Assembly: GCA_052035985.1 (NCBI GenBank)
Contig: JBPOHC010000034.1
Span: 1,320 to 65,319 of the forward strand
Length of the DNA: 64,000 nt
Direction: 5' to 3'
Source of the DNA: Myxococcota bacterium
Lineage (GTDB): Bacteria; Myxococcota_A; Polyangia; Polyangiales; Ga0077539
In this document: positions 1-64,000 of the stretch, piece by piece
How the letters are laid out: every line of letters starts with the position of its first letter
Position numbering within the stretch: the stretch's first letter is position 1
Made by a program: the position numbers and the translations under genes
Notes under the pieces: model-generated
The model's input: the letters and a program-made list of their open reading frames with translations, nothing else
The model's database searches: none
Told to the model about the DNA's origin: nothing

Positions 1-1
1 C

Positions 2-1849
2 GCGCAGAACTGCGGCGCGTGTGACCGTCCGTGCTACCCCGAGCAGCCGTGCGTCGAGGGGCGCTGCGTGGTCACGTGCCGGGCGGGTACGCCCTGCGAC
101 GGCGTCTGCGTCGACCTCGGAACCAGCGTGTCGAACTGCGGCGCGTGCGGGCACCGATGCGGTCTCAGCGAGCGCTGCGAGTCGGGCGTGTGCGTCGGGT
201 GCCCGATGGGCACCACGCGCTGCGGAGGCGGCTGCTACGACGTGACTCGCGACCGCGAGCACTGCGGAGAGTGCGATCGCCGGTGCGCCGCCAGCGAGCA
301 GTGTGAAGACGGCCTTTGCACGACCTGCTCCGGCGGTCGGCTCTGGTGCCGGGGCGACGTCGACGCCTGCGGCGAAGACATCCTCACGAACCGCGCGCGC
401 TGCGGGGCTTGCGGCACGGTCTGCGGCGGCGGCCCTGGCTACACCGTCTCCTGTCGCGCAGGGCGCTGCGCCCACGCGTGCGTCGCGGGGGCCGGGGAGT
501 GCGACGGCGACGACGTGCACCCTTGCGAGACCTCGCTCTCGAGCGACGACGCGCACTGCGGCGCGTGCGGCGCGGCGTGCAGCGCGGACGCGTTCTGTGT
601 CGGCGGACGCTGCGTCGTGCGGCCGATCCGCCCGCGCGCGCCGACGTCGGCGCTCTATGTCACGCGCGCGACGCCGTGGCTCTTCTGGGAGCTCCCTCCC
701 GGCGCCGACGGCGCGCGCGTCGAGGTGTGCGCCACGCGCGCGTGCGACCGCCTCGACGGACGCTGGGATGTGACCGGAAGCCGGTGGCGCGTCCCGACGT
801 CGCTCTCGCCCGGCGTGCATTTCTGGAGGCTCTTCGCGCGCCGCGGCGGGCGCACCGACACGACGCCGGGGCCCGTGTGGGAGCTCGTGGTGCCCGCGGC
901 CGGAGCGTCGACGCCGGGGGCGACGCGCGCGCTCCTCGACGTGAACGGTGACGGCCTCGAAGACCGCGTCACCCCGCGCAACGAGCGCGACGCCAGGGGC
1001 GCACCGCGGTGGGCGCTCGACGTGTTCTTCGGGGGCAGCGCGTCGACAGCGCCCGATCAGTCGCTCGTCGGCGACGAGATGGTGGCGTGGGCGAGCGGCT
1101 TCGATTGGAGCAACCAGAGCGCGACCGCGACGGACGTCGTCGCCCTGGGCGACATCAACGGCGACGGCTACGGCGACGTGCTGTTGAGAAAGCGCGTGAG
1201 CCGCAGCTTTCAGAGCGGCGCGAGCACGGTCTTCAACTCGTTCGACGGGCACGACGTGTTCGTCGGCGGTCCGTCGGGCCTCGCAGCCGCACCGGTCGAC
1301 AGCGCCAGGATCGGCTCCGTCGATTACCGGTACACCGTGCCTCCGAACGTGACGGCCATGTTCCCCACGGGCGACGCCGACGGCGACGGGTACGGTGACT
1401 GGTTCTGGCGTGAGCGAGGTACGCGCGCGTACTGGGACACGGCGATGTTCGGCGGCCGCGCGTCAATCGACGGCGCGAACGACACACACGACTGGAACGA
1501 GAGCACGCCGCTCGTCGGCGACTTCGACGCCGACGGAACCGCGGACCTCGCCGCCTGTGAGGAGCGTGCGGCGTTCCCGTTCGAGTCCCTCCGGCCCGTC
1601 GCGATCGTGATTCCGGGCGGCCCGGCGCGGCGCGCCTCGACGGTCACCGCCGCGAGCATCTCACTCGGCCCGTGCGGAGGAGTCGCGCGACCAGACGGGT
1701 ACGCCACGGTGGCCCTCGCAGTGCTCGACGCCGACGACGACGGCTACGACGACCTGCGCGCCACGATCCACCGCGAGCCGGCGGTCACCATGCTCTACCG
1801 GGGCGGCCCCGACGGGTTGTCCGAGAGCCGCTGTGAGGTGCTCCCGTAG
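2..1849 (+). CDS. Secreted cysteine-rich-repeat + FG-GAP/VCBS-like repeat protein (5'-truncated by the window edge)
   Basis: The frame of ORF 68..1849 stays open back to nt 2 (..AQNCGACDRPCYPEQPC..), so the N-terminus lies outside the window. It has at least 5 CGxCGxxC modules, followed by DxDGDG-type repeats (DVNGDGLED, GDINGDGYGD, GDADGDGYGD, GDFDADGTAD, LDADDDGYDD). Confidence 0.7.
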   Translation, partial: AQNCGACDRPCYPEQPCVEGRCVVTCRAGTPCDGVCVDLGTSVSNCGACGHRCGLSERCESGVCVGCPMGTTRCGGGCYDVTRDREHCGECDRRCAASEQCEDGLCTTCSGGRLWCRGDVDACGEDILTNRARCGACGTVCGGGPGYTVSCRAGRCAHACVAGAGECDGDDVHPCETSLSSDDAHCGACGAACSADAFCVGGRCVVRPIRPRAPTSALYVTRATPWLFWELPPGADGARVEVCATRACDRLDGRWDVTGSRWRVPTSLSPGVHFWRLFARRGGRTDTTPGPVWELVVPAAGASTPGATRALLDVNGDGLEDRVTPRNERDARGAPRWALDVFFGGSASTAPDQSLVGDEMVAWASGFDWSNQSATATDVVALGDINGDGYGDVLLRKRVSRSFQSGASTVFNSFDGHDVFVGGPSGLAAAPVDSARIGSVDYRYTVPPNVTAMFPTGDADGDGYGDWFWRERGTRAYWDTAMFGGRASIDGANDTHDWNESTPLVGDFDADGTADLAACEERAAFPFESLRPVAIVIPGGPARRASTVTAASISLGPCGGVARPDGYATVALAVLDADDDGYDDLRATIHREPAVTMLYRGGPDGLSESRCEVLP

Positions 1850-2045
1850 CTGGTCAGCGCTCTCCGTCGGAGACGACGCCCCTGCGCTGCTGGCCGAAGG
1901 GGTGACAGGAAGCCGTTGCCAGCGGCGAGAAATCGGAGGTCTTGCGGAGAGGGCGAGGGCCCTTCTGTTCCATGCGGCGCGATCGAGCGCGATCTACGTG
2001 CGGTGAAGTGGGGAGGCAGAGCTGCCCGTCGCCAACGGATGCCAC

Positions 2046-2070
2046 CGCGAGGCACCCCAGGGGCCTCGCG
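2046..2070. terminator. GC-rich hairpin between convergent genes (candidate bidirectional terminator)
   Basis: CGCGAGGC (2046-2053) pairs with GCCTCGCG (2063-2070) around a 9-nt loop. It lies in the 256-nt gap between the stops at 1849 (+) and 2106 (-). There is no U-tract. Confidence 0.3.
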
Positions 2071-2105
2071 CCGCAAACGGATGCCACCCGGAGCCGTCGT
2101 CGCCC

Positions 2106-3338
2106 CTACAGCCTGATCGGGCGAGGCTCCGCGCGCATCACGGTGGTGCCGTCGCCGAGCTGACCGCGGTCGTTGTTGCCCCAGCACCACGCGCGTCCGT
2201 CTTCGGTGCGAGCGCACGAGAAGTCGTCGCCCACCGCGACCGCAGTCGACTTCGGCAAGGCCCCCACGCGCATCGGCGTCGTCGAAAACAGCTCGACGGA
2301 GCTCGCGCCGAGCTGTCCGCGATCGTTGGCGCCCCAGCACCACACGGAGCCGTCGCGGGTGAGCGCGCAGGCGTGGCGGGCGCCCGTCGAGAGCGCGAGC
2401 ACCTGCGACGTGATCGCGACGCGCGCGGGGACGGCCCGGTCGTGCGCGGTTCCATCGCCGAGCTGGCCCGCGTCGTTGGCGCCCCAGCACCACGCCGACG
2501 CGTCGCCGCGCAGCGCGCATGAGTAGCGATCGCCGACCGACATCGCGACGACGCGCGAGACCGAGGGGACGCGGAAGATCCCGAACTCCACGAGGCTCGC
2601 GCCGAGCTGTCCGCGGTCGTTGTTCCCCCAGCACCCGACGAGGCCGCCGGGGACGACGAGGCAGCCGTGGCCGCGTCCGTCGCGGGTCCAGAGGGCGACC
2701 TGCGAGACCGCGACGCCGAGATGAATGATCACGGGCTTGAGCACGAAGGCCGTGGAGAAGTTCGCGCCGTCGGGCGCGCCCCACCCGACGAGGTGCCCGT
2801 CGTCGTCCCACGCGAGGGCGAAGCGCTCACCGAACGCGACGCCCGCGAGCGGCGCCACGCCCGGCGTGTCGTGGCGCGACCAGGGGGTCACCCCGTCGTC
2901 GTTGCGCGGCGCGAAGAGCCCCCAGTGACCGAACTGCTGCGACTTGTCGAGCACCGCGGTCTGCGTGGGCCCCGCGAAGACGTGCTGCGCGAGCGCGCCG
3001 TGCCCCGCCACCTCAGGGAGGAGCTCCGCCGCGCTCGGCGACCGCCCGAGCTGGCCGTGCTCGTTCGAGCCCCAGCAACGCACGTAGCCCTCGGCGGTGC
3101 GCACGCACGCGTGCGAGGCCCCCGCGACGAGGTCGAGCACGAAGGGTCTGTCGCGCTCGGGCGTGCGCTCCGTGATCGAAGGCGTGCGCGCCACGACGGC
3201 GCCGTTGAGTTCGACCGTCCCTGAGGGCATCGCGATCTCTGGCGCGAGGGGGATCGACCCCACCGACTCCCCCTCGACCGCGCACCCCGCCGCGAGGGCG
3301 AAGGCCAGTGCGCAGAGGGAGTGGAGCCCGCGGTCCAT
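2106..3338 (-). CDS. RCC1-repeat (beta-propeller) lipoprotein
   Basis: About 7 RCC1-type blades (CWGSNEHGQLG, CWGNNDRGQLG, CWGANDAGQLGDG, CWGANDRGQLG, CWGNNDRGQLGDG). Start chosen at ATG 3338, giving MDRGLHSLCALAFALAAGC with lipobox LAAGC. The ORF is open to 3377. Confidence 0.8.
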   Translation of the reverse strand: MDRGLHSLCALAFALAAGCAVEGESVGSIPLAPEIAMPSGTVELNGAVVARTPSITERTPERDRPFVLDLVAGASHACVRTAEGYVRCWGSNEHGQLGRSPSAAELLPEVAGHGALAQHVFAGPTQTAVLDKSQQFGHWGLFAPRNDDGVTPWSRHDTPGVAPLAGVAFGERFALAWDDDGHLVGWGAPDGANFSTAFVLKPVIIHLGVAVSQVALWTRDGRGHGCLVVPGGLVGCWGNNDRGQLGASLVEFGIFRVPSVSRVVAMSVGDRYSCALRGDASAWCWGANDAGQLGDGTAHDRAVPARVAITSQVLALSTGARHACALTRDGSVWCWGANDRGQLGASSVELFSTTPMRVGALPKSTAVAVGDDFSCARTEDGRAWCWGNNDRGQLGDGTTVMRAEPRPIRL

Positions 3339-3434
3339 CGGCGGAGAATTGTCGCCGATCGACGCGAGAACACGCAAGGAGTCGGTGAGCGTTCGGAGAG
3401 GGAAGAGGCGGGAGCGGACGGAGCGCGCGAGGCG

Positions 3435-5381
3435 CTACGCCATCGCGGCGGGCTGCGCGTAGCCCTGCGAGGGGGCTGCGCTCACGGGGTCCTTCGAGAA
3501 GAAGGCGCGGTGGGCGAGGCGGTCCATCATGGGGGCGAAGCGCTCCTTCGCCTTGCCCGCGGCGAGGTCGCGCACGAGCGTGAGGTCCTCGCGCACCTGA
3601 CCGCGGAACTCCTCATCGCGCACGGCCTCGACGGCCTTCGAGACGAGTCCCGGCGCGGCGGCGGCGACCTTGCGGAGCGCTTCAAACCCACGCTTCGCGG
3701 AGCTCACGGCGCGCTCGGCGCGCGTCTGCGTGATGTACGGCGCCACGGCGTAGACCATGTCGGCCGCCGTGCCCGCCTTGATGTGCGGGGGCTTGTAGAG
3801 CGGCGACGAGAAGCGCGGGCTCTTCGCGAGGAAGTCCTTCATCTGCGCGTCGGTGATCCCCGTCTCTTCGAGGGCCTTCTGGTACTCGGCCTCGGCCACC
3901 TGGCGGGCCTTGAAGAGGTACATCTGCACGCGGGAGTAGAAGTTCGTCGCGCCGTCGCCGCTGGTCTCCACGGCGCAGAAGATCGTCCCCGGGTAGCGCG
4001 ACGTGATGAGCGTCTGCACGCCGTCAGAGACGCCCGACGAGGGCATGCAGCCGAAGGGCTTCACGCTCAGCGTCATGTGGGCCTTCGACATCACCGTGTT
4101 GAGGATCAGCTTGCCGACCTCCATGTGCCCCTCTCCGCCGCGGAGCTCGGTGGAGTAGAACTGATCGGCCACCTCGGCGACGAGGTCCATGTCGGGCAGC
4201 GGGTAGTGGAAGAGGCCCGCGGGGTACGCGAAGGCGTTGAACCCGAGGCGCAGCCCCCACTCGGCGAGCTTCATCGTGGCGAGGCGGCGAGAGACGTCGA
4301 AGCCCTCCATGCCGTCGAGGCCGCGCGCGTCTTTGTCGGCGACGCGGAGGTCCCTGCGCTCGCGCGTGTCACGGGCGAGCTCCCAGATGTTGTAGAGCAG
4401 CCACGCGGTGGTGAGCTGGATGTCGTTCTCGGCCCCTTCGCCCTCGAGGAAGCGCTGGAGGTGATAGTTCCCGTCGCCCTCCGTGGTCATGGCCCAGAAC
4501 TCTCCGATGATGGAGACCTTGGGCTTGGGGCGCGTGCGGTCGACCTTCACCGTCGAGAGCACCTGCCGCGACTTGTAGAGCGCGACGAAGATGTTCTTCT
4601 GCTCGTAGAGGGCCTCGTAGCAGAGGCGCCGGGCCTCTTCGAGCGCGCGGTTGGTGGCGCCCTCCTCGACCTCGTAGGGCCTGATGCGATAGCCGAGCGC
4701 GTTGAGCACGTCGCCCGCCACGATGGCCTTGATGAGCGCGATGAAGAACGTGGGCGAGAGGTCGATGCCGACGTCGTCGCCGGTGGCCTGCGAGAGCCCG
4801 CCCTGCTGCTGAAAGAGCATCACGCGGAAGCCGTCGAAGCCCGCGTCGCGCAGGGCCTTGCGGTACTCGGTGACGTACATCCCGAAGCGGCAGGGGCCGC
4901 ACGCGCCCGCGGTGAAGAAGACGTAGTCGCGGATGATCGCCTCGGTCGACAGGCCGTGGATGTCACGGAGGTCGATGAGGTGCTTCACCAGCGTGCCGAC
5001 GGTGAAGTACGTCGGGTTGCACTGGCCGCGGTTGCCGAACTCCTTGCCGGTCTGGAGGCCCGCGTTGTCGGCGGTGTTGAGGTGCTCGACCTTGTACCCG
5101 AGCCCGCGGAACGCGCCCTCGGCGAGGAAGTCCTGCGCCTGGGTGAGTCCGCCGATGAGCAGGGTGACCTTGTCTCGCTCGGCCTTCTTGACCTGCGGGT
5201 TGACCATCGTGTCGACCCACTGCTTGCGGCCCTGGCGCATCCCGAGGCGGGCGCGCTCGGCCTCTTCGAAGGCCTTGAGCTCGGCCTCGACGTCGACGAG
5301 GTTCGCCGGCTCGGGCGTCGGGTCGGCGTTGAAGACAGGGAGCTTCACGCGCCTCGGTTCACTGTGCGATTGCATCACCAT
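3435..5381 (-). CDS. 2-hydroxyacyl-CoA dehydratase-like component (HgdA/HgdB/BcrC family), substrate unknown
   Basis: 648-aa ORF 30 nt downstream of the activase gene. It has family-like motifs (LLIGGLTQAQDF, FFTAGACGPCRFGMY). The + strand ORF 3321..5504 is its antisense shadow. Confidence 0.7.
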   Translation of the reverse strand: MVMQSHSEPRRVKLPVFNADPTPEPANLVDVEAELKAFEEAERARLGMRQGRKQWVDTMVNPQVKKAERDKVTLLIGGLTQAQDFLAEGAFRGLGYKVEHLNTADNAGLQTGKEFGNRGQCNPTYFTVGTLVKHLIDLRDIHGLSTEAIIRDYVFFTAGACGPCRFGMYVTEYRKALRDAGFDGFRVMLFQQQGGLSQATGDDVGIDLSPTFFIALIKAIVAGDVLNALGYRIRPYEVEEGATNRALEEARRLCYEALYEQKNIFVALYKSRQVLSTVKVDRTRPKPKVSIIGEFWAMTTEGDGNYHLQRFLEGEGAENDIQLTTAWLLYNIWELARDTRERRDLRVADKDARGLDGMEGFDVSRRLATMKLAEWGLRLGFNAFAYPAGLFHYPLPDMDLVAEVADQFYSTELRGGEGHMEVGKLILNTVMSKAHMTLSVKPFGCMPSSGVSDGVQTLITSRYPGTIFCAVETSGDGATNFYSRVQMYLFKARQVAEAEYQKALEETGITDAQMKDFLAKSPRFSSPLYKPPHIKAGTAADMVYAVAPYITQTRAERAVSSAKRGFEALRKVAAAAPGLVSKAVEAVRDEEFRGQVREDLTLVRDLAAGKAKERFAPMMDRLAHRAFFSKDPVSAAPSQGYAQPAAMA

Positions 5382-5411
5382 CGGTGGGGTCTCTCCTCGT
5401 GCCGCGGGGTC

Positions 5412-9032
<3,621 letters not shown>

Positions 9033-9054
9033 GAGCGAGGGCCTCCCGATGGGG

Positions 9055-9072
9055 TGACTGACACGTCAGTCA
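9055..9072 (-). promoter_or_regulatory. Perfect 8-bp-arm inverted repeat in the activase leader (candidate operator or 5'-UTR hairpin)
   Basis: TGACTGAC-ac-GTCAGTCA, located about 23-40 nt upstream of the activase start codon and immediately upstream of its SD. Confidence 0.3.
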
Positions 9073-9185
9073 GTGCGAGGGGAGGGGTGTAACAGAACCG
9101 GGGAGGCGATGGCAAGGCCGGGGGGCGAAGGATTTGCGCGGCCTGGAGAGTCAGCAGCCGACGGGGCGAGAAGGCGCGGCGGGCG

Positions 9186-10418
9186 TCAGTAGAGGACGCG
9201 CGTTCGGATGCTCGTGGGGAGCGCGGCCATCGCGGTGCTCAGGGAGTCGCTGACCTCGCGCTCGATGTCCATGACGAGGTAGCCGATGTCGGGCTCCGTC
9301 GCGAGCACCTGACCGAGGATGTTCGCGCCCACGTCGGACACGATGCGGTTGATGTCACGGAGCACGCCGGGGACGTTGCGGTGCGCGTTCAGCACGCGGT
9401 GTGTGCCCGGGATGAGCGCGGGCTCGACCTCGGGGACGTTCACCGAGCCGACGGTGGCGCCGGCGTCGATGTACTTCACGAGGCTCGTCGCGACCTCGCG
9501 TCCGATCGACGCCTGCGCCTCGACCGTGGAGCCGCCGATGTGCGGCGTGAGGATCACGTTGGAGAGCCCGCGCAGCTCGCTCTCGAAGCCGTCGGAGTTG
9601 GTCTCGGGCTCCTCGGGGAAGACGTCGACCGCGGCGCCCGCGAGGCGTCCGCCCTTGAGCGCCGCCGCGAGCGCGGGGATCTGCACGACGGTGCCGCGGC
9701 TCGCGTTGAGGAGGTACGCGCCGCGCTTCATGCGGGCGATCTCTTCGGGCCCCATCATCCGATGCGTCTGCGGCGTCGCGGGGACGTGCAGCGTCACGAA
9801 ATCGCTGACCGACAGGAGTTCTTGAAGGGTGCCGCAGGGGCGGTTGTTGCCCATCGGGAGCTTCGTCGCGATGTCGTAGAAGACCACGCGCATCCCGAAG
9901 GACTCCGCGAGCACGCCGATCTGCGACCCGATGTGCCCGTACCCGACGATGCCCAGCGTCTTGCCGCGCACCTCGAAGCACCCCGCGGAGACCTTGCGCC
10001 AGCGGCCCGCGTGCACCTCCTTCAGTCGGTCGCCGAGCTGACGCGCGAGCATCACCACCTCGGCGAGGATCATCTCGGCCACGCTGCGCGTGTTGCTGAA
10101 GGGCGCGTTGAAGACCGGCACCCCCGAGAGCTTCGCCGCACGCAGATCGACCTGATTCGTACCGATGCAGAAGCACCCGAGCGTGAGGAGGTTCGGCGCC
10201 GCGGCGATCACCCGCGGCGTCACCTGCGTCTTGCTTCGAATGCCGAGCACCTGGACCTCGCGCACCTTCTCGCAGAGCTCGTCTTCGGAGAGCGCGCCCG
10301 TGAGCGACTCGACTTCGAAGCCGTTCTCCTCGAGCAGCTCATGCGCCGACGAGTGGATGTTCTCGAGCAGGAGCACCTTCATCCCGGCGCTCGTGTGGGG
10401 GTGGGTCGCGGTTGCCAT
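9186..10418 (-). CDS. serA: D-3-phosphoglycerate dehydrogenase (long, ACT-domain type)
   Basis: E. coli-like SerA layout: MKVLLLENIH.., NAD site GIVGYGHIGSQ, ..TPHIGGST.., and a C-terminal ACT-like tail. Start chosen at ATG 10418 (MATATHP..). The ORF is open to 10457. Confidence 0.85.
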   Translation of the reverse strand: MATATHPHTSAGMKVLLLENIHSSAHELLEENGFEVESLTGALSEDELCEKVREVQVLGIRSKTQVTPRVIAAAPNLLTLGCFCIGTNQVDLRAAKLSGVPVFNAPFSNTRSVAEMILAEVVMLARQLGDRLKEVHAGRWRKVSAGCFEVRGKTLGIVGYGHIGSQIGVLAESFGMRVVFYDIATKLPMGNNRPCGTLQELLSVSDFVTLHVPATPQTHRMMGPEEIARMKRGAYLLNASRGTVVQIPALAAALKGGRLAGAAVDVFPEEPETNSDGFESELRGLSNVILTPHIGGSTVEAQASIGREVATSLVKYIDAGATVGSVNVPEVEPALIPGTHRVLNAHRNVPGVLRDINRIVSDVGANILGQVLATEPDIGYLVMDIEREVSDSLSTAMAALPTSIRTRVLY

Positions 10419-10630
10419 GTGGCGCGCGTTGTGGCGCAGGCGACCTCGCGCCGTCAAGCCGCGCCGCGCGATGAACGCCGCCGCGGGCTCCTCGCAACAG
10501 TACGTTCCGCGAGGCGAGACACCGCACCGACGCGACGGGCGCCGCGGTGCGGTCGATCCGCTTCACGTCGCGCTTATCACCGCGCGTCGCCGTCGCGCTG
10601 CAACGCCAACACTCACCTCAAGGACACGCC

Positions 10631-11083
10631 ATGAAGACGCATCCCTCGCGGGCGCGCGGGGCCCTGCTCGCCCTCTGCGCGCTCCTCTCGACGCTCTCGA
10701 CGATCCTCTCGCCCTCGCCCGCGTCGGCCGATCGACACGTCCGCCGCGCGAGCGCCTCACCGAGCCGTCGCGGCGCGGCCCCCGCCGTGCGCCTCTCGCT
10801 CGAAGAGCGCCGCACGCTGGCCCTCGAGCGCGTGCTCCGCGGAAACGGCGTGCGCCGCTGCTGGGCGCGTCAGCTCTATCGCGACCCGACGAGCACCGCG
10901 CGCAGGCTCACCGTAGGCCTCGCCGTCGACCGCGACGGACGCATCGCGCAGGTTCGCGTGCGCGACACCTCGGCGCCCTCGCTCGCGAGCTGCATCGCGT
11001 CGGTGGGCGCGATGGCCACGCCCGTCGGCCCCGGCGATCCCTTCGAAGTCGAAGGGAGCCTCACGTTCGAACGCGGTGAGTAG
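10631..11083 (+). CDS. Secreted protein with an AgmX/PglI-type (TonB-C-like) C-terminal domain
   Basis: ATG 10631 gives the signal peptide MKTHPSRARGALLALCALLSTLSTILSPSPASA. The C-terminal pattern ..RRCWARQL..GRIAQVRV..LASCIASV.. resembles the myxobacterial AgmX/PglI C-terminal domain. Confidence 0.5.
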   Translation: MKTHPSRARGALLALCALLSTLSTILSPSPASADRHVRRASASPSRRGAAPAVRLSLEERRTLALERVLRGNGVRRCWARQLYRDPTSTARRLTVGLAVDRDGRIAQVRVRDTSAPSLASCIASVGAMATPVGPGDPFEVEGSLTFERGE

Positions 11084-11144
11084 GTGATTCAGAAGCTCCG
11101 GGGCATCGACAACACGCGACGCGCCCGGAGCGAGACGCGGGCTG

Positions 11145-13700
11145 TTACCGCACGAAGATGAAGCCGAAGAGGGCGCTGTCGCGGTCGCCGTTGTTGCCGC
11201 CGCAGGTCGAGACGTTGCCGCACGACACGTCGCCGCCGACGCCGCAGAGGTTGTACTGACCGCCGAAGCCGATGCGCGAGTCGGGCGAGCCGCAGTCGTT
11301 CTCCTGGTTGCCGAGGATGCCCAGGCGAACCGCTTGATACGAGCCCACCTGGAGGTTGAAGCCCTCGGCGTTGCAGTAGGGCTGGAGCGAGGACGACGCG
11401 GGCAGGCGGAGCCACGCCGCGCGCCCCGCGGAGGTCGATCGCGTGGGTCCCGCGAAGACGTCGCGCAGCGAGGGGAGCGCGGTTGCCGAGACGTTGACCA
11501 CGATGTAGCGCGGCGCGCCGTCGACCATGCCCAGGCGGAGCTGCGTGAAGGGCAGCGTCGAGAAGCCGCGGAACTTCGCCGCCGTGGTCGACAGGTCCGT
11601 CGACGTGTCGTTGAGCACCGAGGTGTCCGCCCAGATCGCCGCCGAGTAGAGGAAGCGCCCGTCGCGTCCGGGGACCTTCATCACCAGCGTCCAGCCGCCG
11701 CCGTCGTTGGTCATGTCGCAGTAGGCGTTCCACGTCGCGCCCGCGGCGCCGAGCGTGTAGACGCCCGACGGCGCCGAGCGCGAGATCGCGTTGCAGCTCG
11801 CGTACACGCAGGCCCCGCGCGTCTCGCATCCGTTGGCCGGGTTGTAGTCGCAGTCCGAGAAGCCCGCGTCGCAGGTCCCCATCGAGCACGCGCCGCCGCG
11901 GCACACGCCCGCGGCGTTGGCGTAGGTGCACGCGCGCCCGCACGTCCCGCAGTGCGCCGCCGTCGACTGCACGTTGGTCTCGCATCCGTTCGCCGCCACG
12001 CCGTCGCAGTTGCCGAAGCCCGCGTCGCAGCTCGCGACGGCGCAGGCCCCCGCGGCGCACGTCGGCGTGGCGTTCGTGAGCGAGCACGCGGCGCCGCACG
12101 CGCCGCACGCGGTGACGGTGCTGCGCAGGTCGGTCTCGCAGCCGTTGGCCGCCATCCCGTCGCAGTTGCCGAAGCCCGCGTTGCAGGCGATGCCGCATGC
12201 CCCCATCGCGCAGGTGGGCGTGGCGTTGGCGCGCGCGGGGCACGCGTTTCCGCACGCGCCGCAGTTCGAAACCGTGGCGGTGAGGTCGGTCTCGCAGCCG
12301 TTGCCCACCATCATGTCGCAGTCTCCGCGGCCGCTCATGCAGCCGGCGATGCGGCACACGGAGGCCTCGCAGGTCGCGGTGCCGCCCGAGGCAGTGCACA
12401 TGCGCGCGCACGCGCCGCAGTTCGAAGCGCTCGTGCGCGTGTCGACCTCGCAGCCGTCGGCCGCGTCGCCGTTGCAGTCTGAGAAGCCCGCCACGCACGA
12501 CACCACGCAGGCCCCGAGCACGCAGCCGGGGAAGCCGTTGGGGCGCGCGGGGCACTCGTTCATGCAGCGTCCGCAGTGGGTCACGCTCGTGCGGACGTTG
12601 GTCTCGCAGCCGTTGGTGGCGTTGCCGTCGCAATCGCCGAAGCCGTCGTCGCAGCGGGCCACGGTGCATCGCCCCGCGACGCACGCAGGCGTCCCGTTGG
12701 GCGGATTGCACACGGAGCCGCACGACCCGCAGTTGCCGTTGCTCGTGCGCGTGTCGACCTCGCAGCCGTCGGTCACGTCTCCGTTGCAGTCGGCGAAGCC
12801 CGCGTTGCAGGCGAAGGCGCAGCGGCCTCCGTCGCACGACACGGCCGCGTTGGCGCGCGCGGGGCAGGCGTTTCCGCACGCGCCGCAGCTCGTGACGCTG
12901 GTGCGGGTGTCGGTCTCGCAGCCGTTGGAGCCGGTCATGTCGCAGTCGGCGAAGGGCGCCGAGCAGGTGCCGACGCCGCAGTTGCCGTTGAGGCAGGCCG
13001 ACATGGCGTTGGGCACGGCGCAGCGCGTCCCGCAGACGCCGCAGTTGGCGATGTTCGACTGCGTGTCGACGCAGGCGCCCGAGCAGCAGGTCTGGCCCGT
13101 CGGGCAGCGCGACTCCGCGGTGCATCCGACGACGCAGGTGTTGCCGACGCAGAGCGTTCCCGGCGCGCAGTCGGCGCTGCCGAGGCACTCGACGCAGGTG
13201 TTGCGAGCCGTGTCACAGCGTCCGTGTCGCGCGACGGCGCCGTCGGGGCTCATCACGCCGCCGTCGGTCGCGGTGGCGCATCCCTCGTCCGATCGACAGC
13301 CCGACTCGCAGGTGTTCGTCGTCGAGTTGCAGTGCTGCGTCGCGGGGCACGTGTCGGCCGAGGCGACGCACTGCACGCAGTTGCCCGTGGCTGTGTCGCA
13401 GACGCCGCGGCCGGGGTCGGCGCGACAGTCCGATGCGCCCATGCAGCGGGGAGGGCCGCTGTCCATCGGGGTGTCCATCGGGGTGTCCATCGGAGCGTCC
13501 ATCGCGACGTCCATCGCGACGTCTTCGGGCGCGTCGATCCCGATGTCCGAGGGGGTGTCGGTGGTGACGTCAGACGCGTCGGTCTTGGAGCGCGCGTCGG
13601 TGCCCGTGTCGGGGTTGCCGGTGAGCACCGACGACCCGCTGCACGCCGCCACCGCGGCGAGCGCGACGGCGAGAGCCAGTGATCTGCTGAAGGACTGCAT
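11145..13700 (-). CDS. Cysteine-rich-repeat lipoprotein with a C-terminal fibrinogen-related (FReD-like) domain
   Basis: ATG 13700 gives MQSFSRSLALAVALAAVAAC (lipobox), followed by an acidic/Pro linker. About 8 modules of the form NGCE(T/V)D..CGxCGxxC..GxC..C..GFxDCDG follow. The C-terminus contains SGVYTLGAAGATWNAYCDMTNDGGGWTLVMK, the hallmark YCDM..GGGWT motif of fibrinogen C-terminal domains. Confidence 0.8.
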   Translation of the reverse strand: MQSFSRSLALAVALAAVAACSGSSVLTGNPDTGTDARSKTDASDVTTDTPSDIGIDAPEDVAMDVAMDAPMDTPMDTPMDSGPPRCMGASDCRADPGRGVCDTATGNCVQCVASADTCPATQHCNSTTNTCESGCRSDEGCATATDGGVMSPDGAVARHGRCDTARNTCVECLGSADCAPGTLCVGNTCVVGCTAESRCPTGQTCCSGACVDTQSNIANCGVCGTRCAVPNAMSACLNGNCGVGTCSAPFADCDMTGSNGCETDTRTSVTSCGACGNACPARANAAVSCDGGRCAFACNAGFADCNGDVTDGCEVDTRTSNGNCGSCGSVCNPPNGTPACVAGRCTVARCDDGFGDCDGNATNGCETNVRTSVTHCGRCMNECPARPNGFPGCVLGACVVSCVAGFSDCNGDAADGCEVDTRTSASNCGACARMCTASGGTATCEASVCRIAGCMSGRGDCDMMVGNGCETDLTATVSNCGACGNACPARANATPTCAMGACGIACNAGFGNCDGMAANGCETDLRSTVTACGACGAACSLTNATPTCAAGACAVASCDAGFGNCDGVAANGCETNVQSTAAHCGTCGRACTYANAAGVCRGGACSMGTCDAGFSDCDYNPANGCETRGACVYASCNAISRSAPSGVYTLGAAGATWNAYCDMTNDGGGWTLVMKVPGRDGRFLYSAAIWADTSVLNDTSTDLSTTAAKFRGFSTLPFTQLRLGMVDGAPRYIVVNVSATALPSLRDVFAGPTRSTSAGRAAWLRLPASSSLQPYCNAEGFNLQVGSYQAVRLGILGNQENDCGSPDSRIGFGGQYNLCGVGGDVSCGNVSTCGGNNGDRDSALFGFIFVR
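13459..13518 (-). repeat. 12-bp tandem repeat (5 units) encoding the (D/A)xPM / DVAM linker
   Basis: ctgtccatcggg gtgtccatcggg gtgtccatcgga gcgtccatcgcg acgtccatcgcg. This encodes ..DVAMDVAMDAPMDTPMDTPMD.. just after the lipobox of the FReD protein. Confidence 0.85.
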
Positions 13701-13770
13701 GCTCGATGGGTAACACGCCGACGCGCCCGCGTGGCAGACGGACGAGCCGCGACGGATCGCCCTCGCCGGT

Positions 13771-14685
13771 CTACCAGCGCAGCGTCGAGAGCGGTCCCAC
13801 CGCGAGCGTGAGAAACACGCCGAGCAGCGCGCACGACGCCGCGATTCTCGCCACGAGCGCGCGCTCCACGCGACGGGCGTCCGAGGGTACCAGCGCCAGC
13901 GCCGAGAGAGCCTCACCCGCGCGATACGCGCCCCGCTCGTCGCTCGCGCGCCGCACGAGCACCCCGTCGACCGGCGCGCCCCACACCCGAAGCCAGCTCT
14001 CCTCCGGCGCCGCGCGCCCTTCGCGCTGCCACCACGCGAGGCGCTCGACGCGCAGCGTGGCGTCGCGACCGATCGCGCGCCATCGCCGGAGCCACCGCGC
14101 GCTCCGCGCGAGCGACGCGAGCGCGCTGAGCACCCCCAGCGCGAGCAGCGACACGAGCGCGGGACCGAGCGCCACCGCGACGAGGCCGTGGTAGCCGCCG
14201 TGAATGCGCCCCGTCTCGACGTAGGCCGTCGACCTGGCGAGCGAGAGCGCGAAGGCCCACGACGACGCGAGCATCGCGCGATCGACGGAGTCGCGCGTGC
14301 CGAGCGGGGCCCCTCTCCGCAGGAGCAGCGCGAGCGGAGCCGAGAGCACGGCGCTCGCGAGTGATGAGAGCGCCCCGATCTCGACGGGGCCCCAGGCGCC
14401 GTCGTCGAACGCGCCAGGGCCCAGGCACGCGAGGATCATCCCGTCTGCGCCCGACACGAGCGCGCACGTCAGCGTCGCCGCGACGGGCCCAGGCACGATC
14501 GTCGGGAGCGTCGCGCAGCCGATCGCGCACGCGGCCGCCGCGACGATCGCCATCGATTCGCCGCGCGCGCCGTCTCCGCCGAAGAGCGCCCCGAGCGCCG
14601 CGAGGAGCGGGACGAACGACGCGATGAATACGGAAAGGATCACCACGACACGAGGCAGGGCACGGCGGATCGCTGCGGTGGTCAC
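13771..14685 (-). CDS. Hypothetical polytopic membrane protein
   Basis: 304-aa ORF with several hydrophobic spans (VVVILSVFIASFVPLLAALGALFGG, AIVAAAACAIGCATL, LGPALVSLLALGVLSALASL, AASCALLGVFLTLAVGPL). I recognise no family. Confidence 0.5.
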   Translation of the reverse strand: MTTAAIRRALPRVVVILSVFIASFVPLLAALGALFGGDGARGESMAIVAAAACAIGCATLPTIVPGPVAATLTCALVSGADGMILACLGPGAFDDGAWGPVEIGALSSLASAVLSAPLALLLRRGAPLGTRDSVDRAMLASSWAFALSLARSTAYVETGRIHGGYHGLVAVALGPALVSLLALGVLSALASLARSARWLRRWRAIGRDATLRVERLAWWQREGRAAPEESWLRVWGAPVDGVLVRRASDERGAYRAGEALSALALVPSDARRVERALVARIAASCALLGVFLTLAVGPLSTLRW

Positions 14686-14804
14686 CGCGCGATGAGAGCG
14701 TGTTCGTCGCCGCGCCGCAATCGCTCAGTGTGCGCCGCGAATTGCGGGACTTTCACGAGCTACGCGGTTGCCGTCGCGCGCGCTCGCGTAGAAGACTCGA
14801 CGGC

Positions 14805-15374
14805 GTGACGAGCGACGCCACGAGCGGCATCGACCTCATCGACTTCTTCGGTCGCATGCGAGCCCACCACTTCGCGTGCGTGTCGGCCGTCGGATCGCTG
14901 GCGATCGTATCGGTGTTCTCCGTGCTGTTTCACGGCGAGGTGCTCCCTGACTACCTCTTCACGGGCGCGGTCACGGCGGTCCTGTTGACCGTCCCCGTGG
15001 TGAGCGCGCTCCTCGGGCGTCAGCGCCGGCTGGAGCGAGAGATCGCGCAGCGCGAGCGGGCCGAGCGAGAGAAGGCCGCCCTCATCGAGAGGCTCCAGCA
15101 CACGCTGGAGCTCGAGCGCGAGCTCGCGGCGATGAAGCTCCGCGACGAGAAGCTCCGCACGCTGCGCCTCACGATGTCGAAGGTGCAGCACCACATCAAC
15201 AACCTCGGCAACAACCTCCAGCTCGTCGAGGTCGAGTACGAGGACCGCGCGTCGCTCTCGCCCGCCACGCTCGTGGCGCTGCGCGAGGCCGTGCACGACA
15301 CCGCGCAGGAGATGAGCGAGCTCGCGTCCGTCGAAGATCCCTTCGACGAGGAGTCGTTTCGCATCAAGCCGTGA
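14805..15374 (+). CDS. Membrane-anchored coiled-coil protein with an H-box-like DHp segment and no ATPase domain
   Basis: Two TM spans (ACVSAVGSLAIVSVFSVLF; FTGAVTAVLLTVPVVSALL) precede a coiled coil and ..MSKVQHHINNLGNNL.., which resembles the HisKA_2/HWE H-box HRVKNxL. The start is uncertain: GTG 14805, ATG 14856, or ORF-track 14700. Confidence 0.45.
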   Translation: MTSDATSGIDLIDFFGRMRAHHFACVSAVGSLAIVSVFSVLFHGEVLPDYLFTGAVTAVLLTVPVVSALLGRQRRLEREIAQRERAEREKAALIERLQHTLELERELAAMKLRDEKLRTLRLTMSKVQHHINNLGNNLQLVEVEYEDRASLSPATLVALREAVHDTAQEMSELASVEDPFDEESFRIKP

Positions 15375-15480
15375 GGGCGACGCGACCGTTCGCGACGTCG
15401 AGGACGCATCCCCGACGTTGGCGCGAGAGGTCTTCTGTGGGGCTGTGTTTGAAGGGTGAGCGGGGAGGCGCTCGGACCGC

Positions 15481-15714
15481 TCAGAGGCGGGTGAGGTCGA
15501 CGCCGTACTGCGCGGCGTAGGCGCTGATGCCGACGCGGTCGATCGTGCGGAGGTCACGCGTCGAGAGCGTGATGCGCACGAAGCGGCCGAGCTCGGGGAC
15601 GAAGAGGCGGCGCTCCTGGAGGTTCGGGAACTGCCAGCGCTTCGTCTTGATGTTGGAGTGCGAAACCTTGTTCGCGATCTTGCGGCGTACGCCGGTCAGG
15701 TCACTGGTGGCCAT
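15481..15714 (-). CDS. rpmB: 50S ribosomal protein L28
   Basis: MATSDLTGVRRKIANKVSHSNIKTKRWQFPNLQERRLFVPELGRFVRITLSTRDLRTIDRVG matches the L28 consensus. Confidence 0.95.
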   Translation of the reverse strand: MATSDLTGVRRKIANKVSHSNIKTKRWQFPNLQERRLFVPELGRFVRITLSTRDLRTIDRVGISAYAAQYGVDLTRL

Positions 15715-15726
15715 GGTGGTGTCTCC

Positions 15727-15897
15727 TCAGTTCTTCTTGGGGTTGGGGAGCTTGCCTTCCTTGTGGACCTGGTGGGAACGGCACCACTCGCAGTACTTGC
15801 GGAACTCCAGCTTCTCGGTGGTCGTCCGCTTGTTCTTGTTCGTGTAGTAGTTGTTCCGCTGGCAGTTCGAGCAGAACAGCCGGATCATGTCTCGCAT
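15727..15897 (-). CDS. rpmG: 50S ribosomal protein L33 (Zn-ribbon C4 form)
   Basis: MRDMIRLFCSNCQRNNYYTNKNKRTTTEKLEFRKYCEWCRSHQVHKEGKL has the L33 consensus with CxxC..CxxC. It lies 12 nt upstream of rpmB. The track ORF extends spuriously to 15957. Confidence 0.9.
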   Translation of the reverse strand: MRDMIRLFCSNCQRNNYYTNKNKRTTTEKLEFRKYCEWCRSHQVHKEGKLPNPKKN

Positions 15898-16085
15898 GGC
15901 AGCGCCTCGGTTACGTAGGACCCACTCCCCGATAGGGGGGGCGTCAGGGGGCGCCAAAGATACACGAACTGTATAGCAGTCAAGGCTTTTCGCCCGCCAA
16001 AGCTCGAACTCCGCGAGTTCTCAAGGGAAGAGAAGCGGTAGATGCGCCCGCGAGCGATACGGTACGTTCGCCCGCACCGACGCTC

Positions 16086-17567
16086 ATGCCCAACGCCGCG
16101 CAGCCGCCTCAGCTCTCGCTCCCCAACGTCGACACGACCCCTTCGGCCAGCACGATCGCGTCGCTCCCCCGCGAGCGCCGCGTGTACGTGAACCGAAGCC
16201 TCCGCATGGAGAACGTCGAGTGGGTCGGCTTCGACATGGACTACACCCTGGCGATCTATCGCCAGGCCGAGATCGACCGGCTGAGCATCGAGGCCACGGT
16301 GAAAAAACTCGTCGACCGGGGCTACTCCCCCGCGCTCGCCGAGTCGACCTACGACACGCACTACCCCATCCGCGGGCTGCTCATCGACAAGCGCCACGGT
16401 CACATCCTCAAGATGGACCGCTACAAGTTCGTGAGCCGCGCGTACCACGGCCTCCGCGAGCTCTCGCGCGACGATCGCCACGAGCTCTATCACGCGCGAA
16501 AGATCCGCGTGGGCCCGCCGCGGTACCATTACATCGACACGCTCTACGCGCTCCCCGAGGCGGCGCTCTACGCGGGCGCCGTCGACCTGCTCGAGCGCTA
16601 CGGGCACAACGTCGACTACCACGAGCTCTTCGACGACATCCGTCAGTGCATCGACGAGGCGCACCGCGACGGGTCCATCGTGGATGTGATCGCCAACGAC
16701 CTCCCGCGCTTCGTCGAGCGCGACCCCGGGCTCGCGGTGACGCTCCATCGGCTCCGCTCCGCGGGCAAGAAGCTGTTCATTCTCACGAACTCGCGGTGGG
16801 CCTACACCGACAAGATGATGACCTACCTCCTCGGCGGTCAGCTCCCCGAGTACGGGTCGTGGCGGAACTACTTCGACGTGGTCTCCGTGGCGGCGACCAA
16901 GCCCCTGTTCTTCACGGACCGCAGGCCCTTCATGGAGCGCGTCTTCGAGAGCGGCGCGGAGACCGTGCGACCGGCGTATTCGCTCGAGCGCGGAAGGGTC
17001 TACGAGGGCGGCAACCTCCGCGACTTCGAGCGCATGATCAACGCGCAGGCCGACCGCATCCTCTACGTGGGCGACCACATCTACGGCGACATCCTTCGGA
17101 GCAAGAAGGACTCGGCGTGGCGCACCGCGATGATCGTGCAGGAGATGGAGGCCGAGTTCGAAGCGCTCGATCGCACGCGCGACGCGATGTCAGAGCTCGA
17201 CGTGCACGCGCGGCAGCGGGAGCGCCTCGACGACGAGATCCGCTACCACCAGCTCCTCTATCGGGCGACGGCGCGGCGCAAGGGCGAGGACGACCCCGAG
17301 TCGATCACGCTGCGGCGCGCGATCGATCGGCTCAAGGCCACGGTGCGCGAGCTCGACGCCTCGACGCGCGCGACGCAGAAGAGCGCCGACGTGGCCTTTC
17401 ACCCGTACTGGGGGTCGCTCTTCAAGCAGGGCGTGGAGCTCAGCTCCTTCGGCGATCAGGTGGAGGAGTACGCGTGCCTCTACACCTCGCGCGTGTCGAA
17501 CTTCGGCAACTACGCGCCGGCCCATTTCTTCCGCTCGCCGCGCGATCTGATGCCGCACGAGCTCTGA
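16086..17567 (+). CDS. HAD-IG family 5'-nucleotidase (cN-II-like)
   Basis: VYVNRSLRMENVEWVGFDMDYTLAIY carries HAD motif I (DMDYT), and YVGDHIYGDILRSKK carries motif IV. The overall layout matches cytosolic purine 5'-nucleotidase-like proteins. Confidence 0.8.
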   Translation: MPNAAQPPQLSLPNVDTTPSASTIASLPRERRVYVNRSLRMENVEWVGFDMDYTLAIYRQAEIDRLSIEATVKKLVDRGYSPALAESTYDTHYPIRGLLIDKRHGHILKMDRYKFVSRAYHGLRELSRDDRHELYHARKIRVGPPRYHYIDTLYALPEAALYAGAVDLLERYGHNVDYHELFDDIRQCIDEAHRDGSIVDVIANDLPRFVERDPGLAVTLHRLRSAGKKLFILTNSRWAYTDKMMTYLLGGQLPEYGSWRNYFDVVSVAATKPLFFTDRRPFMERVFESGAETVRPAYSLERGRVYEGGNLRDFERMINAQADRILYVGDHIYGDILRSKKDSAWRTAMIVQEMEAEFEALDRTRDAMSELDVHARQRERLDDEIRYHQLLYRATARRKGEDDPESITLRRAIDRLKATVRELDASTRATQKSADVAFHPYWGSLFKQGVELSSFGDQVEEYACLYTSRVSNFGNYAPAHFFRSPRDLMPHEL

Positions 17568-17570
17568 GCG

Positions 17571-17927
17571 CTACGAGAGCTCGGCGACGCGGCACCGCGC
17601 GAGCGCCGCGGTGAGGATGCTCCCGTCGAGCGAGGGCAGCCGATCGAAGCGGAGGCCCATCCCCGAAGGGAGCCCCCTGGGTGAGCGGACCACCATCGCG
17701 TCGGTGGTGATCTTGTGCCACGTGCCGGGCACGGTGAACGACACGGTGATGCGCTCCCCCGGGCCGAGCAGGAGGTCCGCCGCGAGGAACATCCCCGAGG
17801 CCGACAGGTCGGTGCAGGCGACCTCGACGGGGCAGTAGAAGTGGTTGCTGAACACCGCCGCGGGGAGGGTCACGCGGCTCCGAGGGCTGCCGCGTACGCC
17901 CCGCGCAACTACGCTCGTCGTTTCCAT
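17571..17927 (-). CDS. PilZ domain protein (probable c-di-GMP receptor)
   Basis: Start at ATG 17927 (METTSVV..). Both RxxxR (RGSPRSR) and DxSxxG (DLSASG) motifs are present. Confidence 0.7.
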   Translation of the reverse strand: METTSVVARGVRGSPRSRVTLPAAVFSNHFYCPVEVACTDLSASGMFLAADLLLGPGERITVSFTVPGTWHKITTDAMVVRSPRGLPSGMGLRFDRLPSLDGSILTAALARCRVAELS

Positions 17928-18124
17928 GTACGCATCGTAGGGGGAGGCGCGGACGGGGCGCCAATGATCGACAGAGCGCCCCCTCGGAGCGCCTCCGCGC
18001 GTTGGAGCTCTCGCCTCGCGAGAGACAGTCTTCGACACTTCTGTCGCGACGCCCCGCGGCGGCCTCGCGTACGCTCTCTCCGCCGCTCCGCACCGCGGCG
18101 ACGCAGCCCGAAAGTGCCCACACC

Positions 18125-19615
18125 ATGAACCGCGTGATCTTCGGCCTCCGCGCGCAGATCGTGGTCGCGCTCCTCGTCGTGCTCTCGCTCGCCGCGACGC
18201 TCGCGATGGCGGCGATCCAGCCCCTCACGGCCGCGTCGGGGAGGCTCACCCGCCGTCGCCTCGGCCTCACCCTCGCGCGCTCCGTGGCGGGCGAAGTTGC
18301 GCTCACGCCGTCGCCCGAGGCCGTGCGCGCGCTGCTCCAGCAGTCGGTGGGCGACGTGGGGCTCAGCGGCGCGGCCCTCTACGACCTCAACCGTCGCACC
18401 ATCGTCCGCGCGGGGCTCCTCACGCTTCCCTCGTCGCTGCACCCGCCGCGGCTCATGGACGACGCGCGCGAGTCGGGCGAGGTGCTCGGGGTGCTGGTGT
18501 TCCTCCCGGGCCGCGGGGTCTTCGTGGCCGAGACGTCGCTGTCTCCCACGGCCGCCGAGCGCGCGGTGCCGATGCTCATCCTGCTCTACACGGCCTCGGC
18601 GGGCGTGCTCGCGCTCATCGTCGTGTACCTCCTCCTCACGCGCTGGATCGTGCGGCCCGTGGTGTCGCTCACGCTCGCCGCCGAGCGCGTGGCCGCGGGT
18701 CGCCGCGACGTGATGGCCGAGGCGCAGGGCGCCGCCGAGGTGGTGCGCGCCGCCGACGCGTTCAACCGCATGACCGAGCAGCTCCGCGCCCGCGAAGAGG
18801 AGCTCTCCGATCGCGTCGAGGAGCTCGAACGCGCCCACAAAGACCTCAAGCGCGCGCAGGAGCAGGTCGTTCGCGGCGAGCGCCTCGCCACCGTGGGGCG
18901 CCTCTCCGCGGGCATCGCGCACGAGGTCGGCAACCCCCTCGCGGCCATCGTGGGCCTCGCCGACGTGATGGCCGACGGCGGCCTCGACGAGGCCGAGGTG
19001 AAGGAGTTCTCGGGCCGCATCGGGCGCGAGGCGCAGCGCATCCATCGCACGGTGCGCGAGCTGCTCGACTACGCGCGCGCGGCCCCGACGCCCGCGGGCT
19101 CGACGGACCCGGGCGAGCACCACGCGGGCGAGCTCGCCGAGGCCGCCGATCAGGTGGCGCGGCTGCTCACGCCGCAGAAGGCCATGCGCGACGTGCGATT
19201 CGAAACCGACGTCGAAGACAGGCTCCCCGCGGTGGCGGTCTCGACCGACCGACTGGTGCAGGTGGTGCTGAACCTCGCGCTCAACGCGGCCGACGCGATT
19301 CACATGGCGAAGCTCGCGCCGGGCACGGTCACCCTGCGCGCGCGACACGCTCGCGACCGCGTGGTGATCGAGGTCGAAGACACGGGGCCTGGAATCCCCG
19401 AAGAGTCTCGCCAGAAGGTGTTCGAGCCCTTCTTCACCACCAAGCCCGCGGGCGAAGGGACGGGCCTCGGCCTCGCCACGAGCGCCGCCATCGTCGAGCA
19501 GGCCGGCGGCACCCTCACCGCGCAGTCTCGCCGCGACGGAAAGCGCGGCGCGCGCATGGTGATCGAGCTCCCCGTGACGGGCGGTCGCCTCACGCGCGAG
19601 TCGGTGGTGCCTTGA
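18125..19615 (+). CDS. Sensor histidine kinase (TM-periplasmic-TM-HAMP-HisKA-HATPase)
   Basis: ATG 18125 (MNRVIFGLRAQIVVALLVVLSL). It has a HAMP domain (..WIVRPVVSLTLAAERVAAG..), H-box SAGIAHEVGNPL, N-box LNLALNAADA, G1 DTGPGI and G2 GTGLGLA. Confidence 0.9.
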   Translation: MNRVIFGLRAQIVVALLVVLSLAATLAMAAIQPLTAASGRLTRRRLGLTLARSVAGEVALTPSPEAVRALLQQSVGDVGLSGAALYDLNRRTIVRAGLLTLPSSLHPPRLMDDARESGEVLGVLVFLPGRGVFVAETSLSPTAAERAVPMLILLYTASAGVLALIVVYLLLTRWIVRPVVSLTLAAERVAAGRRDVMAEAQGAAEVVRAADAFNRMTEQLRAREEELSDRVEELERAHKDLKRAQEQVVRGERLATVGRLSAGIAHEVGNPLAAIVGLADVMADGGLDEAEVKEFSGRIGREAQRIHRTVRELLDYARAAPTPAGSTDPGEHHAGELAEAADQVARLLTPQKAMRDVRFETDVEDRLPAVAVSTDRLVQVVLNLALNAADAIHMAKLAPGTVTLRARHARDRVVIEVEDTGPGIPEESRQKVFEPFFTTKPAGEGTGLGLATSAAIVEQAGGTLTAQSRRDGKRGARMVIELPVTGGRLTRESVVP

Positions 19616-19656
19616 ACTCGGAGCGCGCGACGCCCGAGCGCGCTACGTTGCCCACG

Positions 19657-20274
19657 ATGCGCGACGGTTCCACGCGGGCGGCGGTCGTTCCACTGGTGCT
19701 CCTGACGGCGCTCGCGACGTCGGCGATCACGGCGACGCTCACGGCGAAGGCCCCGACGCCGACGACGGCGACCACGACGCTGCGCCCGACGCCCGACGTG
19801 CTGCGCGCCGTGCGAGACCTCGCGCGCCTCGAGGCGGTGTCGTTCCACATGGAGCGCGTGATCGACCTGCGAGAGACGCAGTCTCGGATGTTCGGTCTCA
19901 TCGAGGCCGAAGACGCGATCCTGCTGGTGGCCTCGGCCGACGTGACCGCGGGCGTCGACCTCTCAGCCCTGCGCGACGGAGACGTCACCGTCGATCACAC
20001 TCACTCTCACGCGACGCTCACGCTGCCGCGCGCGACGGTGCTCTCGACGCGCCTCGACGCGGGGCACACCTTCGTCCACAGCCGCACGACGGACCTCCTC
20101 GCGCGCCGTCAGGAGCAGCTCGAGTCCCGCGCGCGCGCCGAAGCAGAGCGCTCGCTCGAAGCGGCCGCGGTCGAAGCGGGGATCCTCCGCAGGGCCGAGG
20201 CGAACGCGTCGGCGACGCTCTCGGGCCTCGTGAGGGCGCTCGGCGTACGCGAGGTCGAGGTGCGCTGGCGGTGA
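19657..20274 (+). CDS. DUF4230-like membrane-anchored protein
   Basis: It has an N-terminal anchor (AAVVPLVLLTALATSAITATL) and its size and pattern resemble DUF4230. An alternative TTG start at 19612 overlaps the kinase stop (cTTGA), suggesting coupling. Confidence 0.5.
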   Translation: MRDGSTRAAVVPLVLLTALATSAITATLTAKAPTPTTATTTLRPTPDVLRAVRDLARLEAVSFHMERVIDLRETQSRMFGLIEAEDAILLVASADVTAGVDLSALRDGDVTVDHTHSHATLTLPRATVLSTRLDAGHTFVHSRTTDLLARRQEQLESRARAEAERSLEAAAVEAGILRRAEANASATLSGLVRALGVREVEVRWR

Positions 20275-20276
20275 CC

Positions 20277-21191
20277 TCAGCCCGGCGCGGAGTCCTTCGG
20301 GAGCCCGCGCAGCGCCTCCGCGATCGCGGCCGAGAGCGCCGCGGGAGAGCGGCTCACGCCGAGCGTCGAGAGCGCGCGGTCGAGGGCGTCTCGCATGTCC
20401 TTCGCGGAGGCGAAGCGGTCGTCGGCGTGGCGAGCGAGCGCCGCGCGCACCACGAGGTCGAGCTCCGACGGATAGCCCGCGACGTCGCGCGCGGGTGACG
20501 GCGTGGGCCCGTCGACCACGGCGGCCATCACGCGCATCGCGGAGCCCTCGTAGAGCCGCGCGCCCGCGGTGAGCTCGTAGAGGATCACCCCCGCGGCCCA
20601 GAGGTCGCTGCGCGCGTCGGCCTCGCGCTCGCCGGTGATGACCTCGGGCGCCATGTAGCCGCGCGTGCCCTTCATGCGTCCGCGGTCGGGGTCGGGGCGC
20701 CACGCGCTCGTCGCGATGCCGAAATCGACGAGCGTGACCGTGCCCTCTCGCGCCGCGATGAGGTTCGCGGGACACACGTCGCGGTGCACGATCGAGAGCG
20801 GCCTGCCCTCGGCGTCGACGCGCGTGTGCACGTGATCGAGCGCGGAGAGGAGCTGCGCCACCACCTCGCACGAGGCCGCGAGCGGCATCGGCGCGCGCAT
20901 CGCGGGGGTGAGCTCCGAGAGCGCCACGCCGGGCGCGCAGACCTGCACGAACTCCCACGTCTCAGCGACCCGCGCGGGGCCTTCGAGGACGCTCGCGACG
21001 CCCGGGTGCGACAGCGCCGAGAGCACCCGCGCCTCGTGACGGAACATCTCGACGCACGACTCCTCGCTCGCGAGGTGACGGTGCAGGCGCTTGATCACCG
21101 CGAAGCCGCCGCCCTCGTCGCGCGCGAGCAGCGCCTCGCTGAGCGCGCCCACGCCGAGGCTCCGAACGATCGTGTACCGCGGCGATGACAT
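20277..21191 (-). CDS. Ser/Thr protein kinase (kinase domain only)
   Basis: ATG 21191 (MSSPRYTIV..). It has GVGALSEA, FAVIKRL (Lys), HRDVCPANLI, DFGIA and GTRGYMAPE. Confidence 0.85.
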   Translation of the reverse strand: MSSPRYTIVRSLGVGALSEALLARDEGGGFAVIKRLHRHLASEESCVEMFRHEARVLSALSHPGVASVLEGPARVAETWEFVQVCAPGVALSELTPAMRAPMPLAASCEVVAQLLSALDHVHTRVDAEGRPLSIVHRDVCPANLIAAREGTVTLVDFGIATSAWRPDPDRGRMKGTRGYMAPEVITGEREADARSDLWAAGVILYELTAGARLYEGSAMRVMAAVVDGPTPSPARDVAGYPSELDLVVRAALARHADDRFASAKDMRDALDRALSTLGVSRSPAALSAAIAEALRGLPKDSAPG

Positions 21192-21301
21192 GGCCCGTGG
21201 AGTCACTATATCCTCCCGAGGCCCTCGTGCGGAGCGTGTTGCGCCACTCAACGCGCGCGCTCCCTTTGCCTCATCTCCTCCCGTCAAACCGTCGAGGCCA
21301 C

Positions 21302-22957
21302 GTGCGAACGCCTTCCCTCCTTGCGCTGCTTCTCGCCGCGAGCTGTGGCTCCTCCACCATCACGCCTTCATCCCCCGCGGACAGCGGCGTCGACCAGGTC
21401 ACGCCCGATGTGATCGTCACGCCCGACGTGGTCGTCGCGCCCGACGTGGTCGTCACGCCCGACGTGATCGTCACGCCCGACGTGGTCGTCACGCCCGACG
21501 TGCCGACGCCCACCGGGATGCTGCCCGTCGGCGCCGCGTGCGAGCGCGACGCGCAGTGCGCCTCGGGCCTCTGCGCGAACAGCCCGGGCCTGGCGAGGGA
21601 GTGCGTGCAGGGCTGCGCGCGCAACGAGGACTGCTTTCCGCTCGGGGTGACGTTCAACTGCGCGCTCGACCGCTCGGGCGGAGGGCGTTGGGTCTGCGCC
21701 TCGGTGCAGCGCGCGGGCGAAGACCCCGGCAACGCGTGCATGGTCGACGCCGACTGCTTCTCGAACGTGTGCCTCGAAGGCCGCTGCCACAACGCCTGCG
21801 CCTCCGACGCCGACTGCACCGCGGGCTGGCGCTGCACGCCCTTCTCGCTCACGGGCGGACGCAGCCGCTACTGCGGTCACGCGCCCATTACGGGGGTCAC
21901 CGTCGAGTCGTACACGCTCTTCGACGACACCAACCCCGTCGATCGCAGCATCGACCCGTCGCGGCTCATCACGGCGCCCGACACGGTCTCGATCATGTGG
22001 AGCACGCGCGACATGGAGGCGTCGAACCTCTACGCCGCGATCACGCGCGTCGAGGCCCCCGACGCGACGGTGCCCGTCGACCTGCGCACGTGGTCGGTGG
22101 TGCGAGACCAGCCGATCCGCACGATGCCCGCGCGCTTTCAGTTCAACACCGCGATGCTCCCGTCGCGCGACATGCAGCGGGTGCTGCCCGGCGCGTACAC
22201 GTCGATGCACGCGCTCCTCAACGACCGCACGAGCGGCGTCGACACGCGACGGATGCGCGCGATGGTGCAGGTCAAGCGCGCGCCCGGCGGCGTGATCCGC
22301 GGGGGCACGGTGCTCCTCCGCGTGTGGTTCATCGGGACGCGCGGGATCTCCGCGGCGACGGCGCCGACGAACGCGCGCTTCCTCGCGGCCGTCACCGAGA
22401 TGCGGCGGATCTACGCGACGGCGGGGGTCAACCTCACGCTCCTCGGGTACCTCGACGCCGACGCCGCCACCGCCACGCGCTACTCGGTCATCGACAGCAC
22501 CCAGGAGCTGCGCGAGCTCTTCGCCTCCACGGGCAGCAACCCCGACCCCGTGCTCAACCTCATGTTCGTGCGCGGCATCTCGTCGAGCGCGGGCCTCGAG
22601 AACGCCGTCGGCGTCGCGGGCACCATCGGCGGCCCCGCGGGCGTCAACGGCACCTTCGCCTCGGGCGTCGTCATCGGGTGGGAGACCACCATGGGCGGCA
22701 GGACCGACATCCTCCCGCAGGTGATGGCCCACGAGTGCGGCCACTACCTCGGGCTGTGGCACCCCGTCGAACAGCTCGCCGGGTGCACCGCCGCGACGCA
22801 GTCGATGTGCTCTCCCTTCGGCGGCGTCGACGCGATCACGGACACGCCCACGGGCGCCACGGCCACATCAAACCTCATGTACTGGCAGGCGCAGGGCGGC
22901 TCGGCGCTCACCGCGGGTCAGGCCGGCGTGATGCGCGGCCACATGCTGGTGCGATGA
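21302..22957 (+). CDS. Metzincin zinc-metalloprotease lipoprotein (M43/pappalysin-like)
   Basis: GTG 21302 gives (M)RTPSLLALLLAASC (lipobox), followed by a [IV]VTPDV linker. It has AHECGHYLGLWHP (HExxHxxGxxH) and a downstream NLMYW Met-turn-like motif. Confidence 0.75.
   Translation: MRTPSLLALLLAASCGSSTITPSSPADSGVDQVTPDVIVTPDVVVAPDVVVTPDVIVTPDVVVTPDVPTPTGMLPVGAACERDAQCASGLCANSPGLARECVQGCARNEDCFPLGVTFNCALDRSGGGRWVCASVQRAGEDPGNACMVDADCFSNVCLEGRCHNACASDADCTAGWRCTPFSLTGGRSRYCGHAPITGVTVESYTLFDDTNPVDRSIDPSRLITAPDTVSIMWSTRDMEASNLYAAITRVEAPDATVPVDLRTWSVVRDQPIRTMPARFQFNTAMLPSRDMQRVLPGAYTSMHALLNDRTSGVDTRRMRAMVQVKRAPGGVIRGGTVLLRVWFIGTRGISAATAPTNARFLAAVTEMRRIYATAGVNLTLLGYLDADAATATRYSVIDSTQELRELFASTGSNPDPVLNLMFVRGISSSAGLENAVGVAGTIGGPAGVNGTFASGVVIGWETTMGGRTDILPQVMAHECGHYLGLWHPVEQLAGCTAATQSMCSPFGGVDAITDTPTGATATSNLMYWQAQGGSALTAGQAGVMRGHMLVR
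21398..21502 (+). repeat. 18-bp tandem repeat (about 5.8 units) encoding [IV]VTPDV
   Basis: gtcacgcccgatgtg followed by 5 x (a/g)tcgtc(a/g)cgcccgacgtg. It is in-frame within the protease linker. Confidence 0.9.
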
Positions 22958-23814
22958 TGGGACTCCTCGACGGCAAGGTCGCGATCATCACGGGCGCGGG
23001 CGGCGGCATCGGGCGCGCCGAGGCGCTGCTCTTCGCGCGTGAGGGTGCGCGCGTCGTGGTCAACGATGTCGGCGCTTCACGCGACGGCGCGGGCGCTTCG
23101 AATGAGCCCGCGGACCGCGTGGTCGACGAGATCCGCGCGGCGGGCGGAGAGGCCGTCGCGAGCCATGACACGGTGGCGACGGCGGAGGGCGCGCGCGCGA
23201 TCGTGGCCTGCGCGGTGACGACCTTCGGCGGCGTCGACGTGGTGGTCAACAACGCGGGAGCGCTGCGAGACAAGAGCTTCCTCAAGACCGCGGACGACGA
23301 CTTCGAGGCGCTGATGGCGGTGATCGCGCGGGGGACCTTTCACGTCTCGCAGGCGGCCGCGCGGCGGATGGTCGATCAGCGCCGCGGCGGACGCGTCGTG
23401 AACACCACGGCGACGGCGGGGCTCGTGGGCAACCTCGGGCAGTCGGCCTACTCCGCGGCCTGCGCGGCGGTGTACGGGCTCACGCGCTCCCTCGCGATCG
23501 AGATGAAGAAGCACGCGATCACGGTCAACGCGCTCGCCCCCGTGGCGCGCACGCGCATGACCGACGACCTGCCGATGTTCACCTCGATCGGAGACGACAC
23601 GCTCGGCCCCGCGTTCGTCGCGCCCGCCGCGCTCTTTCTGGCCTCGTCGCTCTGCGGCGACCTCACGGGCGAGGTGCTCGCCGTCGCGGGAAACAAGCTC
23701 TCGACGTGGAGGATGGCCGAGAGCCGCGGCGTCGTGGGCGACGATCCGCGGACCCCGTGGACGGCCGAAGACATCCGCGCGAAGTGGTTCGCGCTGAGTC
23801 GTTCGGTGGGTTGA
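22954..23814 (+). CDS. Short-chain dehydrogenase/reductase (3-hydroxyacyl-CoA dehydrogenase-like)
   Basis: MMGLLDGKVAIITGAGGGIGRAEALLFAREGARVVVNDVG carries TGxxxGxG, and YSAACAAVYGLTRS carries the YxxxK-region. The start ATG overlaps the protease stop (ATGA, 4-nt overlap). Only the last 286 aa of track ORF 21091..23814 are real. Confidence 0.85.
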   Translation: MMGLLDGKVAIITGAGGGIGRAEALLFAREGARVVVNDVGASRDGAGASNEPADRVVDEIRAAGGEAVASHDTVATAEGARAIVACAVTTFGGVDVVVNNAGALRDKSFLKTADDDFEALMAVIARGTFHVSQAAARRMVDQRRGGRVVNTTATAGLVGNLGQSAYSAACAAVYGLTRSLAIEMKKHAITVNALAPVARTRMTDDLPMFTSIGDDTLGPAFVAPAALFLASSLCGDLTGEVLAVAGNKLSTWRMAESRGVVGDDPRTPWTAEDIRAKWFALSRSVG

Positions 23815-23859
23815 GAATGTGGTGTGAGAGGTGAAGCGAACGAGCGGAGGAACTGAGGA

Positions 23860-24027
23860 TCAGAGATCGATGATGGTGACCCCACGGTCGTCGTCATCAC
23901 GCTTTGGAGACTGGCTCGGCGGCGGGATGTGAATGGGGAGCGGGAGCTCCACCTGGGGCTGCTCATAACGCCGTCGCTGCTCGTTCTCGCGGCGACGGAT
24001 CTCCTCGATGATGTACGGAGGGAGCAT
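23860..24027 (-). CDS. Small highly charged hypothetical protein (55 aa)
   Basis: MLPPYIIEEIRRRENEQRRRYEQPQVELPLPIHIPPPSQSPKRDDDDRGVTIIDL. A GGAGG SD sits 8 nt upstream of ATG 24027. I recognise no family. Confidence 0.4.
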   Translation of the reverse strand: MLPPYIIEEIRRRENEQRRRYEQPQVELPLPIHIPPPSQSPKRDDDDRGVTIIDL

Positions 24028-24193
24028 CGGCAGCACCTCCAGGCGGTGGTTTGTGGGACCGGGCGGAGTTCGATCGGAATATAGCAACGCAGGTGCCACG
24101 GGCAAGAGTCCAGCGCGGCCCTCGACGACTCTCTTTCGTCGCGCGAGGACCTTCGCCCTTCTGCAACCTTCTACGGCCGATCGGGGAACGACC

Positions 24194-25453
24194 TTGAAGG
24201 CGCTTCGCGCTTCGGCCTTCGCGCGCTATCGGATCGCGCTCTTCGGGCTCCTCGTCGCGCTCGCGCTCCCTCGCCCGGCTGCGGCCCAGACCGACTACGA
24301 CCCGCGGAGCATGGAGTGGAACGGCACCTCCGAGCTCCTGCGCATCGCGACCGAGGCCGACATCGATGTCAGGCCGGTGCGCACGCTCGACTGGGACGCC
24401 CTCCGCCCCGGCGAGGCCGTGCTGGTGCTCTATCCCAAGCATCCCCTCGGCGTGGTCGACCTCTCGGCCTTCCTCGACGACGGCGGCCGCGTCGCGTGGT
24501 TCGACGACTTCGGCGCGTCGGAGCAGTTCTTCGACTGGTTCCAGTTTCGCCGCGAGACGCGCGTTCGGGCGACGCCGCGGACGCCCGAGCTGCCCGAGCT
24601 CCTGCTCGCCCGTCCCCGCTCGGCCCACATGCTCACCGACGGCGTCGACGTGCTCGTGACCAACATCCCCGTCGCGCTCACGCACCCGCGGCTCTCGCCC
24701 GTGTTCGACTTTCCCCCTGACGGACAGGGCTTCGTGCTCGTGGGCCAGATCGGCCGGGGCAAGCTCGTCGTGGGCGGCGACCCCTCGCTCATGCTCAACA
24801 CCATGATGCGCTTCGCGGGCAACCGGGCCTTCGCGAAGAACCTCCTGACCTTCCTCGACGGCGGCAACCGCGGGCCCGTGTACCTCGTTTGGGGCGACGC
24901 GCAGCCCCGCGGCACCTACCGCGGACGCAACCGCCCGCGCACGCCCATCCGCGGCGCCGTGAACACCCTCAACGACTCGCTCACGGCGCTCTCTCACGCC
25001 CTCTCCGCACCCCTTGTTTTGAGACCTTTCGCGATGCTCCTCTGCCTCGGCGCGGCCTGCGTGATGGCGGCCCTCACCTGGGGCCGAAAGCCGAGCGAGC
25101 GCTACGGTCCTCGCGGCCCCGTGGGCACCGCCGCGGGCATCGCCGAGCGCGTGTCGCTCTACACCGCGGAGCGCGTGAACCTGCTCATCCCAGCGCTGCG
25201 CGCGCGACGGTACTTCGAACAGTCGCTCCTGCGATCGCTCGGGGCGCGCGCGTCGACCGACGTGCGGGCCGCTGTCGACCGGGCCTCCGATCGACTTGAT
25301 GCGACGCGAAAGGCCGAGGTCCGCGCGGTGCTCTCAGAGCTCGATGCGATCGCGAGCGCAGCGGAAGACGCCGCGCCGCCGAGGGTCACGCCCGCGCGCT
25401 TTCTGTCGCTCTGGCGGAGGATTGATGCGATCCTCCGCGCCGTCTCAAGCTGA
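24194..25453 (+). CDS. DUF4350-like exported protein, first gene of the MoxR cluster
   Basis: TTG 24194 gives (M)KALRASAFARYRIALFGLLVALALPRPAAAQ. It has a late TM span (LRPFAMLLCLGAACVMAAL) and sits immediately before MoxR/DUF58, as in Bat-like operons. The start is uncertain. Confidence 0.55.
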   Translation: MKALRASAFARYRIALFGLLVALALPRPAAAQTDYDPRSMEWNGTSELLRIATEADIDVRPVRTLDWDALRPGEAVLVLYPKHPLGVVDLSAFLDDGGRVAWFDDFGASEQFFDWFQFRRETRVRATPRTPELPELLLARPRSAHMLTDGVDVLVTNIPVALTHPRLSPVFDFPPDGQGFVLVGQIGRGKLVVGGDPSLMLNTMMRFAGNRAFAKNLLTFLDGGNRGPVYLVWGDAQPRGTYRGRNRPRTPIRGAVNTLNDSLTALSHALSAPLVLRPFAMLLCLGAACVMAALTWGRKPSERYGPRGPVGTAAGIAERVSLYTAERVNLLIPALRARRYFEQSLLRSLGARASTDVRAAVDRASDRLDATRKAEVRAVLSELDAIASAAEDAAPPRVTPARFLSLWRRIDAILRAVSS

Positions 25454-26510
25454 AGAGGTCGTCTTTTCGATGGTGCAAGCGCACAACCCCGGCGGCGCGG
25501 AGGATCGCGCCGTTCTCGCACAGCGCGCGCAGGCCCTCTCGCGCGCCGTCCTCGACGAGGTGGGGCGGTCGTTCGTCGGCCACGCGGAGATCCCCGAGCT
25601 CATCCTCACGGCGCTCCTCGCGCGCGGGCATTGCCTCCTCGAAGGCGTCCCCGGCGTCGCGAAGACCACGCTCATCAAGGCCGTCGCGGGGGCCATCGGC
25701 GGGTCGTTCAAGCGCATCCAGTTCACGCCCGACCTCCTCCCGAGCGACATCACGGGCACCTACGTGCTCTCGCAGCGCGACGGCGCGTTCACCCTGCGCC
25801 ACGGGCCGATCTTCTCGCACGTCGTCCTCGGCGACGAGATCAACCGCGCGCCCGCCAAGACCCAGAGCGCCCTGCTCGAAGCCATGCAGGAGCACCAGGT
25901 CACCATCGACGGCGAGACGCACCGCCTCGCGGCGCCCTTCTTCGTGCTCGCCACGCAGAACCCCATCGAGCAGGAGGGCACCTATCCCCTCCCCGAGGCG
26001 CAGGTCGACCGCTTCCTCATGCGCATCGTGGTGCCGTACCCGAGCGCCGAAGACGAGATCCGCATCCTGCGCACCTACGCCGCGAAGCCCCCGGAGCCGC
26101 GCGCCGTGTGCTCGCTCGAGAACATCCTCTGGCTCCAGCAGATCGCGGGCGACGTGCACGTCGACGACGAGGTCTACGCCTACGCCGTCGCGCTCGCGCA
26201 GTACACCCGCTCGCACCCGCGCATCGCGCTCGGGGCCTCTCCGCGCGCCTCGCTCGGCCTCGTGCTCGCGGCGCGCGCCGCCGCGGTGATCGCGGGGCGG
26301 ACGTTCGTGACCCCCGACGACCTCAAGCGCGTCGCGCCCCACGTGCTCGCGCACCGGCTCATCGTGACCGCCGAGGCCGAGAGCGAAGGGACCTCGCGCG
26401 AAGCCCTGCTCGAAGAGGCCCTCGCGAGGGTTCCGTACCGCCGCGCCGACGCGAGGCCCGACCTGCACACGCACGGCGCCGTGACCTCGCTCGCCGAGGG
26501 CTCGCGGTAA
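25425..26510 (+). CDS. MoxR-family AAA+ ATPase
   Basis: LLEGVPGVAKTTL (Walker A), VVLGDEINRAPAKTQSALLEAMQE (Walker B/AAA_3) and LATQNPIEQEGTYPLPEAQVDRF. An alternative start at ATG 25470 would avoid the 29-nt overlap. Confidence 0.9.
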   Translation: MRSSAPSQAEEVVFSMVQAHNPGGAEDRAVLAQRAQALSRAVLDEVGRSFVGHAEIPELILTALLARGHCLLEGVPGVAKTTLIKAVAGAIGGSFKRIQFTPDLLPSDITGTYVLSQRDGAFTLRHGPIFSHVVLGDEINRAPAKTQSALLEAMQEHQVTIDGETHRLAAPFFVLATQNPIEQEGTYPLPEAQVDRFLMRIVVPYPSAEDEIRILRTYAAKPPEPRAVCSLENILWLQQIAGDVHVDDEVYAYAVALAQYTRSHPRIALGASPRASLGLVLAARAAAVIAGRTFVTPDDLKRVAPHVLAHRLIVTAEAESEGTSREALLEEALARVPYRRADARPDLHTHGAVTSLAEGSR

Positions 26511-26523
26511 GAGGAACCACCCG

Positions 26524-28149
26524 TTGCCCTCGCTGAGCTACGCCGGACGAATGGCCTTCATCGGCGCCGTCGGGCTCTCGCTCGGGGGGCTCCTCGGAGG
26601 CGTCGCGCCCGTGGCGCTCGCGGGCAGCGCGGCCCTCACGGGGATCGCGTTCGCGTGGGTGCTCACCGTCCCTCTGCCGCGACGTATGCGCCGCGAGCGG
26701 CTGGAGTTCACCTGGTGGATGCCGCTGCCTCCGGGCGGAGTTCGTCGGCCCGATGAGCCCGTCACGCTCCGCGTCGCGCTGCGCAATCCCACCGACGAAG
26801 AGCTCGTGCTCGGCACCGCGCGCCTCGCGCTCTCTCCGGGTCTTCGTCACACGCGATGGAAGGGCGGACGCGTCGCGGTCGCGCCTCGCTCTATCGCTAC
26901 GTTCGATCTCATCGTGCGGCCCGCGCACGCGGGCAGGCACGTGCTCCACGGCGCGTGGATGACCCTCTCGGGGCCCCTCGGGATCGCGTGGGCACCGCTG
27001 TACTTTCCGAACCCGCTGGTGATGGAGGTGCAGCCTCGCGCGTACGGCGGATCGGCGCACGCGCGCGCTCGTCCGACGCCCGAGAAGGCCCCAGCGCTTC
27101 GCTCTGGCAGAGCCGAACGCCGCGCGGGAGAGGGCCCCGAGATCCGCGAGCTCAGGGACTATCAGCACGGCGACCCCATGCGCCGCATCGCGTGGGCCGC
27201 GAGCGCGCGGCGCGCGAAGCTCCTCGTGCGCGAGACCGAAGACGAGTCGCAGACCACGCGCGTGCTCATCGTCGACGCCTCGGCCACGATGCGCGGCGAC
27301 GACCGCGGCGCTTCGAAGATCGACTACGCCATCGAGCTCGCGGCCCAGTGCGCGCGCCTCGCGGCCTCGTCGGGTGACCGCCTCGGCTTCGTGGCCTTCG
27401 ACCGCCGCGTGGTGGCGCGCGTCGACCCCGGCGACGGACCGGCCCACATGCGACAGGTCGTGGCCGCCGCCGTCGAGCTGCGCGCGCTCGTCGACGAGGA
27501 CCTCACCGACGTCGACGAGGATCAGCTCCTCGAGACCGTCGCCCGGTATTTTCGCGAGCAGGAGGGCGTCGACGTCTTTCGTGACGCGAGCGCCGCCGAC
27601 GGGCGACACAAGCTCGCGCGCATGGTCGCGAAGGCCATCGAGCACGACCCCTCGGCGCGCATCCCGGTGCTCGCGAAGGACCCGCTGCACCGCCTGTGGC
27701 GATCGTTCTGTCGCGCGAGGGCGATTCCGCTGCCGCTCAAGCACGACCCCGATGGGGCCGCGAAGGCTGCGGGACTCGCGCTCGCGATCAGGGCCGCGAT
27801 CGAGCGCTCCCGCGAGGCGCGCACGCTGCTGGTCGTGAGCGACCTCGACGCGATCGGCGACTTCGCGCCCGTGAAGCAGAGCCTCGGCCTCGCGAAGCAG
27901 AAGCACCACAGGGTCACCTTCGTGGCGCCCGCGGGCCCCGATTTCGCGGGGAAGGCGCCCGCGCAGCCCGCGCCCGACGAGCGCGAGCGGCGCGACGCCG
28001 TGGTGAGCCTCTTCACCGGCGAGGAGCGCCTGCGGATCGACGAGATGCGCCAGAAGCTCGCGTCCGTCGGCGTCGGGCTCTACACGGCCTCGCCGCGAGA
28101 CCCCGCGGCCCGCTGGATCCGCCGCGCCGCAGCGCCGCGCGCACGCTGA
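26524..28149 (+). CDS. DUF58 (vWA-like) protein
   Basis: N-terminal TM pair, the hallmark RELRDYQHGDPMRRIAWAASARRAKLLVRETEDE, and then RVLIVDASATM, a vWA-like segment. Confidence 0.8.
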   Translation: MPSLSYAGRMAFIGAVGLSLGGLLGGVAPVALAGSAALTGIAFAWVLTVPLPRRMRRERLEFTWWMPLPPGGVRRPDEPVTLRVALRNPTDEELVLGTARLALSPGLRHTRWKGGRVAVAPRSIATFDLIVRPAHAGRHVLHGAWMTLSGPLGIAWAPLYFPNPLVMEVQPRAYGGSAHARARPTPEKAPALRSGRAERRAGEGPEIRELRDYQHGDPMRRIAWAASARRAKLLVRETEDESQTTRVLIVDASATMRGDDRGASKIDYAIELAAQCARLAASSGDRLGFVAFDRRVVARVDPGDGPAHMRQVVAAAVELRALVDEDLTDVDEDQLLETVARYFREQEGVDVFRDASAADGRHKLARMVAKAIEHDPSARIPVLAKDPLHRLWRSFCRARAIPLPLKHDPDGAAKAAGLALAIRAAIERSREARTLLVVSDLDAIGDFAPVKQSLGLAKQKHHRVTFVAPAGPDFAGKAPAQPAPDERERRDAVVSLFTGEERLRIDEMRQKLASVGVGLYTASPRDPAARWIRRAAAPRAR

Positions 28150-28159
28150 GAACCACCCC

Positions 28160-29002
28160 ATGACCGACACACCCGACGACGGATTCGAAGACCCGCGGAG
28201 GTTCCTCTCGCGCCACGGGCTGCGCCCCAAGGACAGCTTCGGTCAGTGCTTTCTCATCGCGCCGCCCATCGCGCGCGCCATCGTCGACGCCGTCGATCCG
28301 CGCGCGGACGAGACCGTGATCGAGGTGGGCACCGGGCCCGGCACGCTCGCGAAGATGATCGCGCCGCGCGCGCGACGGGTCATCGCCATCGAGCGCGACC
28401 GAGACCTCGTGCGCGCGCTCTCGCAGGAGCAGCTCCCGCCCAACATCGAGATCGTCGAGGCCGACGCGGCGACGTGGGACTACAACTCCGTCGAGGGCCC
28501 GCGCGCCATCGTGGGGAACCTCCCGTATCAGATCACCGGGCGACTTCTGCGGGTGATCCAGGCGCCGCCGATCCGCTGGAGGGTCGCGGTGGTGATGGTG
28601 CAGCTCGAGGTCGCGAAGCGGCTCGTGGCCTCGCCCAATGATGACGATTGGGGCGCGCTCTCGGTCTTCGCGCAGGCCGGGTGCGACGTCACGAAGGTCT
28701 GCGCCGCGTCGCCGGGGTGCTTCCACCCCGCGCCGCGCGTTCACTCGATGGTGGTCAAGCTCACGCCGAGGGCGACGCCCCGCGCCGTCGAGACGAAGAC
28801 CTTTCAAGACCTCGTGCACGCGCTCTTCGCGGCGCGTCGAAAGACCTTGAAAAATGGGCTCTCGGGGCTCATCCCGAGGGAGCGCGCGGCGGCGGTCTGT
28901 GAGGTCGCGAAGGTCGATCCGGGGGCGCGCCCCGAGACCCTCAAGGTCGAGGAGCTCGGCGCGCTCGCGGCGGCGATCGACGAGGAGCGCCGCGCGCGCT
29001 GA
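28160..29002 (+). CDS. rsmA: 16S rRNA (adenine1518/1519-N6)-dimethyltransferase
   Basis: ..GQCFLIAPPIARAIVDA..VIEVGTGPGTLA..GNLPYQIT.. is a KsgA/RsmA signature. Confidence 0.9.
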   Translation: MTDTPDDGFEDPRRFLSRHGLRPKDSFGQCFLIAPPIARAIVDAVDPRADETVIEVGTGPGTLAKMIAPRARRVIAIERDRDLVRALSQEQLPPNIEIVEADAATWDYNSVEGPRAIVGNLPYQITGRLLRVIQAPPIRWRVAVVMVQLEVAKRLVASPNDDDWGALSVFAQAGCDVTKVCAASPGCFHPAPRVHSMVVKLTPRATPRAVETKTFQDLVHALFAARRKTLKNGLSGLIPRERAAAVCEVAKVDPGARPETLKVEELGALAAAIDEERRAR

Positions 29003-29024
29003 GACGGTGCGTTGAGACGGTGCG

Positions 29025-29531
29025 CTACTCGTTGTTGTCGCCCGGCGGAGGCGGAGGATGCGACGGGCGAGTATCGTCAGACGAGCGGATCGTGAGCACG
29101 GGGACGGGCGAGCGGCGGACGATGTCCTCCGCGACGCTGCCGATGAGCAGGTGGCGGAGGCCCTTGCGGCCGTTGGTGCCCATCACGATCATGTCGGCGC
29201 CGAGGGACTTCGCGTGTTCGAGGAGCACCTCGCGCACGTCGCCGACCTCGATCACGCCGCGGGCCTTGACGTGCACGAGGTCGAGCTCCGCGAGGAGGGC
29301 GTTGAGCCGACGGTCGGCGGCCTCGCGGACGTACTCCATGATGGGCATCGGAGGGCCCTCGGGGTCGAGGCGCACGAGGGTTTGCGGCGGGAGGTTCAGC
29401 GGGGCCTCGATCGCGTGGACCAGCACGATCTCGGAGCCGAAGCGTTCGGCGAGCGCCGCAGCGTATTTGAGACCGCGCCGCGAACACTCGGAGAAGTCCA
29501 TCGGCACCACGATTCGTTGGATCTGGATCAT
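29025..29531 (-). CDS. Universal stress protein (ATP-binding UspA type)
   Basis: MIQIQRIVVPMDFSECSRRGLKYAAALA.. The Gx2Gx9GS motif is present (GTNGRKGLRHLLIGSV). Confidence 0.85.
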   Translation of the reverse strand: MIQIQRIVVPMDFSECSRRGLKYAAALAERFGSEIVLVHAIEAPLNLPPQTLVRLDPEGPPMPIMEYVREAADRRLNALLAELDLVHVKARGVIEVGDVREVLLEHAKSLGADMIVMGTNGRKGLRHLLIGSVAEDIVRRSPVPVLTIRSSDDTRPSHPPPPPGDNNE

Positions 29532-29632
29532 CAGCTCATCGGCTCCTTCTCGGGCATTGTCGAGCGAAGTCCGCTCCAGTGGAAGCCCCTCTTGGTTTCA
29601 CGGCGGGTTGTACCAGAGAATGCGCCGCAGCC

Positions 29633-32491
29633 GTGAGCTTCGATCGACCGTGGGCGCTCCTGGCGCTCGTCCCTGCGCTCGCGGTCTTCGCGCTCGGGCT
29701 ACGGGCGCTCACGCGCTCGCGGACGGCGCCGCGGGGGCTCCGGCTGCGCCTCGTGCTCGCGCTGGAGCTCGCGCTCCTCGCGGTGTTCGCGGTGATCGCC
29801 GCGGGGCCTCGCGCGGTGCGGGTTTCGAAGCGCCTCGCGGTGGTGATCCTCGTCGACCGCAGCCGCTCGACCGATCACGTCGTCGACCTCGACCGGCGGC
29901 TCCGCGCGCTCCTCGATGAGGCGCCTCGGGGGATGGGCCGCGACGACGTGCTCGGCGTGGTCTCCTTCGCGCTCGAAGCCGACACCGCGACGGTCCCATC
30001 GCCCGCGTCACGGAGCGCCTCGCTCGCGATCCCGCGGGCTCCCTCTGCGCGCGACGAGACCGACCTCGCGGCGGCGATCATTCACGGCCTCGGCGACCTC
30101 CCCTCCGACGCGAGCGGGCGCCTCGTGCTCATCTCCGACGGCGACGAGACCCGCGGTGACGCGCGCTCCGCGGCCCTCCTCGCGAGCGCTGCGAGCGTGC
30201 CCATCGACGTGATCGCCCTCGCTCGACCGACGCGCGCCGACGTGGCCGCCGTGCGACTCCGCGCGCCCGATCGCGTCGAGGTGGGAGCCCCCGTCGACCT
30301 CGCGCTCGTCACCCGCTCGACGCGCGCCTCGCACGGACGCGTGGAGCTCATTCGCGACGGTGTTCGCGTCGGAACCGCGGAGACGCAGTGGGGCGCGGGC
30401 GAAGACGTCATCCACCTCCGCGACGAGGCGCTCACGCCGGGGCTCCACCGCTACGAGGCGCGGATCGTCCCCGCGGTGCCGGGCGACGACGCGGTGATCG
30501 GCAACGAGTCGTCGGCGGGCTTCGTACGCGTCGCGGGCGGCGCGCGCGCCGTGGTGATCTCGGGCGCGAGGGAGCGCGGCGGCGGCGAGGCCGTGACGGG
30601 CGCGCTTCGAAGCGCGGGGCTCGAGGTCGACCTCGTCGGCCCGTCGTCTGCGCCCGCGACCTCGGGCGAGTGGGGACGCTACGACCTCATCGTGCTCGAC
30701 GACGTGCGCGCGAGAGACCTCGACCCCGCGTCGCTCCCCGTGATCCGCGAGCAGGTGAGGGAGCTCGGCGCGGGCCTCCTCATGGTGGGCGGCGAGCGCT
30801 CGTTCGGCCCCGGAGGCTACGGACAGAGCCCTGTCGAAGACGTGCTCCCCGTGACCCTCGACCTTCGTCAGCACCGCATGCGAGGCAGCGTCGCGCTCGC
30901 CATCATGATCGACCGCTCGGGCTCGATGAGCGCGCCCACGCGCGACGGACGCACCAAGATCGAGCTCGCGAACGAGGGCGCCGCGCGGTCCGCGGCCATG
31001 CTCGACGCGGCCGACCTCATCGCCATCGGCCACGTCGACACGCAGACCGATTGGACCTGGCGCATGCACGCCGCCGACGACGCGAACGCCATCGCGCGCG
31101 CCGCTCGCTCGGGCACCGCGGGCGGAGGCGGCATCGCCACGGAGGTCGCCCTCCGCGACGCGTACGAGGCGCTCGGCGCGACGCGCGCGACGATCCGACA
31201 CGTGATCCTCCTGGCCGACGGCGACGACGCGGAGGAGAGCGCGGAGTGCCCTCCGCTCAGCGAGCGCGCGCTGCGGGAGCACATCACCACGAGCGTCGTC
31301 GCCATCGGGCGTGGCCACGACGAGGCCAACCTCGAGCGCGTCGCGCGCCTCGGCGGAGGGCGCTACTACCTCACCGAAGACGCGCGCACACTCCCTGCGA
31401 TCTTCACCGAGGAGACCGTCGTCGCGGCGCGCAACCCGATCCGAGAGGAGCCCTTCAGACCCCATTTTCTACGGGGTGTCGAGGCGCTCCGAGGAGTCGA
31501 TCCCGCGACGATGCCTTCCGTCGACGGGTACGTGCTCACGGAGCAGAGACCGCGCGCCGAGGTGCTCGCGCGCGCGCTCGACGACGACCCGTGGCTCGCG
31601 CGCTGGCAGATCGGCGTCGGGCGCAGCGCGGTCATCACCAGCGACCTCGACGGGCGATGGACGCGCGCGCTCCTCGCGTGGCCCGGCGCGAGCGCGATGA
31701 TCGGTCAGGTGGGCGCGTGGCTCGCGCGCGGCGTCCGCGACGGTGGCGTGCGCGCGGTCGCGGTGGCCTCGCGAGGACGGCTGCGCGTCGAGGTCGACGC
31801 GACGACCGACACGGGCCGATGGGACTCGGCGCTCGACCTCGAAGCGCGCGTGGTCACACCATCTGGCGCGACGACGCGCGTTCCGCTCGAAGCGAGGGCG
31901 CCGGGGCGCTACGAGGCCGACCTCGAAGCGACGCGCTCGGGGTCATACCTTGTCACGGTGGTCTCTCCCTCGGCGGGCGTGGTCGGCGTGACCGGCGCGG
32001 AGGTCACGGCGTCGTCAGAAATCACTGCGTTACCCGGTGATCCAGCGCGCCTCGCGGAGCTCGCCGATCGCACCGGAGGGCGCGTTCGAACGCACCTCCG
32101 CGACGTGTTCGCGGGTCCGCGCCCCGAGCATCGCTCGTCGCGTCCGATCACGACGCCGCTGCTCCAGGTCGCCCTCGCGCTCTTGATCCTCGAAGTGATC
32201 GCGAGGAGAGTTCCCGCGCCCGACGTCGCGGTGCTTCGCGCGTGGTGGGCGAAGCGCAGGGCCGCGCACGCGCCCGTCGAGACCGCGCCCGAGCCTCCCG
32301 ACGAGGCCCTCGCGATGTTGAGAGCGAAGCGCGCGGCGTCACGGCCAGCGCTTCCGGTCGCGCCCATGATCGCAACGCCCGTCGCACCGTCACCGCCCGT
32401 GACGACGAGCGCAGCGGAGAAGAAGCCCGAGGCTCCGTCGAGCGACCTCGACGCGCTCGTGGCGCAGAAGCGCGCGCGGACGAAGCGTTGA
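29633..32491 (+). CDS. BatA-N-terminal / vWA-domain membrane protein (Bat-like aerotolerance-type)
   Basis: GTG 29633 gives (M)SFDRPWALLALVPALAVFALGL, a BatA N-terminal type sequence. It has a central vWA with MIDAS LAIMIDRSGSMS, a C-terminal TM span (LLQVALALLILEVIA) and a Pro/Ala-rich tail. The start is uncertain, since the ORF is open from 29579. Confidence 0.7.
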   Translation: MSFDRPWALLALVPALAVFALGLRALTRSRTAPRGLRLRLVLALELALLAVFAVIAAGPRAVRVSKRLAVVILVDRSRSTDHVVDLDRRLRALLDEAPRGMGRDDVLGVVSFALEADTATVPSPASRSASLAIPRAPSARDETDLAAAIIHGLGDLPSDASGRLVLISDGDETRGDARSAALLASAASVPIDVIALARPTRADVAAVRLRAPDRVEVGAPVDLALVTRSTRASHGRVELIRDGVRVGTAETQWGAGEDVIHLRDEALTPGLHRYEARIVPAVPGDDAVIGNESSAGFVRVAGGARAVVISGARERGGGEAVTGALRSAGLEVDLVGPSSAPATSGEWGRYDLIVLDDVRARDLDPASLPVIREQVRELGAGLLMVGGERSFGPGGYGQSPVEDVLPVTLDLRQHRMRGSVALAIMIDRSGSMSAPTRDGRTKIELANEGAARSAAMLDAADLIAIGHVDTQTDWTWRMHAADDANAIARAARSGTAGGGGIATEVALRDAYEALGATRATIRHVILLADGDDAEESAECPPLSERALREHITTSVVAIGRGHDEANLERVARLGGGRYYLTEDARTLPAIFTEETVVAARNPIREEPFRPHFLRGVEALRGVDPATMPSVDGYVLTEQRPRAEVLARALDDDPWLARWQIGVGRSAVITSDLDGRWTRALLAWPGASAMIGQVGAWLARGVRDGGVRAVAVASRGRLRVEVDATTDTGRWDSALDLEARVVTPSGATTRVPLEARAPGRYEADLEATRSGSYLVTVVSPSAGVVGVTGAEVTASSEITALPGDPARLAELADRTGGRVRTHLRDVFAGPRPEHRSSRPITTPLLQVALALLILEVIARRVPAPDVAVLRAWWAKRRAAHAPVETAPEPPDEALAMLRAKRAASRPALPVAPMIATPVAPSPPVTTSAAEKKPEAPSSDLDALVAQKRARTKR

Positions 32492-33460
32492 CTACGTGAG
32501 CGAGATGGGGACGGGCCTCTTCGCGGCCTCTCCCTCGACCTCGCGAACGAGCTTCGGGACGAGGTATCCGGGGAGCCTCGCGACGAGCGCCCGCACGAGC
32601 GTCACGGCCTCGGCCTCGGGGACTTCGAAGTGCCCCGCGCCCCGCACGCGATCGAGCAGGTGGAGGTAGTACGGCATCACGCCGAGCGCGCCGAGCCGCT
32701 CGCTCAGGGCCGCGAGGGTCTCCTCATCGTCGTTCACGCCGCGCAGGAGCACCGACTGACTGAGCAGCACGGCGCCCGTCGCGCGCAACCTCCGCACGGC
32801 CCCGGCCGCTTCGCCATCGAGCTCCCGCGCGTGATTCACATGGAGCACCACCACCACGGGCGCGAAGCGCGTCGTCGAGAGCAGTTGTGTGAGTTCGTCA
32901 TCGACGCGCGATGGTGACGTCGTCGGAAAGCGCGTGTGGATGCGCAGCCTCACGAGCGAGGGCACCCCTTCGAGCTCGCGGATCGCCTTCTCGAGCGCCG
33001 CGTTCGAGAGCGAGAGAGGGTCTCCGCCGCTCAGGATCACCTCGGTCACCGAGGGGTCTTCGCGGAGCGCGGCGATCACCTCGGGCCAGCGCTTCGAGGC
33101 GCTCCCGTCGGCGTAGGGGTACTCGCGTCGAAAGCAGTAACGGCAGTGCACGGGACACGCCGCCGAGGCCACCACCAGCGCGCGCCCGCGGTACTTCTGG
33201 AGCAGCCCCGGGGTCTTCTGCGCGTGCGTGTCGCCCACGGGGTCGCGCACGAAGCCCTCGCGCTCCACGAGCTCGTCCGCCGAGGGGAGGAACTGCCTCA
33301 CCAGCGGGTCTGACTCGCCACGCCCTTCGAGCGCGCGCGCCATGTGATCCGAGATTTTCAACGCGAAGCGCTCCGAGGCAGCCGTGACATTCTCCGTCAA
33401 CGTCTCGGGGAGGCGCCATCGTCGGACGAGGGTCGCGGGGTCGGTGAGCGAGCGCTCCAT
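32492..33460 (-). CDS. epmB: EF-P beta-lysylation radical-SAM aminomutase (KamA family)
   Basis: Radical SAM cluster motif CPVHCRYCFRRE, and the KamA-family layout (..ILSGGDPL.., ..RIHTRFP..). Confidence 0.8.
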   Translation of the reverse strand: MERSLTDPATLVRRWRLPETLTENVTAASERFALKISDHMARALEGRGESDPLVRQFLPSADELVEREGFVRDPVGDTHAQKTPGLLQKYRGRALVVASAACPVHCRYCFRREYPYADGSASKRWPEVIAALREDPSVTEVILSGGDPLSLSNAALEKAIRELEGVPSLVRLRIHTRFPTTSPSRVDDELTQLLSTTRFAPVVVVLHVNHARELDGEAAGAVRRLRATGAVLLSQSVLLRGVNDDEETLAALSERLGALGVMPYYLHLLDRVRGAGHFEVPEAEAVTLVRALVARLPGYLVPKLVREVEGEAAKRPVPISLT

Positions 33461-33635
33461 CGCGGGGAGCGCGTGCGTACCTCTGATCGCGCCCGGCGCG
33501 CAACAGCGCAGACCGCGTCGACCTTTGCGAACTCGTAGACCGTACCGCCGAGCTCGTCCGTCGGAGTTGACCTCGATCGCGCGCCCCCCGGCGGCGCCGC
33601 GCGACCGACCAACCGAAGTCCCAACGGAGGATCCG

Positions 33636-35264
33636 ATGCATCGTCATGGGTTGCCCGCAGCGGCGACGTCTGCCCTCTTCTGCCTGGCCTTCGCGACCTG
33701 CACGCACTCGACGAGAACCGTCACCGTGCAGGTCCAGGGCGCTCCCACCATCGCCGTCGCGAACGCGGTGGCGCAGCCCGAAGTGCCCCTCGTCGCGGTC
33801 GTGCAGCCCGAGGCTCCGACGAGGCCGCAGCGCGAGCCCGAGGCGCAGCCCGCGACGCGCGTCGAGGTCGTCGCGCTCACCGAAGAGACCCTCAACGCTC
33901 GCACCAACCACCGCGACGGGAGCGCCGAGCGGATCGGTGTTCCGCAGCGCCCCGAGGCCTTTCGCACGCCCGACGGAAAGCGCGGATGGATGATCAACCT
34001 CGGCAACGGCCGCCCCCTCGCGACGCCCGCCGTCGTGGACGGTGTGGTGTACGTGGGCGGAGGCTTCGGCAGCCACGAGTTCTACGCGTTTGATGCGACG
34101 AGCGGCGCGACGCGATGGGCGCTGCGCGTGAGCGACGACGGCCCCACCGCAGCCGTGGTTCGAGACGGCGTGGTGGCCTTCAACACCGAGAGCTGCACGC
34201 TCTTCGTCGTCGACGCCGAGACGGGGCGTCCGCTCTGGAGCCGCTGGCTCGGCGACCCCCTCATGAGCCAGCCCGCGATCGGAGACGGGAGGGTCTACAT
34301 GGCCTTTCCCGGCGGCGGCGGTCACCGCCTCGTGGCCTTCGAACTCCGCTCGGGGAGGGAGATCTGGAGGGTGCCCCTCGAGGGCGACATCATCTCGGCC
34401 CCGGTGCTCCACGGAGACTCGGTGTATTCGAGCACCTTCAACGGCACGGTGTACCGCCACCGCGCGTCGGACGGCGGCCTCGCGTGGCGCGAGGAGTACC
34501 GCGCCACGAGCGCCCCGTGGCTCTACGGCAACGAGGTGTATGTGAGCCACCGCGAAGACCCCGTCGCGCCGCGCCCGAGAGGGTTCATGGCGCAGGCGTT
34601 CCTCACGTGGGCCGCGCTCGCGCAGGTCGAGGCCGTGGGCAGGCTCTCGGGCTCGCACAACCCCGGTGACTCTTCAGCGCCGAGGAGCTACCGCTCGCGC
34701 TACGCGCCGTGGCTCAACAGCAACGTGCAGCGCGGGAGTTCCTACAGCGGCGAGCAGCACTCGAGCGACTCGCAGGTGGGCTTCTCGACGGCCCCCGCCA
34801 CGGCGCGCACCGCCGAGGCCGAGGCCAACGTGGGTCAGGGTACCGTGCGCGGACTCTGGGAGTTCCAGGGCTCGCGGCCGTGCGTGATCGACGGGAGGCT
34901 CTTTCTCACGCAGGGCGATCAGCTCGTCGCGATGGACCCGGCCTCCGGTCGCGAGCTCTGGTCGCGTCCCCTGAGCGGTGTTCTCGCCGAGCACGGCGGT
35001 CACCTCGCGTCGCCCCCTTCGGCCGCGGGTGGAAGGCTCTTTCTGGGCACCGTCACGGGTGACGTCGTGGTGGTCAGTCAGGAGGACGGGCGCGTCGTCG
35101 ACTCGATCCGCGTGGGTCACCCCATGCGCTTTCAGCCCGCCGTCGTCGACGGGAGGCTCTACCTCGGCACCTCCGACGGGAGGCTCATCATGCTGGAGCT
35201 CGGTGACCCGACCGCCGACGGCTGGTCGATGTGGGGCGGAGGACCTTCACACAACGGGGCTTGA
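33636..35264 (+). CDS. PQQ-like (BamB-type) beta-propeller lipoprotein
   Basis: ATG 33636 gives MHRHGLPAAATSALFCLAFATC (lipobox). It has at least 7 repeats of the type V.DG.VY.G...G.l.A.D..tG...W (for example DGVVYVGGGFGSHEFYAFDATSGATRW and DGRLFLTQGDQLVAMDPASGRELW). Confidence 0.75.
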   Translation: MHRHGLPAAATSALFCLAFATCTHSTRTVTVQVQGAPTIAVANAVAQPEVPLVAVVQPEAPTRPQREPEAQPATRVEVVALTEETLNARTNHRDGSAERIGVPQRPEAFRTPDGKRGWMINLGNGRPLATPAVVDGVVYVGGGFGSHEFYAFDATSGATRWALRVSDDGPTAAVVRDGVVAFNTESCTLFVVDAETGRPLWSRWLGDPLMSQPAIGDGRVYMAFPGGGGHRLVAFELRSGREIWRVPLEGDIISAPVLHGDSVYSSTFNGTVYRHRASDGGLAWREEYRATSAPWLYGNEVYVSHREDPVAPRPRGFMAQAFLTWAALAQVEAVGRLSGSHNPGDSSAPRSYRSRYAPWLNSNVQRGSSYSGEQHSSDSQVGFSTAPATARTAEAEANVGQGTVRGLWEFQGSRPCVIDGRLFLTQGDQLVAMDPASGRELWSRPLSGVLAEHGGHLASPPSAAGGRLFLGTVTGDVVVVSQEDGRVVDSIRVGHPMRFQPAVVDGRLYLGTSDGRLIMLELGDPTADGWSMWGGGPSHNGA

Positions 35265-35273
35265 GCCCGCCGC

Positions 35274-35648
35274 TCAGCTCTTGCGAACCTGGAGCACCTC
35301 GGTCACGCAGAGCGAGAGCTCGTCGACCGAGAAGGGCTTCGTCAGCGTCGGGCGAAAGAGCCGCTGGGTGTACACCGACGCGACACCCGACATCAGCACC
35401 GCGGGCATCGAGGGCCAGCGCGAGCGCACCCGGGCGACGAGCTCGACCCCGCTCATCCCAGGCATCACCTGGTCGGTGAGCACCAGGTCGATGTGCGAGG
35501 TGCCTTCGAGCAACGCCAGGGCGTCGTCGGCGGAGTGCGCGCGGAGGGCGCAGTAGCCCATGCGCCGGAGCAGCTTCGCGACGATGCGGCACACCGCGGG
35601 GTCGTCGTCGACGACGAGGACCGTGGGGACGATGCTCGTCCTCCGCAC
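35274..35648 (-). CDS. Stand-alone response-regulator receiver (CheY-like)
   Basis: GTG 35648. It has VLVVDDD, the phospho-acceptor DLVLTDQVMPGMSG, and LTKPF. The remainder of track ORF 35274..36683 is antisense to the kinase gene. Confidence 0.75.
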   Translation of the reverse strand: MRRTSIVPTVLVVDDDPAVCRIVAKLLRRMGYCALRAHSADDALALLEGTSHIDLVLTDQVMPGMSGVELVARVRSRWPSMPAVLMSGVASVYTQRLFRPTLTKPFSVDELSLCVTEVLQVRKS

Positions 35649-35864
35649 GGGGGGCCGTGTGGTGATCCGGTGCGGTGCGGAGCTCGATCGACACTCGCTG
35701 TTCACGTCAAAGCACAACGGCGGTTCGCGGAACGACTTGAGCCGCGACACACGAGGCCTCCCGCCTCGGCTCCCGGGCGCGTCCCCGAGGCCCCGACCCG
35801 CGGATCGCAGGAATTCGTCGCGCACCCATTTCTTCAGCGGGGTTACGATCGCCCCGGGCGACGC

Positions 35865-37082
35865 ATGGCCGCAGAACAAGAGACGCTCCCGCCGGGCACT
35901 CGCGTGGCGGGGTACGAGATCCACCGGCTCCTCGGCAGGGGCGGCTTCGGGGCCGTGTATGAAGCTTCGAGGCCCGACGGCAGCGCGCGCGTCGCGCTGA
36001 AGGTTCTGCACGCGTCGATGGCGGGTCACGAGGAGGTCGTCGCGCGCTTCGTCCGTGAAGCGAAGGCCGTCGCGAGGCTCAAGCACCCGAACATCGTGGG
36101 GGCCATCGAGGTCGGCGACGACGAGGGGCGCCCCTACCTCGCGATGGAGCTCCTGGAGGGTGAGGCCCTCGGAGAGCTCCTCGCGCGCGAGACGAAGCTC
36201 CCGCTCAAGCGCGCGCTGGAGGTGATCGTCCCGATCATGGCCGCGATGCGCGCGGTCCACGCCCGGGGGATCGTTCATCGCGACCTCAAGCCCGACAACA
36301 TCTTCCTCGCGAGGGACGCCGCGGGCGTGACGCGGCCGAAGATCCTCGATTTCGGCTTCGCGAAGATGGCCGAGCCGGGCATGCAGCTCACGGGGCAAGA
36401 CACCGCCATCGGGACCCCGAACTTCATGTCCCCCGAGCAGCTCCTCTCGCCGCGCGGGGTCGACCCGAAGAGCGACCAGTGGGCCCTCGGCGTGCTGCTC
36501 TACTTCATGCTCACGGGGGTCAAGCCCTTCGCCGCCTCGACGCTCGCCGACACGCTCAAGAACGTGCTCCGCCGCGATCCGACGCCCCTCGCCGAGCTCG
36601 TGCCCGAGATCCCGCCCGATTTCACGCGGGCCCTCGACCGGGCGCTCCGAAAGCAGCCCGACGAGCGCTTCCCCTCGGTGCACGATTTCGCAGAGGCGGT
36701 CCTCCCGTGGGCGTCGAGCGAGGTCTCGCTGGCCTTCGTCACCGACCCCTACCTCGACGTCGAGCCGCTGCCCGAAGAGCTCTCCTCGATCCCGCCCGAG
36801 ATGCCCTCTCGCCTCTCGCGACCCTCACGCCCCTCGACGCTCCCGTCGTTGCCGCCGCACCTCGCGGCCATGACCCGCGCGTCGCGCCCGTCGACCCTCC
36901 CCCCCAGGGCCCCGGCGCGAAGGATGGAGCCGCGCCCCGCGAAGGTCGTCCCTCCCCGCGACGCGATGCCCGAGCTGGTCTCGGTGGTCCCTCCGCCGCC
37001 GAAGCGCGCGCGGGTCATCGCGATCGCCGCGATCGTCACGGCCACGATCGCCACGCTCGTGCTCAAGCTCCTCGCAGGCTGA
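35865..37082 (+). CDS. Ser/Thr protein kinase, C-terminally membrane-anchored
   Basis: ATG 35865 (MAAEQETLPPGTRVAGYEIHRLLGRGGFGAVYEA). It has VALKVL, HRDLKPDNIF, DFGFAK and GTPNFMSPE, followed by a Pro/Ser-rich linker and a C-terminal TM span (VIAIAAIVTATIATLVLKLL). Confidence 0.9.
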   Translation: MAAEQETLPPGTRVAGYEIHRLLGRGGFGAVYEASRPDGSARVALKVLHASMAGHEEVVARFVREAKAVARLKHPNIVGAIEVGDDEGRPYLAMELLEGEALGELLARETKLPLKRALEVIVPIMAAMRAVHARGIVHRDLKPDNIFLARDAAGVTRPKILDFGFAKMAEPGMQLTGQDTAIGTPNFMSPEQLLSPRGVDPKSDQWALGVLLYFMLTGVKPFAASTLADTLKNVLRRDPTPLAELVPEIPPDFTRALDRALRKQPDERFPSVHDFAEAVLPWASSEVSLAFVTDPYLDVEPLPEELSSIPPEMPSRLSRPSRPSTLPSLPPHLAAMTRASRPSTLPPRAPARRMEPRPAKVVPPRDAMPELVSVVPPPPKRARVIAIAAIVTATIATLVLKLLAG

Positions 37083-37090
37083 ACCGCCGC

Positions 37091-38374
37091 TCAGAACCCG
37101 TAGCCCACGTCGATCGCCGCGACGGGAGCGGGGCTCCCCGTCGAGGTCCCGGTGTACGTCTCGCATGTCGCGTTGCCGATCGCGGCGCCGCTCTCTCTGC
37201 ACGCGCGCAGCGCAGGGGAATCACCCATCGCGCGGAGGTCCGCGGGGTTGGCGAGCACGCGCGCGCCGAGGAGCGCGCGGATCGCGACGCGCTCTCCGAC
37301 GCGCAGCTCACCCGTGACGCCGAAGAGCACCGAGAGGGCGAGCGCGCCGTCTTCGACCGAGGGCGTCATGCGGCAGGTGTTGTCGCCGCCGTCACACGAG
37401 AGCCTGGCGCGCGCGAGCGAGGCCGAGATGCCCGACGCGAAGCCGAGCGCGAAGCGCGTCCACGTGAGGCGGGCGTGCGCGAGCAGGGCCGCCGAAGGGC
37501 CGTAGAGACCGGGCGCGCCGACGTTCCCTTCGACGCCGAACCAGGGCTGCGGAAAGTACCTCACCGAGAGCGCGACGATGCCGCCCGGCGCGTTGTATCC
37601 GAGCTGCATCGCGAGGGTCAGCGGACGCTCCTGCCAGATCGACGGAGGCGTCGTGGTCGCTCGCGCGGCCCAGTCGATCCAGCGTCCGCCAGGGCCCGGT
37701 CGGGCCACCCAGTGACCGAAGGACTGCGTGCGCCCTGCCCAGTCTCGCGCCCCCGCCGCGGCGATCGCGGGCGTGCGCGTGAGCTCCACGACGACGCGCA
37801 TCGACTCGCCCTCGTAGACGGCGCCCTCGCGCCGCTGACGATCGCCCGCGGCGCCCTCGACCTCGACCGTGTGAGGCCCCGGATCGACGGGGATGTCCAC
37901 GCCGAGCAGCGCGCTCGCCTGCGCGCGACCGTCGAGTCGGAAGGCGCGCACCTCGTCGCCCGTGACCTCGACGCGCAGACGCGCCACGCGGCGTTCGAAC
38001 TCCGCGATGCGCTGCTGCGCGGCCTCGACGCGCAAGGGGTCGGCCCCCGCGGGCGTCTCGCGGACGAACTGGTGATAGAGGTCCATCGCGGCCACGAAGC
38101 GCCCGAGGTTCTCGTTCGCGACGGCGAGGTTGAAGCGGATGATCGGCGCGGGACGGATCGCCAGCGTGCGAGAGAAGCGGTCGCGGGCGTCCTCCCAGCG
38201 CGACGCCTGCGCGGCCTCGACGCCCTCGCGAAAGAGCCTCCGCGCGACCTCCATCGACTCCGGCGTCACCGTCGCCTCGGGCTCCGAGGGACGCGCCGCG
38301 GGCGCCTGCTGCGCGCGCGCCTCGCCCGCGAAGAGCGCCGAGAAAAGCAATGGAGAAACGATCCGTCGTCGCAT
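37091..38374 (-). CDS. Secreted protein: TPR-like N-terminal region + probable outer-membrane beta-barrel
   Basis: Signal peptide MRRRIVSPLLFSALFAGEARA. The C-terminal half has an alternating hydrophobic pattern and ends ..IDVGYGF, with a terminal aromatic residue typical of OMP barrels. Confidence 0.55.
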   Translation of the reverse strand: MRRRIVSPLLFSALFAGEARAQQAPAARPSEPEATVTPESMEVARRLFREGVEAAQASRWEDARDRFSRTLAIRPAPIIRFNLAVANENLGRFVAAMDLYHQFVRETPAGADPLRVEAAQQRIAEFERRVARLRVEVTGDEVRAFRLDGRAQASALLGVDIPVDPGPHTVEVEGAAGDRQRREGAVYEGESMRVVVELTRTPAIAAAGARDWAGRTQSFGHWVARPGPGGRWIDWAARATTTPPSIWQERPLTLAMQLGYNAPGGIVALSVRYFPQPWFGVEGNVGAPGLYGPSAALLAHARLTWTRFALGFASGISASLARARLSCDGGDNTCRMTPSVEDGALALSVLFGVTGELRVGERVAIRALLGARVLANPADLRAMGDSPALRACRESGAAIGNATCETYTGTSTGSPAPVAAIDVGYGF

Positions 38375-38447
38375 GGCAGCAGCGGCGCGAGAGAGTACCT
38401 CACATCGCGCGGAACCTGCTCTACCCTCTCACACTCAGAGCTCAACC

Positions 38448-40997
38448 GTGACGCAAGAACCACATCGTCCCGCGCTCCCGCGAGCGAGCGCGACGGCCCT
38501 CCTCTGCCTCGTCGCGTGCCGCGCGACGACGGCCTCAACCCCGCCCCCCACGACACCCCCGATCACAGCCGCCGAGCGGAGCGCCGAGGGAGACGTCTTC
38601 GTGCGCGCCGTCGACGCGCCCGCGATGCCCACCTGCGAGGCCACCGACGCGATCACCGCGGCGGCCCTCTCCGAAGGCGTCGCCGCGGCGCCCGCCCTCG
38701 CGCGACGGGGCGACGGCGGACTCGTCGCGTTCGTGACCGATCCGCACGGAGACGGCGCGACGAAGATCGACATCCTCGGCCTCGGCGCGCAGGGTTCTCC
38801 CGCCGACGAGAGCGGCGCCACGCGCCCCATCGTGGAGCTCGCGGACATGGGCGTCGCGCCGAACCTCCCGGCCCTCGCGCCGTGGCGTGAGGGATACCTC
38901 CTCGCGTGGCGCGCGGGCGCTCCGGGGCAGCAGCGCGTGATGACCCGCGCGCTCGACGCGCGAGGCATTCCCACGGGCGATGTGCACACGCACGGCGTCG
39001 CGGGATGGCTCGGCGCCCCGTCGCTCCTCGTGCGCGGAGAGCACTGGTTCGTGGCCGTCGCGAGGAGCGCTTCGCGCGTCGCGAACGCGGGCGCAGACGA
39101 GGGCGTCGCGTGGGCCTCGCACGTCGACCTCCTCTCGGACGATGGTCCCACACGGTCGACCGCGGCGCCCGATGGGGGCGTCTTCGACGGGAGCGCGCCG
39201 ACCCTCGTGAGCGCCCCCGACGGCCCGCGGATCTACGTCACGGCGATGCGCCGCGGAGGCGTCCCCGGAGACGAGCGCGCCCTCCTCGCGATCGACGGGA
39301 CCGACGTCACGATGGTGGCGCGCGACCTCGATCACCCCGCGGCGCTCCCGGTCGACGGCGGCGTGCTCGTCGCGTGGCGCGCGCGCATGACCCGCCACGA
39401 CGCGTCGATCCGCTCGGTGCTCCTGCCCTTCGACGGGGAGCCCGCTGCGCCGCCCGTCACGCTCTCGACCTACCGCGGCGCGTACGAAGCGCAGGTGGCC
39501 CTCGCGCCGCTCGCGCGCGACCTCGTCGCGGCCTTCACCATCTCGACCCTCGCGGACGACGGCGCGGGCTCGCTCAACGCGTCGCTCCTCGACGTCCGCG
39601 GCGGATACATCGGCCGCGCGCCGCTGCTCACGGGCTTTCCCACGAGGCGCTCGCGCGTCGTGGCCGCGAGCGCGCCGACGGGCGCGAGCGACGACAGCGT
39701 GTGGTTCGCCATCGACGGACGCGACGCCGACGGGTCCGGTCCTGAGCTCCTCCTCACGCGCGCGAGCTGCGACGCGTCTCGTCCGCGAGAGCGCCTCGAC
39801 GTGCCCCCGGGGACCTTCGTGCAAGACCTCTCGGCCCCCGACGCGGCCCCTGTGAGCCTCGCGCGAAACGCCTCTGAAATGCGCTGTCAGGTGCGCTCGA
39901 CGGGCGCCTTCACACCGCACGTCTCGGGCTCCGAGAACGGCCTCGCGGGCACGAGCGGCGGCGTCGCGGTCACCGCCTCGGGCGCGGTGCTCATGGCGAT
40001 CACGAAGTCCGACGGCGCCGCGCGGCCCAAGCTCATGCTCTCGACGCTCGACGCGCAGGGGCGCCTCTCGCCCGCGCGCGCCGTGATGGACAACCCCGCG
40101 CACCTCCTCGCGCTCGAACCCGTCGCGGGCGGAGCCCTCGCGGTGGTGACGTACACCTTTCAGAGCGCCGAGCGCGCCGACGTGGTGTTCGTGCGCGGCG
40201 CGACGGTGACGCACTCGCTCATGCCCACGGGGCTGCGGAACCCGTCGTCCGCGGTGATCGCGCAGTCGGGCGCGATCTTCGTCGTGGGAGAGAGCGACGC
40301 GGGTGACACCGTGCTCGCGCAGATCCCGTGGACCGCGGGGCGCGCGGGCGCACCCGTTCCGCTCGCGAGGCTGCGCGCGGGCGACGCGGTGCTCGACGCC
40401 ACGCGACAGGGGACCGAGACGCTGGTGCTCCTCGCGCGCCCCGACGCGATGGGATCGGCCGTGGCGCAGTCGATCACGAGGGTCGTCGTGCCCGACGGCG
40501 CGAGACCCACGGAGGCCGTACGCAACGCGCGAGACCCCTTCGCGGACCCCATCGGTCACGCGCGCGGAACGGCCCTCTGGGCGCGGGTTTCGAACGCTCC
40601 TGCGCTCGTGTACGACGAGCGAAACACGCTGCGAATCGCGGAGGTTTCTAGCGCTCAGGTGCGGTCTCCGAGGAGCGCCCTCGAGGTGCTCCCGGGCGGC
40701 GGCGAGGTGCTCTCGTCGTCGTGGAGCGCCGATGCGCGCTGGCTCGCGCTCTCGACGGGCTACGCCGACGAGCAGCACGCGTCGCTGCGCGCGGTGACGC
40801 TGGCCGCCATCGATCAGCGCGGCGAAGCGGCCGTGACCGCGCGGCTCCCCGATGACCCCAACGCCATCGCCGAGGGAACCGTGATCGGCGCGAACGGAGA
40901 CCGCGTGGTGGTGCTGCATCCCCGCAACGAGCCGCGCGGAGGCATCACGTGGGCGTGGGTCGAAGCGACGTGTTCGAGGACGGGAGGCGGTCGATGA
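38448..40997 (+). CDS. Large hypothetical lipoprotein (two internal modules of about 410-440 aa)
   Basis: GTG 38448 gives ..RASATALLCLVAC (lipobox). I recognise no family. The composition is beta-rich. The start is uncertain. Confidence 0.55.
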   Translation: MTQEPHRPALPRASATALLCLVACRATTASTPPPTTPPITAAERSAEGDVFVRAVDAPAMPTCEATDAITAAALSEGVAAAPALARRGDGGLVAFVTDPHGDGATKIDILGLGAQGSPADESGATRPIVELADMGVAPNLPALAPWREGYLLAWRAGAPGQQRVMTRALDARGIPTGDVHTHGVAGWLGAPSLLVRGEHWFVAVARSASRVANAGADEGVAWASHVDLLSDDGPTRSTAAPDGGVFDGSAPTLVSAPDGPRIYVTAMRRGGVPGDERALLAIDGTDVTMVARDLDHPAALPVDGGVLVAWRARMTRHDASIRSVLLPFDGEPAAPPVTLSTYRGAYEAQVALAPLARDLVAAFTISTLADDGAGSLNASLLDVRGGYIGRAPLLTGFPTRRSRVVAASAPTGASDDSVWFAIDGRDADGSGPELLLTRASCDASRPRERLDVPPGTFVQDLSAPDAAPVSLARNASEMRCQVRSTGAFTPHVSGSENGLAGTSGGVAVTASGAVLMAITKSDGAARPKLMLSTLDAQGRLSPARAVMDNPAHLLALEPVAGGALAVVTYTFQSAERADVVFVRGATVTHSLMPTGLRNPSSAVIAQSGAIFVVGESDAGDTVLAQIPWTAGRAGAPVPLARLRAGDAVLDATRQGTETLVLLARPDAMGSAVAQSITRVVVPDGARPTEAVRNARDPFADPIGHARGTALWARVSNAPALVYDERNTLRIAEVSSAQVRSPRSALEVLPGGGEVLSSSWSADARWLALSTGYADEQHASLRAVTLAAIDQRGEAAVTARLPDDPNAIAEGTVIGANGDRVVVLHPRNEPRGGITWAWVEATCSRTGGGR

Positions 40998-42346
40998 AGC
41001 GCACGACGAGATCACTCTTCGCAGTCATTTCAGCGCTGACGGCCAGCATCACCCTCGACGCCGCGGCGCAGTCGCGCGAGCCGCTCTGCGTGACCACGGA
41101 GGTTCGTCGCATCGCGAGCGCGCCCTTCATGCAGGTCAACGGGAGCGACTACCTCGTCGCGCTCCCGCTCCCGACGCCCGCGCGCGAGGGAGCGGCCTTC
41201 GTGGTGGCCGTTCGAGACCCCGATCACAGCCTGCGCGTAGGCGACGCGCGGGGCCTCACGCGCACCGTCGACGAGATGGAGTTCCACGCGCCCTACCGCG
41301 CGCCCGAGCGAGACCCGGGCCTCGCGGTGATGCGCCTCGACCGCGCGATGCGGCTCGTGGGTGAGGCCCTCTTCGTGCCCGATCCGGTGCGCGGAGAGCG
41401 CGGCGAGGAGACCTTTCCGCCAGGGATTCCAGCGGGTGTCACGGTCGATGACGGCGTGCTCGTCGCGGAGCACATCGCGGGTGACCTCTACGTGACCGTG
41501 GTGCCTCCGTCGGGCGCCGTTCAACCTCCACGGCGCCTCGCGCAATCGCCCGTGGCCTCGACGGGACACCGCGGCTTCGTGTGGATCACCGCGGCGCCGC
41601 GCGTGCGTGACGGAGCCCGCGGCGCGGCCGTGCTCGCGGGCACCGACGACGGCGAGGTCGTCGCCCTCGACCTCGACGGACACGGCGTCCCCCGCGGCGC
41701 GCCCGTCGTGTGGCAGCAGCACGTGGGCGGCGCGATGCAGCTCGTGGCGATCCCTGAAGCGAGCGAGCCAGTAGCGATCCTCGAGCGTCCCGTGCGGGGC
41801 ACCACGATGACCGGCGACCGCGCGCGGGAGCAGGTGCTCGTGCGACTCTCGCCGACGCTCGAACCCGTGGGCGAACCCGAGCGACTGGGCCTCGGCCCCT
41901 ACCCCACCACCGCCGTCGCCCGAGGGAGAGACCTCGTGATCGCGCAGTGGGCCGAGTCTCGCGGCATCGCCATCTCGACCCTCGCCGTCGAGCACGGCGC
42001 GCCCCACGTCGAGCTCCCGCGCATCTGGACCACCGACCCCCTCGAAGGCATCCCCCTCGCCCACGCCACCGTGCGCGGCGCAGGGAACGTCATCTACGAC
42101 CTCATGCTCCACGGCGACGACACGGCGGGGGGCCTCCACGCCTACGTGACGCACATCCCGCCCGCGGGCACGCCGTACCCGAGGCGCGACGTGATCCCCC
42201 TTCGCGCAAGGGTGATCGCGCGCCCGGCCCTGCTCCCCGCCGAAGACGGAGTCGCCGTCGTGATGGCCACCTACGACGAGCTCGGGGGCGGGGTCGACGT
42301 CGCACACGTGCGATGCGAAATGCTCACGCTCCCCGCACGTCCGTAG
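40994..42346 (+). CDS. Hypothetical secreted protein (third module of the same type)
   Basis: ATG 40994 overlaps the upstream stop (ATGA). It has the signal peptide MKRTTRSLFAVISALTASITLDAAAQ and shares motif style with the upstream protein. Confidence 0.6.
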   Translation: MKRTTRSLFAVISALTASITLDAAAQSREPLCVTTEVRRIASAPFMQVNGSDYLVALPLPTPAREGAAFVVAVRDPDHSLRVGDARGLTRTVDEMEFHAPYRAPERDPGLAVMRLDRAMRLVGEALFVPDPVRGERGEETFPPGIPAGVTVDDGVLVAEHIAGDLYVTVVPPSGAVQPPRRLAQSPVASTGHRGFVWITAAPRVRDGARGAAVLAGTDDGEVVALDLDGHGVPRGAPVVWQQHVGGAMQLVAIPEASEPVAILERPVRGTTMTGDRAREQVLVRLSPTLEPVGEPERLGLGPYPTTAVARGRDLVIAQWAESRGIAISTLAVEHGAPHVELPRIWTTDPLEGIPLAHATVRGAGNVIYDLMLHGDDTAGGLHAYVTHIPPAGTPYPRRDVIPLRARVIARPALLPAEDGVAVVMATYDELGGGVDVAHVRCEMLTLPARP

Positions 42347-42410
42347 ATTTTCAGTTCGTGATAGAAACGTCCCGCGGGGCTCCCATCGACCGCCCCCCAG
42401 GACGGAGTAC

Positions 42411-44717
42411 ATGCGCACCCTTCTTAGTCCGCGCCTCTCCCTCGCTCTGTTGGCGTTGACGAGCTGTTCGCTCATCGTCGACCCCGACACTTCGAACCTT
42501 CAGCCGCGCCCTGGCGCCGACGGATCGACCACCGACACGCCCGTCGCCGACACCGCGCCTGACAGCGTTCCGCCGGAAGACGTGCCGCAGGGAGATGTCG
42601 CTCCCGATGAGCTGCCGCCCTCCGACGTGCCTCCCACGGACACGCCGCCTCCGCTCGACGTGCCGCCCGTCGATGTTCCGCCCGTCGATGTTCCGCCCGA
42701 CGATGTTCCGCCCGTCGATGTTCCGCCCGTCGATGTTCCGCCCGTCGATGTGCCTCCCGTCGATGTTCCGCCCGTCGATGTGCCCGTCACGTGCTCGGGC
42801 ACGACACGCCTCTGCGGTGACGTCTGCGTCGACGTGCAGAGCGATCCGCGCAACTGCGGCGCCTGCGGCAGCGCGTGCATCGCCGGTCAGGCGTGCATGG
42901 CCGGCGTCTGCATGACCGTCACCACCTGCGCGGCACCTCGGATGATGTGCGGGAGCGCGTGCGTCGACCCTCGCTCCGACGCGGCCAACTGCGGCGCGTG
43001 CGGAACCACCTGTCCCTCTGGCGCGGCCTGCACCGCGGGGATCTGCCGCTGCGCGAGCGGACAGAGCATCTGCCGCGACGCCTGCGTCGACACGCAGACC
43101 GACGAGCAGAACTGCGGCTCGTGCGGGCGCGTGTGCGCCGCCACCGAGACGTGCACCGCGGGGGCCTGCGTGCCCGTGTGCACGGGCTTCCAGCGTCTCT
43201 GCGGGACCGTCTGCGTCGACATCCAGAGCGACGCGCGCAACTGCGGCGCGTGCGGCACCGCGTGTCGCGCGAGCGAGACCTGCGCCGCGGGCGTCTGCAC
43301 GCCCACGTGCGCCGCGCCCCTGATGGTGTGCGGGTCGTCGTGCGTCGACATCACCAGTTCGAACACCCACTGCGGCCGCTGCAACAACGCGTGCGCCGTC
43401 GGTGAGCTCTGCACCGCGGGGGCCTGCGCGCCGATCTGCTCGGGCGGTCAGACCCTCTGCGGCGCGAGCTGCACCGACACCCGCAGCGATCCCCGCAACT
43501 GCGGACGCTGCGGCAACGCGTGCCCCACCGGGCAGTCGTGCACCGCGGGCACCTGCCGCGCGATCTGCCCCACGGGACAGTCCCTCTGCGGCGGCACCTG
43601 CGTCGACCTCCGCATCGACCCGCGCAACTGCGGCGCGTGCGGAACGACCTGCCCCGCGGGCCTCGTGTGCTCCGCGGGCGCTTGCAACTGCGCGTGCCCC
43701 ACGGGCAACACCTGCTGCCCCACGGGCACGGGCTCCGTCGGCTGCACCCTGCTCACCATCGACCCGCGCAACTGCGGTCGCTGCGGCAACGTCTGCCCCA
43801 CCGGTCAGATCTGCACCGCGGGCGCGTGCATGGCCATCTCCACCTGCGCGGCGCCTCGGACCATGTGCGGTGCGGCCTGCGTCGACACGACGACCGATTC
43901 GATGAACTGCGGCGCGTGCGGTCGCGCGTGCGGCGCGGGGCAGTCGTGCGTGGCGGGGGCGTGCGCGTGCCCCACGGGCCAGACCCTCTGCGGCGGCCGC
44001 TGCGTCTCGACGGCGACCGACTCGGCGAACTGCGGCATGTGCGGGCGCGTGTGCGCCACGGGCCAGGCTTGCTCGGGCGGCATGTGCGGCTGCGTGGCGC
44101 CCTCGATCGTGTGCGGCGGGACCTGCACCAACGTGCAGACCGACAGGCGTAACTGTGGCGCCTGCGGGACGGTCTGCGCCACCGGCCAGACCTGCACCAC
44201 GGGTCGCTGCGCGTGCCCCACGGGCTCGACGCTGAGCGGCGGCATCTGCGTGAGCCTCGCGAGCGATCCGCGTAACTGCGGCTCCGTCGGCAACCGCTGC
44301 CGCGCCGATCAGATGTGCTCCGCGAGCCGCTGCGTGTGCCGCGCGGGTCTCACGCAGATCACGGGCGGCCTCTGCACCGACCTCCAGGCGTCGCCCAACA
44401 ACTGCGGCACGCTCGGCAACCGCTGCGGGATGGGCCAGGCGTGCGTCGCGGGTCGCTGCCAGTCGTCGGGCAACTGCACCTCGCCCAACACGAACTGCGG
44501 CGGCTGGTGCGTGAACCGCAACACGCACCCCTACAACTGCGGCTCGTGCGGCAACATCTGCGACCAGAACCAGATCTGCGTCGCGGGGCAGTGCCGGACC
44601 TTCGTCGCGCCCGCGGGCTGCACCACCTGCCCCTGCACCTGCGCGACGGCGTCTACGTGCTGCTCCGCGCAGGACCGCATGGCCGGCGTGTGCGTGTCGG
44701 GCACCGCCTGCCCGTGA
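42411..44717 (+). CDS. Myxobacterial cysteine-rich-repeat lipoprotein (about 14 CGxCGxxC modules)
   Basis: MRTLLSPRLSLALLALTSC (lipobox), then a DVPPV tandem linker. About 14 units of about 38-40 aa of the form C(G)xxCVDxxxDxxNCGxCGxxCxxGxxCxxGxC follow. A GGACGGAG SD precedes the ATG. Confidence 0.85.
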   Translation: MRTLLSPRLSLALLALTSCSLIVDPDTSNLQPRPGADGSTTDTPVADTAPDSVPPEDVPQGDVAPDELPPSDVPPTDTPPPLDVPPVDVPPVDVPPDDVPPVDVPPVDVPPVDVPPVDVPPVDVPVTCSGTTRLCGDVCVDVQSDPRNCGACGSACIAGQACMAGVCMTVTTCAAPRMMCGSACVDPRSDAANCGACGTTCPSGAACTAGICRCASGQSICRDACVDTQTDEQNCGSCGRVCAATETCTAGACVPVCTGFQRLCGTVCVDIQSDARNCGACGTACRASETCAAGVCTPTCAAPLMVCGSSCVDITSSNTHCGRCNNACAVGELCTAGACAPICSGGQTLCGASCTDTRSDPRNCGRCGNACPTGQSCTAGTCRAICPTGQSLCGGTCVDLRIDPRNCGACGTTCPAGLVCSAGACNCACPTGNTCCPTGTGSVGCTLLTIDPRNCGRCGNVCPTGQICTAGACMAISTCAAPRTMCGAACVDTTTDSMNCGACGRACGAGQSCVAGACACPTGQTLCGGRCVSTATDSANCGMCGRVCATGQACSGGMCGCVAPSIVCGGTCTNVQTDRRNCGACGTVCATGQTCTTGRCACPTGSTLSGGICVSLASDPRNCGSVGNRCRADQMCSASRCVCRAGLTQITGGLCTDLQASPNNCGTLGNRCGMGQACVAGRCQSSGNCTSPNTNCGGWCVNRNTHPYNCGSCGNICDQNQICVAGQCRTFVAPAGCTTCPCTCATASTCCSAQDRMAGVCVSGTACP
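42660..42779 (+). repeat. 15-bp tandem repeat (8 units) encoding (D)VPPVD
   Basis: 8 consecutive copies of gt(t/g)cc(g/t)cccg(t/a)cgat. Six of the units are gttccgcccgtcgat or differ from it by one base. Confidence 0.9.
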
Positions 44718-44731
44718 CGCCGCGCGGATGA

Positions 44732-44770
44732 GCGCCGACCTCGGAGACACTCCCTCTCCGCGGTCGGCGC
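44732..44770. terminator. Compound 15-bp-stem hairpin between convergent genes (candidate bidirectional terminator)
   Basis: GCGCCGACC-t-CGGAGA-cactccc-TCTCCG-c-GGTCGGCGC. It lies in the 101-nt gap between the stops at 44717 (+) and 44819 (-). Confidence 0.5.
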
Positions 44771-44818
44771 CGACGCGCTCCCTCCCTCAGACTCACTTCA
44801 GAGCAACAACTCCAGACG

Positions 44819-45781
44819 TTACGCGTTGAGCGCGTCGATGATCTCGTCGACGGCCTTGCGCGCGCGCGCCATCTCCTGCGGCGGGAGCGAGATGGCGCCC
44901 ACGACGGGGTGTCCGCCGCCGCCGTAGCGCTCGCAGAGGGCGGCGATGTTGTGCTTGCGCTCGCGCTTCGCCCAGGGGTTGAAGCCCACGGAGATCTTCA
45001 CGCGCTTGGGGTTGCGCGAGAGCACCACGGAGTACTGCGCCGTGGGGAAGAGCTTGTATCCGACGAACTTCGCGACGGTCTCGAGGGGCGAGTCGGAGAG
45101 GTCGAACCAGGCCACGTCGCGGCGCTGCTCGCCCGACTCGGCCATGCGCTTCGAGAGCGTCTCGTGGCGCAGCTTGATGGGCCCGAGGCGCTGCGTCACG
45201 AGCGGGAGCGCGGCCACCTCGGCGAGGGGCTTCGAAGCGAGCAGCGGGATGAGCTGCGCGTTGAGCGTGTCGTCGCCCTGCTCCTGCACGACGGCGGCGA
45301 TCGCCATCGCGGGCGGGTCGAAGGAGCTCGCCACGTCGGCGTCGGGGAAGCGCGCCGCGTCGATGATGTCTGACCACGAGACGAGCTCGTCGAGGTCGGG
45401 GGCGGTCCACCCGAAGCGCTCGCGGGCCACGTCGATGAGGAGCTGCGTGCAGCTCCCGTAGGTGCCGTCGTGGAACTTCTTGCCCGTGGTGTCGGCGCGG
45501 AAGTGGACCTCGGAGCCCTTCTCCTGAAACGCGCTCACGTGGTGGTCGAAGTACCAGGTGAGGAGCTCCGACGGGCTGTAGCGGTAGTCGAGCAGGGCGT
45601 TGATCGCGCCGCGCTTCAAGCGGTCGCCGGGCGGCGGCGCGTTGGGCTCGTAGAGCAGTCCCTTGTACGAGAACTCGGCGCGCGCGAGGTCCGGCGATGT
45701 CTCACGCAGAAAGCGCGAGAAGATCGCGGCCGACGTGGCGCCATCGAAGCAGTAACCGTGGTGGGCGACGAGGACTTCCAT
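44819..45781 (-). CDS. DHH/DHHA1-family phosphoesterase (NrnB-like)
   Basis: ATG 45781 (MEVLVAHHGYCFDGATSAAIF, HxxxxDG-type N-terminal motif). The C-terminal ..ERYGGGGHPVVGA.. carries the DHHA1 GGGH motif. Confidence 0.5.
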   Translation of the reverse strand: MEVLVAHHGYCFDGATSAAIFSRFLRETSPDLARAEFSYKGLLYEPNAPPPGDRLKRGAINALLDYRYSPSELLTWYFDHHVSAFQEKGSEVHFRADTTGKKFHDGTYGSCTQLLIDVARERFGWTAPDLDELVSWSDIIDAARFPDADVASSFDPPAMAIAAVVQEQGDDTLNAQLIPLLASKPLAEVAALPLVTQRLGPIKLRHETLSKRMAESGEQRRDVAWFDLSDSPLETVAKFVGYKLFPTAQYSVVLSRNPKRVKISVGFNPWAKRERKHNIAALCERYGGGGHPVVGAISLPPQEMARARKAVDEIIDALNA

Positions 45782-45902
45782 GTGCGGCGCACCATGCCAC
45801 CACACCGCGCGCGAAGGCAAAGCCCCGTCGCGCCGCGCGGACCTCGCGCGGATTGATCCCCTTTACGCGCAGGGCGCATTGGTTGTACCCGTGGCAGCCG
45901 CG

Positions 45903-46850
45903 ATGCGAACGCGCCAACTCGGACGGAGCGGGATCACGGTCGGCGAGATCGGCCTGGGCACATGGAGCCTCTCGGGCGACGGCTACGGCCCCGTCACGCC
46001 CGACGACGCGCGCGCGACGCTCCAAGCGGCGCTCGAAGAGGGCGTCGGGTTCATCGAGACCTCAGACTCGTACGCCGAGGGACGGGTCGAGGCGCTCATC
46101 GGCGACGTGCTCCGCGAGCGCGGACGCTCGAGCGCCGTGGTGTCGACCCGCATCGGCGTCGACCGCAGCGGCGAGGTCTCTCGCAAGCGCTTCGACCCCG
46201 AGTATCTCTCTCGCGCTTGCGAAGCCTCGCTCAAGCGCCTGAAGACCGACTACGTCGACGCGATCGTGCTCCACAACCCGCAGGTGCAGACGCTCCTGCG
46301 CCCCGAGACGTGGCACGCGCTCGGGACGCTCAAGAAGTCGGGCAAGGCGCGGCTCTACGGCGTCTCCGTGGGCAGCGTCGAGGCGGGCGAGGCCGCGGTC
46401 TCGGGCGGCGCCGACCTCCTGGTGATCCCGTACAACCTGCTCTACTCGAAGCTCCTCCACCGGCTCTCGGCGGCGCTCTCGGGCGCGAAGGTGGCGGTCG
46501 TGGCGCGCTCTCCCTTCGGCTACGGCGTGCTCGCGGACACGTGGGGCGCGAGCCGACGCTTTCGCGACGACGACCACCGGATGTACCGCTGGAGCTCGGC
46601 GGACCTCTCCCGCCGCGTCCGTCAGCGCGAGGCGCTGCGCCCGCTGATGAAGGGCGACGTCTCGTCGATGCGCGACCTCGCGCTGCGCTACGTGCTCGCC
46701 AACGGGCTCGTGAGCGTGGTGGTCCCCGGCGCGCGGATGGTCGTCCACGCGCGGCAGAACACGCACTCCGCGGGGACGACCCCGTACCTCCCCGACGCCG
46801 ACCTGGCCTCGATGGGGCAGATCCTCTCGTCGGTGGGCGTCGAGGGCTGA
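45903..46850 (+). CDS. Aldo/keto reductase
   Basis: MRTRQLGRSGITVGEIGLGTWSLSG, ..FIETSDSYAEGRVE.. and ..YVDAIVLHNP.. show the AKR pattern. Confidence 0.8.
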   Translation: MRTRQLGRSGITVGEIGLGTWSLSGDGYGPVTPDDARATLQAALEEGVGFIETSDSYAEGRVEALIGDVLRERGRSSAVVSTRIGVDRSGEVSRKRFDPEYLSRACEASLKRLKTDYVDAIVLHNPQVQTLLRPETWHALGTLKKSGKARLYGVSVGSVEAGEAAVSGGADLLVIPYNLLYSKLLHRLSAALSGAKVAVVARSPFGYGVLADTWGASRRFRDDDHRMYRWSSADLSRRVRQREALRPLMKGDVSSMRDLALRYVLANGLVSVVVPGARMVVHARQNTHSAGTTPYLPDADLASMGQILSSVGVEG

Positions 46851-46953
46851 GCGCACGGCGCGCTGGCGTTCGCCGATGTGAGGGTATAGCCTCGCGCGGC
46901 TTCTGCGACGCCCGACGTTCGTCTCGCGTCGCTCCCAGCGGAGGATCTGCTCG

Positions 46954-48294
46954 ATGTTCTGCCCCAACTGCGGCCATCAGAACCCTGAAAACGCCGCGAA
47001 CTGCCAGCGCTGTTCGGCCCCCCTCGGCGCGGGCGGTCCCGCCGTTGGCAAGCCCGCCCCCAAGTTCAAGGGCACGATGCTCATGACCTCGACGAGCGAG
47101 GGATTCGGCGGAGCCCCCGCCGCCGCCCCGAAGCCCTCGCCCGGCGTCGCTGCGCAGTTCCAGAAGACCATGGTCGGCGGCATCTCGGTGGTCGACCCGG
47201 CCTCGCTCGGCGGCGACGACAACGACGAGTCGTTCGAAGCGCGCACGGTGATGCAGCCCTCGCAGTTCGACGCGCAGCGTCCGCCGACGCCGCCGCCCGC
47301 CGCGGGCGCGAACCCCATCGGCGGTCCTCCGCGCGCGCCGTCGCCTCCGACGCCCCCTGCGCCTCCGCGCGCGCCGACGCCTGCGTCGCCCATGACGGGC
47401 GCATCGACGATGGCCGTCGACGCGTCTGCGTTCGGGCTCCCTGGCGCGGGTGCTCCGCAGCAGCGTCCGCAGACCCCTGCGCCGCTGCCCGCAGCAGGAC
47501 AGCGTCCGCAGACGCCCGCGCCGCAGCCCGCGGCCGGACAGCGCCAGCAGAATCATCCTCCCGCGCCGCAGCACACCCCCGACGACGACGCGGTCTCGGG
47601 CGTGGCATCGACGCTCGCCGTCGACGCGTCGGCCTTCGGACTCGGCGGTCCCGGCATGCCCGGCGGGCCCGGCGGACCGTCTCCCTTCGGCGCGCAGCCG
47701 CACGCTCCGCAGCCGCACGCTCCGCAGCCGCAGCAGCCCCCGCAGCAGCAGTTCGGCGGGCCGCAGCAGCAACAGTTCGGGGGGCAGCAGCAGCAGTTCG
47801 GCGGAGCCCAACAGCAGCAACAGCCTCCGCAGCAGCAGTTCGGCGGGCCGCAGCAGGGCGCGCCGGGAGGAATCTCTTCGACCGTCGCGGTCGACATCTC
47901 GGCCTTCGGACTCGGCGGACCTGGCATGCCCGGCGGCCCCGGCGGACCTCCGCTGCCCGGTCAGGGAGGCCCTCAAAACCCCTATCCGCAAGGCCCCCAG
48001 GGGTACGGTCAGCCGCAGCAACAGCAGCAGGGATATCCGCAGCAACAGCAGCAGCAGCAGGGATATCCGCAGCAGCAACAGCAGGGGTATCCGCAGGGAT
48101 ACCCGCAGCAGGGACAGTTCGGCGGACCCGGGATGCAGCAGGGCGGAATGCAGCCCATGCCGCCGTTCCAGTCTCCTCCCGCGGCGCCCGCTGGCGGCAA
48201 CAAGACCATGATCTTCGTGGTCGTGGGGATCGTGGTCTTTCTGATCGCCGCGGCCGTCGTCGCCGCGATCGTGCTCAAGAACCGCGGGACCTGA
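46954..48294 (+). CDS. Zinc-ribbon protein with a long P/Q/G low-complexity region and a C-terminal TM anchor
   Basis: MFCPNCGHQNPENAANCQRCSAPL (CxxC..CxxC). It has three copies of the ST.AVD.SAFGL.G.G motif and Q-runs (QQQQQGYPQQQQQQQGYPQQQQQGYPQGYPQQ). The TM span is MIFVVVGIVVFLIAAAVVAAIVL. A GGAGGA SD sits 8 nt upstream. Confidence 0.75.
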   Translation: MFCPNCGHQNPENAANCQRCSAPLGAGGPAVGKPAPKFKGTMLMTSTSEGFGGAPAAAPKPSPGVAAQFQKTMVGGISVVDPASLGGDDNDESFEARTVMQPSQFDAQRPPTPPPAAGANPIGGPPRAPSPPTPPAPPRAPTPASPMTGASTMAVDASAFGLPGAGAPQQRPQTPAPLPAAGQRPQTPAPQPAAGQRQQNHPPAPQHTPDDDAVSGVASTLAVDASAFGLGGPGMPGGPGGPSPFGAQPHAPQPHAPQPQQPPQQQFGGPQQQQFGGQQQQFGGAQQQQQPPQQQFGGPQQGAPGGISSTVAVDISAFGLGGPGMPGGPGGPPLPGQGGPQNPYPQGPQGYGQPQQQQQGYPQQQQQQQGYPQQQQQGYPQGYPQQGQFGGPGMQQGGMQPMPPFQSPPAAPAGGNKTMIFVVVGIVVFLIAAAVVAAIVLKNRGT

Positions 48295-48311
48295 CGGCGT
48301 CGACCGCTGCG

Positions 48312-49091
48312 ATGGCCCTCATCGAGTTCCGCGACGTCTGGAAGTCCTTCGGCCCCAAGGCCGTCTACCAGGGCCTCAACCTCACCATCGAGCAGGGCGA
48401 GGCGTTCACCATCATGGGCGGCTCGGGCGTGGGCAAGAGCGTCATGCTCAAGCTCCTCATCGGGCTGCTCAAGGTCGACCGCGGCGAGATCCTCTTCGAC
48501 GGTCAGCACATCGAGAAGATGAACGCCAAGGAGCTCACCCGCGTGCGTCAGCGCGTCGGGATGCTCTTTCAAGGCGCGGCCCTCTTCGACTCGCTCACGG
48601 TCCGCGAGAACGTGGCCTACGGGCTCCGCGAGCACCTGCACATGAGCGAGGCCGAGATCGACGAGCGCGTGAACTGGGCCCTCACGCTCGTGGGCCTCCC
48701 GGGCATCGAGGCGATGCACCCGGCGGACCTCTCGGGCGGCATGAAGAAGCGCGTCGGCCTCGCGCGCACCGTGGCCCTCAAGCCCGAGGTGCTCCTCTAC
48801 GACGAGCCCACCACGGGCCTCGACCCGATCAACACCACGCGCATCAACCAGCTCATCGTCTCGATGCAGCGGGCGATCAAGGTGACCTCCATCGTGGTCA
48901 CGCACGACATGGGCACCGCCTTCGCCGTGTCGACGCGCATGGCGATGGTCTACAAGGGTCGCATCGTCGCGTCGGGCACGCCCGAGGACTTTCGCACGAG
49001 CACCAACCCCATGGTGCGCAACTTCATCGAGGGCAACGCCCCCGAAGACGAGGACATGGCCGCCCTCGTCGGGACCCACGCCGGGTCGTAG
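48312..49091 (+). CDS. MlaF-like ABC transporter ATP-binding protein
   Basis: GGSGVGKS (Walker A), LSGGMKKRVGLAR (signature) and LLYDEPTTGLD (Walker B). The length and order relative to the MCE gene fit MlaF. Confidence 0.85.
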   Translation: MALIEFRDVWKSFGPKAVYQGLNLTIEQGEAFTIMGGSGVGKSVMLKLLIGLLKVDRGEILFDGQHIEKMNAKELTRVRQRVGMLFQGAALFDSLTVRENVAYGLREHLHMSEAEIDERVNWALTLVGLPGIEAMHPADLSGGMKKRVGLARTVALKPEVLLYDEPTTGLDPINTTRINQLIVSMQRAIKVTSIVVTHDMGTAFAVSTRMAMVYKGRIVASGTPEDFRTSTNPMVRNFIEGNAPEDEDMAALVGTHAGS

Positions 49092-49112
49092 CAGGCCGCA
49101 GAGACACCACAC

Positions 49113-50228
49113 ATGATTTCGCGACAGGTCAGGGTGGGCTTCTTCCTCATGCTCGGCGTGGTGGTGCTGGGCGCGCTGGTGTTCCTCATCGGCGACGAGC
49201 GGCACCTGTTCGACCGTCAGGCGCACCTGCGCGCGACCTTCCGCGACGTGGCGGGGCTCAAGGTCGGCTCGCCCGTGCGCATGGGCGGCGTCGACGTCGG
49301 CGCGGTCACCGAGATCTCCTTCGGCACCACGAACGCCGATCGACGCATCCACGTGCGCTTCACCATCGTCGCGTCGCAGCTACCGCGCGTGCGCGCCGAC
49401 AGCACCGTGCGCATCGCGAGCAAGGGGCTCCTCGGCGACAAGGCCGTCGACATCACCATGGGCAACACGGGCAACGGCGCCTCCGACGAGTCCGAGGTGC
49501 GCTCCGAGGAGAGCGACGACATCGGCGCAGCGATGGCCGCCGCGTCGAGCGCGATGCAGCGCGCCAACGAGGTGCTCAACAACGTCGCCGCCGCGACGCG
49601 CCCCCTCGCGACGCCGCAGCTCGGCAACGACATCACCGCGCTCGCGCATGACCTCCGCACGATCTCGCACTCGGTGGCCGAGGGCCCCGGCACCGTGCAC
49701 ACGCTCCTCACGGACCCGAACACCTCCGCGCGCATCGAGCGCACCCTCGCCTCGGTGGAAGCCGCGTCAGCGCGCCTCTCGTCGATGACCGCCGAGGTCG
49801 ACGGCCTGGCCCGCGAGGCCCGCACGGGACACGGCCTCGTGCACGCGCTCCTCTACGACCGCGAGGGCGAGGCCACGCTGCGCTCCGCTGCGCGCGCCGC
49901 CGACGAGCTCGCGGGGATCACCCACGACGTGCGCACGGGCAACGGCGGACTGCACCAGATCATCTACGGCACCGACTCGTCGCAGGCCGTCGCCAACGTG
50001 AACGCCGCCACCGCGTCGCTGCGAGAGATCCTCGCGAGCGTGCAGCAGGGCCGCGGCACCGTGGGCGCGCTCCTCACCGACCCGTCGCTCTACGAGGACA
50101 TGAAGACCCTCGTGGGCAACGTGCAGCGCAACGAGATCCTCCGCGCGATGGTGCGCTACTCGATCCACGAGGACGAGGCCCGCAGGCCCGCCGTGAGCGC
50201 CACGCCCGCCGCCCCCGCGCCGCGCTGA
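49113..50228 (+). CDS. MlaD/MCE-family substrate-binding protein
   Basis: N-terminal TM span (VGFFLMLGVVVLGALVFLI), the MCE core ..FRDVAGLKVGSPVRMGGVDVGAVTEI.., and a long helical C-terminal extension. Confidence 0.8.
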   Translation: MISRQVRVGFFLMLGVVVLGALVFLIGDERHLFDRQAHLRATFRDVAGLKVGSPVRMGGVDVGAVTEISFGTTNADRRIHVRFTIVASQLPRVRADSTVRIASKGLLGDKAVDITMGNTGNGASDESEVRSEESDDIGAAMAAASSAMQRANEVLNNVAAATRPLATPQLGNDITALAHDLRTISHSVAEGPGTVHTLLTDPNTSARIERTLASVEAASARLSSMTAEVDGLAREARTGHGLVHALLYDREGEATLRSAARAADELAGITHDVRTGNGGLHQIIYGTDSSQAVANVNAATASLREILASVQQGRGTVGALLTDPSLYEDMKTLVGNVQRNEILRAMVRYSIHEDEARRPAVSATPAAPAPR

Positions 50229-50363
50229 AGCCCTCGTTTCGTCTCCGTCGTACGGAGCGGACAGCGGCGCTCCCGTGCCAGACCCGCCGCGCTACTTTCT
50301 TGCGGCCCGGCCCCTCGACGCTGTTGCCCTCTTGATGCGACCGGGGCTACACCTCGCGCGGTC

Positions 50364-52352
50364 ATGAGCAACGAGACCGTGTCTGGGGGCGACGCTCCCG
50401 GGCCTGTATCCGCGACGAGCGCATCGCCTCCCTCCGCTGAACCCCCGCCCTCACCACCGCAGTCACCCCCCACCCACGACGCGCCAGGCGGACACCACGG
50501 CTCCCTCGCGGGCCTCGCCCTCGGCGCCCTCGGCGTCGTCTACGGCGACATCGGGACCTCGCCCCTCTACGCCGTGAAGGAGTGCTTCGCGCACGGCCAC
50601 GGCGTCGACCCGACGCTGCCCAACGTGCTCGGGATCCTCTCTCTCATCGTGTGGTCGCTGATCCTGGTGATCGTGGTGAAGTACATCGCGTTCATCCTCC
50701 GCGCCGACAACCACGGCGAGGGCGGGATCCTCGCGCTCCTCGCGCTGGTCTCGCCGCGCGCCGACGCGGGGACGCCGCGCGCCGCGCTGATCGTGCTCGG
50801 CCTCTTCGGCGCCGCGCTGCTCTACGGCGACGGGATCATCACGCCTGCGATCTCGGTGCTCTCGGCCGTCGAGGGCCTCGAGGTCGCGACCACGACGGTG
50901 CACCCCTTCATCGTGCCCATCACGGTGCTGATCCTCGTCGGGTTGTTCCTCGTGCAGAAGCGCGGAACGGCGGGCGTGGGCGCGGTCTTCGGCCCCGCGA
51001 CGCTGGCGTGGTTCGTCGCCATCGCGGCCTCTGGGGTCCCGTGGATCGCGCGTCACCCCGAGGTGCTCACGGCGTTCAATCCCCTCTACGGCGCGCGCTT
51101 CTTCGCCGAGCACGGCTGGCACGGGTTTCTGCTCCTCGGGTCGGTGGTGCTCTGCGTGACGGGCGGCGAGGCCCTCTACGCAGACATGGGTCACTTCGGC
51201 CGTCGCCCGATCCGCTGGGCGTGGTTCGCGGTGGTGTTCCCCGCGCTGCTCTGCAACTACTTCGGTCAGGGCGCGGTGCTGCTCGAGCGCGGCGAGGCGG
51301 CGAGGGACAACCCGTTCTTCGCGATGGTCCCTGGCGTGATGGTGTACCCCATGGTGGCCATCGCGACGGTGGCCACGGTGGTGGCCTCGCAGGCCCTCAT
51401 CTCGGGCGCGTTCTCGCTCACGCAGCAGGCCGTGCAGCTCGGGTACTGCCCGCGCGTCACGATCGTCCACACGTCGGGCGAGGCCGAGGGGCAGATCTAC
51501 ATCCCCGAGGTGAACGGCTTCCTCATGGTGGCGTGCGTGCTGCTGGTGCTGATGTTCCGCGAGTCGTCGAAGCTCGCGGCGGCGTACGGCATCGCGGTCA
51601 CGGGCACGATGAGCATCACGTCGGTGCTGTTCTTCAACCTCACGCGCCAGTGGGGGTGGCCCATGTGGAAGAGCGTCGCCCTCGTGGGCCTCTTCCTCGT
51701 GTTCGACCTGGGCTTCCTCGCGGCCAACGTGGTGAAGGTCTCCGACGGCGGCTGGCTCCCCCTCGTCGTCGCCGCGGGCGTCTTCACCGCCATGACCACG
51801 TGGAAGCGCGGCCGCCGCTCCCTCGGCACGCACGTCATCGCGAACACGCTCCCGATGGAGCTCTTTCTCTCCGACGTGGCCGCCACCAAGCCCCACCGCG
51901 TGCAGGGCACGGCGGTCTTCATGACCTCGAACCCGAGCGGCGCCCCGCCGGTGCTCCTCCATCACTTCAAGCACAACAAGGTGCTGCACGAGCGGGTGAT
52001 CCTCCTCTCGGTGCAGACCCGCCACGTGCCCGAGGTGCCCGTCTCCGAGCGCGTCGAGATGACCGAGCTCGGCGACGGCTTCTCGCTGGTCGTCGCCACC
52101 TTCGGCTTCATGCAGACCCCCGACGTCATGGACGTGCTCCGCCTCTGCAAGTCGAAGGGGCTCGCCGTCGAGCCCGAGGGCGCGAGCTTCTACCTCGGCC
52201 GCGAGACGCTCCTCACGACGGGGCGCGCGGGGATGGCCCGCTGGCGCAAGGTGCTCTTCGCGTTCCTGTCTCGCAACGCGCGCCCGGCCAACATGTTCTT
52301 CAACATCCCGCCGAACCGCGTCGTCGAGCTCGGCACCCAGATCGAGCTCTGA
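50364..52352 (+). CDS. kup: KUP/HAK/KT potassium transporter
   Basis: The hallmark LGALGVVYGDIGTSPLYA. It is a polytopic protein of 662 aa with the typical cytoplasmic C-terminal domain. Confidence 0.9.
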   Translation: MSNETVSGGDAPGPVSATSASPPSAEPPPSPPQSPPTHDAPGGHHGSLAGLALGALGVVYGDIGTSPLYAVKECFAHGHGVDPTLPNVLGILSLIVWSLILVIVVKYIAFILRADNHGEGGILALLALVSPRADAGTPRAALIVLGLFGAALLYGDGIITPAISVLSAVEGLEVATTTVHPFIVPITVLILVGLFLVQKRGTAGVGAVFGPATLAWFVAIAASGVPWIARHPEVLTAFNPLYGARFFAEHGWHGFLLLGSVVLCVTGGEALYADMGHFGRRPIRWAWFAVVFPALLCNYFGQGAVLLERGEAARDNPFFAMVPGVMVYPMVAIATVATVVASQALISGAFSLTQQAVQLGYCPRVTIVHTSGEAEGQIYIPEVNGFLMVACVLLVLMFRESSKLAAAYGIAVTGTMSITSVLFFNLTRQWGWPMWKSVALVGLFLVFDLGFLAANVVKVSDGGWLPLVVAAGVFTAMTTWKRGRRSLGTHVIANTLPMELFLSDVAATKPHRVQGTAVFMTSNPSGAPPVLLHHFKHNKVLHERVILLSVQTRHVPEVPVSERVEMTELGDGFSLVVATFGFMQTPDVMDVLRLCKSKGLAVEPEGASFYLGRETLLTTGRAGMARWRKVLFAFLSRNARPANMFFNIPPNRVVELGTQIEL

Positions 52353-52353
52353 C

Positions 52354-53697
52354 TCACTGCCCGCGCTTGTCGCCCGCGCGCGGCCCCCACGAGGTGATCG
52401 CGACGGGCGCACCGAGCGCCTCCGCGGTCGCCTCGACGTAGCCCGCAGCATCACTCGAAACCTCTTCGTACAAGGGCTCCGCAGACGAGAGCGCCGCGGT
52501 GATCCGCGCCTGATGCGCGAGGTCCTGCCACGGTCCGAGGGCGAGCGTGCGGCCGTCGTCGGAGAAGAGATCGCGGTCTTCATCGCGCACGCGATAGCGG
52601 TCACAGACGCGCCACGACGCGCGCCCCGCGAGTCGGTCGAGGTGCGTGAGCGCGAGCGCGTCGACGCGGCCGCAGCAGGCCACGGCGTAGCGCGAGAGCA
52701 CGCGGTCGCTCCAGCCCGCGCGAAAGGCGCCCTGCCACGCGCCGTACGGGTTGTGCGGCTCCGCGAGCGCCGCCGTGAGCGCGGAGTCCTCTGTGGGAAA
52801 GGGCCCCGCACCGTGCCGCGTCGCGTACGCTCGGAGCGCTCCGACGCGCCGCACCTCGCCGTCGTAGCCGTGCTCTCGGAGGAGTTCGTCTGCGTTGTCG
52901 AAGGTGCAGGTGCTCCACGTCGTGTGCGGGTGCGTGCCGCGCCACTCGTCGAGCAGCACGCCCTGCGCGCCTTCGAAGATCACCGCGCCGTCTGCGCGCA
53001 GCACCTCGGCGAAGCGCGCGTCGTCGACCACACGCACAGCCGCGCGCCACTCCGAGAGCGCGTCGATCCACGCGTCGATCACGGCGTCGTTTTCGAACGC
53101 GCCCACATCGCGCGCGGCCTCGGGGTCTCGCGCCACGGCGCGCAGCACGTCGTCGAGCTCCGCGCGCTTGCGGTCTCTCACGCGAACGAGCGCGCGTCGC
53201 AGCGAGGGCGTGTCAGAGAGCTCTCCCGCGCGCAGCACGTCGCCGTGGGTGGTCGCGTCGAGCATCACCTCGCCCACGCCGACGCCGCAGCTCCCGTGGC
53301 GTGCGCTCCCGCGCGCGAGCTCTCTCAGCCGCGAGGCCGACTGGTGAAAGGGCGTCACGACCTTCGCCGCGGCGCTCACCGTGACGCGCGAGAGCGGATC
53401 GGCGACGCCGCTTCGCGCGAGGTGCCACGCCTCGACGATGAGCGCCGTGGGGTGCACCACGACGTGCCGCGAGAGCCACGTGCGTACGCCCGGTGAGAAG
53501 CTCCCCGCGCCGAGCTGCGCGAAGGTGTGGTGTCGCCCGTCGTCGGTGACGACGTTGTGTCCGGCCTGCGCGCCGCCGTTGAAACGCACGACGGTGTGAG
53601 CGCCGCGCGCGCGGGTGAGGTGGTCGGTGATGGTGCCTTTGCCCGCATCGCCGAAGCCGAGGTCGACGACGACGTGAGCCTCGCGACGCGCGGTCAT
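52354..53697 (-). CDS. Adenylosuccinate-synthetase-family (PurA-like) GTP-dependent ligase, divergent substrate loop
   Basis: Several PurA motifs are conserved: P-loop GFGDAGKGT (vs GDEGKGK), GGAQAGHNV (vs GGHNAGHT), IFEGAQGVLLD, YATRHGAGPFPTE and LTHLDRL (vs LTKLDVL). GATTGRRRR is replaced by GAWQGAFRA, and TTGRGIGP by GSCGVGVG. The start lies 7 nt after the vWA stop. Confidence 0.75.
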   Translation of the reverse strand: MTARREAHVVVDLGFGDAGKGTITDHLTRARGAHTVVRFNGGAQAGHNVVTDDGRHHTFAQLGAGSFSPGVRTWLSRHVVVHPTALIVEAWHLARSGVADPLSRVTVSAAAKVVTPFHQSASRLRELARGSARHGSCGVGVGEVMLDATTHGDVLRAGELSDTPSLRRALVRVRDRKRAELDDVLRAVARDPEAARDVGAFENDAVIDAWIDALSEWRAAVRVVDDARFAEVLRADGAVIFEGAQGVLLDEWRGTHPHTTWSTCTFDNADELLREHGYDGEVRRVGALRAYATRHGAGPFPTEDSALTAALAEPHNPYGAWQGAFRAGWSDRVLSRYAVACCGRVDALALTHLDRLAGRASWRVCDRYRVRDEDRDLFSDDGRTLALGPWQDLAHQARITAALSSAEPLYEEVSSDAAGYVEATAEALGAPVAITSWGPRAGDKRGQ

Positions 53698-53704
53698 CGG
53701 AGGG

Positions 53705-54676
53705 TCAGCGCTTGTGGCCGCTGGTGCCGTCGCCCTGGGGGATCGCGCCCGCCGAGGTCTTCGGCGCGGGTGCTCCGTCGCGTCCGCGCGAGGCCGAGAA
53801 CGCGGTGACGGCGCGCACGACGGCGCCCACGCGCTTGCCCTCGACGCCGTTGTCTCGCAGGCGCTTCGCGAGCGCGTCGAGGTCGCTCACGGCGCCCTCG
53901 CAGAGCGCCATGAGGCCCGCGGTGACGAGGCACGTGTCGGCGGGCTCCTCCATGACGATGACGTGGTCGCCGAGGGCGTCGCGCCACGCGCGCTCGCAGC
54001 GCTTCGCGCGGCTCGGATCGGGGATGAGAAAGAACGGTTCGAAGGTGCGCTGGAGCTCGTCGACGACGCGCGCGAGCGGGAGATCATCATCGAGGGCGTC
54101 GCCCACGAGGTCGTGCACCTGCTTCTTGCTCACGTAGGGGTACGGGTTCTCGTCGCCGGTCATGAAGAGGTAGCCGCGGTGCTTGCGCTTCTCCCAGCAG
54201 TCCATCGAGGTGTGGCGCGCGGCGATGTAGAGCCCGAGCTCGTACGACTCGGTGCCGAGCGCGCCGCCGCCGCCTTCGAGGAAGCTCCAGGTGAGCCACT
54301 GGTCCATCTCCTTGGCGGCCGATTCGAACTGGCCGACCTGGAGCGGGGCGCGGTCGCACGTCGCGTCGCCGACGGCCATGAAGAGCACCTGCGGATCGGG
54401 CATCCCGCAGTCGAGGAGCGTCTTCATGAACGTGGGCAGCTCGCGCTTGGCGAGGAGCTCGGGGATCTGCCCCATGGAGCCCGTGACGTCGAGCGCGAAG
54501 ACCACGCCGACGGAGTTGGGATGCGAGGGGCTGTCGCGCGACTCGCGCATCTTCAGCCCGTGCGGATTCATCAGGGGATGGCAGCTCTTCTGCGTGAACA
54601 CCTGCTGCCGCGGGAGCTCCGCGCGCGCCTTCGTGATGGCCTCGTGAGCCTCGTGGCTATAACCGCCGTATCCCAT
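53705..54676 (-). CDS. vWA-domain protein with an intact MIDAS
   Basis: ATG 54676 (MGYGGYSHEAHEAITKA..) is preceded by an AGGAG SD. The MIDAS elements are ALDVTGSMG (DxTxS), ..LGTES.. and ..FMTGDE.. Confidence 0.75.
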   Translation of the reverse strand: MGYGGYSHEAHEAITKARAELPRQQVFTQKSCHPLMNPHGLKMRESRDSPSHPNSVGVVFALDVTGSMGQIPELLAKRELPTFMKTLLDCGMPDPQVLFMAVGDATCDRAPLQVGQFESAAKEMDQWLTWSFLEGGGGALGTESYELGLYIAARHTSMDCWEKRKHRGYLFMTGDENPYPYVSKKQVHDLVGDALDDDLPLARVVDELQRTFEPFFLIPDPSRAKRCERAWRDALGDHVIVMEEPADTCLVTAGLMALCEGAVSDLDALAKRLRDNGVEGKRVGAVVRAVTAFSASRGRDGAPAPKTSAGAIPQGDGTSGHKR

Positions 54677-54698
54677 GTGTGATTCTCCTGTCGGGTGA

Positions 54699-55703
54699 TC
54701 AGGCGGGCATGACGAGAGGCACGAACCGCGGGGGTCCGAAGGCGTCACGGCCGGCCTGAGAGACGCGCTCGATCATCTCCCACGCGTCATCGGCGGGAGC
54801 GTCGGGCGAGAGGTTCGCGTAGTCGCTCACGAGCCTCGCGAGGGGCTCTGGAACGGAGCTCGGGACCGTCCCCTTCGCGGGGTCTCCGCCGAGCACGTAG
54901 GCCACCGAGCGCGCGGCCATGATGAGGTCCGTGGCGTGCGTCGCGACGCGCTGATCCCACGCGGGCGCGGGATAGAACCTCTGCGCCGACGCGCTCACCG
55001 CGGGGAGCTTCCCGCTGCGCACGACCGACGACCAGCCCGCGAGCACGACGCCGTGGTCCTTCGCGTGGAGGATGAGATGCGAAGGGATCACCGCGCCGTG
55101 GGTGTAGCCCGCGCGATGGACCCACCCGAGGAGTTCCAGCAGTCGCTTCCAGATCCACACGGAGGCGCGCGGGTCGACGCCGTTCGGGTACGCGCGGCGT
55201 ACGTCTTCGAGCGTGTGCACGAAGCCGCTGCGCCAGCGGAAGACCGACGCGGTCCGCGGTGCGAAGCCCACCCCCGTGACGCGCCCGTGCGTGACGGGCT
55301 GCGGCAGGAGCCTCTGGAAGTAGTCGGCCCCCTGCGCGTCGGAGGCGTGGAGCGCCTGGAGGTTGTGCCACTCGCGCTCGAGGAGGTCTGCGTCGGAGAT
55401 CGCGCGGAGGACCTTCAAGATCACCAGCTCGGTGAGCCGTCGATCGCGCCGCGCGAGGAAGACGTCACAGCCGTCGCCCTCCGCGATGCGACCCATGAGG
55501 GCGTAGGTGTACCCCTCGACGTGGACCCTCGGGAGGCCGTCGTCGGGACCGGCTTCGGGTCCCGTCCAACGCAGCGCCCCCGCGCCGGGGACGTTGGTGA
55601 GCACGTGGTTGCAGTACGCGCAGACGACCTCGCCGCGCGCCTCAGGGGGCAGCGGCGCCGCGCAGTTGGGGCACCGAAGAACCTCGATCGCCATTGAGCT
55701 CAC
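54699..55703 (-). CDS. Zinc-ribbon + protein-kinase-fold protein lacking catalytic residues (pseudokinase)
   Basis: N-terminal LRCPNCAAPL..VCAYCNHVL (CxxC..CxxC). The kinase-like N-lobe has GRIAEGDGCDVFLA and VILKVL. The catalytic-loop position reads YTHGAVIPSHLIL (no HRD Asp or Asn), and the DFG position reads VLAGWS. A GGGGAG SD sits 10 nt upstream. Confidence 0.65.
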   Translation of the reverse strand: MSSMAIEVLRCPNCAAPLPPEARGEVVCAYCNHVLTNVPGAGALRWTGPEAGPDDGLPRVHVEGYTYALMGRIAEGDGCDVFLARRDRRLTELVILKVLRAISDADLLEREWHNLQALHASDAQGADYFQRLLPQPVTHGRVTGVGFAPRTASVFRWRSGFVHTLEDVRRAYPNGVDPRASVWIWKRLLELLGWVHRAGYTHGAVIPSHLILHAKDHGVVLAGWSSVVRSGKLPAVSASAQRFYPAPAWDQRVATHATDLIMAARSVAYVLGGDPAKGTVPSSVPEPLARLVSDYANLSPDAPADDAWEMIERVSQAGRDAFGPPRFVPLVMPA

Positions 55704-55749
55704 ACTCCCCGCATGACGCGGTTGTTATGTGGATCTCTCGCGCGTGAAA

Positions 55750-56523
55750 TCAACCCGCGGCGTCGGCCTCTACGGCGTCGGTCTCGGGGCGCGTCCACTC
55801 GTCGAGGAACCGCGGGAGCATCTCGCGCCAGGTGATCCAGTCGTGGTGCCACTCGGGGCCCCAGTTGTCGACGAAGTTGGGAATCCCCTTGCGGCCCAGG
55901 GTGTTCGCGAGGTTCCAGCTCTCGGAGATGTCCTCCCAGCGGCCCTCGCCCGAGGCGATGAGAATCTGCCGCGTGCGCAACAGGTCGAGGTGCATCCCCG
56001 CGAGCGTGGGCACGAAGTGGATGGGCGACGAGACCCACATCTCGGGCGTCGGCTCCGTCGCGCCGATGAAGCGCAGGAGGTTGAAGGTCCCGCTCATCGC
56101 GATGGCCTTGTGAAACAGATCGGGGAAGCGGCACACCATCGCCGCCGCGTGGAACGCCCCGATGGAGGCCCCCGCGGCCCACAGCCCGACGCCCTCGTCG
56201 CCGCAGTCTTTACGGATCGCGGGCACCACCTCGTGCTTCACGTACTGGTGGTACTGGTTCATCATCCACATGCGGTGCTGGGGCGAGACTCCCTTCTCGA
56301 ACATGGTTCGACCCGCCACGCTGTCGCACGAGTAGATCTTCACGCGACCCGCCGAGAGCAGCGGCTCGAGCACCTTCATCATCTGAAAGCGCTCGATCTC
56401 CTCGGCGTCTCCGCCCGCCGTCGGAAAGACCAGAACGGGCTGACCGAAGTGACCCCAGCGGGCCAGCGTCGACTCACAGCCCAACCGCTCGGAGTGCCAC
56501 CGCGTCTTCGCAAACGTGCTCAT
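55750..56523 (-). CDS. Esterase-family alpha/beta hydrolase (PF00756-like 'putative esterase')
   Basis: ..GQPVLVFPTAGGD.., the nucleophile elbow AAGASIGAFHA (GxSxG), and a size and pattern resembling esterase D/Ag85-type proteins. Confidence 0.65.
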   Translation of the reverse strand: MSTFAKTRWHSERLGCESTLARWGHFGQPVLVFPTAGGDAEEIERFQMMKVLEPLLSAGRVKIYSCDSVAGRTMFEKGVSPQHRMWMMNQYHQYVKHEVVPAIRKDCGDEGVGLWAAGASIGAFHAAAMVCRFPDLFHKAIAMSGTFNLLRFIGATEPTPEMWVSSPIHFVPTLAGMHLDLLRTRQILIASGEGRWEDISESWNLANTLGRKGIPNFVDNWGPEWHHDWITWREMLPRFLDEWTRPETDAVEADAAG

Positions 56524-56629
56524 CGAGCGCGGATCATCGCACGAAGGTCGCTCCCGGCCGCAACGGTTTCGCGCGTCTTAGAACGACGCACCGCGGCGTC
56601 GCTCTGGGGTTCAATTCGCGCTCGGATGT

Positions 56630-59548
<2,919 letters not shown>

Positions 59549-59597
59549 TCTCCCGCTGCATCCCTCCCGCTGAACGTGGGGTAGTCTCGCGCCCCGC

Positions 59598-60380
59598 GTG
59601 ATCCCCTACTTCGACATCTCGACCTTTCGCGTCGCCGGACTCTCGTTCCACACCTTCGGCCTGCTCGTCGCGATCGGCACGCTCGCCGGTCACGCGATGA
59701 TGAACCGCCGCGCGAAGGAGGTCGGCCTCGGCCCCCCCTCGCAGATCGACCTCTTCACCCTCTGCTGCATGAGCGGCGGCTTCTTCTTCGGCCACGTCTT
59801 CGACGCGCTCGCGTATCACCCCGAGCTCGTCGCGCAGAACCCGTGGGAGCTCGTGATGATCCACCACGGGCTGTCGTCGTTCGGCGGCGTCGCGGGGGCC
59901 TTCATCTGCGGGCTCACGTTCCTCTTCGTGAAGAAGCTCGATCGCTGGCGGTACACCGACCTCTGCACGTACTCGTTCCCCTTCGGGTGGATCTTCGGCC
60001 GGGCGGGCTGCGCCATCGCGCACGACCACAAGGGGCGCCTCACGGACTCGTGGATGGCCGTGCGCTTCCCCGAGGGGGCGCGCTTCGACCTCGGGCTCAT
60101 CGAGTGGTGCTTCACGCCCTTCCTCTGCCTGCTCGTCGTGTGGGTCGGTCACCGCACGCGCCGCCCCGGCGCCGTCTCGGGCGTGCTCGCGGTGACCTAC
60201 GCGCTCGTGCGCTTCCCCCTGGATTTTCTGCGCGCCACGGACCTCGGCGCCGAGGGAGACGTGCGCCGCCTCGGCCTCACGCCGGGCCAGTGGGCGTGCT
60301 TCGCGACCTTCGCCTTCGGCGTGTGGGCGCTCAACCACGCGCGCACCCACGCGGCGCCCGACGCGCCACTCCGCGCTTGA
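59598..60380 (+). CDS. lgt: Prolipoprotein diacylglyceryl transferase family protein
   Basis: (M)IPYFDISTFRVAGLSFHTFGLLVAIGTLAGH.., ..GLSSFGGVAGA.. and ..FGRAGCAIAHDHKG.. The protein is polytopic and about 260 aa. Confidence 0.6.
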   Translation: MIPYFDISTFRVAGLSFHTFGLLVAIGTLAGHAMMNRRAKEVGLGPPSQIDLFTLCCMSGGFFFGHVFDALAYHPELVAQNPWELVMIHHGLSSFGGVAGAFICGLTFLFVKKLDRWRYTDLCTYSFPFGWIFGRAGCAIAHDHKGRLTDSWMAVRFPEGARFDLGLIEWCFTPFLCLLVVWVGHRTRRPGAVSGVLAVTYALVRFPLDFLRATDLGAEGDVRRLGLTPGQWACFATFAFGVWALNHARTHAAPDAPLRA

Positions 60381-60413
60381 TTTGTCGCGCGTGATGCCGC
60401 GACCATCGCCGCG

Positions 60414-61091
60414 ATGTCCGCGAACGGAGACCGCGAGCGCGAGGCCCTGATCCAGTCAGGGATCCGTTACGCGCGTCACCTCGCGACGAAGCTCTCGCGC
60501 GAGCTCCCGAGCGTGGTCTCGCTCGACGACCTCGTGGCCGCGGCGAACCTCGGCCTCGTCGACGCCGCGAACCGCTACGACCCGTCGCGCGGCGCGCAGT
60601 TCACGACCTTCGCGCACTACCGCATCCGCGGCGCCATCCTCGACCACGTGCGCGACGCCACCGCGGGCAACGCGCACTACCGCGCTCGGGTCTCCGTCGA
60701 GTCGGCCATCGACGACCTCGTCGAAGAGCGCCTCGGGCCCGCTGTCACCGCCGTCACGCGCACCGAGGCGGCCCTCGCGCTCGACGCGCTCCTCGGCGAG
60801 ATGGCGACGGTCTACACGCTCGCCGAGATCGCCGAGGAGACCGCGCAGGAGGCCCCCGTCGACCCCGAGTCGAGCGCCCTCGCGATCGACCGTCGCAAGC
60901 GCCTCGAGAACGCGCTCGACGCGATCCCCGAGCGCGAGGCGAGGCTCCTCCGCGGGGTGTATTTCGAGCACCTCACGGCGGAGCAGGCGGGCGCCGCGAT
61001 GGGGCTCAGCAAGAGCTGGTCGAGCCGACTCCACGCGAAGGCCGTCGCGTCGCTGCGGGAGCGCCTCGCAGGCTACGAAGAGCTCCTCTGA
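60414..61091 (+). CDS. Sigma-70 family RNA polymerase sigma factor (FliA/WhiG-like group 3)
   Basis: Region 2 is LGLVDAANRYDPSRGAQFTTFAHYRIRGAILD. Region 4 has the HTH ..LTAEQAGAAMGLSKSWSSRLHAKAVASLR. Confidence 0.8.
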   Translation: MSANGDREREALIQSGIRYARHLATKLSRELPSVVSLDDLVAAANLGLVDAANRYDPSRGAQFTTFAHYRIRGAILDHVRDATAGNAHYRARVSVESAIDDLVEERLGPAVTAVTRTEAALALDALLGEMATVYTLAEIAEETAQEAPVDPESSALAIDRRKRLENALDAIPEREARLLRGVYFEHLTAEQAGAAMGLSKSWSSRLHAKAVASLRERLAGYEELL

Positions 61092-62345
61092 TCAGCTCGT
61101 CGGCGCGGTGCGGCGACGTCGAACACGCGACGCGAAGAGCGCGAGCGCGACGAGCGAGAGCCCCGATGCGCGCGCTCCGTGAGGCGCCGTCGAGCAACCC
61201 GGAGAGGCCGTGATGATGACCTCGGGGGGCGCGTCGTCGGCGTCGACACCTGCATCATCAAGCGGAGGCTCCGCGTCGTCCGAGGGCGCCGTCACGTCGA
61301 CCGCGCTCACGTCGGGACGCACGCTCGCTTCGCCCGTCCAGATGACGTCGGAGGGCCGCGCGACGTCGGTCACCGCGCGCGCGTCGGAGGGCTGCGTCAC
61401 GTCGGCCGCCACGCGCGCATCGACGATGGAGCCCGCGTCGACCGTGGACCCCGCGTCGCGCGCGACGCCCGCGTCTGGGAGCGCTGCGCCGGCGAGGCTG
61501 CAACGCCCGCCGTTGGTCGCGGTGACGGCGTAGCTCCACGACGCGGTCTGGGCGGCGTAGGTCGACGCGCAGAGCACGGCGACGCCTGTCGTTGAAGCCG
61601 TGCAGGTGCACTCGGAGCCGACGTCGCACGCGTCGTCGTTGGAGCACGCGCACGCGCCCGTCACGACGAGGAAGGTGTCTCCCGTCGAGCGTCCGCAGGT
61701 CGAGATGGTGTAGGTGCGTCCGGCCTCGACGTTGAAGCGGTACTGCGCGAGGCAACGCGCGCCGCTGCCGCCGTTGGTGCCGCTGCCCGCGAGGCCCGAC
61801 ACGCACGCGGCGGGAGGCGGCGTCGAGGGCGTTGTTCCGGTGATGGCGGAGCTGTCGACGACGGCGCCGAAGACGTTGGTCCAGTAGTAGCGATAGGTCG
61901 ACGAGGCGACGTAGGCGCGGCCGATGCCCATCGCGCGAAAGCTCGCGTCGAGCATGTTGCGGTTGTGCCCCGCGGAGGTGCGCCACTGTTCGAAGGTCGC
62001 GCGCGCGTCGCCGTTGCCCGCGGCGATGTTCTCCCCGCGTCCGCCCGAGTAGCCCGCGCGCGCCATGCGGTCGAAGGGCGAGAGTCCGTCGGGGTTGGTG
62101 TGGTCGAAGAAGCGCCGCGTCCCCATGTCGAGCGAGTGGTCGTACGCGACCTGATTGAGCAGGCGCGTGGCGACGAGGGGGCCGACGCCCATGCTCGCGC
62201 GGTAGTTGTTGATGAGCGTGACGAAGGCGGCCTCCTCGGTGTCGAGGTCGCGCAGCTCAGAGACGGCGCGTCCCTTGGGCGCGTCGCCGTACACGCAGGC
62301 GGAGACGACGATCGGAGCGAGAAGCAGGGCCCGTGACGCTCTCAT
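61092..62345 (-). CDS. CAP/SCP (PR-1-like) domain lipoprotein with a PPC-like domain and a MYXO-CTERM-type tail
   Basis: MRASRALLLAPIVVSAC (lipobox). The CAP motifs are NNYRASMGVGPL, FFDHTNPDG, GENIAAG and WRTSAGHNRNML. A Cys-rich PPC-like middle domain and a D/A/V repeat linker follow. The C-terminus ..SPGCSTAPHGARASGLSLVALALFASRVRRRR has GC + hydrophobic + Arg-cluster elements. Confidence 0.75.
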   Translation of the reverse strand: MRASRALLLAPIVVSACVYGDAPKGRAVSELRDLDTEEAAFVTLINNYRASMGVGPLVATRLLNQVAYDHSLDMGTRRFFDHTNPDGLSPFDRMARAGYSGGRGENIAAGNGDARATFEQWRTSAGHNRNMLDASFRAMGIGRAYVASSTYRYYWTNVFGAVVDSSAITGTTPSTPPPAACVSGLAGSGTNGGSGARCLAQYRFNVEAGRTYTISTCGRSTGDTFLVVTGACACSNDDACDVGSECTCTASTTGVAVLCASTYAAQTASWSYAVTATNGGRCSLAGAALPDAGVARDAGSTVDAGSIVDARVAADVTQPSDARAVTDVARPSDVIWTGEASVRPDVSAVDVTAPSDDAEPPLDDAGVDADDAPPEVIITASPGCSTAPHGARASGLSLVALALFASRVRRRRTAPTS

Positions 62346-62501
62346 GGCCGACGATGCTCCCGCCGCGGAGACGCGCGCGTCAACCGTTCGAAAGGGCTAT
62401 TTCCGCTGGTCACGGGAGTGTTCACGCGATGCGTGTGCGCGACGAGGGTGAGCCCGCAGACCTCTCCGCGTGGCTCGCCGACCCCGACGCGTAGCGCTCG
62501 C

Positions 62502-62720
62502 TCAGTGCGCGTGCTGCGCGGTGACGGGCTGGTCGCTTCGCGGCATCGGCGGCGGCGCAGGCGGACGTCGCGTCGCCAGCGCGACGACCATCACGCTCAC
62601 CGTGATGAAGATGCTCAGGCCGAGCGCGGCCGCGAGCACGTACTTGCCTGGGACCATGTTGCGAGGGGGCGGCATCGAGGGGTGACGCGGACCATAGAGA
62701 CTCCGCGCCGAGAAGGCCAT
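62502..62720 (-). CDS. Small single-TM protein (72 aa), translationally coupled to the upstream lipoprotein gene
   Basis: The ATG overlaps the upstream stop (ATGA at 62718-62722). It has the TM span YVLAAALGLSIFITVSVMVVALA flanked by Pro-rich segments. Confidence 0.45.
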   Translation of the reverse strand: MAFSARSLYGPRHPSMPPPRNMVPGKYVLAAALGLSIFITVSVMVVALATRRPPAPPPMPRSDQPVTAQHAH

Positions 62721-63361
62721 CAGGCTCCGTCGGGCACCGCCGCATCGACCGCCGCATCGACCGCCGCGTCGGACCCCATCGGCCCCCCGTCGGGGTAGCA
62801 GCGCCGGAGGAACTGCGTGCAGCAGCGCAGCCTCGCCTCGCGGTCGATCTCGAGCGCGAGCGGGTCGATGCCCGCCACGCGCACGCGCCGCTCGACGTGG
62901 AAGCAGTGCCCCGCGCCGTCGGTGAAATCGAGCGTGATGCGCACGTCGCCAGGGAGCACCGAGCAGTACTGGTCGTCGTCGAAGATCAGCGTCTGCGCGG
63001 GCAGGCCCCAGAGGCCCGGCTCGCCCGCGGCGATCATCCGGAGGCGCACGCGCAGCGAGCCGATCAGCAGGTTGTCGCTCGCCCGATAGGCGTGAAGCTC
63101 CACGCGCGGGAGCGTCGGGTCGATCCCCCGTGCGCGCAGGCCGATCCAGACGTGCTGGCCGCCCTGCGGACCGGGGACGAGGTAGACGTCGTCGCCGTCG
63201 GAGAGCGGGCGAAAGGTGCCGAGCGTGCTGTCGGTGCCCGTTCCGATGGTGAGGGTGGCGCCGCCTGGGACGCAGGCGTCGGTGACGGGGGTCTGCGTCT
63301 CGGGGCAGGCCGAGAGCGCACCGAGACAGACGATCGCGAGGAGGCGGTTGCCGACGTTCAT
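62720..63361 (-). CDS. Hypothetical lipoprotein
   Basis: ATG 63361 gives MNVGNRLLAIVCLGALSAC (lipobox). The C-terminus carries a DAAVDAAVDAAV repeat. I recognise no family. Confidence 0.6.
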   Translation of the reverse strand: MNVGNRLLAIVCLGALSACPETQTPVTDACVPGGATLTIGTGTDSTLGTFRPLSDGDDVYLVPGPQGGQHVWIGLRARGIDPTLPRVELHAYRASDNLLIGSLRVRLRMIAAGEPGLWGLPAQTLIFDDDQYCSVLPGDVRITLDFTDGAGHCFHVERRVRVAGIDPLALEIDREARLRCCTQFLRRCYPDGGPMGSDAAVDAAVDAAVPDGA

Positions 63362-63470
63362 GGGCGCCTCGGTTGTACCCCCAATGCGCGCGTTGAAGAA
63401 CCGCCGCGGCGCTCCCTCTCGCTGCCACTCCCGCGGGGGCGGCGGTTCGTGGTACTCCACCGCTCCCTCT

Positions 63471-64000
63471 ATGAGCATCGTCAGCATTTCGTCACTGGGC
63501 GAGCACGTCGGCGAGACCGTCACCCTCCGCGGATGGCTCTACAACAAGCGATCGAGCAAGAAGCTCGTGTTCCTCGAGGTGCGCGATGGGACGGGCATCG
63601 TGCAGGCCATCGTGTCGCGCGCCGACCTCGGCGACGACGTCTACGACCTCGCCGATCGCATGCAGCAGGAGACCTCCCTCACCGTCACCGGCGAGGTGAA
63701 GGCCCACCCCAAGCAGCAGGGCGTCTACGAGCTCGCCGCCACCGCGCTCACCGTGATCTCCGCCGTCGTGGGCGAGTACCCCATCACGCCCAAGGAGCAC
63801 GGCGTCGAGTTCCTCATGGACCACAGGCACCTGTGGTTCCGGTCGAAGCGCCAGTCGGCGATTCTTCGCGTGCGCCACACGATCATCAAGGCCGTGCGCG
63901 ACTACTTCGACTCGCACGACTTCACCCTCGTCGACGCGCCGATCTTCACCCCCAACGCCTGCGAGGGGACCAGCACCCTCTTCGAAACCGACTACCACGG
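63471..64000 (+). CDS. asnS: Asparaginyl-tRNA synthetase (3'-truncated by the window edge)
   Basis: ATG 63471 gives MSIVSISSLGEHVGETVTLRGWLYNKRSSKKLVFLEVRDGTGIVQAIV (OB anticodon-binding domain). It continues ..EYPITPKEHGVEFLMDHRHLWFRS..FTLVDAPIFTPNACEGTSTLFETDYH, an AsnRS-type class II motif 1 region. The frame is open to the window end, and the ORF is absent from the track because it has no stop. Confidence 0.8.
   Translation, partial: MSIVSISSLGEHVGETVTLRGWLYNKRSSKKLVFLEVRDGTGIVQAIVSRADLGDDVYDLADRMQQETSLTVTGEVKAHPKQQGVYELAATALTVISAVVGEYPITPKEHGVEFLMDHRHLWFRSKRQSAILRVRHTIIKAVRDYFDSHDFTLVDAPIFTPNACEGTSTLFETDYH

Follow-up and report, generated by a model that had tools for sequence, protein, structure and literature searches.

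A PurA-like enzyme with a remodelled aspartate site, encoded with kinase-like and vWA-like partners in bacteria and mycobacteriophages

The window analysed here, the whole 64,000-nucleotide stretch of DNA from a Myxococcota bacterium, encodes a PurA-like protein that we assign, with a probability of roughly 0.6, to a large, distinct and uncharacterised branch of the PurA superfamily, other than housekeeping adenylosuccinate synthetase, that would be GTP-driven and would use a nucleophile other than L-aspartate. Its gene is the last of a trio, preceded by genes for a kinase-like and a vWA-like protein (Table 1); we found no earlier description of this module in the full-text literature. To our knowledge only two chemistries, those of PurA and PurZ, have so far been ascribed to the superfamily, and both use aspartate; the present clade would be a third large branch, in which GTP-driven activation is kept and the partner substrate is changed.

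Table 1. Coordinates of the trio genes and their motifs in the window
Feature	Position	Strand	Basis
Zn-ribbon and Hanks-type kinase-fold protein, ORF of 334 aa	54699..55703	-	AF2, Foldseek, profile search
CxxC...CxxC zinc ribbon of kinase-like protein	55611..55673	-	
Degenerate catalytic segment of kinase-like protein: HGAVIPSH for HRDxKxxN, then GWS for DFG	55029..55100	-	
vWA-like protein, 323 aa	53705..54676	-	Homologue names, Foldseek
Extreme N-terminus MGYGGYS of vWA-like protein	54656..54676	-	Family motif M-G-x-G-x-[YW]-[SD]
MIDAS-type motif DVTGS of vWA-like protein	54476..54490	-	
PurA-like protein, 447 aa, ATG start	52354..53697	-	PF00709; E. coli PurA alignment
P-loop GDAGKG (E. coli GDEGKG), D17 and K20	53635..53652	-	D17, K20 in 84/84
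NGGAQAGHN (E. coli GGHNAGHT); H47 = H41 equivalent, Q44 for N38	53554..53580	-	Alignment
RHGSCGVGVGE for the IMP 5'-phosphate loop (A)IGTTGRGIGP; C137 for T129	53269..53301	-	Alignment
EGAQG, Q245 = Q224 equivalent	52960..52974	-	Alignment
HPHTTWS; T260 = T239 equivalent, W261 clade-specific and invariant	52912..52932	-	Alignment
TRHGAGPFPTE (E. coli TRVGAGPFPTE); H295 for V273	52789..52821	-	Alignment
NPYGAWQGAFRAG, remodelled 'aspartate loop': W321, Q322, F325, R326	52714..52752	-	Alignment
THLD (E. coli TKLD), guanine-specificity motif; D354 = D333 equivalent, K331->H352	52636..52647	-	Alignment

Family membership and active-site residues

Pfam PF00709 spans residues 9-440 of the PurA-like protein (E = 3e-68), and E. 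coli PurA (1ade/1kjx) matches it by HMMER at E = 1e-36, with about 30% identity and a fold common over the full length. Equivalog scores were nonetheless far short of the cut-offs: 193.5 bits against 402 for NF002223 (NCBIfam PurA), 159.2 against 395.55 for TIGR00184 (PurA) and 56.9 against 300 for NF038379 (NCBIfam PurZ). At least 589 species genomes contain relatives, and all 150 of the 50%-identity cluster representatives among the matches listed score above 334 bits. Four longer homologues (P0476, P0450, P0007 and P0457) were considered as gene fusions, but Pfam searches found no extra domains in them. Truncated lineages are represented by the phages Vibrio phiKT1024 and Rhizobium TM21B.

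Residues were mapped onto E. coli PurA with a MAFFT alignment, with which the HMMER alignment agrees. The original prediction, made by eye, had described a PurA-family enzyme retaining the GTP/phosphotransfer residues; this was borne out by the Pfam match and the residue map, and each motif it had picked out was reproduced by both programs. The residues that we take to serve GTP/Mg binding and catalysis in E. coli PurA are the P-loop G12-G17 with D13 and K16, and H41, Q224, D333 and S414. Those kept in the window protein are D13->D17, K16->K20, H41->H47, Q224->Q245, D333->D354 and S414->S436, as well as T239->T260, and across the clade D17, K20, H47, Q245, D354 and S436 are each found in 82-84 of 84 homologues.

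The substrate-facing positions are different. The side chains that we presume, from the structural literature, to contact L-aspartate (V273, T300, T301, R303 and R305) read H295, W321, Q322, a deletion and F325 in the window protein. Here YGAWQGAF-RAGW aligns with E. coli FGATTGRRRRTGW, one residue shorter, in both HMMER and MAFFT; equivalently, NPYGAWQGAFRAG is one residue shorter than GATTGRRRRTG. A shift in the manual alignment had been a concern at this loop, and both programs still place the changed residues there. The earlier statement that the aspartate-binding loop is lost thus stands as to the replaced contacts and the shortening, but the loop is better described as remodelled. Other changes are N38->Q44, T129->C137, R131->V139 and K331->H352, and R143 is not conserved. 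Three of the four presumed IMP 5'-phosphate contacts (N38, T129, R143' and T239) are therefore replaced, T260 alone being kept. An S/T at position 128 is kept, as is the T239 equivalent, and a phosphate might be held by R133/H134, so that the acceptor could still be a nucleotide 5'-phosphate.

Conservation was assessed in 84 diverse homologues from many phyla and a phage. D17, K20, Q44, H47, W261, H295, Q322, R326 and D354 were invariant (84/84), and C137 (82/84) and W321 (80/84) nearly so. A clade signature (Q44, H57, RHGSCG, W261, H295, N316 and WQGxFR) is complete in the window protein and present in 80-84 of the 84 family members, and the changed residues were near-invariant in a set of 19 homologues too. 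Such near-invariance of the replaced residues points to a new, selected active site under purifying selection, rather than to chance or decay.

In public databases the window protein and its homologues are annotated as adenylosuccinate synthetase, and electronic inference has given them GO terms for purine biosynthesis. This annotation, together with a PurA fold complete over the whole length, would suit an adenylosuccinate synthetase (EC 6.3.4.4), ordinary or back-up, whose mode of aspartate binding differs. We regard that as very improbable, since all of the aspartate-contacting side chains are replaced in a shortened loop, the scores lie below half of the equivalog cut-offs, copies on phages and plasmids are accompanied by non-purine partner genes, and the gene occurs in Saccharibacteria, which usually lack de novo purine synthesis. 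The public labels are probably wrong for the whole clade and would mislead metabolic reconstructions, notably of Saccharibacteria and phages.

The gene trio and its distribution

The three genes form a tight operon on one strand in the order kinase-like, vWA, PurA-like, with the kinase-like stop 22 nt before the vWA ATG and the vWA stop 7 nt before the PurA-like ATG. This order is kept in 66 of the 74 loci with enough upstream DNA, from many phyla, and most of the exceptions still have partner genes nearby. Clustering of the flanks of 82 loci returned the kinase-like, vWA and NrtR-like genes as the only conserved partners; the genes flanking the trio vary from locus to locus. Membership in this conserved module, the most informative fact about the PurA-like gene, had been overlooked in the original prediction. 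Consensus scans for promoters and terminators over 52000-56800 found nothing.

The kinase-like protein probably starts at ATG 55694 (331 aa), the length of its nearest homologues. Its AF2 model (pLDDT 87) matched PknB 1o6y in Foldseek (E = 1.5e-10), and its profile matched PknB among PDB sequences (~2e-7). The VAIK Lys and alphaC Glu are retained; by comparison with PknB, H-G-A stands at HRD, His209 at the catalytic-loop Asn and G-W-S at DFG. On these residues we predict a pseudokinase or an atypical kinase. PADLOC gave weak matches for this protein (MkoA 6e-6, PD-T4-6 1e-3) and none for the PurA-like and vWA proteins, and we set aside a known defence system as a label for the trio, the matches being weak and confined to the kinase-like member.

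The vWA ORF extends to 54748, the conserved start being ATG 54676 with GGAG upstream. Its homologues are 321-330 aa long, and some are annotated 'VWA domain-containing protein'. Foldseek matched the model (pLDDT 71) to integrin beta I-like/vWA folds with probability 0.99-1.0, but at E ~2e-3 and TM 0.4. Pfam vWA models matched neither the window protein nor its homologues, the family profile matched no PDB sequence, and the only Pfam signal in homologues was a weak DUF444 in 5 of 20 (best E = 0.015). The MIDAS-type motif is strongly conserved across 74 homologues (D 74/74, T 71/74, S 74/74; distal D and E both 74/74). At the start codon, M-G-x-G-x-[YW]-[SD] is found in all but about 6 of the 74, phage and second paralog copies included, and AF2 gives residues 1-10 a pLDDT below 50. 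Co-variation of this N-terminus with the PurA-like loop was considered and dropped: W321->P is confined to L039 and L049, where the vWA protein lacks the MG start; being close relatives, these two loci count as a single event, and L037 contradicts the pattern, leaving the signal too weak.

The trio moves horizontally among bacterial phyla, megaplasmids (of Rhodococcus, Tsukamurella and Variovorax) and Bixzunavirus phages. The copy in the window is not obviously mobile, given its housekeeping-like flanks and native codon usage. An NrtR-like Nudix-wHTH gene is linked to the trio in three different arrangements, this type of regulator accompanying it in Actinomycetota and Saccharibacteria, and an ADP-ribosylglycohydrolase gene is linked in three Saccharibacteria loci. 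NrtR-type Nudix regulators belong to an ADP-ribose-sensing family. The PurA-like enzyme probably belongs to a nucleotide-linked system.

About 203 records of Bixzunavirus (cluster C1 mycobacteriophages) carry the trio, all three proteins being homologous to those of the window (phrog_3043, phrog_2971 and phrog_1211 in PHROGs). In LRRHood the relevant products are gp253 ('serine/threonine kinase'), gp254 and gp256 ('PurA-like adenylosuccinate synthetase'). The trios are orthologous, with identities of 40%, 30% and 31%, and share order and strand, and the phage PurA-like protein keeps the signature residues of the window's clade. Differences are an additional 88-aa gene between the phage vWA and PurA-like genes, and, in the kinase-like protein, a J-domain-like HPD N-terminus where the window protein has the Zn ribbon, and D-W-C where it has G-W-S. 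RefSeq calls the phage homologues '2-aminooxy adenylosuccinate synthetase', which looks like annotation transfer. Our search of the full-text literature found no functional study of the trio or of the phage genes; it turned up only genome announcements listing the gene (PMC9476963, PMC11468179), and a further lead (PMC3088708) was rejected, its subject being prophage insertion at canonical purA.

Candidate reactions

A GTP-driven ligase is the most economical reading of a protein that falls below both the PurA and PurZ equivalog cut-offs and has its aspartate pocket replaced. The enzyme retains the set with which PurA binds GTP and Mg2+ and phosphorylates an acceptor oxo group (P-loop Asp/Lys, catalytic His, Gln and guanine-specific Asp/Ser). 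Conservation of the catalytic residues with PurA suggests a first step in which a purine-like or lactam oxygen on the acceptor would be phosphorylated at the expense of GTP. In a second step, a nucleophile lacking carboxylates, and hence not L-aspartate, would displace the phosphate. Invariant Trp, Gln, Phe and His residues form the pocket that replaces the L-aspartate site, and the 5'-phosphate clamp is largely altered. The kinase-like and vWA proteins would probably be regulatory or substrate-presenting partners. The original prediction of a GTP-driven ligase with another amine donor, and perhaps another acceptor, fits the residue pattern and the failed cut-offs, and we retain it as a proposal drawn from sequence.

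The second step might instead be absent, leaving an enzyme that only phosphorylates, or a GTP-hydrolysing switch or drain controlled by the vWA and kinase-like partners. Conservation of the PurA site in its GTP/phosphotransfer half only would fit this, as would the frequent pairing of vWA proteins with NTPases (by analogy with MoxR/chelatase) and a kinase-like partner lacking its own catalytic Asp. We consider it rather improbable: W261, H295, W321, Q322, F325 and R326 are as invariant as the GTP site, which implies a specific second ligand, and H47 and Q245, which serve acceptor chemistry in PurA, are retained.

If ligation does take place, the nucleophile could be ammonia or a small neutral amine. 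The enzyme would then be a purine aminase whose acceptor, a nucleotide or nucleoside of a 6-oxopurine (IMP, GMP, XMP or a derivative, for instance an inosine-containing dinucleotide), has its oxygen exchanged directly. D17, H47 and Q245, whose counterparts act on purine N1/O6 in PurA, are invariant; the neutral aromatic pocket fits an uncharged nucleophile; E. coli PurA takes hydroxylamine instead of aspartate, making direct amination chemically feasible; and the links to NrtR-type and, in Saccharibacteria, ADP-ribosylglycohydrolase genes point to nucleotide/ADP-ribose biology. We still judge such an aminase unlikely, as it leaves the kinase-like and vWA partners without a role, the loss of N38, T129 and R143 speaks against a plain nucleoside 5'-monophosphate, and neither flank clustering nor the neighbourhoods inspected revealed an adenylosuccinate-lyase-like or other purine gene linked to the trio. 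Were it correct, the reaction would serve, in phage-host conflict or under stress, either to reshape the nucleotide pools or to produce a modified signal of the adenine type.

For the preferred ligase with a non-aspartate nucleophile, a more specific version, which we put forward as a long shot, has a protein-borne amine in place of L-aspartate. The lead candidate would be the vWA partner, whose N-terminal glycine would react through its alpha-amino group. The start-codon motif is conserved all the way from Myxococcota to the mycobacteriophages, and a flexible tail is predicted. That amine would be joined to C6 of a purine nucleotide ('protein purinylation') with the kinase-fold protein, bearing a Zn ribbon or a J-domain-like head, as adaptor, and the result would be a new GTP-driven protein-nucleotide conjugation in phage-host conflict or stress signalling. 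Whichever substrates apply, identifying them could bring to light a modified nucleotide, a signal or a protein modification of a new kind, and could also explain why every cluster C1 mycobacteriophage retains this gene set.

Comparison with known systems

With PurA the window protein shares GDxGKG, the catalytic Asp and His, Gln224, T239, TR.GxGPFPTE, the Asp of (T)xLD and S414. It differs in the aspartate site, the 5'-phosphate contacts and K331, and in that its gene belongs to a kinase-like/vWA operon found also on phages and plasmids.

PurZ, the succino-amino-deoxyadenylate synthase of Z-genome phages, resembles the clade in being a phage-borne, divergent PurA-family enzyme of altered specificity, and both fall in phrog_1211. 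Solved PurZ chains, however, match only residues 6-154 of the window protein (E ~2e-6), and PurZ still uses L-aspartate, whereas the aspartate site of the window protein is rebuilt. No datZ/mazZ-type genes were seen in the annotated phage neighbourhoods or emerged from flank clustering of the 82 loci.

In architecture only, the trio resembles kinase and vWA stress modules, namely the TerY-P module (vWA, Ser/Thr kinase and PP2C) and the PrkA/YeaG-YeaH(DUF444)-YcgB module, each combining a kinase-fold protein, a MIDAS vWA protein and a third enzyme. The trio has neither a PP2C gene nor an AAA+ PrkA domain nor a SpoVR gene, and the catalytic Asp is absent from its kinase-like protein. What sets it apart from both is its third gene, which encodes a PurA-like enzyme.

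Remodelled active site of the PurA-like protein

The Pfam adenylosuccinate synthetase model spans residues 9-440 of the PurA-like protein (E = 3e-68), the closest solved structures by HMMER are the E. coli PurA entries 1ade/1kjx (E ~1e-36), and the GC3 of the ORF (0.89) resembles that of the remainder of the window. The protein was aligned to E. coli PurA with HMMER and, independently, with MAFFT together with 19 clade members. Both alignments paired GDAGKG with GDEGKG, GGAQAGHN with GGHNAGHT and GSCGVGVG with GTTGRGIG (PurA-like first), and both kept EGAQG; TRHGAGPFPTE likewise faces TRVGAGPFPTE, THLD faces TKLD, and GAWQGAF-RAGW, with one residue deleted, faces GATTGRRRRTGW. The by-eye alignment behind the original prediction was reproduced exactly by both programs, with no shift.

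In E. coli numbering, D13, K16, H41, Q224, T239, D333 and S414 are retained; the substitutions are N38Q, T129C, R131V, S240W, V273H, T300W, T301Q, R305F and K331H, with R303 deleted and R143 not conserved. Read by the roles that the structural literature gives the E. coli residues (catalysis, GTP, IMP 5'-phosphate, aspartate/hadacidin), the sequence shows a PurA fold with conserved GTP and catalytic residues, in which an invariant neutral/aromatic set takes the place of the aspartate pocket and of most of the clamp for the 5'-phosphate. The aspartate-binding loop had been called lost; its contact residues are indeed replaced and one is deleted, but the loop itself is remodelled and conserved, not lost.

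The replacement residues are invariant in 19 homologues of 51-83% identity. In a set of 84 sequences (82 bacterial loci, one mycobacteriophage and the window), Q44, H57, W261, H295, N316, Q322 and R326 (window-protein numbering) occur in all, as do the catalytic D17, K20 and H47, and D354; H134 is found in 83, C137 in 82, W321 in 80 and F325 in 73 (Val in 10). This is a new site rather than decay, the remodelled loop being under strong purifying selection. The NCBIfam PurA equivalog models score the protein at 193.5 bits (cut-off 402) and 159.2 bits (cut-off 395.55), and the PurZ model at 56.9 bits (cut-off 300), so that by curated criteria it is neither. That it is nonetheless a genuine adenylosuccinate synthetase (AdSS) with an unusual mode of binding aspartate is the least likely of the rival explanations, and a very improbable one.

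The three-gene module

The PurA-like gene is the third and last of three closely packed genes, separated by gaps of 22 nt and 7 nt. To see how far the arrangement is conserved, the proteins of all three window genes were searched by tblastn in 82 unique loci, 74 of which had at least 2.3 kb upstream; order and strand were the same in 66 of these 74. In four of the eight exceptions (L037, L039, L049, L070) both partners lie upstream across a wider gap, due in L049 to a much longer vWA protein; in L015 the kinase-like gene is downstream instead, and in L006 and L034 the vWA gene is the sole partner. Several loci have two vWA paralogues. The PurA-like gene is obligatorily linked to genes for a degenerate kinase and for a vWA protein of MIDAS type; L007 alone, among the 74, shows neither partner. 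Genes outside the module vary between loci, which indicates that it is self-contained.

Features of the window discussed in the text
Feature	Position	Strand	Remarks
Kinase-like gene	54699-55703	-	likely true start ATG at 55694, giving 331 aa as in the closest homologues
vWA gene	53705-54676	-	323 aa; conserved ATG with GGAG upstream
vWA N-terminal motif	54656-54676	-	at the start codon
PurA-like gene	52354-53697	-	single ORF, 447 aa, ATG start
Kup potassium transporter gene	50364-52352	+	converges on PurA-like gene; stop codons one base apart
Long ORFs (955, 465, 333, 175, 162 aa)	38130-42346; 42887-45820	+; -	no Pfam match at E<=1e-4; gene-like codon statistics

A consensus scan gave no terminator-like hairpin between the Kup and PurA-like genes. 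In the Pyxidicoccus parkwayensis locus (L001, 5697-7675 and 21222-21392), Pfam matches to NADase_transloc, PIN and, weakly, AbiGi and a DEAD-box helicase lie beside the module; these surroundings could be a conflict-system neighbourhood, of a type not seen around the window copy.

In the kinase-like protein a Hanks-type kinase fold (AF2 pLDDT 87) follows a CxxC...CxxC zinc ribbon; it matches PknB with Foldseek (E = 1.5e-10) and by profile against the PDB (~2e-7). Against an approximate PknB reference sequence, the protein retains the Lys of VAIK and the Glu of alphaC, while H-G-A replaces HRD, His the catalytic-loop Asn and G-W-S the DFG; a pseudokinase or an atypical enzyme is therefore predicted. 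Homologues from Actinomycetota, Chloroflexota, Patescibacteria and phages carry, instead of the ribbon, an N-terminal 'YRxLAxxxHPD' motif (L017, L014, L048 and the phage gp253 at L084:3550-4680), a J-domain-like segment for which Pfam DnaJ was sub-threshold in four of four proteins tested (E 6e-4 to 1.5e-2). These lineages have D-W-C at the DFG position, where 73 sequences divide into 37 with D and 36 with G.

The vWA protein, whose homologues some sources call 'VWA domain-containing protein', gives weak Foldseek matches to integrin beta I-like/vWA domains; its MIDAS-type motif, D-x-T-x-S ... D-E, is invariant. Pfam vWA models did not match it, the sole Pfam signal in the family being a weak one to DUF444 (YeaH/YhbH) in 5 of 20 homologues. 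All but ~6 of 74 homologues, the phage protein and second paralogues included, open with M-G-x-G-x-[YW]-[SD] on a tail predicted to be disordered, from Myxococcota to mycobacteriophages (L001, L009, L032, L052, L079, L084). Such conservation of a protein's very first residues is unusual.

Clustering of flanking ORFs yielded a Nudix plus NrtR-type winged-helix protein in 31 loci (Pfam NUDIX E = 7e-21, NrtR_WHD 2e-10). Its gene lies directly upstream and co-directional in Actinomycetota (L051, L083, L048 and others) and one Terriglobales MAG (L028); in Saccharibacteria (L014, L037, L047, L049; NrtR_WHD to 1e-24) it lies upstream and divergent, adjoining an ADP-ribosylglycohydrolase in three loci of that group; and it lies directly downstream, with weaker matches, on Rhodococcus and Tsukamurella plasmids (L088, L089). 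Three distinct arrangements argue for a functional link of the trio to this ADP-ribose/nucleotide-sensing regulator family. Beside the window copy the gene is absent, the upstream neighbour being an esterase.

Distribution in bacteria, plasmids and phages

A word-indexed search gave many matches of 50-97% identity, all named adenylosuccinate synthase or unnamed. Among 50%-identity representatives, an exhaustive search with HMMER found at least 150 clusters, all above 334 bits among the matches listed; E. coli PurA scores ~130 bits in the HMMER comparison with solved structures. When a single genome was scanned for each species, at least 589 stretches were confirmed to contain relatives. Among the taxa are Myxococcota, Actinomycetota (Micromonospora, Embleya, Actinomadura and others), Chloroflexota, Vulcanimicrobiota, Patescibacteria (Saccharibacteria, Uhrbacteria, Paceibacterota), Acidobacteriota, Planctomycetota, Variovorax and one gammaproteobacterial MAG. 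Thirteen megaplasmids carry the gene, including those of Rhodococcus (R. jostii RHA1 among them), Tsukamurella and Variovorax; both plasmids inspected have the order kinase-like, vWA, PurA-like, NUDIX.

Among 50,697 phage records, tblastn matched 240, of which ~203, with ~40% identity and scores of 250 bits, came from Mycobacterium phages of the Bixzunavirus group (cluster C1), the remainder standing sharply apart (at most 31% and 131 bits). In LRRHood the order is gp253 'serine/threonine kinase', gp254, gp255 (88 aa) and gp256 'PurA-like adenylosuccinate synthetase', and the kinase-like, vWA and PurA-like window proteins all match there (31%, 30% and 40% identity); the PHROGs entries of the phage trio are phrog_3043 (kinase), phrog_2971 (unknown function) and phrog_1211 (a PurZ-type name). 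The PurA-like protein of the window is an orthologue of the uncharacterised 'PurA-like' product of Bixzunavirus, and the module has spread horizontally, phages and plasmids included. Plasmid records (NZ_CP118322.1, NZ_LR134455.1) name the homologue 'adenylosuccinate synthetase' and attach a purine-biosynthesis GO term inferred electronically, and RefSeq phage records such as NC_054719.1 name it '2-aminooxy adenylosuccinate synthetase'. Since the active site of the homologues differs, both labels are probably wrong.

Two further phage proteins annotated 'adenylosuccinate synthetases', from Vibrio phage phiKT1024 (L090:574-1710) and Rhizobium phage RHph_TM21B (L091:610-1860), fall outside both PurA and PurZ when judged by the NCBIfam cut-offs. 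Both have the RHGS[CT]G, TRHG and QG-loop motifs of the PurA-like clade, but a THLD-type guanine motif could not be made out towards the C-terminus. The non-aspartate PurA-like lineages of phages may form a wider set.

Proposed reaction and comparison with known systems

The most likely view is that the enzyme would still spend GTP on phosphorylating an oxo group of a purine-like acceptor; as in PurA, the base would be D17, the acid H47 and the acceptor contact Q245. The phosphate would then be displaced by a nucleophile without carboxylates, and the kinase-like and vWA partners may regulate the enzyme or present its substrate. That the nucleophile is a small amine or ammonia, making the protein a nucleotide aminase, we consider unlikely, and still more so that it is a phosphorylation-only enzyme or a GTP switch. 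It is a rather remote idea that the vWA protein donates the amine from its conserved N-terminal glycine: W321 is Pro in two related Saccharibacteria loci whose vWA protein lacks the MG start, a coincidence that carries little weight because it represents one evolutionary event and has a counter-example. The original prediction of a GTP-driven ligase with another amine donor, and possibly another acceptor, is sound on sequence though unproven, and it missed the surrounding module; its observation is confirmed, its interpretation partly supported.

The protein is a variant of a PurA-type enzyme, in a module that is not among the systems listed by PADLOC and for which we found no functional description in the literature. 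TerY-P triads and PrkA/YeaG-YeaH show a similar pairing of kinase and vWA protein, a likeness of architecture only: the defining third component of the triads is absent here, as is that of PrkA/YeaG-YeaH, for which the DUF444 signal is marginal. With PurA and PurZ, below whose membership cut-offs it scores, the PurA-like protein would share the first half-reaction.
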